Shown one piece after another: positions 1 through 64,000 of a DNA stretch of 64,000 nt. The translations under genes and the position numbers were made by a program. Positions within the stretch are counted from its first letter, which is position 1. Every line of letters starts with the position of its first letter. Source of the DNA: Cyanophora paradoxa CCMP329 (Eukaryota; Plantae; Glaucophyta); contig QPMI01000600.1 of NCBI GenBank assembly GCA_004431415.1, positions 1 to 64,000 on the forward strand, in the 5' to 3' direction. The notes beneath the pieces were generated by a model, which ran no database searches, had not been told where the DNA came from, and saw only the letters and a program-made list of their open reading frames with translations.

Positions 1-2539
1 CAGTGGAAGTGCAGGTCGGGGCCCAGGCGGCTCAGGCCCTGCCGCCCCGCCCCGCCCCTGCCCTCGGCGCCCCGCCCCGGCCGAGCGGGGCGGGAGGGGC
101 GCGGCGCACGACGCAGACGAAGCTCTGGACCCGGAGGCCTGCGCCGGGGGCGAGGGTCGGGCGGGGGCGGCCGAGTGAGGGGGAGGGGTACAGGGGCACC
201 GATGTAGGTAAGGGTGAGGCGGCGGATCTGGAGGAAGCCTTCGGGCCGCGGCTCGACGATCCCTGCGGGGGCGCGCGTCACGCCGGGCGCGCCGGAGGCG
301 AAGGCGCCGGAGGGCGGGAAACGTGAGGCGGGCGCACATTCCACGAAGCTGTCGTCCAGGTGCTTGCTGAAGTCCGTCATCGAGATCTTGTACCAGAGGA
401 GGTTCCTCGCCGACACCCCCGGCAGCAGCGTCCGGAACCCCGTGCGCAGCCAGCAGCCGCGCTGCCTGCTCCCCGCCTCGCCGATCCGCCTGCACGCGGA
501 GCGAGCGGCGTTGGCCGGCGCCGGCGAGGCGGAGTCGGGCCGGGCCGGCGGCGGCGGCGCGGGCACCGGAACCTCCATGTATTGTTCCCCTTCCACGATT
601 CCCATGCGGGGGCGGCGTCCACGTCGGTGCGGAGCAGCGCAAGCGCCTCGGCGCTGAGCTGCGGGGTTCCCCATCAGCGCCTCTGAACAGAGCGCCTGTT
701 CAGCCGAGGGGCTCTGCTCCTTCCGAATCGCTGATTTTAGAGACCAAGTACGCCCGCCCGGCTGCCCGAGCGTGCGCGTCTGCCCGCCGCACGGGCAGGC
801 TGCACTTGCGCACAGCTGCACTTACGCACCTTGTCGGCGGCGGAGAGGAATGCTGCGTGCTGCGGCGCCGCCCACGCAGTCCAACTGGCGAATCCTGAGC
901 TCTTCGGTTCCTCTGGTTCCATCGCCGAGTCAGATCATGCCATCCGCGCGGCTCCGCAGCCTGCAGCTGGTTGAGGGCACGGCCCGCGCGATCGGGTGGC
1001 CGACGGGTCGCTGCCGCAGCTGCAGACGGCTGCGGAATCCCGCGGGCCGAAGGTCCGGCGCTTGGCAGGTCACAGGCACTTTTTTTCTTCAACAGACGGG
1101 TACGTGTGCGCAAACCGACGTCCGGTCACCGCTCCGCGCTCGCAGTCAACCCGCGGTCAATTCACTGTGCTCGCTGCCGTCGAACGCGCTCCTTGCCGCA
1201 ACAGCTCTCCGATGTCGGCGCCGCAGGGCTCTCCTGCATCAGCGGCACGGCCGGCGCACCCGGCCTCAGCGCAGCCGGGTCTTGTCACTCCGGCAGTCAC
1301 TCGTTTACCAGTCGTTCGTTTGGCCGGTGTGTCCTTCCCCGCGCTCTCCCCCTTGCCTGCGCCGCGCACGCTCGCTTCAATATGCTAATTGACGCCGATC
1401 GATTCCCCGCGGCGGGCGCAGAGAAAGCTGCCAGCAGTCATGTGCGCGATCAGATTGCAAGCGCCCAGCTGCAGGCGACCTCGACGGCGGCCTCGGCAGC
1501 GGCCGCCGTACGCATTTCGAATGCAGGTGCTGCGATCGCTGCGGCCGCCTCGAAGCCCGAGGTCATCGGGAGCGTCAACCACGTCTCTGCGGGCGGCCAA
1601 GGTCCGGCGGCGTCTCCATGTGCGATTGCGAGCTTGAGCTCGAGTGTCATTTGCTGACGTACGCGTCGACGCGTTCGGGCCGGGTCCGCGCCGCAGCGCC
1701 AGCGAACGGGAGCGGGAGCGGCTTTTCATCCTCTGCAGGCGTGTACGTAGCGCACGGTGCGACTCGTTCGAGGACCCGCGGTCGAACGCAGCGGCGCGCG
1801 CTTCCTGTTCAATTTACGGCCTCTCGCAGCTGCAGCCCCGCCGCCGCCACCGCAGCAGCAGCCGCAGCGCCCGCAGTGCGCCCCCCTGCGTTGCGTTTCC
1901 TCCGCAGTCCGCCGCTGATGCGTGGAGCGCCAGAGCCGAAGCGAAGGTCGTGGCGAAGCGCCAAGTGCCGCTGCCGGCGGTCGGGCCCGCTCACGCCCAC
2001 GCCGCGCAGCCTCGGCCCACGCAGCCAATCTCCGATCGCAAGCAGCACCCCGTCGCCTGCGCCCTCCATCCCGCTGCGGCCGCCGGCTCTCTTGAGCTTG
2101 CCGTCCCGACGCGGCCTGCGTCGGCTCCTCACGCCCCCGCCGCTTCGGGCGACGGCCGCGGGACCGATCCGGCTCTGCAGCCGCCCCGGTCCCCGCCTCG
2201 CTTCGGTGCCTTCAAGGCGAAGCTGGAGCCGCCCTCGACGCCGCCGGCCGCGAGCTCGGCCTCCGCGCCCGTCCCGGCCACCAGGTGCCCCCTGCGCCCC
2301 GCTGCGAGTGTTCGCCTTCAAACTCACGACGCCGACGGGCCCCTCCGCAGCTCCAAGTCGGCCGCGCCGGTGAAGGCCGCCGCCTCTCCGTTCAGGGCCG
2401 GCGCGAGGCCGCGCCCGCCGACCCCGCCCCTCCCCAATTCCAGGGGTGGTCTCCCGGCGCCCGCCGCGGGCGGCGCTCATGATCAGCCGCGGCCGGCCGC
2501 GGCCGGCGGGTCGCTCCCGCAGCTGCAGCCGGTGGCAAT

Positions 2540-3061
2540 GGGCTTGCACACGCAAGAGTTCATCCCGGTTCGCGCTCGCCCGGCAGCGCGCCCGCCCTCC
2601 CGGACTGAGCGTGCCTGCGGAGCAGCGCGACGACGAGTTCGAGCAGCTCGAGCAGGGACTGGAGGAGGCGGCGGTGGAGGCGGAGGAGGACGGGGGCGAC
2701 TCGGGCGGCTCCGACTACTGCGCCCAAGCGGACAGGTGCGCGCGCGCGCCACGCAGCCTGCGCTGGCTTCCCCACCGCGTCTCACGGCTAACCTCGTCGG
2801 CAGCATCCGGCCCCCGCACGCCGGCAAGCCCCGCCGCAAGCGCGCCCGCTTCGAGACGCCCAGCCCGCCGGCCCTGCCGGCACCGCCGACCACAGAGGCG
2901 CCGGCGCAGGCCCGCCCCGCTGGAGGCCACGTGAGGTGGCGGCGCCGCCCGCTCGTCGCCGGCGCCGGACAGCCGCAAGGGAGCCGGCACCGGCCGTCTC
3001 TTCAACTGGCGGCGGAATCGCCGGCGTCTCCGTGGCCGCCGGCACCGACGTCCTCCGCTCC

Positions 3062-3097
<36 letters not shown>

Positions 3098-4215
3098 TCT
3101 CGAGGCCGGCCCGCGGCCCCCGCCCGCAGCGACTGAGCCGCCGAAGCGGGCGGCCTCGTTCAAGAAGGCGTGGGCGTGCGAGCACACGAGCGCGAAGCAC
3201 AAGGCCCACGGGCTCTGCGAGAGGTGCTACATCAGATCTCGCACCGCCTACCCGCGGCGGAGGTCGCAGGTGCCTGCTAGACATACCAGCCCGCGGCCAG
3301 CGCGTTTAATTTCAGCCGGCATGTGCACTCCCCGCGGCCGGCTCACCCGCCCCCACGCAGGGATCCGGATCCGGCCAGACCGAGACCGACCCCGGCGCAG
3401 AGCTCGAGGCCGCCGCGCCGGCGGCCTCGGCCTCGGCCTTCGCGCCCGATCGCGAGCCGCTCGCGCTCCCGCCCCCCGCGGCGCCCTCCGGATCCCCTAC
3501 GCCAGCAGCTGCGGCGCCAGCGGCCGCCGCGGCCGCCCGCGCGCGGCGACGCCCTTGCCGTCCGACGCCCCCGCCCCGCCAAGCCCAGGGTCAAGGTGCG
3601 CCGACCTCCGCCGTCGTAGAGAGCTGAAGGTGAAACTGAAGGGGGCGGGCGGGGCGGGGGCGGCAGATGTTCAACGTGCGGGTGCTGGACGGGGCGCGGG
3701 ACGCGGCGGGGCGGGCGGCCGCCGGGGAGCGCCTCGAGGAGCTCGTCGCCCGCGCCGCCGCCGCCCTCGGCTGCGAGGTCGGACGCCCCCTCCACCCCCG
3801 CCCCCCCCCCCCCCCCCCGCCCCCCCCCCCCCCGCCCCCGCCCCCCCCGCCCCCACACCCCCCCTCCGCCCCCCCCCCCCCCCCACACACACACCACACC
3901 ACACCCCACCCCGCCCCCCGCCCCGCCCTCGCATCAAAGTCATCTCTGATTTTGGGGCCAGGTGCTGGAGCTCTGGCACAAGAACCTCGTCCGCGTCCGC
4001 AGGTCCGCCGCCCCGAAGCCCGCACCCCCGCCCCCCTGACGCCCCCCCAGCGTGGAGGAGATCCTGGAGAGCCGCGACCTGGTGCCGGCCCTGCACCGCC
4101 CCGCCCGCCGGCGCCGCGCGCGCCGATCAACACTCCAGTCCCTGGGCAGGTCTTCTACGCGGCGACGCGGGAGGACCTGGGGCCCCTCTCCCCGCTCGCC
4201 CACCTCCTCCTCTAG
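2540..4215 (+). CDS. Host multi-exon gene with CxH...GLCxxCY zinc motif and C-terminal domain shared with the gene at ~43780 (boundaries approximate)
   Basis: ACEHTSAKHKAHGLCERCY at ~3175-3230; exons VRVLDGARDAAGRAAAGERLEELVARAAAALG and VFYAATREDL. Confidence 0.4.
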
Positions 4216-6230
4216 CCCCCGCCCCGCCCCGCGCCCGCCAGGGTCCCCGACCCGGGCCGCCTTTCCCTTTAGCTGTTCCCCCGCCTCCTCCAGCCGGCGC
4301 CGGCCTCCGCGCCCCCACTGCCCATGCCCACTGCCTTCGGCTATGCTCGGTCATCTAATTGTGCTCTGGTTGTGTGTTAACGTTATTCCTCGTCCGCTCA
4401 AGAACTTGAATTTGTTTTTCGAGCTGCACGCGTACGGCTGCGCCGCTGCGCCAGGCCAGGGCCCGCGGCCGGGGTGGCGGGCCCGGCCGCGGCGGTGGGG
4501 GGCGGCGCGCGGGCGCGGAGCGAATGCGGGCCGCGAAGCGCCGCGACTCCCGGAGACGCCGGGCCGAACGAGGGGATCAGGAGGCTTCTAGATCTCGAGC
4601 TCGGCCTGCATGGGCCCTGCCGGCAGCCTGCTTTTTTTTGCAAAAGTGGACGTCGCATTGATACACCACGGCACATGTACCAATGTTCTACGTGACGTGC
4701 CCTTCCGACCGGCCATCTGTTCTACGTGACGCCCTGCCGGCAGCCTGCACACTGTGCGGCCTAGCCTGGGATCGGATGCATATGCTGACCACTGACCAGT
4801 GGCGCCGGCCATGTGGCCCTCGACGCGCGCTCCAATCAAGCTCGAGGGACTCATCCCGCCACCCGCCGCAGCTTCAGCGCGCCTCTATCCCGCACCCCGA
4901 CATCGACATCGTACCCCATACCCCGTACCCCATCGTCTGCAAGTTGTGTTTTTCAAAAGCTCAACCCCGGTCCATAATAAGTTATAATCTGCAGCTGCCT
5001 ATATAATGCGATGTGGTCATGGTGCACGACTCCATATTGAATGACATGAAAAAATATTCTATTGCACGAGCTCGAGGGCGTGCACGTGTCGAAATTCAAA
5101 GTACGTCATTTCTTGAACGCCTCGTGTTGTTTTCTGCCTTGCGCAGTTCCTCCGGATCCTGCATGCACAGCTACCCCCGCAGCTGTTGAGGACGCTTTAA
5201 ATTTCCGCTGCTGCGAGCTCGAGGGGCCCATAACCACTCCCGCCTGCTCTGAAGAAGCAGCAGCAGCTGGTGCGGGTGTCTGAGCCTTGGTCGTGCTCGA
5301 GCTCGCGGTCTTGCTTGCAGCCTCGTTGGCGCTGTTCGCTACAGTTGCTGGACGGCGGGGGATCTGTAGGGGCTCCTTCGCCTTCTTCTGCTGCTTCTGC
5401 GACCCAAAACCCGCGACCGCAGCCGCAGCTGAATGCGGACTCGAGTCTTCGCCGCGAAACATCGCGCCCGCCCCCGCATGGACCTCTTCGCTCGGAGCTG
5501 CAGCTGCCGCCTCGTCCGGAAGTGCGCCATCGATATCGGCGTCGCCCTCACCCTCACCCGCCAGCTCCGGATCCGATTCGCATCCGCCAGTCTCGAGCTC
5601 GAGGTCAGAGCCCGCATCGCTGCTGCCCTCGAGCTCGTGATCGATCACGACATCATGATCACCAGGCGACGCTGCCGCGGCCGTCCTCGTGACGTGCGTC
5701 CGGGCTCTTTGGAATGCGTCCTGGAACAGAGATTAATTAGCGTTAACGTCGTACATTTTATGTGGCCGCTAATTCGCCAAAAACAACAATATTAATATCA
5801 AATTATAAATTATATACAGTAAGTGTTACGTCGACGTCTTCTGTTGTATATATAGGGCCCTCGCACCATCGCTGCTTCTTCTGTTGATAGACCCCTTGAG
5901 ATGATCGTCTGCACAATGGCTGCAGCTGTAGCTGGCGACGTCGACGCCTTGGAGAGAAAAACCTGCGCAGATCAATCACGAAGTAGCATCTATGCATGCA
6001 TATGGCCAGCTATCGATCTACGTAGGCATATGCGTGTGTACTCGAAAACGCACAGAAACAACGGCTGGCAGGGAGCCTTTCTTCTTGCAATTGCTGGCCA
6101 TGGGAGCATGCATATGCGCAGAGCTCGAGGCGGAACTGGTGCTCCAAGTAGGCTCCCCGAAGCCTTGACGCTCGCACTCCTTCCTCAACGATTCCCACTT
6201 CTCGGCGAGAGATCCATGCAGGTCGAACAT

Positions 6231-6236
6231 GACAGC
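6231..6236 (+). other. 6-bp target site duplication GACAGC (second copy 34141-34146)
   Basis: The same hexamer lies immediately outside both termini. 6-bp TSDs are typical of Polinton rve integrases. Confidence 0.93.
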
Positions 6237-7352
6237 ACACATATGAATATTCATATTTTAATCCCTCGGCGTTCCGCCTCAGGATTAAAATATGAATATT
6301 CATATGTGTGATTCGATGTTATATCAATAAAATCGATTAATTTATTTGAATTTTCACATGAATTTTCATATTTTCACATGAATTTTCATATTTTTATATG
6401 CAATTTCAATTAATTTAATCGATGTTCCGGAGGGGACCCCGCCGGGGTCTTTTGGGTACACAGGCACTCCTCTATCTACGTGACCGAGGAGTGCCACGCG
6501 TTAGGGGGCCATTATAGGCTCCCCCCTCTGGCTGCGCCATCGCAGTGCATTCGGCCACGTTGCCACTTTAGCGGGGTCGACGGATTACGGGGGCTCGCCC
6601 CGGCGGGCCCTATATGGCTCGAAATCCCACCGAGGGGAGTCGAACCGGGTTGTCCGCACAACCGCACCGTGATTTCAACCGCTAGGCCAAACGCGCCTCA
6701 ATTTAATCGATGTTATATCGATAAACTCGATTAATCGATATTGTATCTAAATAAGAGTTAATCGGAATTATATCAATAACTTCGATTGATCTTAATTGAA
6801 TCCTAAATGAATCTAATCGGAATTATATCAATAAATTCGATTAAATCATGTTCTTTTCCGATTAAATCAATTAAATATTTAAATTTGTTACCATAAGTGG
6901 TCTAAGTTGACTCACTTTTCATAAACATTTTAAAGTCTTAGTCTCCTTGAATTTCTTAAGATGACTCAACTTAGTCAACTTAGTCAACTTTGTTACCATA
7001 ATCAATCAGGGTTGACTCACTTTTAGATCAACTTTGAAATTTCAAGCAAAATCAACTTGGATTTCAAAAGTGGATCTTCTAAGTGGACTCAAAATGTTCA
7101 CTTTGTGATACATGTTAGCTCAAATCCTTACTGTTTATGGTCAGGGTTGACTAAGTGGGGGGAGTTGACACATTTTTTGAAATCCTTTTTAGAAAACTTT
7201 TGGTCCCAAATATTTCCTGTGAAATTTGAGTCAACTCAACCCACTTAGTCAACCCTTGCATTGAATTCGTAACAAAATCCATATACTATTACTACTTTTA
7301 CGATTAATATGAGTCAACCTTGAGTCCACTTTAATATAAATATTATATAATA
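6237..7352 (+). repeat. Left terminal inverted repeat (828 bp plus a 288-bp SINE+TSD insertion)
   Basis: Reverse complement of 33313-34140 except for the insert at 6427-6714. An imperfect match extends to ~7374 versus ~33291. Confidence 0.95.
6427..6699 (-). mobile_element. tRNA-derived SINE inserted in the left TIR
   Basis: GC-rich 273-bp insert absent from the right TIR, flanked by the 15-bp duplication AATTTAATCGATGTT (6412-6426, 6700-6714). The minus strand begins with Pol III A box TGGCCTAGCGG and B box GGTTCGACTCC ~32 nt apart. Confidence 0.85.
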
Positions 7353-7618
7353 GGGGGAATCTAGGGCAGATGCTGAGTTTTAGTGTAAGGAAATCGAATA
7401 GTATTCGAAATCTTACACCTGAAGGTGTAGGGTGCATTCATATTTCGGCTACATCATACATTAGATTTCTACTGTAAACAATAACCGGAATCCGGAAAAT
7501 AATCATTGTAGAAAGCTATTGTAGTAAAATGATATATTATGTCCTTTTGTTACAATAGCTGATCAATGTTATTGTTAGAAAACAAAGGAATCCTTTCAAA
7601 ACTCATTATAGAAACCCA

Positions 7619-8017
7619 TTAAAACGGAAATCTATCATGTTTATGTCTTTCAGTCTTCTCAAATGTGAGGAAATTCATTGTTTTATCGATCTCATCTGCA
7701 ACTGCTTGTGTTTTATGCTGAGCTTCTTTACCACAACTGAATATATCAATTGCTAACATGCCTTCATTGGAATAACAATGAGCTGTGCAATGGCTTTCAT
7801 CTAATAGCAGAACCAATGCAAAACCAGGAGGTGATAGTTTCCCATCAAACACTTCACAGTGTTTATGAACAATCCTAATGCCTTGTCTCAATATTGCTTG
7901 TTCAAGGGTTCCCATAATCCAATTACCTAGGAAGCTAACATGCTCATGACCTGTTGCTATAGCTGCTTTAGCTTTGTAATCAAGCATTACATGAAAGCCT
8001 CTGTATTTAGTCTCCAT
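7619..8017 (-). CDS. speD: S-adenosylmethionine decarboxylase proenzyme (short prokaryotic pyruvoyl type) or related decarboxylase
   Basis: 132 aa; motif GFALVLLLDESHCTAHCYSNEGMLAIDIFSCG matches the class 1b AdoMetDC E-SH autocleavage site and the D-x-F-x-CG motif. Confidence 0.85.
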   Translation of the reverse strand: METKYRGFHVMLDYKAKAAIATGHEHVSFLGNWIMGTLEQAILRQGIRIVHKHCEVFDGKLSPPGFALVLLLDESHCTAHCYSNEGMLAIDIFSCGKEAQHKTQAVADEIDKTMNFLTFEKTERHKHDRFPF

Positions 8018-8040
8018 TAAGAATACCTTAGAAAAATTAA

Positions 8041-8313
8041 CTAGTCAAACCTAATGCAAATATCCCTATACTCTACTCTGATTGATGAAGTAGCTCTTTT
8101 CCTGTGTGCTTGACTCTTTCTTTTGTTACAGTCCCTACACCCTGATCCCTTCACATGATTAAAGGGATATGTTAGGATCACCTTGTTACATTGCAAACAT
8201 CTAACAGATACTTTCTCTTGAGCTTTGATGTAATGTGTCTCACTGTAATCGAATTTATCTTTACCATGAACTGTCATAGCAGCATCAATAAACTTTTTTG
8301 TTTTAGTATCCAT
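8041..8313 (-). CDS. Small zinc-ribbon protein (HGxKYDYS...CxxC...H...GCxxC repeat unit)
   Basis: A single copy of the repeat unit that occurs three times in the 20872..21813 nuclease. Confidence 0.65.
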   Translation of the reverse strand: MDTKTKKFIDAAMTVHGKDKFDYSETHYIKAQEKVSVRCLQCNKVILTYPFNHVKGSGCRDCNKRKSQAHRKRATSSIRVEYRDICIRFD

Positions 8314-8335
8314 ACTCTATATATAACCAATATTC

Positions 8336-9169
8336 TTATGGAGCAGTATCCTGCCCGAAAATGGGGAAATATCGATTTGTGCCATAGTATTCAGCATAGG
8401 TATTCTGCTTTGCAATAAAATCGGTTCTCTCAGCATATAATACACACTTGTAGATACCAAACTTGGTGGCTCTCACTAAGAACTGGTAATCTTCTAAACC
8501 GAAATTGACTCCATGATAAGCAATTCCAAAATTATCATATGGGGTGATCACAACAGCAAAATTAGGAGTTCCACCTTCAACTTGACAAAGAGCATAAACA
8601 TCTGGTGGGATATCCACAACAACCTTGTAGTGGTCACCAATCTCAACAAGGGAGTCTACTACTGCTGTTTGTTCATTTACAACAATGGGGAATATTTTGA
8701 TTATATAGGGGGCATTCATGCTGGGGACATAGGTTCGAATTCTTGTATTGGGATCAATGGGATTGGGTTGATCATTCACAAATAGAGGCGCTCCAACAGC
8801 CCCACCAACCCTAAGACCATCACCAATATAAGCTCCCCCCGATTTGCAGTTAATAGCTCCCGACCTAGATTCAAAAGAATAAGTAGACAGAGGATCTCCA
8901 TAGCTATCTGGGTCTCCATAATGAGCAGAAAAGTTTGCATTTGTCACAAGTAGCTTAGTTGTCTTAACTATTCCATTATTTTTATCACATCTGAGTTCCT
9001 GCAATCTCAGCTTGTGGGTGGAACCAAATGTGTTCATTGTAGGCTGGACCTCTGTGGACTGCAGTCCCTCAACATCATCAAAAGTAGCATGCTGCAGAAC
9101 ATGGTTTGCTGGTGCAGCTAATGATAGCTGAGGTGTAATAATTCGTTCAAGTGGGGGTTGCTCAGCCAT
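8336..9169 (-). CDS. Fibre/spike-like virion protein, paralog 1
   Basis: Shares an N-terminal domain (ELRxDKNxGxVKTT...KSGGAYIGDG) with three neighbours. The C-terminus resembles phage tail-protein ends (..ITPYDNFG...LYAERTD). Confidence 0.6.
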   Translation of the reverse strand: MAEQPPLERIITPQLSLAAPANHVLQHATFDDVEGLQSTEVQPTMNTFGSTHKLRLQELRCDKNNGIVKTTKLLVTNANFSAHYGDPDSYGDPLSTYSFESRSGAINCKSGGAYIGDGLRVGGAVGAPLFVNDQPNPIDPNTRIRTYVPSMNAPYIIKIFPIVVNEQTAVVDSLVEIGDHYKVVVDIPPDVYALCQVEGGTPNFAVVITPYDNFGIAYHGVNFGLEDYQFLVRATKFGIYKCVLYAERTDFIAKQNTYAEYYGTNRYFPIFGQDTAP

Positions 9170-9192
9170 TTTACATTAAAGGGATATATCTT

Positions 9193-10047
9193 TTATGGGG
9201 TTGGGTCATCAATTACATCTGGTTCCATGTAAAACCCTGTTGTGAATATATCAGCAACATTTACACCACGAAGTGCTGATACAGCTGCTATATCTGTTCT
9301 CAGTCCCATAATCATAGTATTGTATACTCCAACCTCAGTGACAAACAGATCATAGGTAAATGTCAAATTGTTATAAACACAATATCCTCTGCCAAAATGG
9401 TTCGAAGCTTGAACAAAGAATAAGTAGTTGTGACCTGGTTGATTATTATTGGCTCTACACATGGAAAGCATTGCAGTGGGAAGAGGAATATTTCTTCTTA
9501 CTCGATCAGTTCCTGTAATGGAAACTAATTCCGAATTCTCAAGAGTTACAGAGGATGCAACATAGAAATGCAAAAAAGGTTGCTGTGCAACAGGTGTGTA
9601 GAAACGAATTCGTTGTGGGTTCTCAGCATTTTGCTCTAGAGTATCTGGGACATCATTGTATGCAATTGATGAAGAGAGTTGACCTGAAACTCTGCAGCCT
9701 CCACCAATAAAAGCTCCTCCTGATCTCACAGTAACAGCTGCAGAATTCTTATCGAAATCAAGGGCTTTCAGATCAACACTGTAAGCATCAGGACCTCCAT
9801 TAGTAGGTTGGAAGAAGTTAGCATTTGTGACAAGAAGTCGAGTTGTTTTAACCACACCCGAATTCTTATCAGCTCTCAGCTCTTTAACTCGAATAATCGA
9901 ATTTTTATCAAAGGAATTACCATTTGAATTGGGTCTCTCTGTGGATTCTAAACCACGAACCTCATCATTTACTTCATGCTGGCGAAAATGCATTGCAGGG
10001 GATCCAAGGGAATATATAGGCAGTTGAACTCGATTATATTCACCCAT
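9193..10047 (-). CDS. Fibre/spike-like virion protein, paralog 2
   Basis: Same N-terminal domain. Probable start MGEYNRV at 10047. C-terminus is similar to paralog 1 (..ASNHFGRG...MGLRTD). Confidence 0.6.
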   Translation of the reverse strand: MGEYNRVQLPIYSLGSPAMHFRQHEVNDEVRGLESTERPNSNGNSFDKNSIIRVKELRADKNSGVVKTTRLLVTNANFFQPTNGGPDAYSVDLKALDFDKNSAAVTVRSGGAFIGGGCRVSGQLSSSIAYNDVPDTLEQNAENPQRIRFYTPVAQQPFLHFYVASSVTLENSELVSITGTDRVRRNIPLPTAMLSMCRANNNQPGHNYLFFVQASNHFGRGYCVYNNLTFTYDLFVTEVGVYNTMIMGLRTDIAAVSALRGVNVADIFTTGFYMEPDVIDDPTP

Positions 10048-10082
10048 TGCTTCTTTTACTAAGAAGGAAAGAAAAATAATGT

Positions 10083-10349
10083 TCACAGTTCTTCTGTGAC
10101 AATGTTATACTCGATCGCTTTTTTCACAGTTCCCCTTTGGAATGCCTGTAAAACAATTGCTTCCTTTGAGGTGGGTATTTGGATACCAGCTGAGATGCAA
10201 GATTGTACCTCTTTCTGAACAATCTCATCAATTGCTATTCTTGCTCTGTTGTGGGCAGCATTGTCAATCCAATTCTGAACAGAAGCAGAGCAATATTCCA
10301 TTCCCAGGTTTTCAGTATCTGAGAGGACTACTTGGTAGATATTCGACAT
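10083..10349 (-). CDS. Small phage-like protein, possible fibre accessory/chaperone (88 aa)
   Basis: MSNIYQVVLSDTE...WIDNAAHNRARIAIDEIV resembles, from recall, small proteins found beside C1q-type fibres in marine phages. Not verified by search. Confidence 0.5.
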   Translation of the reverse strand: MSNIYQVVLSDTENLGMEYCSASVQNWIDNAAHNRARIAIDEIVQKEVQSCISAGIQIPTSKEAIVLQAFQRGTVKKAIEYNIVTEEL

Positions 10350-10371
10350 TCCTATTTTATGGTGAGAAAAT

Positions 10372-11400
10372 TTATGTGATGCTGATAAGCTCACCTGCAA
10401 ATGCTGTTTTAGAAGAATACACCCCATTTGTATTTGTAACAAGTGTTACATACTCATTAGCAGCAATATAGAGAATACAATTTAGCGAAATGGTTTTGTA
10501 TCCAGCAGTGTTTGAGGCAATTACATTTATTGCAACACCACTTGGGTTTGCATCATTTACTTGAAGAGTAAGCTCTATGGGTAGTGATGAGGCTTGTGAG
10601 TAGGTAACTGCTGAAAAACGGTAATGCCCTGAAACAGGAGCAGTAAATCTCCCATTAGCAACTGCAAAATGATTTGTAGGATGATTTAAATGAACAGTTC
10701 CCCAATTTATCAAAGCAGTGGCGCTTGTTGCTGTATGATTATAGTTTAGCTGAACACAGAATCTTGGTTGGGACTGATATTTAAAATAGTTCTGTGTGTT
10801 AATTGTCAGACAGTTCGATTCAAGCAATGCCACAGTATTGCTATTGCGTTTAAAAAGCAGATTTGTCGCCGATCCAGTATCTATTTCAGGAGTAATCACT
10901 TTTGTTGATGCTTGGATTATCTGTTGGGACTGATTAGGTATCGAAATACCAGCATTTGCTGTCACCAACCCTGTAAATGTGCTTGTTCCTGTTATGTTTA
11001 CTTGATTGGCTGCAAGATTTCCATCAATCCTTGCCCCATCTCCAATGTAAGCTCCTCCACTCTTGACAACAAGAGCTGCATTATTGCTTGTGTTGTCAAA
11101 ATTTATTAGTTTGGGTGTGGTGAACCCTCCCACATCATCATAAATTGCTGAATCTGAAACAATCGATCCTGATTGGACTTGGTTTTTATTTGATACTATG
11201 AGACCTGTGGTTCTCACCTTCCCATTATTGCGATCACATCTTATTTCTTTGCATCTAATGACAGAGTTCTGAGAGAATGAATCAGCTCCTGTTGTCTCTG
11301 TGCAAATAAAACCTGGTGTAGCATCTGTGACAGTGTGATTAAGTTGATGTATTTTTGGTGCTGCATAACAGAAAACAGGTACTGCTATCTGAGTAGTCAT
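10372..11400 (-). CDS. Fibre-like protein with C-terminal C1q/TNF-like domain, paralog 3
   Basis: Shared N-terminal domain; C1q-like motifs GRFTAPVSGHYRFS and AFAGELIS. Confidence 0.75.
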   Translation of the reverse strand: MTTQIAVPVFCYAAPKIHQLNHTVTDATPGFICTETTGADSFSQNSVIRCKEIRCDRNNGKVRTTGLIVSNKNQVQSGSIVSDSAIYDDVGGFTTPKLINFDNTSNNAALVVKSGGAYIGDGARIDGNLAANQVNITGTSTFTGLVTANAGISIPNQSQQIIQASTKVITPEIDTGSATNLLFKRNSNTVALLESNCLTINTQNYFKYQSQPRFCVQLNYNHTATSATALINWGTVHLNHPTNHFAVANGRFTAPVSGHYRFSAVTYSQASSLPIELTLQVNDANPSGVAINVIASNTAGYKTISLNCILYIAANEYVTLVTNTNGVYSSKTAFAGELISIT

Positions 11401-11422
11401 TCTTTACATTAGACAGACAATA

Positions 11423-12478
11423 TTATGTTAAACTCACAAGCATCCCACCAAAAAGTAAACGGGAGGGATATGTTGAGTAAGGATAATAAAGTTGTATAGA
11501 GTCATTTTGGGAAAGATTTATTAAAATGTCAAGTCCATAGCAAGTGACTCCACCTTTTTCTTGGTTATACACTTGCAATCCGGTATCTGCTCCATTTTTG
11601 TATATCATTAGATAAAATATTGTCGATGAAGTTCCAATTGAGAAAAAGAACCTGTAACATCCAGCAATTGGTGCTGTAAAAGTGCCTGTTGTGGGGTCAA
11701 AGCAATTTCCCTGATCTACCAACTCTGTTCCATAAGAAGTTATTGGACCAGATCCAGAAGGTATTGTGAAAGTTAAAGCTCCATTTGGCGATTGCTTTGC
11801 AGCAAAAAATCTTGGGCAACCATTTCTTTTCAAATACTTTTCGTTTGATAGTGTCAGAGTTTCGTAATGAGTGGGTGTCTGTAAATTGGAAGGTATCTTT
11901 TCAAGAGAGAAAATCGTAATACCATTTCGTTTATAGTTCGCATTGGTATCTGATCCATTATCTACCTCAGGTGCATTAATTCTTGTAGTAGCTGTGAGAG
12001 TTCCATATTGGATATTTCCTGAGAGACCACCATTCAAAGACATCAATCCTGTAAATAAACTTGTCCCATCCACATTTAATTGATTAGCTGTGACAGTCCC
12101 TGCTACATTTGCTCCATCACCAATGTAGGCTCCTCCACTTTTCACCACAAGAGCCGAATTATTACTTGTGTTACCAAAAGTCACTATCTGTGCTGTGGTG
12201 ACTCCACCCACATTATCATACACTGCTGAATCTGGGACTACTTGACCTGCTTGAACTTGATTTTTATTCGAGATAATAATTCCTGTGGTTCTTATCTTGC
12301 CTCCATTTCGATCACATCGAATTTCTTTGACTCTGAGTATATTATTCTCTGTGAAAGAGGTATTACTTGAAGTTTCAGTGCAAATAAAACCGGGTGTGGA
12401 GTCGACTACTTCATGAGAGGTGCTGTGGAGTGATTTGGCTGCAAGTTCATAGTTTGGAATCTCTAAAAGGGAGGTCAT
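11423..12478 (-). CDS. Fibre-like protein with C-terminal C1q/TNF-like domain, paralog 4
   Basis: Shared N-terminal domain; C1q motifs FDPTTGTFTAPIAGCYRFFF and FGGMLVS. Probable start MTSLLEIP at 12478. Confidence 0.75.
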   Translation of the reverse strand: MTSLLEIPNYELAAKSLHSTSHEVVDSTPGFICTETSSNTSFTENNILRVKEIRCDRNGGKIRTTGIIISNKNQVQAGQVVPDSAVYDNVGGVTTAQIVTFGNTSNNSALVVKSGGAYIGDGANVAGTVTANQLNVDGTSLFTGLMSLNGGLSGNIQYGTLTATTRINAPEVDNGSDTNANYKRNGITIFSLEKIPSNLQTPTHYETLTLSNEKYLKRNGCPRFFAAKQSPNGALTFTIPSGSGPITSYGTELVDQGNCFDPTTGTFTAPIAGCYRFFFSIGTSSTIFYLMIYKNGADTGLQVYNQEKGGVTCYGLDILINLSQNDSIQLYYPYSTYPSRLLFGGMLVSLT

Positions 12479-12497
12479 CTTTATAATTACGAAATAG

Positions 12498-15400
12498 TTA
12501 AATTGCGACAGCAATGTAATGAATTGTAACTGGAAATCCTGGTCTGTCAAAAGAACTTAATGGAACTATGTCAAGCTCACAAGTGAAATAGCTACTGTAA
12601 ACTTGTTTAAGCCTAACATACATTCGATAGTAGTAGGCTGTCTCATTGTGTTGTATACCAGTTGTTACAATAGGAGGGTTAGCAAAGCTGCTGTTGAAAT
12701 TAATAGTGAGGTTAAACCTATGGTCAGGATTTGCCCAAAGATAAGGAGTAGTGTAAACATACGTTCCTGCTTGGATTTTCCCATTAAAATATGCATTGAG
12801 TTGACTGGAAAGATCTGCCTCTGTAATACATCGACTGATGGTCGCATTATTTGAGGGGTTCATAGCATAGAAATTTCTTGCATAGGCATTTCCACGAACA
12901 AGTAAGGTTTTATCAAAGTAATTCTGCGAATTGTGGAAGAACCATGTTTCTTCAAACATAGGTCCTGCTGGTTCTACAATCTGACCTGATCCTACATACA
13001 TTGTGTTGTTGGCTCTTATAGTGGTAGCTGTGAATGGATCCAGAGTAGGTCGATCTGTAATATCTCCCCAAAGGTGGGTGTGTGCGAAATCTGTAATTTG
13101 GTATTTTGTATGAGTATGAGCAAAGTCTGTAATTTCACCTTTGGTGTGAGTGTGAGCAAAATCTGTAATCTCACTCTTGACATGAGTGTGTGCAAAATCT
13201 GTTATCTCACTCTTGACATGAGTGTGTGCAAAATCTGTAATCTGTGACTTTGTGTGAGTGTGAGCAAAATCTGAGATCTCAGATTTAAAATGGGTGTGAG
13301 CAAAATTCGTGATATCTGCTCTGGTGTGGGTGTGTGCAAAATCTGTTATCTGGGATTTTGTGTGAGTGTGTGCGAAATCTGTGATCTCTGCCTTTGTGTG
13401 GGTGTGTGATCTATTATTAAGATCAAGGAAACTACCTGAGTATGCAACAGGGTGTAAATTGGATGGGGTGGGTTTATTTATGAGATCATTATAATCTCCT
13501 GTGAAAGAGATGGTCTTTAGTTCACCCCTTCCTACATAATCAGAAGGGAGATCAATCTTAATGGGCATAATAGCTGGATCATCAGGTATCTCATACTCAC
13601 CTCCTGGATGAACCACAGGAAAGGTTTGATTGCTTTCAGTATGGACAAAGAAGTTACATGCTGTTACTGTTCCATCAATAGTCCCACCTGTGAGAGGGAG
13701 GTAATTGCCTGTAACACCAATACCTATACCTGCAATGATTGTATTTAGTTCTGTTTCATCTATGTAGTTCTGAGCTTGAAGGTAATCCTCTGTGACTACT
13801 CTCGAAATGCTCTCATTGTGTATGTTTTTTGCAGCCATTCTTTGATTGGCTTCCAGAACCCCACCATAATCTGTTTTAATCCATGCAAGCTCTGCCCTTC
13901 CATAATTATCATTTGCAGTTCCCACTATGGGAATGTAGGAATACTTATCTCGACTGAAAACTATCATTGGTCTTGAGCCATCTAAGCTGCTTACATCTGC
14001 TACATGAACCTGTATAGCAGAGTTGTAATTTTGGTAGGTTGCTGGGTCTGTTGGGACTCTGAATGTATCTGTGGGAATGTCAGCCTCCATGTAGCTTGAC
14101 ACAAAGATATTTGGTATGGTTGCTCCTGGTGGTGGTGGGGTTTCAAAAGAGCCTGGTAATGTCCTAATATGAAGTGGTCCTCTCATAGCTGAATTTGCAA
14201 GTGTCCCATTCACATGTACATAGTGTTCATTCAAAAAGATTCTTTCAGGGATATTACAAGTCTGGTAAAGAGAAACCCCCAAGTTATCAAGAGGCTCCAC
14301 CTTTGCGAATTCTGGTTGGTCATTGATCTCATCCCAAATATGTTCATGTTTGCTTGGTGGGAACTCAGTTGGAATCCCATCAATTTCACCCCAATCATGC
14401 CTGTGATCTTCTGGTGGATACTTCTGAGGTTTGCCTAAGATCTCATCCCAATCATGATTGTGATCCTCTGGGGGATACTTTGCAGGTTTATTATTAATTT
14501 GTTCATAATCAGGAAAGAACTCCCAGATCTCAGGTCGAAATCCATCTGGTAATAATTCCTCATGGGGTTCATAAGGTTGCTCATAATCAACAGCTGGTGG
14601 ATCATGCCCATCTGGCAAATACTCCTCATCAGGTTCATAGTTCTGCTCATACTCAAACTCTTGGGGATCTAAGCCATCTGGTAGTATCTCCTCCTCATTG
14701 GGGTCAAACTGATCATATTCATATTCTTGTGGGTCAAAACCATCTGGTAAATATTCTTCCTCATCTGGAACGAATTGATATTCATCAAGCTCTAATATAT
14801 CGACTTCAGGAGGTAAATACTGCTCATCTATTTGCTTTCTGGGTTCAATTATAGGTTTATTGCGAACTTGCTCCCAACTAACAATATGCTGCCCAAAGGC
14901 TACATCTTCAGTTGCTGTGTATTCTCTTCCAGGCTGTTTCTTTGGTGTTAAATCGGGAGGTCCATTTGGAAATGGAATAGGGAATGGGACTGTTGGTCCA
15001 TTGGGACCATAATGCTCAATTATTTCCCTTAGAGTTTTCTCACTCACAAGTTTCTCCCCATTTGCATACACATTGCTGCCATGGATATTTCGCCATTGCC
15101 TGGTTCTAATTCCAAGGTCTTTCACATTGCTATACAAAGGCAAAAGGTGCCTATCCATTTCGACTAAATCAGGATGTAAATGGATTGCTACTGGTTGACT
15201 GGGGCTACTGTTGATTGTAATTGATGGCTTTTTTTGATGGACATCTTTTGGAGTAAAAAACCCAAAAGGCTCATTCCTCGCAAAGTCATATGTAATATCC
15301 TTGGGGTATACATCATTTGTGTAGGAGACCTGATTTGTGTTGGCAATGGGACCCACTTGCAATACTTGGGGGACCTCAGCTTTTGCAGTGCTGCCCTCAT

Positions 15401-15785
15401 TGTAAATTCGCAAAGCTGTGTTCTGTTTGCCCTGCTCATCTTGAACATTGAAAATCAATCGACCACTATCGAACCTGGAAGGTATATCTGGGTGAGTGCC
15501 ACTGGTTTTTAGTTTCCTAGGTCTCCTTCTTGTTGCTTTGATCTCTGCCACTTGGTTTGCTTTCACATTACCCAAACTAAAGGCTACACTGACATCCTCT
15601 TTATCTGGATCGGTTTGATTCACAGATAAAGCATGCTCCCTTGATTGAGTCTTTGATGAATTATCAGAGCTGTGGTCAATTGAAACTGAACCCTTTACTT
15701 TAATATTATCAAAGTTCACATGCTTGGTGCTGCTTGCATTATCATCTTGAATGGTTTCTAGATTTGGTGGGTAATTGAAGCTCAT
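12498..15785 (-). CDS. Large tail-fibre-like protein (1095 aa) with His-rich repeats and C-terminal H-type-lectin-like domain
   Basis: Ten 12-aa FAHTHxKxEITD repeats, KPxxYPPEDHxHDWxEI repeats, acidic EYLPDGxDP repeats, and C-terminal FNSSFANPPIV...IHYIAVA. Confidence 0.7.
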   Translation of the reverse strand: MSFNYPPNLETIQDDNASSTKHVNFDNIKVKGSVSIDHSSDNSSKTQSREHALSVNQTDPDKEDVSVAFSLGNVKANQVAEIKATRRRPRKLKTSGTHPDIPSRFDSGRLIFNVQDEQGKQNTALRIYNEGSTAKAEVPQVLQVGPIANTNQVSYTNDVYPKDITYDFARNEPFGFFTPKDVHQKKPSITINSSPSQPVAIHLHPDLVEMDRHLLPLYSNVKDLGIRTRQWRNIHGSNVYANGEKLVSEKTLREIIEHYGPNGPTVPFPIPFPNGPPDLTPKKQPGREYTATEDVAFGQHIVSWEQVRNKPIIEPRKQIDEQYLPPEVDILELDEYQFVPDEEEYLPDGFDPQEYEYDQFDPNEEEILPDGLDPQEFEYEQNYEPDEEYLPDGHDPPAVDYEQPYEPHEELLPDGFRPEIWEFFPDYEQINNKPAKYPPEDHNHDWDEILGKPQKYPPEDHRHDWGEIDGIPTEFPPSKHEHIWDEINDQPEFAKVEPLDNLGVSLYQTCNIPERIFLNEHYVHVNGTLANSAMRGPLHIRTLPGSFETPPPPGATIPNIFVSSYMEADIPTDTFRVPTDPATYQNYNSAIQVHVADVSSLDGSRPMIVFSRDKYSYIPIVGTANDNYGRAELAWIKTDYGGVLEANQRMAAKNIHNESISRVVTEDYLQAQNYIDETELNTIIAGIGIGVTGNYLPLTGGTIDGTVTACNFFVHTESNQTFPVVHPGGEYEIPDDPAIMPIKIDLPSDYVGRGELKTISFTGDYNDLINKPTPSNLHPVAYSGSFLDLNNRSHTHTKAEITDFAHTHTKSQITDFAHTHTRADITNFAHTHFKSEISDFAHTHTKSQITDFAHTHVKSEITDFAHTHVKSEITDFAHTHTKGEITDFAHTHTKYQITDFAHTHLWGDITDRPTLDPFTATTIRANNTMYVGSGQIVEPAGPMFEETWFFHNSQNYFDKTLLVRGNAYARNFYAMNPSNNATISRCITEADLSSQLNAYFNGKIQAGTYVYTTPYLWANPDHRFNLTINFNSSFANPPIVTTGIQHNETAYYYRMYVRLKQVYSSYFTCELDIVPLSSFDRPGFPVTIHYIAVAI

Positions 15786-15828
15786 GGCTTTTACTATATG
15801 GATTTATAAAATTCCTGATAAGTAAAAG

Positions 15829-17384
15829 ATGCCTCTCAAGGTCGTTTTAAGTCTTTCTGGCGGGGGTGCAAGGGGCATTATCATAACCAGGCTGCTAAAA
15901 GAAATCGAAAATCGAACTGGCAGGAGAATAATCGATCTTGTGGATCTTGTGAGTGGAACTTCCACTGGTGGGATCATTGCAATAGGTTTGAATATAAGGC
16001 ATCCTGATAGACCAGGTGAACCTAAACTGACAGCGAACGATTTACACAATATTTACCTAACTCAACTGCCCTTGATTTTCGCAAATCCTCGAAATATAAT
16101 CGAAAATGCCCTTTTTAATACAAAGTATGATGTGGGACCCTTGGAGACTGCAATCAATTCAGTTACTGGTGAATCACTAATACAGGATTCCCTAAAGGAC
16201 ATTGTGATTACATCCTTTGATACTCAGAATATGAAACCAATATTTATCACAAATGACAACAATTACAACTTTATGCCTTGTAAGATTGCTGCTAGGGCTA
16301 CTTCTGCTGCTCCTACATATTTCTCTCCTGTAAGCATTGTTGATTTCAATCGGGGAGTATATGTCTGTCTCATTGATGGTGCCATTTCGGGAAACAATAA
16401 TCCCAGTGTGTGTGGTTACAGCCATGCAAAGAAGATTTACAGTGATGATGATGACATTATAGTAATAAGTATCTCTTGTGGAGAGGTGGACCCACATTTA
16501 GAGTCTGATTATGTGGGTTATGCTTATGAGACTGTCAACAGCTGGGGCATTCTCTCATGGATTGCCTCAACAGATGGAAGCCCATTGATTAACATGCTCA
16601 TGGCTGCAAGTGAGCTTTCTGCCCTTGATAAGATGGAGGAGTTGTTACCCTACAACTATGATCAGGATTATGGGAGATACTATAGGCTATCAGTGCCTCT
16701 TCCAAACCATATAGTTAGCTCCCTTGATGACACTTCTAAAATCCCAGATATGCTTTCTTTCACAGAAACCTACATTGCAGCAAACAATGATATGATCAAT
16801 AAGCTTTGCAGCCTACTAGTAGCAAACTATGAACTAAAGAACCCTTCAAAGGCTTACATTTCATCCACTCTCACTACATCACCACCTTTGGATGCTAATT
16901 GGTATCAGCTTGCAGATGATGCCTTCACTGCCTCATCCTCTGTGACTGGTAAAGAGCCTTTCATGGCTAGACCTTCAGCATTTGGCTGGGAAGCTGGAGC
17001 CTATGCTCCTGAGCAGATATGGGAAACCCCACTGAATACCTTCAAGTTGCTTTCCCATATACTTTTGAACTCTCTTCTGTGATTGCCTATGGATCAGGGG
17101 ACACCAATGCTTTTATTAAGATTTTCAATGTGGCAACATCCACTGATGGGATCAACTGGTCTTTTATTCGATCAGATGGGCAGAACAAAATATATGTCTG
17201 TGAGAACATTAACAATGCTCACAACTCAGGTGATATGGCTCTATTGAGTGGGTTCCCTCTCAGCATCAAGGATGCTTTTTACATAGGTTTTTCTCTCAGA
17301 ATTAAATATATTCGCATTTATCCCCTTGTGTATGTGAATGCTCCCACAATGAGAGTTGATTTCACAGGTGCCTTTATTCGATAA
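15829..17384 (+). CDS. Patatin-like phospholipase fused to F5/8 type C (discoidin) domain; frameshifted at ~17021
   Basis: Patatin motifs GGGARG, GTSTG and DGA. The discoidin domain begins in ORF 15829..17082 (FTASSS...ARP..GW) and continues in the -1 frame ORF 17019..17384 (EYLQV...STDGINW...YIRIYP...MRVDF). Confidence 0.85.
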
Positions 17385-18306
17385 ACTCCAACTGAAAAGA
17401 ATTATCGATTCCATTCATATCAATCAGTTCACCAAAGTAATCTTTAAATTCAACTGTGAGTTCCCTTATCACCAGGTTTCTGTCATTGATTTGAATAAAT
17501 TCTGCATGCTCACCACTATGGTAAACATAGCCCCCTATATCCTTACTCAATTGCAATCTAAGGATAGCTCCCTGATTTTGTGGTTGCGATTTTGGAATTA
17601 TATTGTGTCTGCTGGCAAAGGGGGACAGCTCTTTAATATGCATGTACAGATACTGCTCAGCATTCATATCAGACATCTTCCTGCTGTCAAAATAATATTG
17701 CAAGGGCTTAGAGGAGAGTCTGGGTCCTGAGAAGGTGATTCCCCATGCTGGGTGATCAGGTGTAATAGGTTTGCCATCATACTTTAAAAGGTTCTCAGGT
17801 CGATAGGGAGATCCACCAACAGGAGGAGTGCTATAATACCCATTGGTGTATTCAGTAGAACTCACACCCAAAAGCTTCCCTATTCTCTGGTTGCTTGCAA
17901 TAAAACGAAACTCATGGTTACTGTAAAACTCCACTTTATAGGTAGTTGGGTTATAGAATATCTTGAACTCAAAAGCTACTGTTTTGCCTGCAATAGTTTG
18001 GAAGCTTGAATAGTTCAGCCCATAATTATAAGGGTGTGTGACCCCAAAATGACCCTGATTGATGTAGCCACTGGGAAGGGGATACACTTGTTGTGTGATC
18101 ACTTGGTTATATGAACCATCTTGGTAATTAAACTGAACTGTTAGATGATCAGTTCCCACACTGTTATAGATACTGTTTGGAATCTCTGCATAGAGAACCC
18201 TGCATTCCCTTGGTCTCTCTACTGGAGTTGTGAGAGTGACCCTGTAAGAGTTTTCATTTTGTCCTTGGCTTCTATCCCTGCTATCAATATTAACAAGTCG
18301 ATTCAT
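17374..18306 (-). CDS. Minor capsid (penton-like) protein 1
   Basis: N-terminal IDSRDR motif, EIPNSIYN, YLYMHIKEL and C-terminal GELIDMNGIDNSFQLEF are typical of PLV/NCLDV single-jelly-roll pentons. Confidence 0.75.
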   Translation of the reverse strand: MNRLVNIDSRDRSQGQNENSYRVTLTTPVERPRECRVLYAEIPNSIYNSVGTDHLTVQFNYQDGSYNQVITQQVYPLPSGYINQGHFGVTHPYNYGLNYSSFQTIAGKTVAFEFKIFYNPTTYKVEFYSNHEFRFIASNQRIGKLLGVSSTEYTNGYYSTPPVGGSPYRPENLLKYDGKPITPDHPAWGITFSGPRLSSKPLQYYFDSRKMSDMNAEQYLYMHIKELSPFASRHNIIPKSQPQNQGAILRLQLSKDIGGYVYHSGEHAEFIQINDRNLVIRELTVEFKDYFGELIDMNGIDNSFQLEFIE

Positions 18307-18335
18307 TTTAATATATAAATATAGATAAAAGAAGA

Positions 18336-19346
18336 ATGCCTGTGGATTACATCGAGGTTAGCTCATTTAATACAATCTCTGGTGATGGTCCCACATCAAG
18401 CTTTGTGGCTAGACTCCCAAGTTCTTATGAGAATGTGAGGGCTGTGAGACTGGTATCAGCCGAATTTTATAACAGCATCCCTATGGTGAGTGGGGAAACC
18501 AAAGTAGGAGATGTAACAATCGACAATTCATTTAGTATTTACTATTCTGAAGAACTTGCAGGAGCTGGAATTGATGGTATCCCCACAGTTCGCCCAGCTG
18601 AGGACTTTGAACAGTGGAAACAAATCATTATAAGTCGCAAAGCCCCCATCCAAAGCCACCAACAACTGGTGAATGTTATTAATGAAAAGTTCGATTTGAA
18701 AAATCCTAAACCATCTCTTCGCTGCAAATGGGATGAGTCACTGAAACGAATAGTATTCCATTCCGAAAAAAAGTTTTACCTGGCTTTCTCACTTGCTGTA
18801 AATCCAAACCTGCAAACAATTCAAAAGCTATTGAGTTCAGGTAGACTGCTTGGTCTTGATCCTGGAAGATATGGCAATTCCTCAATCCAATCACAAGTTT
18901 ATGATGCTCTCACTGATGGTATCTTTACTGGAACTCGAGTAAACGGTATTCTATCTTCTTTTGAGCCTGAGAAGACCAGGGACAGTGTTTTGTTTGTGAG
19001 AGTAAAGGAGCTGGGTGATCTGGTGCAATGTGGGGATGGTCTTCTGACTGGTTACTTCCATAAAATAGTGGTCCCTGACAAAGACTATGGTGAGCATGTA
19101 GTTTACAATTCAACAGAGGCTCATCCACTTTACAAATACTATAATAAGAAAGTTGGATTATCCACTTTCTCGGTTGATATTGTAAATGCTATTAATGAAC
19201 CAATTGATTTTGAGGGTCAACCTGTTCATCTTACCTTTGAAATTCGCTATGGTGATGAGCCAGCAGGCGACCCTGTTTATGAATACTTTAAGATGCGAAT
19301 GTCACAGCTTCACCCTTCCTATCCAGTTATTACAAGCTTCGCATAA
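18336..19346 (+). CDS. Minor capsid (penton-like) protein 2
   Basis: Same architecture: LPSSYENVRAVRLVSAEFYNS, LFVRVKEL, EPIDFEGQPVHLTFEI. It lies directly upstream of the MCP. Confidence 0.7.
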   Translation: MPVDYIEVSSFNTISGDGPTSSFVARLPSSYENVRAVRLVSAEFYNSIPMVSGETKVGDVTIDNSFSIYYSEELAGAGIDGIPTVRPAEDFEQWKQIIISRKAPIQSHQQLVNVINEKFDLKNPKPSLRCKWDESLKRIVFHSEKKFYLAFSLAVNPNLQTIQKLLSSGRLLGLDPGRYGNSSIQSQVYDALTDGIFTGTRVNGILSSFEPEKTRDSVLFVRVKELGDLVQCGDGLLTGYFHKIVVPDKDYGEHVVYNSTEAHPLYKYYNKKVGLSTFSVDIVNAINEPIDFEGQPVHLTFEIRYGDEPAGDPVYEYFKMRMSQLHPSYPVITSFA

Positions 19347-19399
19347 ATTAAGGATCATTGGTAGATTTTTTATGTTGCAGTATAATAAAAGAGAATATA

Positions 19400-20767
19400 A
19401 TGGATATCACTTCCACTCTTCAAAGACTTTCGCTGAAAGAAGCCCTAACAACCCCAGAGGAGGCGAAAGCCTTTTTCTTGGATAACTCCCTTATGCTTGG
19501 TCTCGAATCCAAGTCTAAGCCAGTTCTAGTTGTTGTGAATCCCAGCAATACTTTTGAGAATAATGTAGGAAATCGCATTTCCTTCAAGCTACCTCGCTAC
19601 AATTTCTGTGGAAAACTCGAACTTGCTTTCGACCTTCCAGCCATCACTTTTGCTGGTGATACGGACCTTGTTCGCAATGGATACACTCGCCCTGTTGGTG
19701 CTTTAGTTCAGCGACTTGAAATTACCTATGGATCTTACACCTACCACATTCCTTCTGATTTCCTTGCTCATTTCCCCCTGGTCTATTATTCGGAGGATCA
19801 ACTAGCTAAAAAGAAACGCTCAATGGGCATGGTTCATGGTATCCCTGCTCATGGAACCAACCGACTTGGTGGCTCATTTTTCGTTGAAATCCCTGTGCCT
19901 TGGCTAAATCACTATCTTCCCCTTGGTGCTTTATCTGGTGAAATGGTTGTTACTGTTTGGTTTAAGGATGCTGATAAGGGTTATGTTGAAACTTCCTATG
20001 GTGGTCGTGAACTCACAACTGCTGTTGGAACTGTTGATGCAACTGCTGATGATGGTCTTGGAAACTTTACAGATGGAACCCTTGCCCATGTTGGTCAAAA
20101 CATCACCACTTTCAGTCTTGGTGCAACAACCCCTGCTATTTCAATTACTTCTCCTCGCCTTTACATGCATGCTATTAATGTTTCTGATGAGCTTTTCGCT
20201 ACTGTAATTGAAAAAGTAAAGACTACTGGCATGGCTATTCCCTCCCTTGATATTGGATTTGTAGATGCCATTGCTTTTGCTGCCAAGGGCAATGCCCAGC
20301 CCAATCGAATTAACCTCTCTCAAATCTCAGGTCTTGTCTATGCTCTGCTTGTTTCAGTTCGTGATTATGAGACTGTTGACAAATCCAATGGCTCCCACAG
20401 TGTTCTTAAGACCTATGCCAACTCCAAAGAGATAACATTCACTGTGGAAATAAATGGTCAGCGACTTTTTGCCACTGAGCCAATTTCCCTACTCAAAGGT
20501 GCTGAGCTAATTGCTGATGCATTCAAATGCTCTAACATGGACAAGGTCGCAGATAAATATGTCCTTTCGGGTATGAGTTTCTGCCTTAATGGAGAAAATG
20601 CGATTCGAAATATCGCTCAAAGTGGCTTTGTCGACCTGACAAATTCCTCATCTTCATTCCTCACACTCTACATGCCCACAGATAAGACAATCAATGTTCA
20701 AGTTCGCGCTCTCATGCATAGCTATATAATTGTCGACAAAGATGGATTACGTCGTATAAATTTGTAG
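19400..20767 (+). CDS. Major capsid protein (double jelly roll, PLV type)
   Basis: ~455-aa beta-rich protein between the penton and the packaging ATPase; N-terminal ISFKLPR..CGKLELAFDLP..LVQRLEITYG pattern. Probable ATG at 19400. Confidence 0.7.
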   Translation: MDITSTLQRLSLKEALTTPEEAKAFFLDNSLMLGLESKSKPVLVVVNPSNTFENNVGNRISFKLPRYNFCGKLELAFDLPAITFAGDTDLVRNGYTRPVGALVQRLEITYGSYTYHIPSDFLAHFPLVYYSEDQLAKKKRSMGMVHGIPAHGTNRLGGSFFVEIPVPWLNHYLPLGALSGEMVVTVWFKDADKGYVETSYGGRELTTAVGTVDATADDGLGNFTDGTLAHVGQNITTFSLGATTPAISITSPRLYMHAINVSDELFATVIEKVKTTGMAIPSLDIGFVDAIAFAAKGNAQPNRINLSQISGLVYALLVSVRDYETVDKSNGSHSVLKTYANSKEITFTVEINGQRLFATEPISLLKGAELIADAFKCSNMDKVADKYVLSGMSFCLNGENAIRNIAQSGFVDLTNSSSSFLTLYMPTDKTINVQVRALMHSYIIVDKDGLRRINL

Positions 20768-20871
20768 TAATCTTACCATTTCTCGTAAGGCATTTAAAGA
20801 AAAAAATTGATTACTTTTTTATCATCGAAAACTATTTAAAGGTTTGCTTTGCATAGATTGTAAGAAAGCCA

Positions 20872-21813
20872 ATGAAGCTAAATTCGCTCGAGACCTTTAT
20901 TCAAAAAAGTGTAAGCATTCATGGAGAGAAATTTGGATATGATCGAGCTACTTATAATGGGGTCAAATCGAAAATTACACTTCTATGCAAGTCATGTGAC
21001 GAATATTTCGAGGTCATTTCTGGAAATCATCTGAATCCAAAAAGCCATGGTGGATGCAAACAATGCAAAAGAAAATTCTATCAAGCTTGTTTCCAAAAAA
21101 AAGCAAACATATTTATTGAAGAAGCAAAGGCAAAGCATGGGGACAAGTATGATTACACAAAGGTAGAATATTTGAATGCTCGAACAAAAATTCAAATAAA
21201 GTGTAATACCTGTGGTATTGAGTTTTTGCAGGTGCCTGATTCGCATTTGAGAGGTCTAGGCTGTGAAAAATGTTCTTATAGAAAACGTGGCGAATTAAGG
21301 AAAAGGACAATTACACAATTTATTCAAAGAAGTCGGACTGTGCATGGTGACAAATATGAGTATTCTAAAGCGAATTACACAAACAAATTTGGTAAAGTAT
21401 TGCTGGGTTGCAAAACATGCGGAAAGGATTTTGAGCAGGAGGCAAATTCTCATCTTCAAGGATCTGGATGTCCAAACTGCAAAATGTCAAAAGGGGAGAG
21501 CAAAATCGGAATTGTGTTAGACCTAATTGGGATTGAGTTCAAAACCCAAATGAAGTTTCATGGTTGCAAACATATAAAAGAGCTTCGATTTGATTTCTTC
21601 GTACCATCTCTCAAAATCGCTATCGAATATGATGGTGTTCAGCATTTCAAACCTGTGGAACAGTTTGGAGGTCAGAAGGCATTTGAAGATACCCAAGTTC
21701 GTGATGGAATTAAAAATCGATACTGTGAAGCTAACAACATTAAACTGCTGAGAATCCCATACACCGAAACTGATATTGAGGGCTGCATTAAAAGATTCCT
21801 TTCTAACATGTAA
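20872..21813 (+). CDS. Zinc-ribbon repeat PD-(D/E)xK/Vsr-like endonuclease (homing-endonuclease-like)
   Basis: Three HG(D/E)K(Y/F)xY...CxxC...H..GCxxC repeats, then RFDFFVPSLKIAIEYDGVQHF. Confidence 0.8.
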   Translation: MKLNSLETFIQKSVSIHGEKFGYDRATYNGVKSKITLLCKSCDEYFEVISGNHLNPKSHGGCKQCKRKFYQACFQKKANIFIEEAKAKHGDKYDYTKVEYLNARTKIQIKCNTCGIEFLQVPDSHLRGLGCEKCSYRKRGELRKRTITQFIQRSRTVHGDKYEYSKANYTNKFGKVLLGCKTCGKDFEQEANSHLQGSGCPNCKMSKGESKIGIVLDLIGIEFKTQMKFHGCKHIKELRFDFFVPSLKIAIEYDGVQHFKPVEQFGGQKAFEDTQVRDGIKNRYCEANNIKLLRIPYTETDIEGCIKRFLSNM

Positions 21814-21869
21814 ACCATATTCAGTCACCTTGCATTATTTTTATCTGTTTCTTTATAGAAAGATACACA

Positions 21870-22664
21870 ATGCCTATACCAAGTTCTGATTTGGAGGAAT
21901 TCAATGCTGGTGAAATGATAGAACCCCCTTTTCGACTACTCATACTAGGTAAAAGTGGATGCGGAAAAACTGAAGCTGTAAAATATTATTTGAAGCAGCT
22001 GCATGATGCCAAAAAGATTGATACAACACTTATTATATCCGCTACCTCATTTTCACATTTTTGGGACAAAGCTGCTACTGTTCAACTGGGTGCATGGGAT
22101 CCCCAATACATGTCGAAAATTATAAAAGAAAGAGAGGCAAAAAGGGAGAAAGGAGAAGAACTTAACCATATGCTGGTGATTTTAGAGGATATGATAGAAA
22201 ATGACCAGCTGGATCTCAGTCGAGATAAAACAGTGGGAATGCTTTATGTTCGTGGCAGACATGTCAATATATCAATTATAACTATTTCCCAAAAATTAAG
22301 AAAGGTCGCAAGTGTTATTCGCTGCAATAGTGATATAGTAATTATGGTTTGTGCAAGCAATCAAAAAGAGCTGGAAGCATTTGCAGAGGAGTTTTCGACT
22401 TTTCCTCGCAAAGAAGATTTCTATCAACTGTTTGAAGAGTATGTCCACTCATATCAATTCCTTGTTTATACATCTTTCAAGTATAATGTGGGCTACTATG
22501 TTGATAAAGCCGATTTAGTTGGAGATTTCGATTTTCCTCGCTTCCACAGGAAGCCCAAGAAGAAAGAAGATGAACTGAAACCACCAGAGAAAGAGGAAGC
22601 CCCTAAAGAAGTGAAAAGCCAAGTCCATAGCAATAAATTGATGCGATATAAACGCGGTTTATAA
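21870..22664 (+). CDS. A32-like (FtsK-HerA) DNA packaging ATPase
   Basis: Walker A GKSGCGKT, Walker B LVILEDM, and RGRHVNISIITISQ motif. Confidence 0.9.
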   Translation: MPIPSSDLEEFNAGEMIEPPFRLLILGKSGCGKTEAVKYYLKQLHDAKKIDTTLIISATSFSHFWDKAATVQLGAWDPQYMSKIIKEREAKREKGEELNHMLVILEDMIENDQLDLSRDKTVGMLYVRGRHVNISIITISQKLRKVASVIRCNSDIVIMVCASNQKELEAFAEEFSTFPRKEDFYQLFEEYVHSYQFLVYTSFKYNVGYYVDKADLVGDFDFPRFHRKPKKKEDELKPPEKEEAPKEVKSQVHSNKLMRYKRGL

Positions 22665-22692
22665 AATTATCTCTCATTCTAATAAAGATACA

Positions 22693-23427
22693 ATGCCTCC
22701 CAAACGAAAAATAGGGATCCCAGCTGGGGCTGTTGGCTATTCAGGTGGTGGAAACAATGGATCCATTAACACAGATCCACTAAAATTCAATGGTATGAAT
22801 GAGGTGAAGCCCTCACAGCAAGAAGAGGACCCTCTTAATGCTGCCTATGAGGAATCAGTCGATGACAAAGCCCCACAGGCTTCAACCAGTGACCAACTCA
22901 ACATTTCACCTGAAGCCTCAAAGATGAAGGCTGTTGCTGAGGGAGCCAGGCGAATTATTGGTGCTGCTGATGATAAAGGTTTAGGCTTGCAAGATCTTTC
23001 ACTGGCTCGCAAAGGTGAGGGTCTTAGTAAGGAATCAGACAAGGTAATTCAGTCTATGGCTGGTGAAGTCACATACAAGACTGCTCCAACTCAAAATATT
23101 CATCGAATTCCCAAGGCTCAATGGGATGAGATGACTGCTAAACTCAAAGATCTGGAAGCCAAATCAAGTGCCTTGGAGCAGTATGTTACTGAGAAGAAAG
23201 AGAGAGCCAAGCTAAAGGAGATGCTTCGAAAGGAAGTTTATAAAATGGGAATCACTGGTGTCCCGGATAAACAGTTTATTGCTAAGAAAGAGAACCAAAT
23301 CGATGAGCAGGCAGTAGATGAAATGAAAACAAAGACCCAAAAGGGAACCATTGAACCTGGTGCCACCAAAGCTGAAGTAGAAAAGGGAGTTGCCCCAACA
23401 GTATATAAAAGACGAGTTTGGCTTTAA
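22693..23427 (+). CDS. Hypothetical viral protein (244 aa, charged/coiled-coil)
   Basis: Long ORF in the compact viral gene array with an N-terminal PPKRK NLS-like motif; no family recognised. Confidence 0.6.
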   Translation: MPPKRKIGIPAGAVGYSGGGNNGSINTDPLKFNGMNEVKPSQQEEDPLNAAYEESVDDKAPQASTSDQLNISPEASKMKAVAEGARRIIGAADDKGLGLQDLSLARKGEGLSKESDKVIQSMAGEVTYKTAPTQNIHRIPKAQWDEMTAKLKDLEAKSSALEQYVTEKKERAKLKEMLRKEVYKMGITGVPDKQFIAKKENQIDEQAVDEMKTKTQKGTIEPGATKAEVEKGVAPTVYKRRVWL

Positions 23428-23449
23428 TTTTCTCTGTTTTATTAGAGAT

Positions 23450-23731
23450 ATGGACATAATACGAAAGTTCTTCGAGATGTTCAGTCTGCATGTGGTGAGC
23501 AATTGCCACAGTGGATGTTGTGAGACAACAGTGGAGTTTGAGATGTCAGATAATGAGGATAATGCCTCAGAAGCAAGAGAGAGAAGGAGATCAACAGTTT
23601 CTGTGGAGTCAATGCCAGCAGACCCCACAGAGTATACATATGAGCAACAGGAGCAACAGGAGTATCCAAGGAGAAGTTCTCTGCCAGCAGAAAACGTTTT
23701 CTCTGGGAATATAAATGGAGGATACTATTAG
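23450..23731 (+). CDS. Small hypothetical viral protein with CHSGCC motif
   Basis: Fills the gap between neighbouring genes; ATG at 23450. Confidence 0.4.
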   Translation: MDIIRKFFEMFSLHVVSNCHSGCCETTVEFEMSDNEDNASEARERRRSTVSVESMPADPTEYTYEQQEQQEYPRRSSLPAENVFSGNINGGYY

Positions 23732-24062
23732 TTTAATCGAGTTTACCAGTGATGAACCTGTTACTGAGGGTTCTATAAGACACATTCTAGCAATGCAGAA
23801 ACGATATAGAGAGGACCCAGCATATAGAGAGTATAAAAAGCAGCAAGCCCTGGCATCCTATTATCGCAGAAAAGCCCAAAAAGAGGAGCAGAGACCCAGA
23901 GGTAGACCAATTAAATATTATTTGCCTACTGAAAGTAGCAATGGACCCCAGGTCTATAAGATAATTGAGAAAAAGCGGTCTCAGTATGCCACTGAGGCAG
24001 CTATAAAAGTTTACAGACAGGAACTGGTGTTCGCAACAAAAAATGACTTAAGGAAAAAGTAG
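23715..24062 (+). CDS. Small basic AT-hook-like DNA-binding protein
   Basis: YREYKKQQALASYYRRK...PRGRPIKY; paralogous to the next ORF. Confidence 0.55.
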   Translation: MEDTISLIEFTSDEPVTEGSIRHILAMQKRYREDPAYREYKKQQALASYYRRKAQKEEQRPRGRPIKYYLPTESSNGPQVYKIIEKKRSQYATEAAIKVYRQELVFATKNDLRKK

Positions 24063-24111
24063 ATAGATTGTATTGAGGAAAAATTATTTTCGTATCTACT
24101 ATTAAAGAGAA

Positions 24112-24438
24112 ATGCCGAATATCCGCAAGATACTCACAGATGATGAAAAAGCAGAGAAGCTGAGACTGAAAAGGGAGCAAGATGCCCAAAGAAAACGCGA
24201 AGCCTATCATAAAAAGAAGCAGGAACGATTATCCCAAGGAGCCGCTACAGTTCACACACCAGAAGAACTCAAAAAGATTGCCCTCAGACACCAGAGGAAA
24301 TACAGGGAAAATGAAGAATATCGCGAGCAAAAAAAGGCAAAAGCGCTGGAATATTACCACAAGAAGAAAGATGAACAGCCCAAGAAACCCAAAGAGCATA
24401 AACCGGTTGGAAGACCTCGGAAATATATCGAAGAATAA
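24112..24438 (+). CDS. Small basic AT-hook-like DNA-binding protein
   Basis: YREQKKAKALEYYHKKK...VGRPRKY. Confidence 0.6.
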   Translation: MPNIRKILTDDEKAEKLRLKREQDAQRKREAYHKKKQERLSQGAATVHTPEELKKIALRHQRKYRENEEYREQKKAKALEYYHKKKDEQPKKPKEHKPVGRPRKYIEE

Positions 24439-24655
24439 ATTCTCGATCGAAACAAATTTTGTAGAAATCGATTTGATCGGAGGCAAAAAAATGACAGCTT
24501 TCTTCCCTCTTTTTTAAAACTGTACCTATATATCGAGACAGTATCCCGACCCAAAACTACTTAAGGACTTGGCAAATAATAGGATATATATAAAAGACAA
24601 TTCCTCCTTCCGAAATTATTTTCTTCGTTAAAGGTAGAAGTCCCCAAAATCGAAA

Positions 24656-27249
24656 ATGAACAAAATCGAGAAATTCGCCACCCCTGTTGAAAATGCTACA
24701 TTCCTTAGTACTCTCATTGGTGATCGCAACAAGGTCACCCATGTATTTGATTCTGCCGAAGATGCCCTTGAAGCCATTGATAATAGCAAGGTTAAGACCT
24801 GGGCTGAATGCATTCAACCTGAGCAAGTGACCAGAGTTTACCTGGACCTGGATAAATTCGCTGATTTGAAGGAGAACATTGCTGATAACTATGCTGAGGC
24901 GGAAACTGTTGTAAGAGAGATGAGAGATAAGCTATGGAAGCGATCTGGTACCACTTCTATTAACGATATTGCTGTTGCAGTTCGCCATAGAAGGGTTTAT
25001 TTGATTAAGGAGGATGTCACCAAGTTCAAGATTTCAGCCCACTTTATTATTAAATCGCTTGCATGCAAACATGAAGATATCCCCAAGCTTTTCAAAGCGA
25101 TGGGATTGGTGAAAAATGAGGATTATGACAGTGGAGTTTACAGCTCCACACAGAACCTAATCTGCCTCAATTGCTGCAAAGGTGAGACTCTGGATGCTCA
25201 AAATAAGTCGAAAAAAGATGTTGATAAAAACGTTTGCTTTAAGAAATTCGTTGACTGTGACAAAGTGTTAATGCGAAATGAGGACTTCTTTGTATCTTAC
25301 TTCTCAGCTACTACTAAACTTGTGGATGAATCAAATATTTCTGCATTTGCAAATTATACTCCTGAGCCAAAACCAGTTAAAAAGGAGCCAAAAAGTGATA
25401 AAGTGAAGACTGAGAAGGTAGAAGCTGAAAAAGACACTGAACCCGAAAATCCTGTTACTTTCGAACTGCTACAAAGTGTTATAATGGGTCTCAATGCTGA
25501 AAGAGCCAGCGAGTATAAGACTTGGATTGATGTTGGACTGGTCATCATCAATGTTGGGGAAGACAACAAATTTACCCCTAAAATGCAGGCTGAACTCTTC
25601 CACCAATTCTCAGAACAGAGTGACAAGTATGATTATGATGAATGCCAGGAAAAGTTTACACAGCTTCGCAGAAGCAAGAAGAAGGCTGAGCCTGGCAAAG
25701 TGTTGACCTTCAAATCCTTGGTTTATTGGTTGAGCAAAGATAACAATGAGCTTTTCAAGGAACTCTTCCCCAAAAAGTATGCATTCCTACCAGAGGACAC
25801 AGATGAAATCGATTACAAGACTGCAAGTATCCCTCCTTTGGCTGAACATTACAATGTGCATAAGAGGTATTTCAATGCTCGCATGCATCATGTTGAAAAT
25901 GTTGGTTGTGTGATGCTCTGGGATGAACAACTACTTTGCTGGATGCCCAAAGACATTGGAAAACTGTCTACAAAGCATTTCCCCACTTGATGCATAAGGT
26001 GATTGTGAATGAGGGGACAGATAATGAGAAAGAGAAATGGGAGCAATCATTTAGGAAATGGATTGTGGATCCAACAGCCACAAGATCAACTTACATGGAT
26101 TTCCTCCCACCTCCTGCTACTCTCAGTGCAAAATGCAAGTCTGTATTTAATCTCTATCCAGGAATGAAGGTCGACCATCAGCAATTCGAAAATGCTCCAG
26201 AGGATGTAACTGCTGAGATGATTAAGCCTTTCCTTGATCACTTGTTCTTAATGTCTGGTGAGGATCAAAATACCTATGAATATCTGTTGAAATGGTTTGC
26301 CCACATGCTGCAAAAGCCTGGGGAACTCAATGGAGTATCCTTAATCTTCATTGGTGAACAGGGAACTGGTAAGAATGTGTTGGTTGATACTTTCCAAAAG
26401 AAGATACTTGGAGATGCCCTGAGTTATGCAACTGGTAAGCCAAAAGAGGATCTGTTTGGTCGATTTGCCCACAATAGAGAGGATAAGATCTTGATTGTTG
26501 TGAATGAAGCCTCAGGCAAGGACACATTCGAAAATAATGATATGCTTAAAGATCTCATTACTTCTGATAAGATTGTTATTGAACACAAAGGGATAGATTC
26601 ATACACAAAAAGCAACTTTGCCAGGATTATATTCACCAGCAATAACAACATTCCAGTTAAAATTGAAGCTGGAGATAGGCGATTTGTGGTTGTTGAAGTT
26701 AGTAAGAAATTCGCAAAGGATAGGTCATACTTCCTTCCACTTGTAAAATGGCTTAATGATCACTGCAATATTCGAAACATTGCCCACTATTTGAGAACCA
26801 AAGTTGAATGTGAGGATGTGAACTGGATTGCTGATAGACCCCTTACAAATAAATACTATTTAGCCCAGCAGGTGTGCGCTCCAATCATCCTTATGTTCAC
26901 TAAGTGGCTTGTGGATCGAGGCTTAATTTCCGAGAATAAATGCAAGTCTGGTAGCCTTGTGGAAACCTGGAAATGGTTCCAGGAGTTCATTACCAGCAAT
27001 AAATATAAAAACGATTATAATAGTCGCAGATATTATACAGAAATGCGAAGTGTTACATATATCCAAGTGAAAACTACAAATGGTAAACAATACTATCATT
27101 TCCTATTCCCACAAGTATTTGAGGAATTCAGAAAGATGAAGCTTGTAGATGATGAGACCATTGAGGAAGAAGCTAATCCAAGGATGAAACAAGAACTACC
27201 TGCTGCTGATCCTGATGCATCAGATTATGACTCTGATGTTGAAGTTTAG
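24656..27249 (+). CDS. AEP primase-PriCT2-SF3 (D5-like) helicase; frameshifted at ~25960
   Basis: ORF 24656..25990 has RVYLDLD, KISAHF and a PriCT-2-like EYKTWIDVG..FSEQSDKYD. Overlapping -1 ORF 25936..27249 has Walker A GEQGTGKN, VVNEA, IFTSNN and DRRF. Confidence 0.85.
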
Positions 27250-27335
27250 GTTTACTCAAAAGTGGACTCACAGTTGACTCAAATTTATCATAAAAGACCC
27301 AAACAGTCTTTTATTTATGGTTTATTTATCGATTA

Positions 27336-27440
27336 GGTTGACTAAGTGGGGGAGTTGACTCATTTTTTCACAGATTCTAAAAGAGGACTCTGCCCTAAAA
27401 AGAAATAAAAAGTGCCTCAACTCCACCCACTAAGTCAACC
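27336..27440. repeat. Internal copy of the TIR GTTGACT inverted-repeat module
   Basis: GGTTGACTAAGTGGGGGAGTTGAC...TCAACTCCACCCACTAAGTCAACC matches TIR 7145-7254. Confidence 0.8.
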
Positions 27441-27491
27441 AAAAAATGATTTAAGAGATAGAAAAATATATTTATATGTAACTAGTAAGAA

Positions 27492-27842
27492 ATGGCTGGA
27501 ACAGATCATGATTCTGGATCGATCTATATGATTGAGAGTCAGGAAATGAACAAAGTCTACATAGGAAGAACCTCACAGCCACTTCAAAAAAGATGGAGAC
27601 AACACAAATCAGGTCAAATGCCATCTACAGCAGACCTATGCAAGGCTTCTGATGTGAAGTTCTCAGTCCTGTATTCAAGTAAGAAGGGTGGGCATGAAGA
27701 CCTTATGAACAGAGAAGCATATTACATGTATTTGTTTGAACCTTGGATAGTCAATCTACAAAAACCGAAATCTCGATTTAGGATTAATAGGTTTTTGCGA
27801 TTTCATTCAGAGGAAGCCAATGGATCCATTAAAACATTTTAA
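27492..27842 (+). CDS. GIY-YIG endonuclease
   Basis: GSIYMIES...VYIGRT...KRWRQH...NREAYY. Confidence 0.85.
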   Translation: MAGTDHDSGSIYMIESQEMNKVYIGRTSQPLQKRWRQHKSGQMPSTADLCKASDVKFSVLYSSKKGGHEDLMNREAYYMYLFEPWIVNLQKPKSRFRINRFLRFHSEEANGSIKTF

Positions 27843-27902
27843 ATTGCGTTTAGAACATCCTAAAATAAAATATCCCCTTAGAATAGGAACAAGTTAGGAA
27901 TA

Positions 27903-30900
27903 ATGCCCCGAATTACCAACAAACTCATAAGGGAGAAGAAATGGGAACTCATGGGATTGCTGGGAACACTATATGCAGCCCATGAAATAACAGAGGCTGA
28001 ATATGACCGGGAAATAGATTTAATTGCAAGGGGCAGACCCACTTTAAGCAGATTAACCAGAAAAGCAAATAACCTATATGATAAAATTGAAACCTTGGAT
28101 GAACTGGATAGGCTTAGGCAAATAGAACCAGAGGCAGAAGATGGAACAGCCATGAATGAATTATATCGCTGGCTCACTTACAGAGCCAGAAGGGAAGTTG
28201 TTGTAGATGTGATTGAATTCCTGGACGGAATTGCTACATCCCTTCCTAATCGATTAAAGCAGGGTTTAGATCAATTCAGGGCAATCAAGGTTCGCTTGTC
28301 TTTTATCTGCAAGTTCGTAAAAGTGAGCAATCCACAGGTTTGGATATCGAAATACATTTACAGTGATTACTTTGTATTAACCAGGTCGAGAAATATTCGA
28401 ACTGAGCTGAATAAAGCAGCCCAAATGTGTCAGGAGCAGATGAATGTGGTTGATAGCTATCGCTTAGAAAGAATTGAAATACTCAGAGTGGCTATTATGA
28501 GTTATGCTCCAACTGGTGGTTGCTTTCTACAAACCCCAGAGTGGATTGCTAGGAAGAGAGCCACAGTGAATATTCGAAATATTGATGATTCCTGCTTCGA
28601 AAATGCGATTTTAGCCTCGATTTACAGAAAATCTATTAACTCCCATAAGAGGAATGAGCTTTCACAATATCGCAAATGGAAATACTCAGCAATCGCTTAT
28701 AATCCGCTGGCTCTGAATTTCGATAACATCCCATTCCCTGTTGCCTGTGATGCTGAGATTATTGATAAATTCGAGGCTCAAAATGCAGGCATTAGCATTA
28801 ATATATTTGGAATCGATGGAGAGGTTATTTATCCCCTGCATCAATCCAGTAACCCAGGCAGAAAGCATAAGGTTAATCTCATGCTGATATTTGATGATGA
28901 AGGGAATGGTCATTATATTACAATCATGTCCCTTTCAAGATTATTGAAAGTAAACCATGAAACATACAATGATCAAAAGTTACACTACTGTGATACATGC
29001 TTATCTCGATTCAGGTCTGAGGCTAAACTCACTGCTCATGTGGACTCAAACAGATGCATTGATTGGAGACTCTCAAAGGGAATCACCCCTAAACCTGAGA
29101 CCACCATAGAGTTTGGACTGAAAAACCTCAGGAAAACTGTGTGGCTTCCTGTTGTGGTTTACTGCAAGATTGAACATAGAAGCATCCCCATTGATGCATC
29201 GAAATCCAAAAGGGAAGTCTCAGCAGTCAACCTGAGAGTAGTCACTGGGGAAGATGTTCAAGATTTTCGATTTGAGGGGCAGGATCCAATGGGAGGTCTC
29301 TTTGAATGCTTGGAGTCCAAAGCTAGAGAACTAATCGATTTCCTGTTCACCAATATTCCAATGAATGAACTCACAGATGAGCAAAAGGCTATTTACAGGG
29401 CTACTAAACACTGTTACCTTTGCAGTGAGAGGTTCACTAAGGAAAACTTCAAATGCAGAGATCATGATCACCACACAGGTAATTACATTGCACCTGCATG
29501 CAGAAACTGCAATCTCCATAGGAGAATCTCAAAGCAAACCAAAGTTGCAGTTGTTGTTGACCAAATGGATGACTGTGGGACATTCATTTTCAGAAAAATA
29601 GCAGGCATGGGTGATAAAAAGCGAATCGAAATCCTTTCGAAAAACTTTGATCAATACCTGTCATTGCAATGGGGTCTTTACAAGTTCATTGATGCAAGCA
29701 ATTTCATGGATTTTGGAGCTGCTGATGTAGATGAGTTAATGAACAAATTCCAGGCTTTTAGAAGGCTTTCACACTCAGTATATGGATTGGACCCAGTTCA
29801 TTATGTATCTGCACCTGGGTTATCTTGGGATGCTATGCTTAGGACCACCAAGGCAAAAATAGAGCTTATAAGTGATGTAGAGCAATACGAATTTGTTGAG
29901 AGGGGAATCAGGGGTGGCTTTGCAACAATGCCTTGTAGGTATGCTGAGGCTGATGGTGAAAACTCCCACATTATGCTGTTTGATGCTAACAACTTGTATG
30001 GCTACTGTTTGAGTCAGCCAATCCCAGTTGGTGATTTTAGATGGGAGACCGAATTCAACCCACAAGATAACAGATCCAGTTTCCTGGAAGTTGATCTGGA
30101 TTACCCAATTAGGCTATATCTAGACCACAGTGATTTCCCCCTAATTATTAACAAGAAAATAGTAGAATATGCGGAATTATCACAATATCAAAAGAGCCTA
30201 TTAGATCTTTCAGGAGAAGAGCTTGATAAGACCCCTAAGCTAACTGCAACCTTTGGTTCTGTGACAAACTATGTGATTTCTGAGCCTCTCCTACAGTATC
30301 TGTTGGACAAAGGGGTGAAATTAAAGAAGGTTCACAGGGTCCTATCATTTACTGTGGCTCCTGTAATGAAATCTTATATTGAGCTGAACACTGAGATGAG
30401 AAGGAAAGCAGTGAATAAATTCGAGGCTGATTTCTATAAACTGATGAATAATTCAATCTATGGGAAATGCATTGAATCATGTAGAGGTAGATCTGTGGTT
30501 AAGATTGCAAACAGTGAAAAGCTATTTATGAAATATGCAGCCTCTCCATTGGTGAAATCAACAAGCCCCATAAACGAAAAAGCAGTTGCCTTTGAGTTTT
30601 ACACAAAGCATGTGAAACTAGATAAGCCTGTTGCAATTGGGGCTTATGTTTTGGATGCAGCCAAACTGCATAATTACCAGTTCTTCTATGATACTATAAG
30701 GTCCCAATGGTCCAAAGCCAAATTACTATTCCATGATACTGATTCCTTTTGTCTATATATCGAATCTAAGACCCTACAAAAAGATATAGAGAATATATCC
30801 TATGCATTAGACCTTGGAGGTGATTCCAGAATGACCCCAGGTAAATACAAAAATGAGATGCCAGGTTCTGCTTTATTGGAGTATGTGGGTCTAAGAGCCA

Positions 30901-31148
30901 AAGTTTACAGTTTCAGAACTGCTGAGATTGAGAGAAGTAAGCTCTCTGGGACTTCCACTGAGGAACTCCAATTTAATGATTTTAAGCAGTGTTTATTTGC
31001 AGGTATCAGCAAGACTGTGACTGCAAAGCAGAAAAGAAGGGCAGACCACACAATAATAGATACTGTGAGTAGAAGGGTTGCCCTAAACTGCTTTGATGCA
31101 AAGAGATACATCTTACCAGATGGTATTAATTCTGTTCCTTTTAATTAA
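27903..31148 (+). CDS. polB: Protein-primed family B DNA polymerase (Polinton type)
   Basis: Polymerase motifs FDANNLYG, KLMNNSIYGK, HDTDS and RAKVYS, plus a Polinton-typical DHDHHTG..CxxCN endonuclease VII-like insert. Confidence 0.92.
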   Translation: MPRITNKLIREKKWELMGLLGTLYAAHEITEAEYDREIDLIARGRPTLSRLTRKANNLYDKIETLDELDRLRQIEPEAEDGTAMNELYRWLTYRARREVVVDVIEFLDGIATSLPNRLKQGLDQFRAIKVRLSFICKFVKVSNPQVWISKYIYSDYFVLTRSRNIRTELNKAAQMCQEQMNVVDSYRLERIEILRVAIMSYAPTGGCFLQTPEWIARKRATVNIRNIDDSCFENAILASIYRKSINSHKRNELSQYRKWKYSAIAYNPLALNFDNIPFPVACDAEIIDKFEAQNAGISINIFGIDGEVIYPLHQSSNPGRKHKVNLMLIFDDEGNGHYITIMSLSRLLKVNHETYNDQKLHYCDTCLSRFRSEAKLTAHVDSNRCIDWRLSKGITPKPETTIEFGLKNLRKTVWLPVVVYCKIEHRSIPIDASKSKREVSAVNLRVVTGEDVQDFRFEGQDPMGGLFECLESKARELIDFLFTNIPMNELTDEQKAIYRATKHCYLCSERFTKENFKCRDHDHHTGNYIAPACRNCNLHRRISKQTKVAVVVDQMDDCGTFIFRKIAGMGDKKRIEILSKNFDQYLSLQWGLYKFIDASNFMDFGAADVDELMNKFQAFRRLSHSVYGLDPVHYVSAPGLSWDAMLRTTKAKIELISDVEQYEFVERGIRGGFATMPCRYAEADGENSHIMLFDANNLYGYCLSQPIPVGDFRWETEFNPQDNRSSFLEVDLDYPIRLYLDHSDFPLIINKKIVEYAELSQYQKSLLDLSGEELDKTPKLTATFGSVTNYVISEPLLQYLLDKGVKLKKVHRVLSFTVAPVMKSYIELNTEMRRKAVNKFEADFYKLMNNSIYGKCIESCRGRSVVKIANSEKLFMKYAASPLVKSTSPINEKAVAFEFYTKHVKLDKPVAIGAYVLDAAKLHNYQFFYDTIRSQWSKAKLLFHDTDSFCLYIESKTLQKDIENISYALDLGGDSRMTPGKYKNEMPGSALLEYVGLRAKVYSFRTAEIERSKLSGTSTEELQFNDFKQCLFAGISKTVTAKQKRRADHTIIDTVSRRVALNCFDAKRYILPDGINSVPFN

Positions 31149-31151
31149 GAG

Positions 31152-32537
31152 ATGCCAGCAACTGGAAGAATAGTTAGGAGAACCACTGACCAACTGCAAG
31201 GTAACCTACTGCCTATCACAGTTCCAAAGGAGGAAAAGGGGGAATCTCGAATTGTTAAAAAGTCAGAGATGAAAGAGCTTGTCCCTGTAGAGATCCCAGT
31301 TGCCATTGCAGTGAAAGAAACTAGCAAGATTGCCAAAAGATTCTATGATGTGAGAACTGGTTACAAAGGGCTTCAAGCTATGAGGGCTGAGTTACCAGAT
31401 GAGTCCTATAAGCAATTGCAAGAGTTCTATAAAAAACAAGAAGTTGTTCAGATCAATGCACCTGCTATATCTAGAAAGAGAGATCCCATGGTCCCAATCA
31501 GACAACCCCTTGATACCTATGTAATTGATTTGCTCTTTTTCCCAGCTTATAAGAAACAAAACAATGGCTATGATACCTTTATGACTGCTATGGAATCCAC
31601 ACTGAGAACTGGGTATATTATACCTATAAGGGATAAATCAGCTCTCACTACATTGGCTGCATTTAAACAGCTTGAGATGAGAGTGGCAAGACCAATAGTA
31701 AAGGTTCAATCAGATGCTGGAAGTGAGTTCCAAAATCGAATATTCCAGGAGTATCTATCTAGTAAATTCATAGAACACCAAGTGAGTGGAACTGCTGACC
31801 ACAGAAGCCAAGGTCGAATTGAAGCCTTTAACAAGCAGATTAAGAGACTGATCACAAACTACTGCATAGCTAATAACACAGCTAGATTCTTTGATGTGTT
31901 GGGTGATATTGAGTTTAATTACAATAATACAGTTCACTCAGCTACTAAGATGAAGCCAGGTGAAACTACAGAGGAGCATTATAGGTATATAGTAGGATTA
32001 GAAGATGAAAGATTCAAGAAATCAATAGCTTATCTTGATACCATGCAGCCTGGCATGTTTGTTAGAGTGAAAGTAGAGAAGAACCCCTTTGCTAAACAGG
32101 GTAACAATTGGTCTAGGATGGTTTACACTGTTGATAGTAGGGAAGGCTTTAAGTTTAAGCTAAGGAGTCCCACTGGTGAGATCATAGAAAACAGGTTTGC
32201 TTTCCATGAGCTGTTGCCTGTGAATGCAGTTGAATATCTAGAAACCCCTACAGTGGATGCCTTAGAGCAAGCTAAAGAGGAAGCTAGGGTTGATGCTGCT
32301 ATAAGGAGAGAAGGCATAGAAGCTGCTAATGAAGTCCCAGATAAGCCTTTGATAGAGGCTAGGAAGGAGAAGGCTGGGAAAGTTAATAGGGAACTCAAAA
32401 AGCTCACCATAGCAGGCACACAGAAACTTTCAGAAGTGAATAGCCAGAGATGGTATAGTGACTTTCAGACTACTAAGGAGTCATATACAGCCCCTAAACC
32501 TCAAAGAACACTAAGAGAGAGGACCAAAACTAGCTAG
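31152..32537 (+). CDS. int: Retroviral-type (rve) DDE integrase
   Basis: YVIDLL, QSDAGSEF and GRIEAFNKQIK form the DDE triad; YNNTVHSATKMKP follows. Confidence 0.92.
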   Translation: MPATGRIVRRTTDQLQGNLLPITVPKEEKGESRIVKKSEMKELVPVEIPVAIAVKETSKIAKRFYDVRTGYKGLQAMRAELPDESYKQLQEFYKKQEVVQINAPAISRKRDPMVPIRQPLDTYVIDLLFFPAYKKQNNGYDTFMTAMESTLRTGYIIPIRDKSALTTLAAFKQLEMRVARPIVKVQSDAGSEFQNRIFQEYLSSKFIEHQVSGTADHRSQGRIEAFNKQIKRLITNYCIANNTARFFDVLGDIEFNYNNTVHSATKMKPGETTEEHYRYIVGLEDERFKKSIAYLDTMQPGMFVRVKVEKNPFAKQGNNWSRMVYTVDSREGFKFKLRSPTGEIIENRFAFHELLPVNAVEYLETPTVDALEQAKEEARVDAAIRREGIEAANEVPDKPLIEARKEKAGKVNRELKKLTIAGTQKLSEVNSQRWYSDFQTTKESYTAPKPQRTLRERTKTS

Positions 32538-33017
32538 TTTGCTAGCCGAAAACTCGTTTTTTCCAAATATATGTATGACTGATATACATATATGCATATG
32601 ATATACACATTGTCTTGTAGATCTTTTCAAGCGCTTCACAGCGATATGCAGAACGTTGCGATTTGATAATCTGGTGATGAGATACAAGCGTTTGAAGATG
32701 CCGATTATCGATTTTTCGAGATTTCGGAATGATGCATCATAATGATGTAATAATGATGTATCATAAACACATAACATATATATATCGCCGTGATCGTCAT
32801 GATCTCCCGAGTTCGATGGTGTGTCATATATATCATATACATATGCATCGTCATTATGACATCATTTCGTAACATAACACGTCCGTCATCGTCTTTTTTC
32901 CGCAGCGAACAGATAAGTGAACAGTTAACGAGACAACTATTGTAATAGTGTACTGCAACAACAATTGAAAACAAGATATGCGGGAAAGCTATTGAAAGAC
33001 AATGAAGCAAATTGCGA

Positions 33018-33114
33018 ACAATTAAGTGAACAGTTAAGTGGACACCTGTTGGGAGTAGGCAGTGTCTACTCGTTTATCGTGAAACGGTGTCCACTTAACT
33101 GTTCATTTAACTGT
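33018..33114. other. Branched (T-shaped) palindrome in the non-coding region before the right TIR
   Basis: The stem TGAACAGTTAAGTGGACACC/GGTGTCCACTTAACTGTTCA encloses two small hairpins. Confidence 0.7.
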
Positions 33115-33312
33115 TGACGAAAACCCATGCATTATGACATCATATCATTAAACCACATACAAAACACTAAAATGCATGTATCTCTTCACCAACTCATCAT
33201 GTGACAAAACCAAAAACAGATTCGGAATCCTCTTAACGAGGCCTGCCTGACGATGTAAGTATCATAGGCTCAATAATTCATATGTTTATAAGCATCTCCC
33301 CTTGATTCCCCT

Positions 33313-34140
33313 TATTATATAATATTTATATTAAAGTGGACTCAAGGTTGACTCATATTAATCGTAAAAGTAGTAATAGTATATGGATTTTGTTACGAAT
33401 TCAATGCAAGGGTTGACTAAGTGGGTTGAGTTGACTCAAATTTCACAGGAAATATTTGGGACCAAAAGTTTTCTAAAAAGGATTTCAAAAAATGTGTCAA
33501 CTCCCCCCACTTAGTCAACCCTGACCATAAACAGTAAGGATTTGAGCTAACATGTATCACAAAGTGAACATTTTGAGTCCACTTAGAAGATCCACTTTTG
33601 AAATCCAAGTTGATTTTGCTTGAAATTTCAAAGTTGATCTAAAAGTGAGTCAACCCTGATTGATTATGGTAACAAAGTTGACTAAGTTGACTAAGTTGAG
33701 TCATCTTAAGAAATTCAAGGAGACTAAGACTTTAAAATGTTTATGAAAAGTGAGTCAACTTAGACCACTTATGGTAACAAATTTAAATATTTAATTGATT
33801 TAATCGGAAAAGAACATGATTTAATCGAATTTATTGATATAATTCCGATTAGATTCATTTAGGATTCAATTAAGATCAATCGAAGTTATTGATATAATTC
33901 CGATTAACTCTTATTTAGATACAATATCGATTAATCGAGTTTATCGATATAACATCGATTAAATTAATTGAAATTGCATATAAAAATATGAAAATTCATG
34001 TGAAAATATGAAAATTCATGTGAAAATTCAAATAAATTAATCGATTTTATTGATATAACATCGAATCACACATATGAATATTCATATTTTAATCCTGAGG
34101 CGGAACGCCGAGGGATTAAAATATGAATATTCATATGTGT
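33313..34140 (-). repeat. Right terminal inverted repeat (828 bp)
   Basis: Reverse complement of the left end. The identical 63-aa ORF at 7057..7248(+) and 33417..33608(-) confirms the match. Confidence 0.95.
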
Positions 34141-35384
34141 GACAGCATGGCACTGCACGACCTTATCCACCGCAGGCATTCTGCCCGTCTGCGACATCAT
34201 TATTATTAGCTTATTATTAGCTCCAGCCAAGGCTGGGTCTTAAATGGGCGCCGAATGGATACCGGTACCGGAATTTTGGAAACAGCGCTCAGCACGCGCT
34301 TGATAGTTTCCCCGAAAACTTTCTGCGAAGGCGCTTGAGAAATTGCATGAGGCCCTCCGTATAGACGATTGCGGGATCGGTATCGCTCACCGAGACCCGT
34401 GGAGCGGCCTTGTTCGCGCGCGTTTTCTTGTACAAGCTCGTCTGGAGCTCGGCCATCTCCTCCTTTGTGATTTTCGCCTTGGAGGTTGCAACGTAGCGCC
34501 AGGCCGGTTGTGGTTTCCCGCTCGATCCCAAGGGCACCGCGAGCCCGACTACAGCCTGTGCGCAGAGCCTCGTCACGTATACATATACGCAGGACGCCTG
34601 TGCATTATAGCGGCTCACCGAAACACGAACGACTTGCTTCTTGCTCTTGACGTCCCAGCTGACGGTTGGAGTTCGTAAGTGCCGCGCTTTGCATTCCTAA
34701 ACCGCGGACAATAACGTTAGCAATTATAATTAGCTGCAGGAGTTTGACAGAGCATGAGCAGTCGACTCGGCGAACTCGAAGCGCTAGCACCACAACGAGC
34801 TGCCTCCAGAGGCTGCAGCTGTAGTAGTGAAGGTATCGGGCGATGTCGGTTGGAAGAAGGCAGCGTGCTGAATTCAACGATGCCCATGTGCAATTGGACG
34901 AAGATGCAGATTTAGGCTGTTGATTTGCGTGCCTGCCGGACTCGCGTTGTTCCACGGCGGGGATGGCTTCGCGACTTGCAATTGAAATCTGTGAGCGCAT
35001 GTTAAAACTGATGGTTTCGCGCAGGTAAAAAATCAATTGAGTTTGAAAACCGCGCGCCTGCTCTTGTGATGGCGTCTCCTGTTTCTTGAGGGCAACCGTA
35101 ACTGATGCTTCGGCCGCAGCCTGTTCAAGCGCGCGCACTTGCTTCCCCTTAAGCTCTTGACTGCTGCTTGCCTCTAGATCTGGACCCTCCGCGGCCGGTT
35201 CCTGCTTTTTGTTTATGATCAGGGTGCAAATATCGATATCAGTATCACGAGCCCGATCATGCTCAATCGGCTCGTTGTCGCCGTCATCAACAATATTGCC
35301 GGCGCCGGGATCCGACTCGATTTGGTCTCCGTGGCCAGCCGCTGCAGCTGCAGCCAGACCCGCCTGCCTCGTGACGCGCTTCAT
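34141..35384 (-). pseudogene. 5-prime part of a host gene-family member split by the virus (3-prime part at ~5100-6236)
   Basis: Removing the element and one TSD restores MMSQTGRMPAVDKVVQCHAV-MFDLHGSLAEKWESLRKECERQGFGEPTW, homologous to ORFs at 37618 and 39080. Confidence 0.75.
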
Positions 35385-36249
35385 CGCTTTGGAGAGTGCA
35401 GACTGCGGAAGGTTGGAATAAATGTTGATGAACGAGTAACAAAATCTGGATTCCTAAGAAATCTGTACAGGTTGATACTATTTGTAATATTAATTATATA
35501 ACTCTATAGTTATTTTGGTTGAGACGTCGGGGTACGGAAAATTTGCGGTAGCGCGACGATTACGGCGGCGCAGCGGGCCAGGTTTCCCACCCGTGGGTTC
35601 CTGATAACGCTGCGTGTCAAGCTGCTCGGAAAGTCGCGCGCCAGCTCCACCCGACCCCCGTAGCCAGAACGCGCTAGATAGACCAACCGGGCGTGCACGG
35701 ACAGCCGACACGAGCACATCATCACCAAGCGCAACCGCCGAAGTCGATAGCCCGCCCCCGGAGCGCCAGGCAGCCCCGCCAACCTCGCCGCGTCATCTTT
35801 TTTGAATTCCACGGACCCCCGGACCCCACCTGCGCCCTGCGCGGAGCGCAAAGCACTCGCCCTGCCTCTCCCGATAGAAGATAAGAGCTCTTAAGCAACT
35901 GAACTGCCGCCCAGTCCCCGCGCATTGCGCCTCGGTGCGGACACTCACTCGCTGCCTGTCACACCGCAGTCATGAGCCGATCATCCACGGACGACACACC
36001 GGATGTCGCCGCCATGCCCGGCGAACGACGTAGACCGTGCTTGCGCGACGCTCGCCGGCGCCAAGGCCCCGCGGGCCCACGCCCCCGCCCGCTTTCCCCC
36101 GGACTGGGCCCAAAGGGCGCCCACCTGGACTCCTCCCCCCCGAGGTCGGTACAGAAGCGTGTACGCTCGGACCCCCTGCCCCCCGTCCGCAGTCCGAGCC
36201 AGACGAGGCCCGCCCGGACCCGGCCTTCAAGCCGGCCCCCGCCCTCCCG

Positions 36250-36975
36250 CCCCAGCGCCCCGCCCTCGCCCTCCGGCTCCAGCGCCCCGCCCTCGCCTCC
36301 GGCTCCAGCGCCCGCCCTCGCCCTCCGGCTCCAGCGCCCCGTCCCCACCCTCCGGCTCCAGCGCCCCGCCCTCGCCCTCCTGCTCCAGCGCCCCGCCCCA
36401 CCCTCCGGCTCCAGCGCCCGCCCCGCCCTCCGGCTCCAGCGCCCCGCCCCGCCCTCCGGCTCCAGCGCCCCGCCCCGCCCTCCTGCTCCAGCGCCCCGCC
36501 CCGCCCTCCGGCTCCAGCGCCCCGCCCTCGCCCTCCTGCTCCAGCGCCCCGCCCCCACCCTCCGGCTCCAGCGCCCCGCCCCCGCCCTCCGGCTCCAGCG
36601 CCCCGCCCCCGCCCTCCTGCTCCAGCGCCCCGCCCCGCCCTCCGGCTCCAGCGCCCCGCCCCGCCCTCCGGCTCCCGCGCCCCGCCCCCGCCCTCCGGCT
36701 CCAACGCCCCGTCCCACCCTCCGGCTCCAGCGCCCCGCCCTCGCCCTCCGGCTCCAGCGCCCCGCCCTCGCCCTCCGGCTCCAGCGCCCCGTCCCCGCCC
36801 TCCTGCTCCAGCGCCCCGCCCCACCCTCCGGCTCCAGCGCCCCGCCCCCGCCCTCCGGCTCCAGCGCCCCGCCCCCGCCTCCGGCTCCAGCGCCCCGCCC
36901 CGCCCTCCGGCTCCAGCGCCCCGCCCCGCCCTCCGGCTCCAGCGCCCCGCCCCGCCCTCCGGCTCCAGCGCCTTG
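36250..36975. repeat. GC-rich minisatellite, unit ~26-27 bp (CCCTCCGGCTCCAGCGCCCCGCCCCG)
   Basis: More than 20 near-identical tandem units visible directly. Confidence 0.9.
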
Positions 36976-37229
36976 CCCCGCTCCTGGCCCGTCACCCTTC
37001 CCGCCCGCCCCCAGCTTCCCGATTCCAGCGCCTCACTCCCGCCACCCTCCAGCGCCCCGTGTACCCCACTCCCTGCCCTTCTCCCCCTCCCTACGCCTCG
37101 CCCCCTGCCGACCTCCCGTACCCCGCGTGCATGCGCCTCGCCTTCCCCCTCCCCTCCTTTTCCACAGGACCAAGGACACCAACGCATCAGGCCCTCCTCA
37201 AGCCGCAGATCGATAGCTCACAGCTAGGA

Positions 37230-38810
37230 TAAGATAGCAGGACGTCTTCCCTCTATGCCGCAGAGCCTCAGAGCTAGCCTAGGCGCCACCCCAGTCGATG
37301 GCAGCGACGGGGCGGCTGTTGTTGTCTTTAATAAGAACATTGCCTGGTTGGGCTTTTGCAAAAAAAAGTTATTTTGGTTGACTTGGAGACGCATACGTCG
37401 CACCGTCGCAGCGGTTTCTGTTGAATTCCCAAAGCCCTCGAAAAGCAGTGATTGCTTACGTTCTCCGGCTACGACTGCTTTCACACCCGATGCCGCGTTT
37501 TGGAGAGATACCTGCGCCGCGGAGCCGAAAGGCTATTCACTAGCGTTGGGGAACAGCGAATTTCCAAGTTCTGACCGAATACGATGGGAAATGATCCAAG
37601 CACACCTGCGCTTGATGTCAGGAATCGGCCATGGGGGATGACCGGGAGCTGATGTTAGGGAAAACACCAATGCAAAATGAACGCACAGTCACAATCGCTT
37701 TGCTTTGCTTTGCTGAAACCGTGCTCCATGTTGGCTCGCTAAAGCCTTCTTTCGCGCAGACCTCCTTTAGATTCTTCCACTTCTTTGCGAATGAACTCTG
37801 AAGGCTGGCGGCGTGACAGTGGGCGATCATTTCCGCCACCGGCATGGGAGCAATCTGATAGCAATTTCACTGTTGGTACAACGAAGATCTCTGGAATTTG
37901 AAATTGCGTTCAAAAAACGGCACACTGGGATTTTGCGTGTGATAGCCAGCATTTGTTGAATGACATTCTCAAAATCTTTCTGTATTCGAATTCTGTTTTC
38001 GATTGATATCATATGTAGACGTAAGATTCTCTCACCGAAAACGTTTCCTTGTTCCCCGCTTTGGCGTTAACGTTCGCTATGTGCTGCCAAGCCAACTCCG
38101 AGCTCTTCCCCGACGCCGAGGGCTTCAATAACCGGAGGGACACCTGAAAGAAGAAGCAGTGTTAGAAAGTGTAATTATTGAAGCTTCCAGTTCCTCATGA
38201 TCAGGCGAACGGATCATGATCACCTTGATTCTATTGCCACTCCGATTGATCGATGGGACTTGCAAGCCACGGGATGCACATTCCTGAACGGCGATGAGAT
38301 CTAGAACTCGCAGTTGCAATTTGACAGTATACGTATACGTAGATGGATACGTCTATCAAGTATCACTAGCCAAGTATCACGATGATCATGAAGTATCAAG
38401 TATCAAGAACCGAACGCACAGTGACGAGCAGTTTCCAGAGAGCCATGCTGGAGTCTTGAAGAAGGTGTCTTATATCAGATGGAAGGGATCCGATCTCGGG
38501 CGTAGAATGTATCGGTTGCACTTGGCCTGATGCTGCCTCGGCTTCTTTGCGGTCGTTTCTAATTGTTGGATTGCCGGCCAGTTCTGAGCACGATGACTCA
38601 GCAGCTGTCATCAGTTTTGAAAAACGGGAAGGCTGCAGCTGCTTGCAGCTGGGTTCCAGCTTGCTGCCAACGCCCGCGGCCGCGGCCGATGGAATTCGAA
38701 CGTCTGCACGCAGCTCCGCTCTGTCTTCCAGATCTCCGGATCCGGCTGTGAGCAGCTCTGGAAGGAACCGGACTCGCTTGACCGCCTTCGTGAACGCGAG
38801 CTGAAGGGCA
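37230..38810 (-). CDS. Host multi-exon hypothetical gene, tandem paralog B (boundaries approximate)
   Basis: Motifs LPSDIRHLLQDSSMALWKLL and CHAASLQSSFAKKWKNLKEVCAKEGFSEPTW. Confidence 0.5.
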
Positions 38811-39079
38811 AGGAGATAAGCTCGACAGCGAGTCGACAGCTTTTAACGACAGCGGCCTACAGCGGTACCGGTGCACGTATGCGTAGCATCTAGATTTAAT
38901 TATACGTATACAAAACTAAGGCTAGAAAACAAATTAAAGTGAACCAAAGACCCACGCACCTCTGCGACTTCATCTGTTGAAAATCCCTCCGTGAAGACCG
39001 TTAGCACATCAGCCGGCGTTGCTTCGTCGGCCCTGGGGAGATGCACCTGCGCATGCGAAAACAATTGACACAATCGAAT

Positions 39080-40250
39080 TCAATCAAAGCGCCAGCGGCG
39101 CCCGCACGAATTCGAACACACAGTTACGGTCGCTTTTTGCGAATCGGATCCGGAATGCTTCTTGATGGCAGGCGCCGTGGTCCAGGTGGGCTCCCCGGAG
39201 CCCAGACGCGCACACTCCTTCCTCAGAAGATCCCATTTCTCGGCAGCGGGTCCCTGCAGGCTGGCGGAGTGACAGAGAGCGATTTTGTCGGCCACGGACA
39301 ACAGTCCCATCTGCGAAAGCTGATCATGAGATCTAAAGGGATCCCGGATCCAAATTTTAAAGAATACAGCGCCGGCGGACAGGGCACCGGAATTCTTCGA
39401 ACAACAGCAAGCACTCGGTTGATGGAGTCTTCGAACGCTTTCTGTCCATTTGTGAGACTCCGCCCCGCAACCAAATGCAAGCAGCGGCTCTAGATCTAGA
39501 TTCAACCCGAGACTTGCTCTATATAGCTAGCCTTGGATTTGGAATATTAATGGCCCCTCTTTGAACTTTAAACTGCTCACCGAGAATCCCTCGGCGTTCT
39601 GAATTGCTTCCACGTTCTTGTCCTCGATCAGCGCTTTGCCCATTGCAACGTACCGCCATTCCACCTTCGCATGAACTTTCTTGCTCGGTTCCAAGCCCAA
39701 TTGCGAGCTTGACGGAAGCCTCAATTGGACTGCAGCCTGAATGATACCCAATCAGTATACGTATATACGAATGGAGAGGACATTTATTTCAAAGAGAACG
39801 AACCCGTACGACAACAAGCATCTTGCTTCTCAGACTCCAGCTGATTCGCTGAACTTGAAGATTCCGCGATTCACATTCCTGGTACCCGTAAACATTTTTG
39901 ATTATTTCGAAGGATGCCAGTTGCACCAAGATCTAGAAATTAAAGCGAAGCTTAAGCACCAGAAAGAGCAGCTTCCAGAGCTCGAAGCTGGAGTCTCGGA
40001 GTAGATGGGTGATTTCGGCCGGGAGGAGGTTGATATCGATCATGAGCGCTGCACTCGAATTCGAAGCTGGCGGTGTGGATGCATCGACCTGCAGCTGCAG
40101 CTGCCTGGAGCTGCTGGCGCCGACGGCCGCACGCACATTCCGAGCTCGAGGCTGCGGCGATCCCGAGCTAGAGGTTGCAGCTGCCGGCGTCGACGTCGTC
40201 TCCGTGTCGACGTCCCTGTCCTTGTCCCTGCAAGCGCGCAGCATCCTTCA
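39080..40250 (-). CDS. Host multi-exon hypothetical gene, tandem paralog C (boundaries approximate)
   Basis: Motifs LPAEITHLLRDSSFELWKLL, WRYVAMGKA and CHSASLQGPAAEKWDLLRKECARLGSGEPTW. Confidence 0.5.
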
Positions 40251-43200
40251 TGATCAGCTCATAATTAAAAGCTGGCGATCGGCTAAAGAACGCCACGCGC
40301 TAGCGCTAGCGCTCCCATCCGCGTCACCGGCTTCCATAACGCGAGGCGCACCAGTTGTCCTCCCGCCAGCAGCCCTCGTGCAGCGGCACGGGCGCCTCCT
40401 CCTCCGGGGGGATGTCGCCCGCGAAGTCCCAGAGGTTCAGGAACGGGTGGAGCGCCGGGTCGGCCCCCGCCGGCGGAAATGCCTCCGCGACGAGGGCGAG
40501 GAGCTCGGCGGCCGCCTCCACCGCCTCCGCGGGGGCGTCCCCCGGGGCCCGCAGGAAGCGGCGGAAGAGGAGGCCGGAGAAGAGGGCCCGCGGCTCGGGG
40601 AAGAAGTCCGGCTCCCAGAGGACCTGGAGGCCCCGGCGCAAGAATTAAGATCGGACGGTGCGCGCGTACCCGCAGAGGCGTAGAAATATTAAAATGGGAG
40701 CACCTGGGCGAGGTCGACGCAGGCGGCGACGATGGCCTGGAAGCGGTGCGCGACCATAACCTCCCGGAACGAGGGGGGCGCCCCCAGGGCGGCCCGCCGG
40801 GCGGGGACGAGGGCCGGAGGGCTCGAGCTCAAGGGCCCGCGGCCGCCTCGGCTGTCGCGATCGCCTGCGGCGCGTGTGCAGGCGGCAACGGCGAGGAGGA
40901 TAGCGCGCCACTCGCCGAGGCTCATGTCCAGGCCGCCAGCGCTGGGCGGCACGAGGGAGAGGAGGTGGCGGAGCAGGAGGGCGGCGGGGCCCAGCGGGCC
41001 CTCGGGCGGCTCCTCCGGATCCGGGGCGAAGGGGATGCGGGCCTGCAAGATGGCGGCGAGGGCGCGGCGGCGGGTCTCGGGAGACGCGGAGCGGGCGGCC
41101 CAGGTGTCCGGCACGTGCCGGGCAGCGGCGGGCGGGAGGAAGCTCTTCACGGTGCGGCGCGTCAGCTTCGAGCACCCGGCCTCGGCGACGTGCTCCTCGA
41201 CCTCGTCGCGGCCCAGCAGCGCGTAGCCGGCCGCCCGCAGCGGCGCCACCAGCTCGTCCGAGGGGGGCGAGCGCCCACACGTGCACTGCACGTGCTCGTC
41301 CGGCGCCGAGCCGCAGTGACGGCCTGCGGCAAGCACTCGGAAAAGAACGGCGGCGGTGCAGAGATGAGGGCATCATCGTGGGCTCGTGCACCGTATCGGA
41401 AAACAGCGATAGAATGGCCGGGGAGCGTCCCCTCCGCGACCCCCTCCACCAACACCTACGGATGACCTCGACGTTAATTATATATAATATATATATTTGC
41501 GAGAAAAATGATATCGATGGCCCCGATGAAGAACGCGATCGCGAGGCTCACCGCGAAGCGATTGTCTACCGCAGCTGCAGCGCTAGCCGCTGGGGGCGCC
41601 TCGCGGCGATAGAAGGCCGCAGAGCGTCCCCACGCCTCCCGAAGGTCTGTGTGCCTCCCGAGTAGGTCTGGGCCTTGTTAGGGGCGGCCGCGGGCGGAGT
41701 AGTGGAACGCTGCTGCGCGGCCGCTCGCACCGCGCAGGGCCGGGGAGGAGGCGGGGGAGGGGCCGGGGAGCCCGCGGATCCACGCCGCGACGTCTTCTAC
41801 CTGCGGGACGTCCTCTAACGCTTGCGAGCTTGCGATAGGGGAGCGGCGCGGCGCGCGCGCCTCGGGGGTGCCCCGCGCGGAAGCGATGCCAATGGCGCGA
41901 AGGACGTCCCGCGATGCGACGGCGTCACCCGTGACGTCATTGCCGATGAGCTGTACCGGGATCAGAGAGGGATGGTCATGACGACTGGGGGTCAGGATCA
42001 GAGCACCGCCGCAAGGTCGGGGAGGGAGGGGAGGGGTATGCCAAGGGCGGAAGCGAGGCGCTCGGGGGTCACGAGCCGGGCGCGGGCGCAGGCGCTCGTG
42101 CCGCCCGCCGCGAGCTGCTCCACGGTCGGCACCCGCAGCGTCTGCGTCGGAATCCAGCGGGATCCTAGAAAGAAAGAAGTGAGAATGTTTCGCTTGACGT
42201 TGGAGCCGACGAGCCCGGCCCGCACCGCTCATGACAGCGAAGTCGGAGTCGTCGGAGACGATCGCGAAGGCGCCGAGGCCCCGCGCCTCCCGCAGCAGCG
42301 CCTCTCGCCCGCTCGCCTCCCTGCACGCCGAGGGCTCGCAGATGTTAGGAAACGGATGCTGAGAAGCACGGAGGAAGGGGGGTATGAGAGGGCCGGGGTC
42401 TGGAAGACCAATATTTAATAAAGGCGGGGGGCGGAATTCGAAAAAGGAGGAGAGGGCCGGGGGGGGGGGGGGGGGGGGGACGGGACGGGGCCTAGGCCTC
42501 GCGGGGGGAGGGGTTGGAGGGGAAGGGGGCGGGGGCCGGGGGTGGGGGGAATTCGGGGGATGAGGGGGACGACGTTAGGCGCACCCAGTGCAGATGGCGG
42601 CGCGTACGGGTACCTGCGGGCGGCGAGTCGGCGGTGTCCGGCCCTGGGGGATCCGGAAGGCGAGGGCCGGCAGGGCTAGGGATGGATAGTTAATGTATAA
42701 CTATAAACTATACTCAGCTGCAGCTTGCCTGAAGGCGGTGCAGCGTGTGGACGATCTGGCGAATGGCGAGGGGAGACACGGGGGCGCGGAGGGCGCTGGC
42801 CATGGGGGCCGAGCCCGCCGCGGCGCCGCCGACGGAGACGGTAAGTCCCCGGCAGGTTGGCTGATCGACTTTTGGCTGATCGACGTCCGCAGGGTTCAAA
42901 TTAATAATATTAGTTAAAATATTCGCGCACGCGTGCCTTAAGCTTGTCAGGATAGAGGAAGCAGTAGGGCCGCACGCCGGCGGCGCGCAAGCGGCTGAAA
43001 AAACGCTGCACGAGCGCGTCCAGCAGATCGCACTCCCCTGCATGTACGCCGATCGCGACTCAGCGCGAGCTGCAGCTGGGAAAAGCCCCCACACAATACT
43101 GCAGGGCGCACCACCGCAGATGTCCATGAGGGAGTTGAGCTCGAGGCTAGCCGCTGCATCGCCGGCGCCGGCGCCCAGCTGCGCATGCAGCAGCGCGGCC

Positions 43201-43779
43201 GCGGACGTACGCGTCGACTCTTCGCCGGCGGCCTGCTGAATGAGCGCGTGCGCGACCTGGCGCACATCGAATCAGCCGATCGCGCCGGCTTGCACTGGAT
43301 CGCACGTGCACGTATACGTATGCATGACGCACGGTTGACAGGTCGAGGACAAGGGCGATCTCATTCTCCGGGCAGCCCGCCGCCTCCTGCGCAGAGCAAT
43401 CGCAGGTAAGACAGATCCAGAGCCCTCGGAGGGGACGGCGCCGGCGCGCGCTCGAGACTCGCCTCGGTCAGGTTCACGTCCTGTCCGGCATTCTCGTTCC
43501 GTTCGACGTACGCGCTTAGCCCGCGCACGCCCATCCGATGATCGATGTATATCGAAATCAATATCGATGTCGCCGCGGCTGAGAGGTCTAGATCTTTCGG
43601 TCGAGGCTTCGGCCCAGTTTGAGGAGTGTGTACCCCGGCCCCACGCCTCCGCCAAGCTCCGTTACTGCCAAGCTAGCACGGCCAATTGCAAGCTACGTAC
43701 TCTAGATCTGTACACCGGGCCACGCCTCGCGGGCGTCCAAATCGATCTAGATCTAGGCCTAGACCTGCTGGGCTGGGTC

Positions 43780-46700
43780 TAGATCAGAGGTCCTCCTCGC
43801 GGACGGCGAAGAGGACGAAGTCGGGGGACGCGAGCACCTCCTCCCCGCTGCCCGGCCCCCGCCTCAGCGGGGTATAGCGGGTGATGTTAGCGGGGGCGGG
43901 GCGGGCCTGCGGAGGCGGGAGTAGCCCCTGCTCCAGAGCTCGGCGACGCGGGCGCCGAGGGCGGCCGAGGCGCGCGCCAGGAGGGCCTCCAGCGGCTCCC
44001 CCCGCCCCGCCCGCAGCCCCGCGTCCCGCGACCCGTCCAGCAGCCGCACCTGCGGAGAGGCGAGCATGATCATGAAGAAGGGAGGGGTGGGGGCAGGGCG
44101 GGCGCGGGCACGTTCACGTAGCGCCCGTCGTGCTCGGAGTCGACCGGCCGCGGGCCGGCCGCGAGGCGCCCGCACGGGACGCCAGCGGCGCCGGCTGCGG
44201 CTGCGGCTGCGGCGGGGCCGGCGCGGAGGCGGCGGAGGGGCCGGCAGCGGAGGGCCCGGGATCGATATCGAGCTCGCGGGCGGCGCGCGGGCTGCAGCTA
44301 GTGCTGGCGGGAGGGGCGCCGGGGCGGGGCCGGCAGGGCCGGCAGGGAGTTGCGCCGGGGCAGCGCGGGGATGCCGGGGCCGTCAGGAAGGGCGCGGGGC
44401 CGCGACCGGCGGTGCGGGGCCGCGACCGGCGGTGCGGGGGTCGCCGGGGCGATCTGAGGGCAGGTGGGCGCTGCAGGAGCCCCGGCGCCGGCCCCGCCCG
44501 GGCCCGGGCCCGGCGGGAATTTCTGGCGGGGGGTACAAGCCTCAGCCGCGAAGCCAGGGGGAAGAGCAACAAGGGGAGGCACGCGTGGGCCGGGGCCGCC
44601 GGCCGGGGGCGCCTCCGAGTGCGCGGGGCCGACCGCGGGCACAGTTGCAGCGTCCGGCGTGCGCCAGAGCTGAGGAGGGCGGGCCGTCATGAACAGGGGC
44701 GAGTCTCGCGCGAGGCACGCGCACTGCGGGTGGCGGGCCGAGCGGCGCCGGCACGCGGCTGGCGGTCCCAGAGTCGACGGGCACGGCCCCGGGCACAGCT
44801 TCGGGCACCTGGCGCCCCGTGAGATCGTCGAATTCGGAGCGAGGGATCCGGGGGGAGCTCGAGGCGGACCGGGGCGGGGGCGGCGTTGGGTCCCGGCTGG
44901 CGGTCGGAGCTGCCGACAAAGAACAGCTGCCGCGCGAGGGCGGGCGGCGGTCCTGGGCCGGGTCGGGCCGGGGCTGGGGCCGGGCCGGGGCCGGCGGCGG
45001 AGGCGGTGGCCCGACGGCCACGGCGACCGGCACCGGCGGCGGCGGCCGCGCGGGGAGGAGGCGGAGGGCCGGGGGGCGCCTGCGGCCTCACCAGCGCCAG
45101 GGCACCCCCGCCACCGCGGCGTCTGGGATCTGCGAGGCCGAGGCCGCCGGCGCGAGGGCGTGCCGGGCGGCGTGGGCCCCGAGCTAAAGCTCGGGGCGGG
45201 GCCGGAGTGCGGCGGGGCGGCCTGCAGGGCGTGGAGAGGGCGGGCCGAGCGGCAGCTGCGCATGTGGGCGCCGAGGCCGCGCAGGCCCGAGAGGCCCGGC
45301 ATGCCGCACAGCGCACAGTCCACAAACTGCGCGCCGGGCCGGGCGGGGGGCGGATGCGTCAGCTGCAGATCTAGAGCGCGGCGCGAGGGCGGCGCGCGCG
45401 AAGGAGAAAGGTCACCCAAGGCTCAGGGGCGGAGGAGGAGGATGAGGCGGCGGCAGCGGCGGCGGCAGCGGCGGCGGCGGTGAGGGCGGTGGGGCAGAGG
45501 TTGAAGTGCGCGCTGTGCTGGCGGCGCTCGACCATGGCCCCGCAGAACTGGCACGGAGCATGCCGGGGAGCGGGGCAGAGGTTGAAATGAGCGCTGTGCT
45601 GGCTCCCCGCAAGTTCCGTCCCGCAGAACTCGCACGGCGCCTTGGCCTGCGGGGGCGGCGCCGCCGCCGCGCCCGTCAGGGCCCTCGGCCCGTGGCCGAT
45701 CGCGACCCGGGCCCATCGGCATCGGGCGCGGGGCGGGGCGGGATGCACGTCGGGCGAGTCTTCGGCGGCCGCACCGGTGAGCGCCTGCTGCTGGCGCTCG
45801 TGTAACTGCACCGACCCAGTGAGGAGGCCGCCCGCGGGGCATACGAGGGACTCGAGCGCCGCGCGCCCCGCGCCGGCTGGCCTCGAGCTCGGCCGCACCT
45901 TCATTCGGTACCTCCACTTCACCTGCTCGGTTTTCATCGGATACGCGCGCGTGGGGCGCCGCGGCGCGCCGGCCCCGCCCGCGGCCCCCGCGGCCGCTGC
46001 CCCGCCGGCGCCCCCGACCCCGCCCGAATCCCCCTGGCCTTCCTCGCCCTCGTCGGCCTCCGCGTGCTGCTCCTTGAGCTTCTTCCCGGGCCCGGCGCTC
46101 TGCTTCTCCAGCCACACGCGCTTCCTCCCGCGGACCGCATGTGCCGCCGCCTGCGCGCGCCGCGGTCGGCTCCTATAGCTAGGCCTCGAGCCTTCGTCGC
46201 GGCGCTGGGCATGGCCATGGCGGCAGCGGGCCGGGGGTGCGGCACCGGGTCGGCCAAGTATTTGCGGCAGCCGCCCCTGAAGATGTGCCGCGCGATGCCC
46301 TGCAGACCCTGCCGCCCCGCCCGCCGTGAGCCCGGCGGGATCCGGTACCCGGTGCTAGCAGCGCCGCTGGAGCGCCCGTGCCAGCTAGGTCTAGAAGGCG
46401 GGACGGGTGATGCCGACCTTGAAGCCCTTCGCGCCGCAGTTGTTGCAGTCGGTGGGGGCGTAGGGCGCGCGTTGGAATTTGGGCCCCGCAACCGCGCAGG
46501 TGCGCAGGTGCCTGCCGGTGCGCGCGAGGGTGCCCCACTGAATAACCGCGAAATTGCGCGAAAATCAACCGATGGAGCTTCCACCTGCTGTACTCGTGGA
46601 GCAGCAGCTGCGCGGAGCAGAACTGGCAAGTCACCGGCCCCTGCGAGTCCCAGGAGCAGTCAGTTGCACGAATCGTGTGCGGAGAAACGGCGCGCCGAGC

Positions 46701-46916
46701 GCGGGCGCGCCGCGTCGATCGGGGTCGCGGGCTCTGCGGGACGCCCTCGCGGGGAGTCGGGCGCGGGCCCCGCCCCCGGCGCCGCCTCCGAACGGGGCGC
46801 GGGATCGCGAGCTCGAGCCCGCCTGGGCGCGCGATCGCGACCGGCCGCGGGGCCGCGCGAGGCGGGGGCCTCCAATCGGCGTCCAGCAGGCCGCCCGGGC
46901 CCACTACGCCGTCAGA

Positions 46917-46949
<33 letters not shown>

Positions 46950-49900
46950 CCAGTCAGCGTCCCAGTCAGCGTCGCGGTCCGCCGCTGCCACCGGCACGGG
47001 CGCTGGCGCTGGCGCGGGCGCGGGCCGGCTGATCCGCATGTCGATCAGCGCCTGCCGCGACGCGCGCGTCTGCGCCACGCGATCGCGGCGTCAGACCTCG
47101 CGCGCGAGCGAGAGGAGCAGGCGGAGGCCGCGGCCGCGCGCCCGCTCGTCCATGTTGGGTTCGCAGGCGCGGGAGAGGTGCGACCCCAGCCCCACGAGGC
47201 CCTGCGCCGAATTAAATGAAGCGAGCGGGGGCGGCGGTGAGATGGAGGGGCGGGCGGGGCACCTTCCAGCCGGTGAGGCCGCAGCGGGCGCAGGGGAAGC
47301 GGACGGGCAGGCCCGACGCCTCTGCCGCCGCAACCACGGCTGCAGGGCCGGTCAGCGCGCGCGGGGCCGGCGTCGCGATCGGGGAGGGGCAGGTCGAGCT
47401 CGAGCTCGGGGCGGGGGCGGTGGCGGGCCTTGCTGGGCGGCGCGGCAGACGGCGAAGTGGGCGCGGTGGCGCGTCAGGTAGAGCTCCTCCCCGCAGAACT
47501 GGCACGGCGCCTGCCGCATGCCGCAGATTGAGATTAAATGAAGACGAAGCCGAGGATCGAATTCGGGATCGCAGGGCGCACGAGCTCGTCGTCCTCCAGC
47601 TCGTTGAACGTGACGTCACCGTCCCCCAGCCCGCCCCCGCCCCCGAGCTCCGCCCCGGGCCCGACCTCGCCCGCGAAGCCGCCTTCGGACTCAAGCTCCC
47701 CGCCCCTGCCGGAGCCGGACACCCGCCTCCTCTGGTTCCTCTGCGGCGGCGCGGCTCAGCACCCGAGACCAGCCGCCGAACGCGGATGCGTGGCAGCGCA
47801 CCGAGGAGGCGTGCCCTGCCGCCGCCTCGGGGTCGGGGGAGGAGGAGGACTGCTCCGAGGGGCGCCGCTGCGCGTGCCTCTCCTTCACCTGCCCCCCAGC
47901 CCACAAGCTATTTGAGCGAATTCCAATATTTAATGAGCTCGAGCTCCGCGGGGGCGCTGGCGCGCCCTGTCGAAGGCAGACTTGGCGGCGCCCTCCTCCA
48001 GGATCCGCTGCCTCTGCAGCCTCTGCGCGGGCGGAAGCTGAAGGTTCAGCGGCTCTAATCGTTGACTTCAATAAGTACTTGGGCTGACCTCGTAGTCCTT
48101 CCAGTAGCGGAAGTGGCTGGGGCGGGCCGGACGCCCCGGCTGCGGGCTCGGGCTGCACGCCAGCAGGTGCTGCGCCAGCCTGCGGGTCTGGCGTCAGAGC
48201 GGCGCGGGCGGCTGCAGCTGCGCCCGGAAACTCGAAGAGACCGCGGCGCATGCGCACCCGGGGACGCCCTGCAGGTCGCCGGCGCCGCAGCGGGCGCAGT
48301 CGACGGGGCCGGCGCAGGCGGCGGCGGCGGGGCAGGCCGCCAGGTGCCGGGAGAGCTCGCCCCGGTCGGCCGCCCCCTCCCCGCACAGCTGGCACGCCTC
48401 GTTCTGCACTCGCGCCCAGCGATGATAAGCGGGCGGAATCGCCATCGAAATTATAGTCGGGCTCATGATCAGCAGCCGCGTCCGGGGATCAGGACGCATG
48501 CGCACCGGCCCCGGGGATCCGGAGGGCCCCATGGCCGGGCCTTGGGCGAAGCCCGCGGCCTCGCGGTCCTGCATTTAATCATGATCAGAATAAATTCAGA
48601 CGAACGAGCTCTAGAAATTTAGATGGCTGAATTCTAGATTTCGGCCGCGGCACGTTCTTGGCGCGAGGGATCCGGAGGGCGGCGGCTCGCCTCGGCGTTC
48701 GAGATTTCCTCGGGCGCTGGCGCCTCCAGCTGCAGGGGGGCCTGCGAGGGGGACGCGTCAGCTGCAGGGCCGGCGGGGCCGAGGCGCCCGCAGCTGGTCG
48801 CGAGCTCGAGGGGCCGCGTGCACATGTGCAGGGCGCGGCGCCGGCGTCGGGGACGGGGCGGGATCCGGAGCGGCGTCGTGCTGGACAATCGAGCAGCGCT
48901 TCCCCCGCTTGTGGGCGCGCGCCGCCGCGCACCTCGCCTGCGCGCGAGCCCGCGGCCGCGTGCGCTTGAGGCGGTTCCGGAGGCTCGGCGATTTCGCGCG
49001 AATCTCGAGGGCTACAGACCGCGTAAGCCTGGTCCTTGATGCGCTCCGGGTCGCAGAAGCGCATGTGGCGGCCCAGGCCAGTGAGCCCCAGCAGGCCCTG
49101 CGCGCCAACATTCATTAGAAGTTAGAACGCAGCTGCGGGGATGATTTGCGGCCCTTCGCGGCGCGCGCGGGCACCTCGGTGCCGCAGCGGCGGCAGCTGA
49201 GATGGACGGCGTCGGAGGACTGTGTGCACATGCCGAAGTGCTTGTGGTGCTTGGAGAGGGGGAGGCTGAGCCCGCAGAACTGGCACGGCGCCTGCCGCCG
49301 AAATTAATATTGGTCGCCGGAAACGAATTCGAACGACTCGGGCGAGCAGCGGAAATTAGAGTCCTGACTCGGGCGAGCAGCGGAAATTAGACTCCTAATT
49401 ATAATTACCTGGACACGTGCGCTCGTCGTGGTTTGCTCGCTACTAAAACTAGTACTGTTGCGAGCTTGAGTCGACGTCGCTGACTCGTCGACTCGCGACT
49501 CGCGATTCGCCGTGGGTTGCTCGCTGACGATGTTTGCGCGGCCGCTACTTATGAAGGAGCTGCAGAAGCGCATGTGGCGACCGAGGCCCAGCATCCCCTT
49601 GAGCCCCTGCGCATGCACATGCGCGCCGGAGGGGCGGCTTCAAATCTCGGGTCGGATGTCGATGAGACAGGCGGAGCTAGATCTAGCTGTAGTAAATGAA
49701 TATTAATTGGGGAGGCGGCGCGGGCCTGGGTGCCGCAGTGGAGGCAGGTCATGAAGGGCGCGGGGGCGGCCTTGGGGCAGGCGCCGAAGTGCTGGAAGTG
49801 CTGCGAGAGGAGCATCTCCTCCCCGCAGAACTGGCACGGCGCCTGCGAGGACGGGCGCGCGGGCGTCAGACGGAGCTCGAGGGGAGGGGCTCAAAGAAAT

Positions 49901-50540
49901 CGAATTTAATTCAATATTGGCACGCGGCGCCGGGCGGGGCGCCGGCGCACGCGGAGCCCCGCGCTGTCGAGCCCGGCGTACGAGCTCGCGACCCTCCTGT
50001 CGCCGGGCCTCTTGAGCGCCCCAAGCGTCCGCGCCGACGTGAAGGGGAGGCCGAGGCGAGCCCTGGATCTGGAGCCGCCGCGCCCCCCGCGGCCCCCGCG
50101 GCGCCTCTTGCGGCGCCGGCCGCGGAGGGAGCCGGCCTCGGAGCTGGAGCCGGAGCTAGTGCTGGAGTCCTCGAGCTCGGAGCCGTCGGCCTCCGCCGCT
50201 TCGAAGTCGCTGTCGGCGTCTAGATCTGCGTCTGCGCCGACGTCCTCCTCGAGCTCGCCGCCCTGGAGCTCGAGCTCGCCGCCGTGCGGGCCTCGAGCGT
50301 GCTCCTCGAGCTCCTCGCGCTCGTCTTCGAATTCCTCGCCGCCGCCTTCGAGCTCATGATCATGCGCGCGGTAGTCATCGCCGTCGATTTCGCCGTCGGA
50401 GCTCCTCTGATCGTCCGCCTCCTCGATCGCGCCGATCGCGGAGGGGAACTCGACCTCCTCCGGATCCGTCCCGTGCGCAGGCTCATCTACAGGTGCAACT
50501 TGCGGCTGCAGATCGAATCCGAGGCAGCGCAAAGAATTAT
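43780..50540 (-). CDS. Host multi-exon gene(s) with repeated C2HC-type zinc fingers (boundaries approximate)
   Basis: Repeated PCQFCG.......HF..CP and C..CG..GL.GL.GL..HMR.C modules. Last exons VRLLDGSRDAGLRAGRGEPLEALLARASAALG and FVLFAVREEDL. Confidence 0.55.
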
Positions 50541-52412
50541 AGTTAGCTCGCGGAGTCTCAATAAGGAGGCAATATCAAAATTAATGGGCAGGATTTAATT
50601 GCAGTTCACCGTCACCTCCTCGCCCTGTGGATTCGAATCCGGTTCGACCTTGACCTTGTGGATCCGGAGCTGGGAAGGCGAATTCGAAGGGTTTCGTTGC
50701 GTCGTCGAGCCTTCGCCGCTGGACGGACGTTATCGTTTGCAAAATCATGTGCAAGTAATATAAGCAGGACAGGAAAGAGCTTACGGAGGAACGATATTGA
50801 CGAACGTGCGACCAGCTGCAGAGATTCGCGGGGGATCTGGAATATTTGCAATTGACACGTGCACGGGCAGAGAGTCCAGCTGCAGCTCCACGTGATCATA
50901 GCTACAGGGCTGCTGCAGCTGCGACTGCCGGTTCCTGGCGGCGAACAGCCAGTTCAGTCTACGGCGGTGCGAAACCGACGGAAATCGGAAGAGGAGATCG
51001 AGCTAGAGCGGCGCACGATTTCGTGTGGGTGTGCGGCGCCGAAACAAAGCGTGCGCCGCTGCGGAAGCTCCAGGGGAATCCGGAGGGGCAGCTTGTGTCT
51101 ATATCCGAGCTCGAAGCAATCGCGCAAGAATTCGAGGCAGTGCAAGCAGCGCGAGCCTCCCGATCCGGATCCAGCGCGAGAACATTCCCTGCGCAGCAAA
51201 AGCACATGCACGTGTAATTACAAGCACGCTGCGCAGAGCTACCTCGCACCCTGAGCGAACAATTGCAAGCAAAGGAAATCGAAAGAACGTTTACGGACCT
51301 AAGCCTGATGGCTTGGGGAGCTCGAGCATTGCGAAGCCTGGTGGACTTCCCGGAGCGCGCGCATCGATATCTGCGTTCAAACGAGGTGTCAAAGCTCAAA
51401 TTCGACCGAAAAACAGACAGTTCTGTGATCCGATGATCGATTTCATCACGCCGACACTGTGACATGTGCAAACTCTTGAAAGGACCGGATCCGGAGCGCC
51501 GCGACAGCGCATCGCGATCAATATCATACATGCACGAGCGATCTCCGATTATGAAGAGCGGGTGCGCATGATCGGAGACAAGTTCAAGTGCCCGCAAATC
51601 AAACTCGAATTCGCAAGCTTAAGAAGTCCGAGCACGAATCGAAGTGGACGTCGACGTCGACGCAAGTGCATGGCCAGAGCACATTTAGAGAAAGCACGCG
51701 GCACATACCACGTTTGGGAAGAAGATCAAAAGCACCCAGCGTTCCGAAACTGGGTGGCTCTCGCGCCAATGCAGCGACGCCACTTTTGACGTCAAGCGAA
51801 TCTTGTTCTCCCGAGGAGCCCGCTCTGTGCAGCGAGCGAGAGCCATGTTAGATGTGCACTGTGATAATAGAGCTCACTATCAAGCTAAGGCGGCCTCGTG
51901 CATTTTGACAACCGCGCTTGACGTCGACGAGCCCAAGGCCCTGTGGCGCGCGCCAACCGGCGCGCTCCGCGAGCCTTGCAGGTGGTTCTACAGATGTTTA
52001 CGAGCAGTATCCGTGCGCGCACCTTGAGCCCGCGCTCATCGCTCGCCGCAGGTCGGTCAGAAATGAATGACGTGTCCCCCTCTCTTGCCCCCCCCCCCCC
52101 CACTTCTCCTCTCATTGCTTTTAATTGCTGCGCATGCTCCTCCGTTGCTGCAACTGTTCTGTGTGTCGTCGACATCTAAATGAGCTTGACAGCATGAAGC
52201 CATCGCACGCTCAGTCAAGAAAGCACACGATCTAGCAAGTGCTACTACGTACACGTGCAACGGATCGAGCTCGATCAACTGCAGCGATACAACTGCAGCG
52301 ATACAAATTATACTACTGACGCCGTAGTATGCACTATAAGCTCCCTAGAGAATCTGTTTCACATGACCCGAGATAAGATAAGAAGAGCCACTAGTAATAG
52401 CACTGCAGATCA

Positions 52413-53764
52413 CTACTGCACCGGAGGGGGGTACCCCGGAGGCTGGCCGTACTGGCCGGTGGGGGCTGGCGGGGGGTACCCGGGCGGCTGCTGGCCGGGC
52501 GGGGCGCCGTACTGGGGCGGTGGTGCCCCGTACGGAGCTCCATACTGTGGCGGCGGGGCCCCGTATTGGGCGGGGGGGTACCCATAACCCCCAGCTGGAG
52601 CGGCGGGGTACGCGCCAGGGTACCCGCCGACAGGTGCTGCGGCGTACGGGGCCGCCTGGTACGCGCCGCCGGACTGGTCGATGGGCTGGCCCATGGGTAC
52701 GCCCATGGCGGTGCCCGGCGCGGGGTACGCGCCGCCCGAGACGACGACGGTCTGGGACATGCCCATGCGGCGCCGCCGGTGGCGCACGTAGATGCAGACG
52801 GAGATCAGGGCGATCACGACGCCGACTGCGGGGCGGGGGAGGGGCGGCGGTCGGCGGCGGTGGCGGCGAGGGAGCGGGGCGCGGGGAGCGGAGCGGACCG
52901 GAGACGACGACGCCGATGACGATGGAGACCCAGCGCTGCGTCTCCGTGGAGAAGTCCTGCGCGCGCGCCTCAGGCCGGAGCGCCGAGCGGGGCGGGGCGG
53001 ACCGGCGGGGCGGGGCGGGCCGGCGGGGCGGGGGAGGGCAGGCGGGGCGGGGCGAGGCAAAGCTCACCCAGATGAAGCGCAGCAAGACTTCAAAATTTTG
53101 ATTCCTGCAGAGAGTGATCAAGCCAAGATCTTCGCAGCGCGCCGACTGCAATACCCGCCGCAATGACTGCGGACCTGTTAACGAGAACGATGTTGATGTT
53201 CGGCACGCCGTCGTCGGTCCAGTCGCTCTGGAGCCGCGTGAGGGGCGCAGCAATGCCGCGCCGCGGGAGAGTGCGCACGACAGCGATGTCCCTCTGCTGG
53301 TTAATGCGCGAGACGCGCGTCATGTAGCCTTCCGTGGGAAACCTCGTCGGGCTGTTCCGCAGCGCAGTGTACTGCGAGTCTGCGCGCTGGATTGAGAGAC
53401 GATGAATGCCCGCACGGAAATAGCAATGCACCGCTAAGCACAAGGATGTCGACTGCGGAAAGGCGCGGCGTGAGAGCTCGAGGCGACAGCGCGAGGGGCA
53501 GGACACACCTGGCCCCCGCACGGTGTAACGGCTGAGGTCCAGTTCATATCTCAACCAACACTTGCAGTTCTGCCGCCTCTGCGCGCGGCGCAGTGAGCTC
53601 TGGGCCGTACGCGTGTTCACAGCGCGTGCGCGGAGCACCTCCATCAAGTAGGCTGTGTTGGGCCTCAGAACTTCGGTCCATACGCCGTCCGCGTAAACCT
53701 TGACGATAATTGCCAGGACGGCGACGAGCAGAGCTAAGTACTTTACCCCGCCGCGGCGTGCCAT
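52413..53764 (-). CDS. Host type I membrane protein with PGY-rich cytoplasmic tail
   Basis: Signal-peptide-like N-terminus, TM segment VGVVIALISVCIYV followed by RHRRRR, and GYPP/QYGAPP repeats. Confidence 0.6.
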
Positions 53765-53805
53765 GTTAGATGTGCGCTTTGATAATAGAGCTCACTATTA
53801 AGCTA

Positions 53806-53866
53806 CGATGCTGCGATTACGCATACGGCGTATCGATGTTGCGATTACGATGCTGCGATTACGATT
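53806..53866 (-). repeat. Three GCGATTACG repeats, inverted relative to the array at 59164-59500
   Basis: GCGATTACG(AT) x3 is the reverse complement of (AT)CGTAATCGC. Confidence 0.8.
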
Positions 53867-54179
53867 GGGGTACCGGTGCCCCTCCCAGGGGTCTGGGTTG
53901 GGTGGGGGTACGTCTTCGCCGCCGGTTCGCTTCGCAGCGGCGCGCCGATCGGGTTTCGAGACTTCGCGCGCAGCGCGGAAACGAAACGTAGGGGCACCTT
54001 TCATCGGCGAAAACCGTAGCGGCGCCGCTCCGATGACGCTCGCGGTGGTGCGCGGCGCGCTCGTCCTGGCTCATTCGCCTAGCCTTCCTGGCTCATTCGC
54101 CTACCTGGCCGGTCGTCGTCCTCCGCTCCGCTCCGTCAGCCCGGCGGCTGGGGCGGGCATTGTCGGGCGCGCCTAGGCC

Positions 54180-54917
54180 ATGTCGGTCTGCCCTTCCGCC
54201 TGCGCTGCCGCGCGCGCCCTTCTCCGCGTTTGACGTCACGATTGCAGGGCGGGCGCCCGCCGGACAAGGGCGCCCGATCGCCGGGCTCCGATCCCGATCC
54301 TGACGCCGACACCTGTGGCGTGTGCGGGTGAGGGCGCTCGCCTCTTCCCGCGTGGGGGTTGGGGGTTGGATTCGATCCCGGGGTCATGCAGGAATGCGTC
54401 CGGTGGCCACTGGATCCAGTGCGAAGGCGAGTGCAAGGGCTGGTTTCACTGCAGGTGCGTCTCCCCGCGCGTTGACGTTTGCCCGGCCCGGCGCGCGCCC
54501 GGTCTCTGACTGTCCTCAAAAAAGGTGCGTTAGAGTCTCGGCGAGGGAGGCGGAAGCCATCGAGAGCTGGGTGTGCCCGAAGTGCGGCGAGCTTCCAGCC
54601 CGAGCGCCCGTGAGTGCCCCCCCGCGCCCGATCGCCCGCTCCCCCTCGCCCTCCGATCTCACGCGCTTCGTGCGCAGGCTCCCGACGCTGCAGTTGGAGC
54701 CGCTCGGGATGCGCAGGCGGGCTCCTCGAGCTCCGGCCAGCGGGGGGCGGCGGCGAGCACCTCTGAGGGGGGCAAGCGGCCTCTCTCGCCCGCGCCGGGC
54801 CCCTCCGACGTCGACCAGAAAAGGTCCCGTCGGGGCCGGGCCGAAGGCGGTCGGGGCAAGCGGGGGGCCCCGCAAGGCGCCCCCAAGGCCGGCGCCGATG
54901 AGAAACGGGCTCGGCGG

Positions 54918-54967
<50 letters not shown>

Positions 54968-56482
54968 AGGTGGCGGCGGCGGCGGAGGTGGCGGCGGCGG
55001 GGGGGTCGGCGCGAGGGGCGCCGGCTGCGGCGGTTGCAGCGGGCCGATCCCCGCCAACGAGCACGGCGCCGTGCGCTGTGCGGGACCGCGCGGGCGCGGA
55101 CGCTGCGGCGCCGCCCACCACGAGTGTTGCCGCGATCTGGCTCCGTTCAAGGGCGTCGTTGAGCTCCAGCCGGGGCGCTGGCGGGCCCAGCTCGCCGTAC
55201 CTGGAGAATCGCAGCCGGCGGTCAGCGATGGTCACCTTTCGCCCGTCGCGGCGGCCAAGGCGTACGACCGCATGGTCATCGCCCTGATCGGCCCCGAGCG
55301 GGCCAAGGAGGAGGGCCGCACGAACTTCCCGCCGGCCGTCTATCTCTGCGAGCCGTTCCTCCGGAAACCTTGGAAGCCGCCGTTGGATGCCAAGGTGCGC
55401 AGAGGGGCGCGCACGGGTCCCCTTTAGGGTCCCGTTTAACCCCCGCCCTCTCCTCGCCCCCAGGCCAGGCTGCAAGAGGTCGTCGATGCCGTCGCTGCGC
55501 TGGACGCGGAGCGGGCACGGGGAGAGGAGGAGGCGGTGAAGCGGCGGGCCAAGGCGAGGGGCGACAAGGCGAGGCGGGCGGCGGAGAGGGAGGCCAAGGC
55601 GGAGGCACGGGGGGCGGGGCGGGGCTCCAACGACGGCGCCCCGCACCACAAGTACAGGGGCGTCAGGCGCTACGCGGAGGTCTCCCGGGTCTACTCCTGG
55701 AGGGCTGAGCACGAGTTCATGGGCCTCACGGTGCTCGCGCCCCCCCTCTCGAGCTCGCATCCTCCCCCGCCGCTGCTGACCTCGGCCTCCCCCCCGCGCA
55801 GCTGCACCTCGGGACCTTTGGGGCGCCCGTCTCCGCCGCGCGGGCCGTCGATCGCGCGGTCATCGTCCTGCGCGGTGCCGAGGAGGCGAGCTCGAGGGGG
55901 CTCACCAACTTCCCCGTCGCCGGCTACCTCTGCGAGCCCTCCCTGCGGAGGCTCCTCGCCCCAAAGGGGCCCGCCATCGGCTCCCGCCACCCCGACATCG
56001 TCGCGGCGCACGCCGGCGGGGGTGGGGGCGGCGGTCCTCCGCCGGAGGGCGTCGTGGTGCGTCCCCTCCCTCCCTCCCCTTCTCAGGGGTCCCGGCGGGT
56101 CGTGATTCCTTCGTGATTCCTTTCGCAGCGCGCGGTGCAGGCGGCCGTCGGCGCCCTCCTCGCCGCGAGGCGGCCGGGCGGGGGCGAGAGGGGCCGCTGG
56201 TACTGCCCCTGCTGCCGCCTGGACGCCGGCGCTGCGGCCGTCGCCGCATACATGCGGACGAAGTACAGGCTGTGCGCGCCTCTCGCCCCCGCCCTCCCTC
56301 CGCCGCGCCCGCCCGCTCTCCGTCTGACCGGCCGCGCGCCTTCCCCCTGCGGCAGGCGTTTCAAGGCGGAGCACGTGCAGCCCCACATCGCGGCGGCCGC
56401 GGAGCGCACGGGCTACTTCTGGGAGCTGCTGCGCGCCGCGAAGCCCGCCCTCGAGTTCTACGCCAGGGGGGTCTCCGCGTGA
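54180..56482 (+). CDS. PHD finger plus two AP2-like domains (N-terminal part of the probable Fanzor fusion)
   Basis: Spliced CGVCG..WIQCEGECKGWFHCRCV..WVCPKC (PHD). FKGV..GRWRAQ..AAKAYD..TNFP and KYRGVR..WRA..HLGTF..AARAVD..TNFP (AP2). Confidence 0.8.
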
Positions 56483-56900
56483 AGCAGGCCTCGGAATCCG
56501 TGCGCCCTTCCCCCCCCCCCTCCCCCCCCCCGTACCCCTGTCTCGTCCCTTCACTCCTTCGAAACCCTGACTCCTTCGAACGGGGGCAGCTCTACCGCCC
56601 CGTCAAGCCCCCCCCACCCTCCTCGAGCCCTCTCTCCCCCTCAAGCTCTCCCGGGCCAGACCCCCCCGGCCCCCCCCGGCTGAAGGTCGTGAAACCCGAG
56701 GGGTGGGATCCCCTCACGCGGCGCCGCTTCGGCGACGGCGTGAGGCACGGCGTCAAGATGTACAGGACGGATCCGCTGGCGAGGTGGGAGAGCGTGCGGG
56801 GCGCCGTCGAGAGCTGCAGTGCGCGGACGTACCCCCCCTCCGACTCCCCGACCCCCTCCTCACCTCCCCAAAACCTCATTGTACCCCCTCCTTCGCCCAG

Positions 56901-59635
56901 TTGAAGAGGAGGCGAGGGCAGAGGCTGCCCGGCGCGCGGAGGAGCGGGAGGAGGAGCGGAGGGCGGCGGAGGCCGCGGGCGTGTCGAAGGTGGAGCTGAA
57001 GAGGCGGGAGGCGGCGAGAGCAAAGGCCGAGGCGGCCGAGGCGGCCGAGGCGGCGAAGCCGCGCCTGGCGACGCTCGTGTACGTCCTCCGGCGCTGCTGC
57101 CTCGAGGGCGAGACGAGGGACCGGATCTGGCGGGAGATCGTGGCGGCCGCCATCGTCTACAACGCCTGCATCGGCCTCATCAAGCTCCACCGCTGGGTGC
57201 GTGCCGGCCCCTGCCCGAGGGGGCGCGTTGCTGACGCCCGGCGCGCGCGCTTCGCCTCCCCTGTCCCCCAGATCGTCAACGACCTGAGCCAGAATGCAGC
57301 GCGCAACCTGCTGCATCGTGCCTTCGCCAACGTGCACACCTACACCGGCGACCGCGCGGCTCCTCGGCGCGCTGCCTCGGACGGGGCGTCCGAGGCGTGG
57401 GCGGGGCTGTCCGAGGAGGTGACGGAGGAGGGCCGCTACGACCTCGTCATCGCGGGGCGGGGGGCGATGCTCGCCGAGCTGGGCCCCGAGGAGAGGCGCT
57501 GCTTCCACGGGGCGCTCATGCACACGCGGGAGGCGGCGGCGGACGACGCGCTGAGGGCGGCGAGGGACCAGATCGCGCGGGGCAAGCCGCTCAAGAACCT
57601 CAAGTGCGTGTCGTTGGAGGGGTGGGGGGTGGGGGTGGGGGGGGGGCCTCCTCGCTCGCCCCGAAACCGATCTCGCCTTCCCCTCTCGTGCAGGGATCGC
57701 AGCCTGCGGCGGCGGCAGTGCTCCGTCGTCGTCAAGTCCGCTGACTACAAGAAGGGTCTCGGGGCCCACTGGGGCTTCCTCAAGATGCTCCCCACGCACG
57801 ACGGGCCCCTGCCGTCCACGATCGAGCACGACGCGCGGCTCGTCCTGAAGCCCAGCGGGAGCGTGTGGTGCGTGTCAACTTCCCACTCCTTCCCAGCCCC
57901 TCCTTTCGCTTCGCTCTCGTTGAGCGTGGGGTGCGTCGCAGGTTCTGCATCCCCGTCGAAATGGAGAAGGCGCGCGCGGCCCGCACGACGAGGGTCATGG
58001 CGCGGACCTTGCCGGCGGAGGGCGCCTGCGCGGCGAAGACGACGGAGGCCCGCACCGTGCCGGCGACCTCTCGCCGGCGGAGCCCCAGGGACCCGGCGGG
58101 CGACGGGGGCGACCGCGAGTCCGAGCTGGCCCGCGAGGCCTGGCTGGAGCTCCGCGGCAAGTCCCTCGTCGCCGTCGACCCGGGCTCCCGCAAGCTCATC
58201 TCCTGCTTCTGCCCGGACGGGCGGGCCTTCGAGGTGCGGTGGTCTCGCCTCCCCCTTCTCCCCCTTTCCGTGCCCGCTGATGCCCCTCCCCGCGCAGTTC
58301 GGTGCTGGTCTCTCTCACGCACGGGAGCCCGCACTGAGGCGGGCGGCGGCGCTCATGGCCAAGTCGGAGCTGAAGCCGGGCCCCGCTGCGTGCGCCCCCC
58401 CCCCCCCCCCCCCCCCCCCCTCCCTCCTTCCTCCCTCCCTCCCTCCCTCCCTCTCTCTCCCTCAATCGGTTTGCCAGGGGCGGGTCGGGCGGGTCGGCCC
58501 CGCTCAGCGCTCGCACGCGCCGCCGGCTGCGGAAGAAGGCGCTCCGGTTGATCGAGCACGAGCGCAACGTGGGGCTGGACGCCCTGCGCGTCATCGCGCG
58601 GTGCGCCCCCCTGGGTGCTGCAGCCTCTGCGCGCGTGGCCTCTGCGGTTGACACCCCCCCAGGTTCCTCGTGGAGAACTTCGACTACATCATCATCCCGG
58701 AGTTCCGCACGAGCGAGATGGTGCGCTAGTGCGATCGACGTCGGCCCTCCCCCCCTCCTCCGTTCTTCCGCTTAACGTAGGCAACGGGGCGGCAGGTGCG
58801 GCGCAAGGGGCGGATTCTCGGGCCCGCCGCTGCGCGCCAGCTGCTCTACTGCCGCCACTATGAGTGAGGGCGACTGATTCTGGTTCTGGTTCCGGGGTGG
58901 GGCTCACTGCTCGCCCGTCGCCCCTCCCCCCGCCCACAGGTTCCGCTGCATCCTGCAGCAGGCCGCCCTGCACCGCCCGGAGTGCACGGTGCTCCTCGTC
59001 TCCGAGCACTACACCTCCAAGACCTGCGGGGCGTGCGGGTGTCTCCACACGGAGCTCGGCGCGGACGAGACGTTCCGCTGCCCGAGCTGCCCGGCGGAGA
59101 TGGACCGGGACCTCCAGGCCGCCAGGTGAGTGAATTGACTAGTCGTAGTCAATTCACCTCTATATCGTAATCGCAACCTCCGCTAGAATCGTAATCGCAA
59201 CCTCCGCTAGAATCGTAATCGCAACCTCCGCTAGAATCGTAATCGCACACCTCTATAGCTTAACGTCCTTAAATCGTAATCGCACACCTCTATAGCTTAA
59301 CGTCCTTAAATCGTAATCGCAACCTCGGCCCCTTCAATCGTAATCGCAACCTCCGCTATAGCTGAACTAGTAGAATCGTAATCGCGGGCGTAAATCTATG
59401 ACCGCCGTTAGTAAACATTAAGTTTATATCCTAATCTTAACCTGTTGAAATCTAATCGCGATCGATGTCTCGTAATCGCAACCTGACCGTCTGTAATCGC
59501 ATGCGCAGGAACATCCTCCTGCGGTTCCTCTCGGGCGTGGACGCGGGGCTCCGCCTCAAGCCCCTTCTGCTGGCCGGCTCCGGCCCGCGGCGGGCCAGCC
59601 CCGCCCCCCAAGCTGCGGCGCAGGCCGCGTCGTAG
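56901..59635 (+). CDS. Intron-containing Fanzor2/TnpB-like RNA-guided endonuclease
   Basis: Spliced exons give AIVYNACI (HTH/REC), HDARL..WFCIP (WED), AVDPGSRK (RuvC-I), FDYIIIPEF, RHYEFR, VSEHYTSKTCGACG..FRCPSC (RuvC-II, Zn ribbon) and DRDLQAARNILL (RuvC-III). Confidence 0.9.
59164..59500 (+). repeat. ATCGTAATCGC repeat array inside the last Fanzor intron (59126-59508)
   Basis: Eight exact 11-mers plus partial copies, with 24-38 bp periodicity among the exact copies. Preceded by a perfect 12-bp hairpin at 59130-59157. Confidence 0.9.
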
Positions 59636-59760
59636 TTTAGGCAGGATAGGGGGACCGCGTACCCCCCTACAGCGGGCCCTGCCTGCGTTGCCCGCAGGCT
59701 TGTCGCCCCCGTAGGTAGCACAGACCCAGCTCAAGCTCCTGCGATGTCCGCAGCTAGCAT
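59636..59760 (+). ncRNA. Candidate Fanzor omegaRNA scaffold (3-prime boundary uncertain)
   Basis: Nested stems AGGCAGG/CCTGCCT around TAGGGGG/CCCCCTA, plus GCCTGCG/CGCAGGC, directly after the Fanzor stop, where omegaRNAs are normally encoded. Confidence 0.5.
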
Positions 59761-60145
59761 GCCTGTGTTATCAATGCGCTAAGAAGTACGGAGCTAGACC
59801 GTGTGGCGGCAGTGCTGGCAGTGGCAATCCACACAGCAGCACGATGACAAATGAAGCTGGCCTGCGCGCGACAGGCCGCTCCCCGTGCCTCTTCCGCGTT
59901 GGGAGCTCGACTTGCACGCGGTGCTCCAAGCGTGGTGAACTTTCGCGCTGGGCTCCTTGTGGCGCACGCTTTCTGCTTCGATGACTTGCTGCTCTGATGA
60001 CTTTTTTTCTACGAAGCGTGTACCCGTGCTGGCGTAGGCCAACGCAACGTAGCTTCAAGCTCGGCCGAGCATTCCGCAGTGCTCGTTCGACGCCGGCTTT
60101 GTAGGCGCTTCAGCAGGCTGCGCACGGCAGCTCGCGGCGGCGCAC

Positions 60146-62062
60146 GTGGCGCTTGAGTTCCCGAGCATAGCTGAGCGCCTGAACACGACGCCGGCAGCCG
60201 AAGGCGCGCTCGTCGTAGCCGAGCTCAACGAGTCGAGCGCCGCAGCCGACCAGCATGAGCTGCTGGATCCCGAGCAGCAGAACCAAGGCGGAGGAGGTCG
60301 AGCGAAAGATTCTGCAGCGGGCCCTCGATCAGCCGTTTGAGATCGGGGCCTGCGCATCGGGCTCTCATATAAAACATCTCGTCGCTGGCCGGCCCGGGGC
60401 GCCCACGCTCGTCCTCCTCGTGCGACCGCTCCCGCATTTGCTTGTCAGGCCGACCGCGCCTCGTGCCCACGCCCGCGCGCTTGTGCAGCACGGCTTCGGG
60501 AGCGGAAAGGCGACGTTCTACAAGAATCTCCCCGCACTCGCCAACAAGTTCTGCGTGTATTCCGTGGACTGGTGCGCACGCGGCCGCGCTCCGAGGCTCC
60601 TGCTCGCGCCGCGCGGGGCCTTGGAGCGGACCGGCGCGCAGGCTGAACAACATCGACGGGGACGCCGCGAAGCGCTTCAAGTCGACGGAGAGCGCGGAGG
60701 ACTTTTTCATCGAAGCGCTTGAGGCGCGGCCCGGCGCGCCGGGCGGCGGCCGCTCCCTCCGGCTAACCCGCCCACGATCAGGTTTGGCGCAAGAATATGA
60801 AGCTGGAAAGGTTCATCCTACTGGGTCACTCGCTCGGGGGGTACATCGCGTCCCTGTACACGATCCGGTACCCGGCGGCGGTCGAGCGCCTCATTCTCGC
60901 CTCGCCGGCCGGCGTCGCCCCCAAGTACCCCTCCCAGTCTCTCTCTGCTGCTTGCCTCCCTTCGTCCTGACGTTCCTTCGGCCAGACCCCCGGAGGCGGA
61001 CCCGAAGAACGTACCCCTCATCTGGCGTATCGTCCGCTCGGCCTGGGACAAGGGTACCCTGCGTCTAGCCACGGCCCTTTCGTGTCCTTGATCGACCTTC
61101 CCAGGGTACACCCCGCAAGGGATCATTCGGGCGGTCGGCCCGCTGGTCCGCCCCGCCGCCCCGCCCCTCTTTCCAGTCCCCACCCCGACTCCCGCGGCTC
61201 TGCAGGGACCCAAGCTGGTGCCCAGGGCGGCACGCTGGGGTACACGAGGGCGGCACGTGCCTGAGAGGGGATGCGCAGGTCAACATGTTCATCCAACGGC
61301 GCTTCCCCGAGCTTCCTGAGGAGGAGAAGGACGACCTCCGCGAGTACGGTGCGCAGTACCCCCCGGCCCTCCCTTCCACCCCCTTCCCACCGTCCCGCCC
61401 TGCCATTCCGACCGCGTACCCCCCTTTGCGCAGTCTACCACCAGATGGCCCAGCCCGGGGACCACACCTACCTCGCCGCGTTCCTCGCGCCGGTGCCCCC
61501 CTCCCTCCAGGGCTGCGCCCGCCGGGGCGCGAGGGGCGGCGCAGGGCGCGTGGGGCCGCAACCCGCTGGAGCACCGCCTGAGGGAGCTCACCGTCCCCAC
61601 CGTCTTCATCTACGGGGAGGTGCGGTACCCCCGCCACGCCCGTTCCCGTACCCCCTCACAAGCGCGCCAGAGCGACTGGATGGACTGGCGCGCCGGCGAG
61701 CGCGCGCGGCAGACGGTGCGGCTCTGAGCTTCCCCTTACGCTTCTCCACGGCTGCCCCGCCCGCCCGCCGAGGCGCCCTTTCGGGCCAGCAGATGACCGT
61801 GCCGACGGCCCTTCACAAGCTCCAGGACGCAGGCCACCAGCTCTACATCGAGGTCCGTCCCTTCATTCTTTCGCGTGGGGCCTTTTGTTGGCGCGCAGCT
61901 GAGCGCGGGCCCGGGCCGTCCGCAGAACCCGGAGGGCTTCACGCAGCTCCTCCTGCAGATCCTGGGGGAGCCCCTCGCGAGGGCCGGCTCGGCGTCGACG
62001 AGGCCCGCGGGCCGGCCCGCCCCCACCGCCGGCGCCGCCATCCCCTCCTGAACCCCGCGTGA
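60146..62062 (+). CDS. Host alpha/beta hydrolase, ABHD4/ABHD5 (CGI-58/Cld1)-like, multi-exon (start uncertain)
   Basis: HGFGSG, YSVDW, LLGHSLGGYI..LILASPAG, IYGE.DWMD and AGHQLYIENP motifs. Confidence 0.85.
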
Positions 62063-62369
62063 CCGCGTCTCGAGCTCGAGCTCGCCAGCACCGCAGTGTT
62101 AGGAAGCTAGGCCATGCAGGTCGTGCCCCAACCCCAGGCCAGATAGGTCTGAACCGCGAACCATGCCGAATGTGCGTTGGAGCACGTTCCTGGTTTATTC
62201 TCTAGATCATCAAAGCAAGCGAGCGCGAAAAGGTTTGGATACGTATACAGAAAAAGAGCCGGGCGTCTCGCCGGCGCGGCCCTGCGCCTGCACACCGCCT
62301 GTTGGGACGGCGTCTGGCGGCTAGTACTCCGGGCTCTGCGGTTTCTGCGGTGAGGGGCGCCCGGCGAGG

Positions 62370-63700
62370 GCGGGGCGCATCGCTGACCAAGCACTGGCAC
62401 ATCTTGAAGAAGAAGCCCTTCATGCCGGCCGGCTCGTCGCCCTTGTGGTACGCTGCCGCCGCGCTCAGACTGGGCCTGGCGCGGGGGCGAGCGGGCGGGC
62501 GGACCCTCGGGCTGGTACGTGTATCCGCCGTCGCGCTGCGAGTAGCTCGTGTTCGAGGGGCCGCCCAGCTGTTTCCGGGTCCTGTGGCCCTTGTACATCG
62601 CCTGGATCTGCAGCGCAAGGCGACGCTGAGACGACGCGCAGGGACCAGTCAAGGGGGAGCGCCGGACCTTCGCGGCGGCCTCGTCCTCCGTGAACCGCGA
62701 CTGGTACCCCGACTGCTGGGCGTAGCGGGGCATCGGCGGCGGCGGCGGGGGAGGCGGCGGCGGAATGTAGCCGTTCGGGGGCCGCTGGACGTTCTGGCGA
62801 GTCCTGTGGCCGCGGTACATCTGCGCCGGTCCCATCAAAAAGGAAGGAATCAGGAGCACAAAAACAAAAAGGACGAGCATACCGCCTGGATCTTCGCCGC
62901 TGCTTGATCCTCGGTGTAGCCTGTAGAAGGCGTGAAAAGAGGAGAGCGTGCGGGGAAGGGAAGCGGGCGGACGGTAGGCCTGGTTCTGGGGCGGGGGAGG
63001 CGGGTAGGACTGCGCGGGGAAGCCGGAGCGCATGGAGTTGCTCTCCGGCACGGGCATCGGGGTCAAGGGCGCCTGCTGGACTGGGTCGCCTTGGAAGTTC
63101 AGAACGATGTGAAGCCGCGGCTGCACTCCCGTCTGGCTATCGCCAAGATTGTACTGCGCAGCGTGAAGCGGGGGCGGGAAGCAATGTCAGCGAGAGAACA
63201 CCGAGTTGCATCAAGATCAAATGTCAGCCGCACCCAGTTCTCCGTCCGCCCCTTGCCAGCCTGGCGGAGCTTCTGCTCGCGTGGAAAAGAGGAAGCTTAG
63301 AGCACGTGAAAACCTCGACAAACGGCTAGCGGTCACCTCGAAGTTGAGAATGAGCTTCCCACGAAGGATGTCGCCCTTGCCGGCCTTGCGCTCGAACACC
63401 TCGAACAGGACCCGATCATTCGAGTTGTCATCCACCCGGAAATCAAACTTCTGGTTCCAGGTCTGCACGCGATGCCCACTCAGCGACGCCGCGGCAATGC
63501 GAAAGGAAACGACCAACTGCGCACCGGCTTCTGCCCAATTCCCAACGTCGATTCCCTCTTCATGCCGCCTGCATCCCCACGGTCAACGCCACGGTGCAAC
63601 GCAGAGGATGCGTGAGGCGCACCCGTGCCGACGGTCAGGTTGACGATGAACTGGCGCTTTGGCTTGAACATTCCCTTCTTCTTGAATCCATCTCCATCCA
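62370..63700 (-). CDS. Host C2-domain protein with IQ calmodulin-binding motifs, multi-exon (boundaries approximate)
   Basis: TWNQKFDFRV...VLFEVFE...DILRG (C2). Two IQAMY(K/R)GHRTR motifs. Confidence 0.75.
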
Positions 63701-64000
63701 GGAGCTGCCGACGACGTGCAGAGCGTGAGGACGGCGAAAGGGGGTCCGACCAACGGTCTCATTCCATGCGATGCTGGGCACGCACGTCTACTGTCAAGAC
63801 GCCGTTCCTAGAGAACTGCGCCATCGCGCTTGCTGTCTCTTGCTCTCGCTGCTGGTGGTTGCGAGACGTGGAATTCGCTGCAGTACGTTGCTAGGGGGTA
63901 CAGGCGCGAATGAGTGCGCAGGTCAAGGCTAGGCCTAGGGCCGGTTCGTCGAGAGACTAGGTCTACGTATACGCCCTCTACGGCGGCATGAAATCGCATG

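Follow-up and report, generated by a model that had tools for sequence, protein, structure and literature searches.

Does a nuclease gene of Cyanophora paradoxa encode, in one polypeptide, an RNA-guided enzyme together with its own histone reader and DNA-binding domains, and what would such a front end do? The question arises at 54180–59635 of the 64,000-nucleotide stretch of DNA analysed here (the window), where an earlier inspection of the letters, hereafter the sequence-only reading, had joined exons across about 19 introns into a single PHD-AP2-AP2-Fanzor2 frame, provided that one extra G was added to a homopolymer. We find it highly likely that one fused protein is encoded, and the setting of the gene points to a selfish element (Table 1).

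Gene model and the frame across the G-run

The predicted splicing, mostly at GTGCG donors and CAG acceptors, agrees with the counts: the model comprises 20 exons and 19 GT-AG introns, with 13 GTGCG, four GTGAG, one GTCTG and one GTGCT donor, and with CAG at 18 acceptors and AAG at one. Introns are 62–90 nt long, the last one (383 nt) excepted. Read contigs were compared over 55040–58390, a range chosen in advance between the GGC run and a C run, which extends from beyond the GGC linker to exon 15. Within this range, the splice joints of introns 5–11, 13 and 14 were present in RNA-like runs and absent from DNA-like runs, the nature of the runs being a guess. Nine introns are spliced, from the first AP2-like domain through RuvC-I, and the gene is apparently expressed. 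Near-identical paralog P0002, whose gene model shifts frame inside the GGC linker, served as the whole-protein proxy in Pfam searches.

In the assembled sequence, a TGA at 56480 ends the frame after a run of six Gs, while exons 10–20 form an open frame of 658 aa; taken literally, the broken frame yields a 580-aa product without a nuclease. The contigs spanning the run come from one DNA-like and one RNA-like run, and every one carries seven Gs, with the extra base at a depth of 97.5/97.5 in run X1 and 42.7/42.7 in run X15 (runs X12 and X16 gave no contig here). Because all crossing contigs carry G7, G6 is very probably an assembly error. One 710-nt contig (X15 contig 20) combines G7 with the removal of intron 56500–56589 (joint 56499 to 56590) and, at sites that distinguish this copy from P0002, P0001 or the DNA contigs, has the alleles of this copy; contigs of this kind lose rare alleles and cannot prove one single transcript. 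P0002, which is 95% identical, continues through the run in the predicted frame, and the frame past it is kept in two distant paralogs at 35–40% identity. Both the extra G and the single fused frame proposed from the letters are thus supported.

The G7 RNA contig has zero mismatching letters against this copy over 56590–56818 and 56901–57195, where both annotated paralogs differ, and a homopolymer short by one base is a typical error of long-read assembly. These two points weigh against an improbable alternative, in which this copy truly has G6 and is broken, the G7 transcripts coming from a near-identical sister copy. What speaks for it is that contigs merge paralogs and that the alleles of this copy at 56920, 56929 and 56991 are missing from the DNA contigs, so that a private G6 could likewise be hidden. 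A pair of neighbouring genes (PHD-AP2 up to 56482, then a separate Fanzor), or rescue without an indel through a phase-0 GT donor at 56471, would accommodate the assembled stop but are largely refuted and scarcely credible, given that the joint 56499 to 56590 occurs with G7 on the same contig, that no listed joint leaves from 56471, and that distant paralogs retain the peptide which splicing at this donor would remove. Ribosomal frameshifting was also rejected: a slippery heptamer is absent, and it is needless because G7 restores the frame.

Table 1. Features of the locus, in window coordinates.
Feature	Position	Strand	Basis
46-nt piece, candidate left element end	53760..53805		lone second copy at 51842-51887
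Upstream array, 3 ATCGTAATCGCA copies	53812..53865	-	inverted relative to last-intron array
20-exon gene, ~1,245-aa PHD-(split PHD with 2xAP2)-Fanzor2	54180..59635	+	splice model and read contigs
PHD finger 1, C4-H-C3, exons 2-4	54314..54585	+	Pfam on paralog P0002; PDB matches
Basic NLS-like stretches and 29-residue glycine run (GGC repeat)	54774..55004	+	sequence; NLS function inferred
N-terminal half of probable PHD2, C-x2-C ... C ... C-x4-H-x2-C	55026..55130	+	ligand spacing; homologous stretch in P0004, P0031
AP2-like domain 1, divergent	55146..55331	+	40% identity to AP2-like domain 2, E 2e-15
AP2-like domain 2, exons 6-7	55650..55915	+	WRI1 AP2 E 4.5e-6; ERF096 E 9e-4
W-x-C-x2-C motif (probable PHD2 C-terminal half) and helical module, spans G-run	56198..56610	+	paralog alignment
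G6 homopolymer, G7 in read-derived contigs	56466..56471	+	contigs; paralog P0002 reads through
Charged E/R/A-rich helix preceding nuclease	56901..57055	+	sequence
Fanzor2 nuclease: WED, REC, RuvC, TNB zinc finger	57056..59530	+	Pfam, profile, fold
Last intron, 383 nt, AT-richer; 9 ATCGTAATCGCA copies	59126..59508	+	motif count, hairpin
Putative omegaRNA and right-end site (expected)	59636..59830	+	analogy to Fanzor loci

The nuclease and the domains in front of it

The nuclease is a Fanzor2 by sequence and fold, assigned on profile and fold rank rather than on a rooted Fanzor1 tree. The catalytic D, E and D read from the letters are confirmed by the codons at 58177 (RuvC-I), 59004 (the alternative position) and 59109 (RuvC-III). 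The canonical RuvC-II site at 58697 is an inert P, and E59004 aligns to E467 of ApmFz2; Fanzors are distinguished by a P or G at canonical RuvC-II and, 6 residues ahead of the zinc finger, an alternative Glu (PMC10530073, PMC13565253). The pattern that defines Fanzor and TnpB proteins, D-X(125-275)-[TS][TS]-x-x-C4 zinc finger-X(5-50)-RD (PMC3627910), is found here as VDPG ... TSKTCGAC ... CPSC ... DRD, and 80 homologs show no variation at D297, E448 or any of the four zinc ligands.

Profile and structure searches gave the expected TnpB/Fanzor matches. The TNB domain in exon 19 passes in Pfam (E 3e-13), IS607_TnpB is matched below its cut-off (E 2e-6), and the profile matches the ApmFz2 structure 9B0L at E 3e-60 and no Fanzor1. 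An AF2 model of the nuclease part of a paralog (pLDDT 80) adopts the WED, REC, RuvC and TNB folds, and Foldseek matched it to Fanzor2, TnpB and Cas12f. Fanzor2 took the first rank (9B0L, E 1e-13, TM 0.58-0.61) and Fanzor1 rank 25 or lower (SpuFz1, E 6e-6). Judged by its rearranged triad the nuclease appears intact, and RNA-guided cleavage is predicted.

The PHD finger proposed at the start of the gene is recognised by Pfam on P0002 (E 6e-6; 26.5 bits against a cut-off of 24), whose corresponding exons are identical at 26/26, 19/20 and 27/28 positions (96%). Its PDB matches are ALFIN-like, KDM5 and BPTF PHD fingers, and alignment with KDM5B and ALFIN-like fingers places a Trp at each of the two cage positions, the arrangement found in KDM5 PHD3. 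These are the tryptophans seen in H3K4me3 readers, and we predict methyl-H3K4 binding, the least certain of our assignments.

The two AP2-like domains stand as homologs of solved AP2 domains, including the YRG and RAYD elements, although both fall below the Pfam AP2 cut-off. The second matches WRI1 directly and reaches 17.4 bits in Pfam (E 0.0055; cut-off 33.3); the first has no direct match in Pfam or PDB and is recognised only via the second. Word-index searches with the AP2 region returned no match, a blank that carries little weight because the known relative P0004 was missed too.

The CxCC motif, a separate module in the sequence-only reading, probably forms the C-terminal half of another PHD finger that is interrupted by the two AP2-like domains; the split finger had been overlooked. 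The spacing of its eight ligands is compatible with one PHD domain, and the two halves in P0031 give weak PHD matches (Pfam E 0.004; PHF21A PHD at E 2 with both halves; atlas neighbours PHD at ~0.79). A Pfam search of the N-terminal half alone gave no match. The helical module that follows is common to the giant Fanzors of Cyanophora and had no relative in atlas, metagenome or viral searches; three paralogs are 35–40% identical here and share invariant residues before and after the G-run. AF2 modelling of the N-terminal region from 3 sequences was uninformative (pLDDT 46). Exon-by-exon Pfam searches found TNB, a weak PHD match and nothing else, since introns interrupt the domains or their sequences have diverged.

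Probable mobile-element setting and possible roles of the front end

At least three copies, ~95% alike, turned up in the search for further genomic copies. Cyanophora paralogs exchange USP, zf-CW, PHD, AP2 and HRDC cargo on one nuclease lineage, and the gene is one member of this family with variable N-terminal cargo, which the sequence-only reading had overlooked. Neither PHD nor AP2 was found in 77 other close relatives (0/77), such front ends being confined to the Cyanophora group with cargo exchange, and no ortholog was found outside Cyanophora. A quick tree, with P0003 and P0005 not included, places four Cyanophora proteins together with a support of 89, which is no proof of a clade. The genome contains endogenous viruses, one of them within the window.

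Inverted ATCGTAATCGCA arrays bracket the gene, upstream and in the last intron; the motif has 11 matches in the window, where chance predicts 0.23, and the last intron holds a perfect 12-bp hairpin (59130-59157, z = -5.4). The 46-nt piece at the candidate left end has two copies only in the window (93% identity over 46 nt, E 3e-15); the duplicate at 51842 was rejected as an empty-site paralog, as its flank is not resumed after the gene. A single terminal match, 53774-53785 with 59768-59779 (11/12, E 3.6), is at chance level. Downstream of the stop codon, folding is no more stable than in shuffled sequence and Rfam gave no match, and pattern scans of public collections for the tail and repeat arrays were empty. 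No transposase was detected within the gene region or tested neighbouring ORFs, no IS607-type serine recombinase (TnpA) in the gene or flanking ORFs tested (at low sensitivity for intron-split genes), and no RepHel gene was found. This multi-copy, repeat-flanked setting favours a protein of a selfish element, the transposon-type alternative already raised from the letters, rather than a 'chromatin-state-aware' nuclease.

The gene most likely encodes the homing nuclease of a selfish element, with a front end that serves as a tether to chromatin or DNA. The mobile element of C. paradoxa to which it belongs would be young, present in multiple copies and probably non-autonomous, and would have no other gene; its one nuclear protein would join an intact Fanzor2 to captured chromatin- and DNA-binding domains. 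As expected from the family, the omegaRNA would span the right end, with a guide drawn from the flanking DNA, and the ribonucleoprotein would cut empty donor sites whose repair recopies the element (restorative homing). PHD1 on methylated H3K4 and the AP2 pair on DNA, the least certain step, may keep the nuclease on open, gene-rich chromatin and aid access to nucleosome-covered targets, acting as a tether and not as an on/off sensor. We give this mechanism as a whole roughly an even chance.

A real fusion might instead use its AP2 pair to bind the ATCGTAATCGCA arrays, for autoregulation, end pairing or the recruitment of a transposase encoded elsewhere, which we think unlikely. DNA transposons carry subterminal protein-binding arrays, which the inverted arrays bracketing this gene resemble, and AP2 folds are the DNA-binding parts of some mobile-element enzymes. 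Moreover, the right array lies inside an intron, so the last exon and the omegaRNA are free to extend to the element end. However, ATCGTAATCGCA is not known to resemble any AP2 site, the paralog P0031 has no AP2 domain, and the arrays may be bound by a partner transposase or come from an unrelated repeat that inserted here. Just as doubtful is a dual-key nuclease, in which the guide would pick the sequence and the PHD and AP2 domains would license cutting by chromatin state or beside the element's own arrays. If true, the Cyanophora family would be a modular series (PHD, zf-CW, USP, AP2) of an RNA-guided nuclease adapting to nucleosomes.

It is less probable still that the front end is captured host sequence with no role in the nuclease, comparable to gene-fragment capture by Helitrons and Pack-MULEs. 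Cargo that differs greatly between paralogs, a split PHD2, degenerate AP2 domains and low-complexity linkers would suit such a passenger, but ~680 codons are open and spliced in at least two copies, the zinc ligands and helical module are kept among paralogs at 35–40% identity, and the cargo is chromatin-related throughout. Expression, the reader domains and a genome with endogenous viruses could suggest that the host has domesticated the protein for RNA-guided regulation of chromatin or as a nuclease in genome defence, with dispersed right-end copies as guides; we consider this very improbable, because several young copies, an intact triad and flanking arrays are what one expects of an active selfish element, and the lack of an ortholog beyond Cyanophora also speaks against it.

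Comparison with known systems

The tethered homing nuclease that we favour shares its WED-REC-RuvC-zinc finger layout with ApmFz2/ApmFNuc (mimivirus, 9B0L), NlovFz2 and MmeFz2, as well as the inert RuvC-II residue and the alternative Glu immediately preceding the zinc finger (PMC10530073, PMC13565253). Known Fanzor2 proteins are ~500 aa long, whereas the present one reaches ~1,245 aa, with 19 introns and ~680 extra N-terminal residues bearing the PHD and AP2 domains; ApmFz2, by comparison, has an N-terminal domain of just ~80 aa, which strengthens the core (PMC11832414). A further difference is that the ORFs tested show no IS607 serine recombinase.

Fanzor2 also occurs in non-autonomous, non-IS607 elements of the alga Chloropicon primus and of molluscs, likewise as the sole gene, in multiple copies and with no transposase of its own (10.1101/2023.08.09.552727). 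Those elements have clear TIRs and target duplications, and reader domains are unreported in them (10.1101/2023.08.09.552727); in the Cyanophora element only inverted short-motif arrays are seen, one of them intronic. The Fanzor1 of Chlamydomonas Helitron2 (CrFNuc) is also algal, rich in introns and present in multiple copies, and hairpins and short inverted repeats lie close to the element ends; its activity could not be reconstituted (PMC10530073, PMC3627910). It differs in being a Fanzor1 without a reported PHD or AP2 fusion, whereas the Cyanophora protein is a Fanzor2 with no RepHel found.

Reader or DNA-binding modules steer element-derived DNA-cutting enzymes in the RAG2 PHD finger, chromodomain integrases and HNH-AP2 homing endonucleases. 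These enzymes are protein-targeted, whereas the Cyanophora nuclease would be RNA-guided, and two targeting layers would therefore share one chain. As the sequence-only reading had supposed, the PHD-AP2-AP2-Fanzor2 architecture is absent from the searchable literature, and from the other organisms searched. Fanzors are described as having adapted to eukaryotes through introns, nuclear localisation signals and small extensions of the structure (PMC10530073, PMC11832414). Among the natural RNA-guided nucleases found, a Fanzor2 that carries DNA-binding domains as well as histone readers would be the first with chromatin-targeting modules of its own. The fusion would bring two questions within reach of experiment, namely how Fanzors gain access to chromatin-embedded targets and what purpose they serve in their elements, and such proteins would be natural counterparts of the reader-nuclease fusions built by hand for genome editing.

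Gene model and reading frame across the G-run

The gene lies in a GC-rich part of the window with short introns, between a minus-strand host ORF and an alpha/beta-hydrolase gene. Rebuilding the model reproduced exactly the exon structure proposed in the sequence-only reading, 54180–59635 with 20 exons and 19 GT-AG introns, together with its splice-site bias (GTGCG donors at 13 of 19 introns, CAG acceptors at 18 of 19) and the positions of all three catalytic codons (D58177, E59004 and D59109). As assembled, the first frame encodes 580 aa and stops at the TGA at 56480, and exons 10–20 form an open frame of 658 aa. One base added to the G6 homopolymer at 56466–56471 (the G-run) gives a 1,245-aa product in a frame check of the spliced model.

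The closest proteins are the Cyanophora paradoxa gene models P0001 (597 aa) and P0002 (1,600 aa) in EukProt, which share a 90% cluster. Because their residue differences from the window are scattered (~95% identity), they represent other copies, and the gene is multi-copy. In P0002 a flavin reductase makes up the C-terminal 430 aa; this gene model has most likely been extended past the long last intron. That intron has an in-frame stop directly after its donor, and P0001, P0002 and a third gene model, P0003, each stop or go wrong at its position; a long last intron is therefore probably common to the family. Were it retained, the protein would lose the conserved NILL helix, and retention could serve as a switch.

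P0002 reads past the G-run site with exactly the peptide that had been predicted from the sequence, and two distant Cyanophora paralogs, P0004 and P0031 (35–40% identical here), keep the residues on both sides in the same frame. Read-derived contigs were compared over 55040–58390; exons 1–4, the glycine-run (GGC) linker of exon 5 and exons 16–20 lie outside this stretch. An extra G behind 56465 makes up the entire depth in sequencing runs X1 (DNA-like) and X15 (RNA-like), and runs X12 and X16 have no contig at the site. The RNA status of the runs is a guess, and intron joints are listed for X15 and X16 only. The insertion was assigned to X15 contig 20 (710 nt) through matching depth (42.7) and length. 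This contig covers 96 nt at the 3′ end of exon 9, lacks 56500–56589 (GT..AG), and continues through exons 10 and 11 without other mismatch. Exons 10 and 11 contain six residue differences between P0002 and the window, and exon 11 contains two between P0001 and the window; because the contig shows none of them, its transcript is of the window type, bearing in mind that contigs lose rare alleles (DNA contigs lack the window alleles at 56920, 56929 and 56991) and that chimeras between paralogs are possible. An alternative phase-0 donor at 56471, also frame-restoring, was absent among the listed joints. A fused single product across the G-run is thus very probable.

The gene is spliced: joints corresponding to introns 5, 6, 7, 8, 9, 10, 11, 13 and 14 are present in the contigs, which overlap into a path from AP2-1 to RuvC-I rather than showing a single molecule. 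Since exons 1–4 and the GGC linker fall outside the compared stretch, the evidence linking the first PHD finger (PHD1) comes from exon 5, open over 717 nt, and from the P0002 model, in which the frame shifts within that linker.

Features of the gene and its flanks
Feature	Position	Strand	Placement
Minus-strand host ORF	53090–53764	-	one flank of gene
ATCGTAATCGCA array, inverted	53812–53865		upstream of gene
PHD1	54314–54585	+	
First ligand half, C-x2-C ... C ... C-x4-H-x2-C	55026–55130	+	N-terminal to AP2-1
AP2-1	55146–55331	+	
AP2-2	55650–55915	+	
Second ligand half, W-x-C-x2-C	56198–56215	+	C-terminal to AP2-2
ATCGTAATCGCA array	inside 383-nt last intron, 59126–59508		
Alpha/beta-hydrolase gene	Abhydrolase matches 60785–60925		other flank of gene

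PHD and AP2-like domains of the front end

Domain searches used individual exons, with P0002 as a natural proxy for the whole protein. In this proxy the proposed PHD finger, PHD1, clears the Pfam cut-off; its nearest structures are the ALFIN-like, KDM5 and BPTF fingers, and it has Trp in both cage positions, suggesting that it may bind H3K4me3. Of the two AP2-like domains claimed earlier, AP2-2 matches WRI1 and ERF structures but stays under the Pfam cut-off, and AP2-1 is recognized through AP2-2, with which it shares 40% identity.

The ‘CxCC module’ formerly taken as a separate unit is better read as the probable far half of a split PHD finger. Together the two ligand halves flanking the AP2 domains would supply the eight ligands of one finger. 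P0004 has one AP2 domain and a helix between the corresponding halves; in P0031 they are ~55 low-complexity residues apart with nothing else between, and each half weakly matches PHD fingers. From these ligand patterns, we favor a second PHD finger split by the AP2 pair as the likelier arrangement.

Fanzor2 nuclease and its Cyanophora family

The nuclease is Fanzor2/TnpB-like, as first read, with its TNB domain in exon 19; mimivirus Fanzor2 (9B0L) ranks first by sequence, profile and fold, with Fanzor1 far below. In an alignment of 80 homologs no sequence deviates at the RuvC-I Asp, the alternative Glu or any of the four zinc cysteines, and there is very little variation at the RuvC-III Asp or at the Pro of the canonical RuvC-II site. 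This is the rearranged active site described for Fanzors (PMC10530073; PMC13565253). Three relatives whose genomic context was retrieved lie on gene-dense contigs with no called introns, a setting that would fit giant viruses.

Among the best 150 of 4,007 relatives (from 1.84 billion representatives), Cyanophora is the sole source of proteins >800 aa. None of the 80 aligned sequences matched PHD or AP2; all were scanned at full length except three trimmed Cyanophora rows. P0004 (tig00021617_g22932, 1,839 aa) is laid out as USP, zf-CW, split finger, one AP2, HRDC and Fanzor2. Its USP is a deubiquitinase, it also carries C2H2-like fingers, and its Fanzor2 looks intact. P0031 (tig00000912_g5430, 1,449 aa) consists of split finger and Fanzor2, without AP2, and its nuclease is interrupted by long insertions, both N-terminal to RuvC-I and between that motif and the bridge helix. 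In a quick tree, a branch with support 89 separates four Cyanophora proteins from the rest, and no relative of the helical module following the split finger was found outside Cyanophora. The picture is of a lineage-specific family, within poorly sampled glaucophytes, that acquired its finger and helical module in a single event and later reshuffled its chromatin cargo. No paper was found with both ‘Fanzor’ and ‘Cyanophora’, and the claim that this architecture is undescribed agrees with the absence of a PHD or AP2 fusion from the accessible text of the main Fanzor papers, subscription journals being thinly covered in both searches.

Element features and proposed role

The ATCGTAATCGCA motif occurs 11 times in the window versus 0.23 expected, and a hairpin with a perfect 12-bp stem (z −5.4) stands at the start of the last intron. 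A 46-nt piece at 53760–53805 is found again, alone, at 51842–51887 and may be the left end of an element. The duplicated piece starts precisely at the initiation codon (ATG) of the minus-strand ORF and would be either an element end or a 5′ region that was copied. For the right end and an omegaRNA, no location emerged: the sequence after the stop shows no more stable folding than shuffled sequence, and Rfam gives no match. Low-sensitivity searches of the gene, P0002 and the neighboring ORFs that were scanned gave neither a transposase nor a serine recombinase.

Elsewhere in the window, 6236–34141 is an endogenous Polinton-like virus, AT-rich with a GC content of about 39%, that has perfect terminal inverted repeats (arms 675 and 191 nt). 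Its products include a protein-primed DNA polymerase B with an endonuclease VII-like insert, an rve integrase, a primase/helicase, a patatin, two C1q-domain proteins and a 1,095-aa tail-repeat/H-lectin protein. A GC-rich tandem array (26/53-nt unit, about 28 units) spans 36235–36981, and a minus-strand gene at 44300–50400 has several C-x2-C ... H ... C zinc-finger-like repeats (families D7, D14 and D16), its unspliced ORFs giving no Pfam match.

By analogy, the most likely role is element-serving: guided by an omegaRNA, the protein would cleave sites that lack the element, repair would restore the element there, and the complex would be held on active chromatin and DNA by the front end. That the AP2 pair instead binds element ends is possible, though we think it unlikely. 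Less likely still, the front end is neutral cargo. A broken copy is improbable, and host domestication more so. An arrangement as two separate genes is the least likely of all. The element-serving role is how Fanzor and TnpB are described as acting for their own elements (PMC13565253), and non-autonomous elements with Fanzor2 have been reported before (10.1101/2023.08.09.552727).
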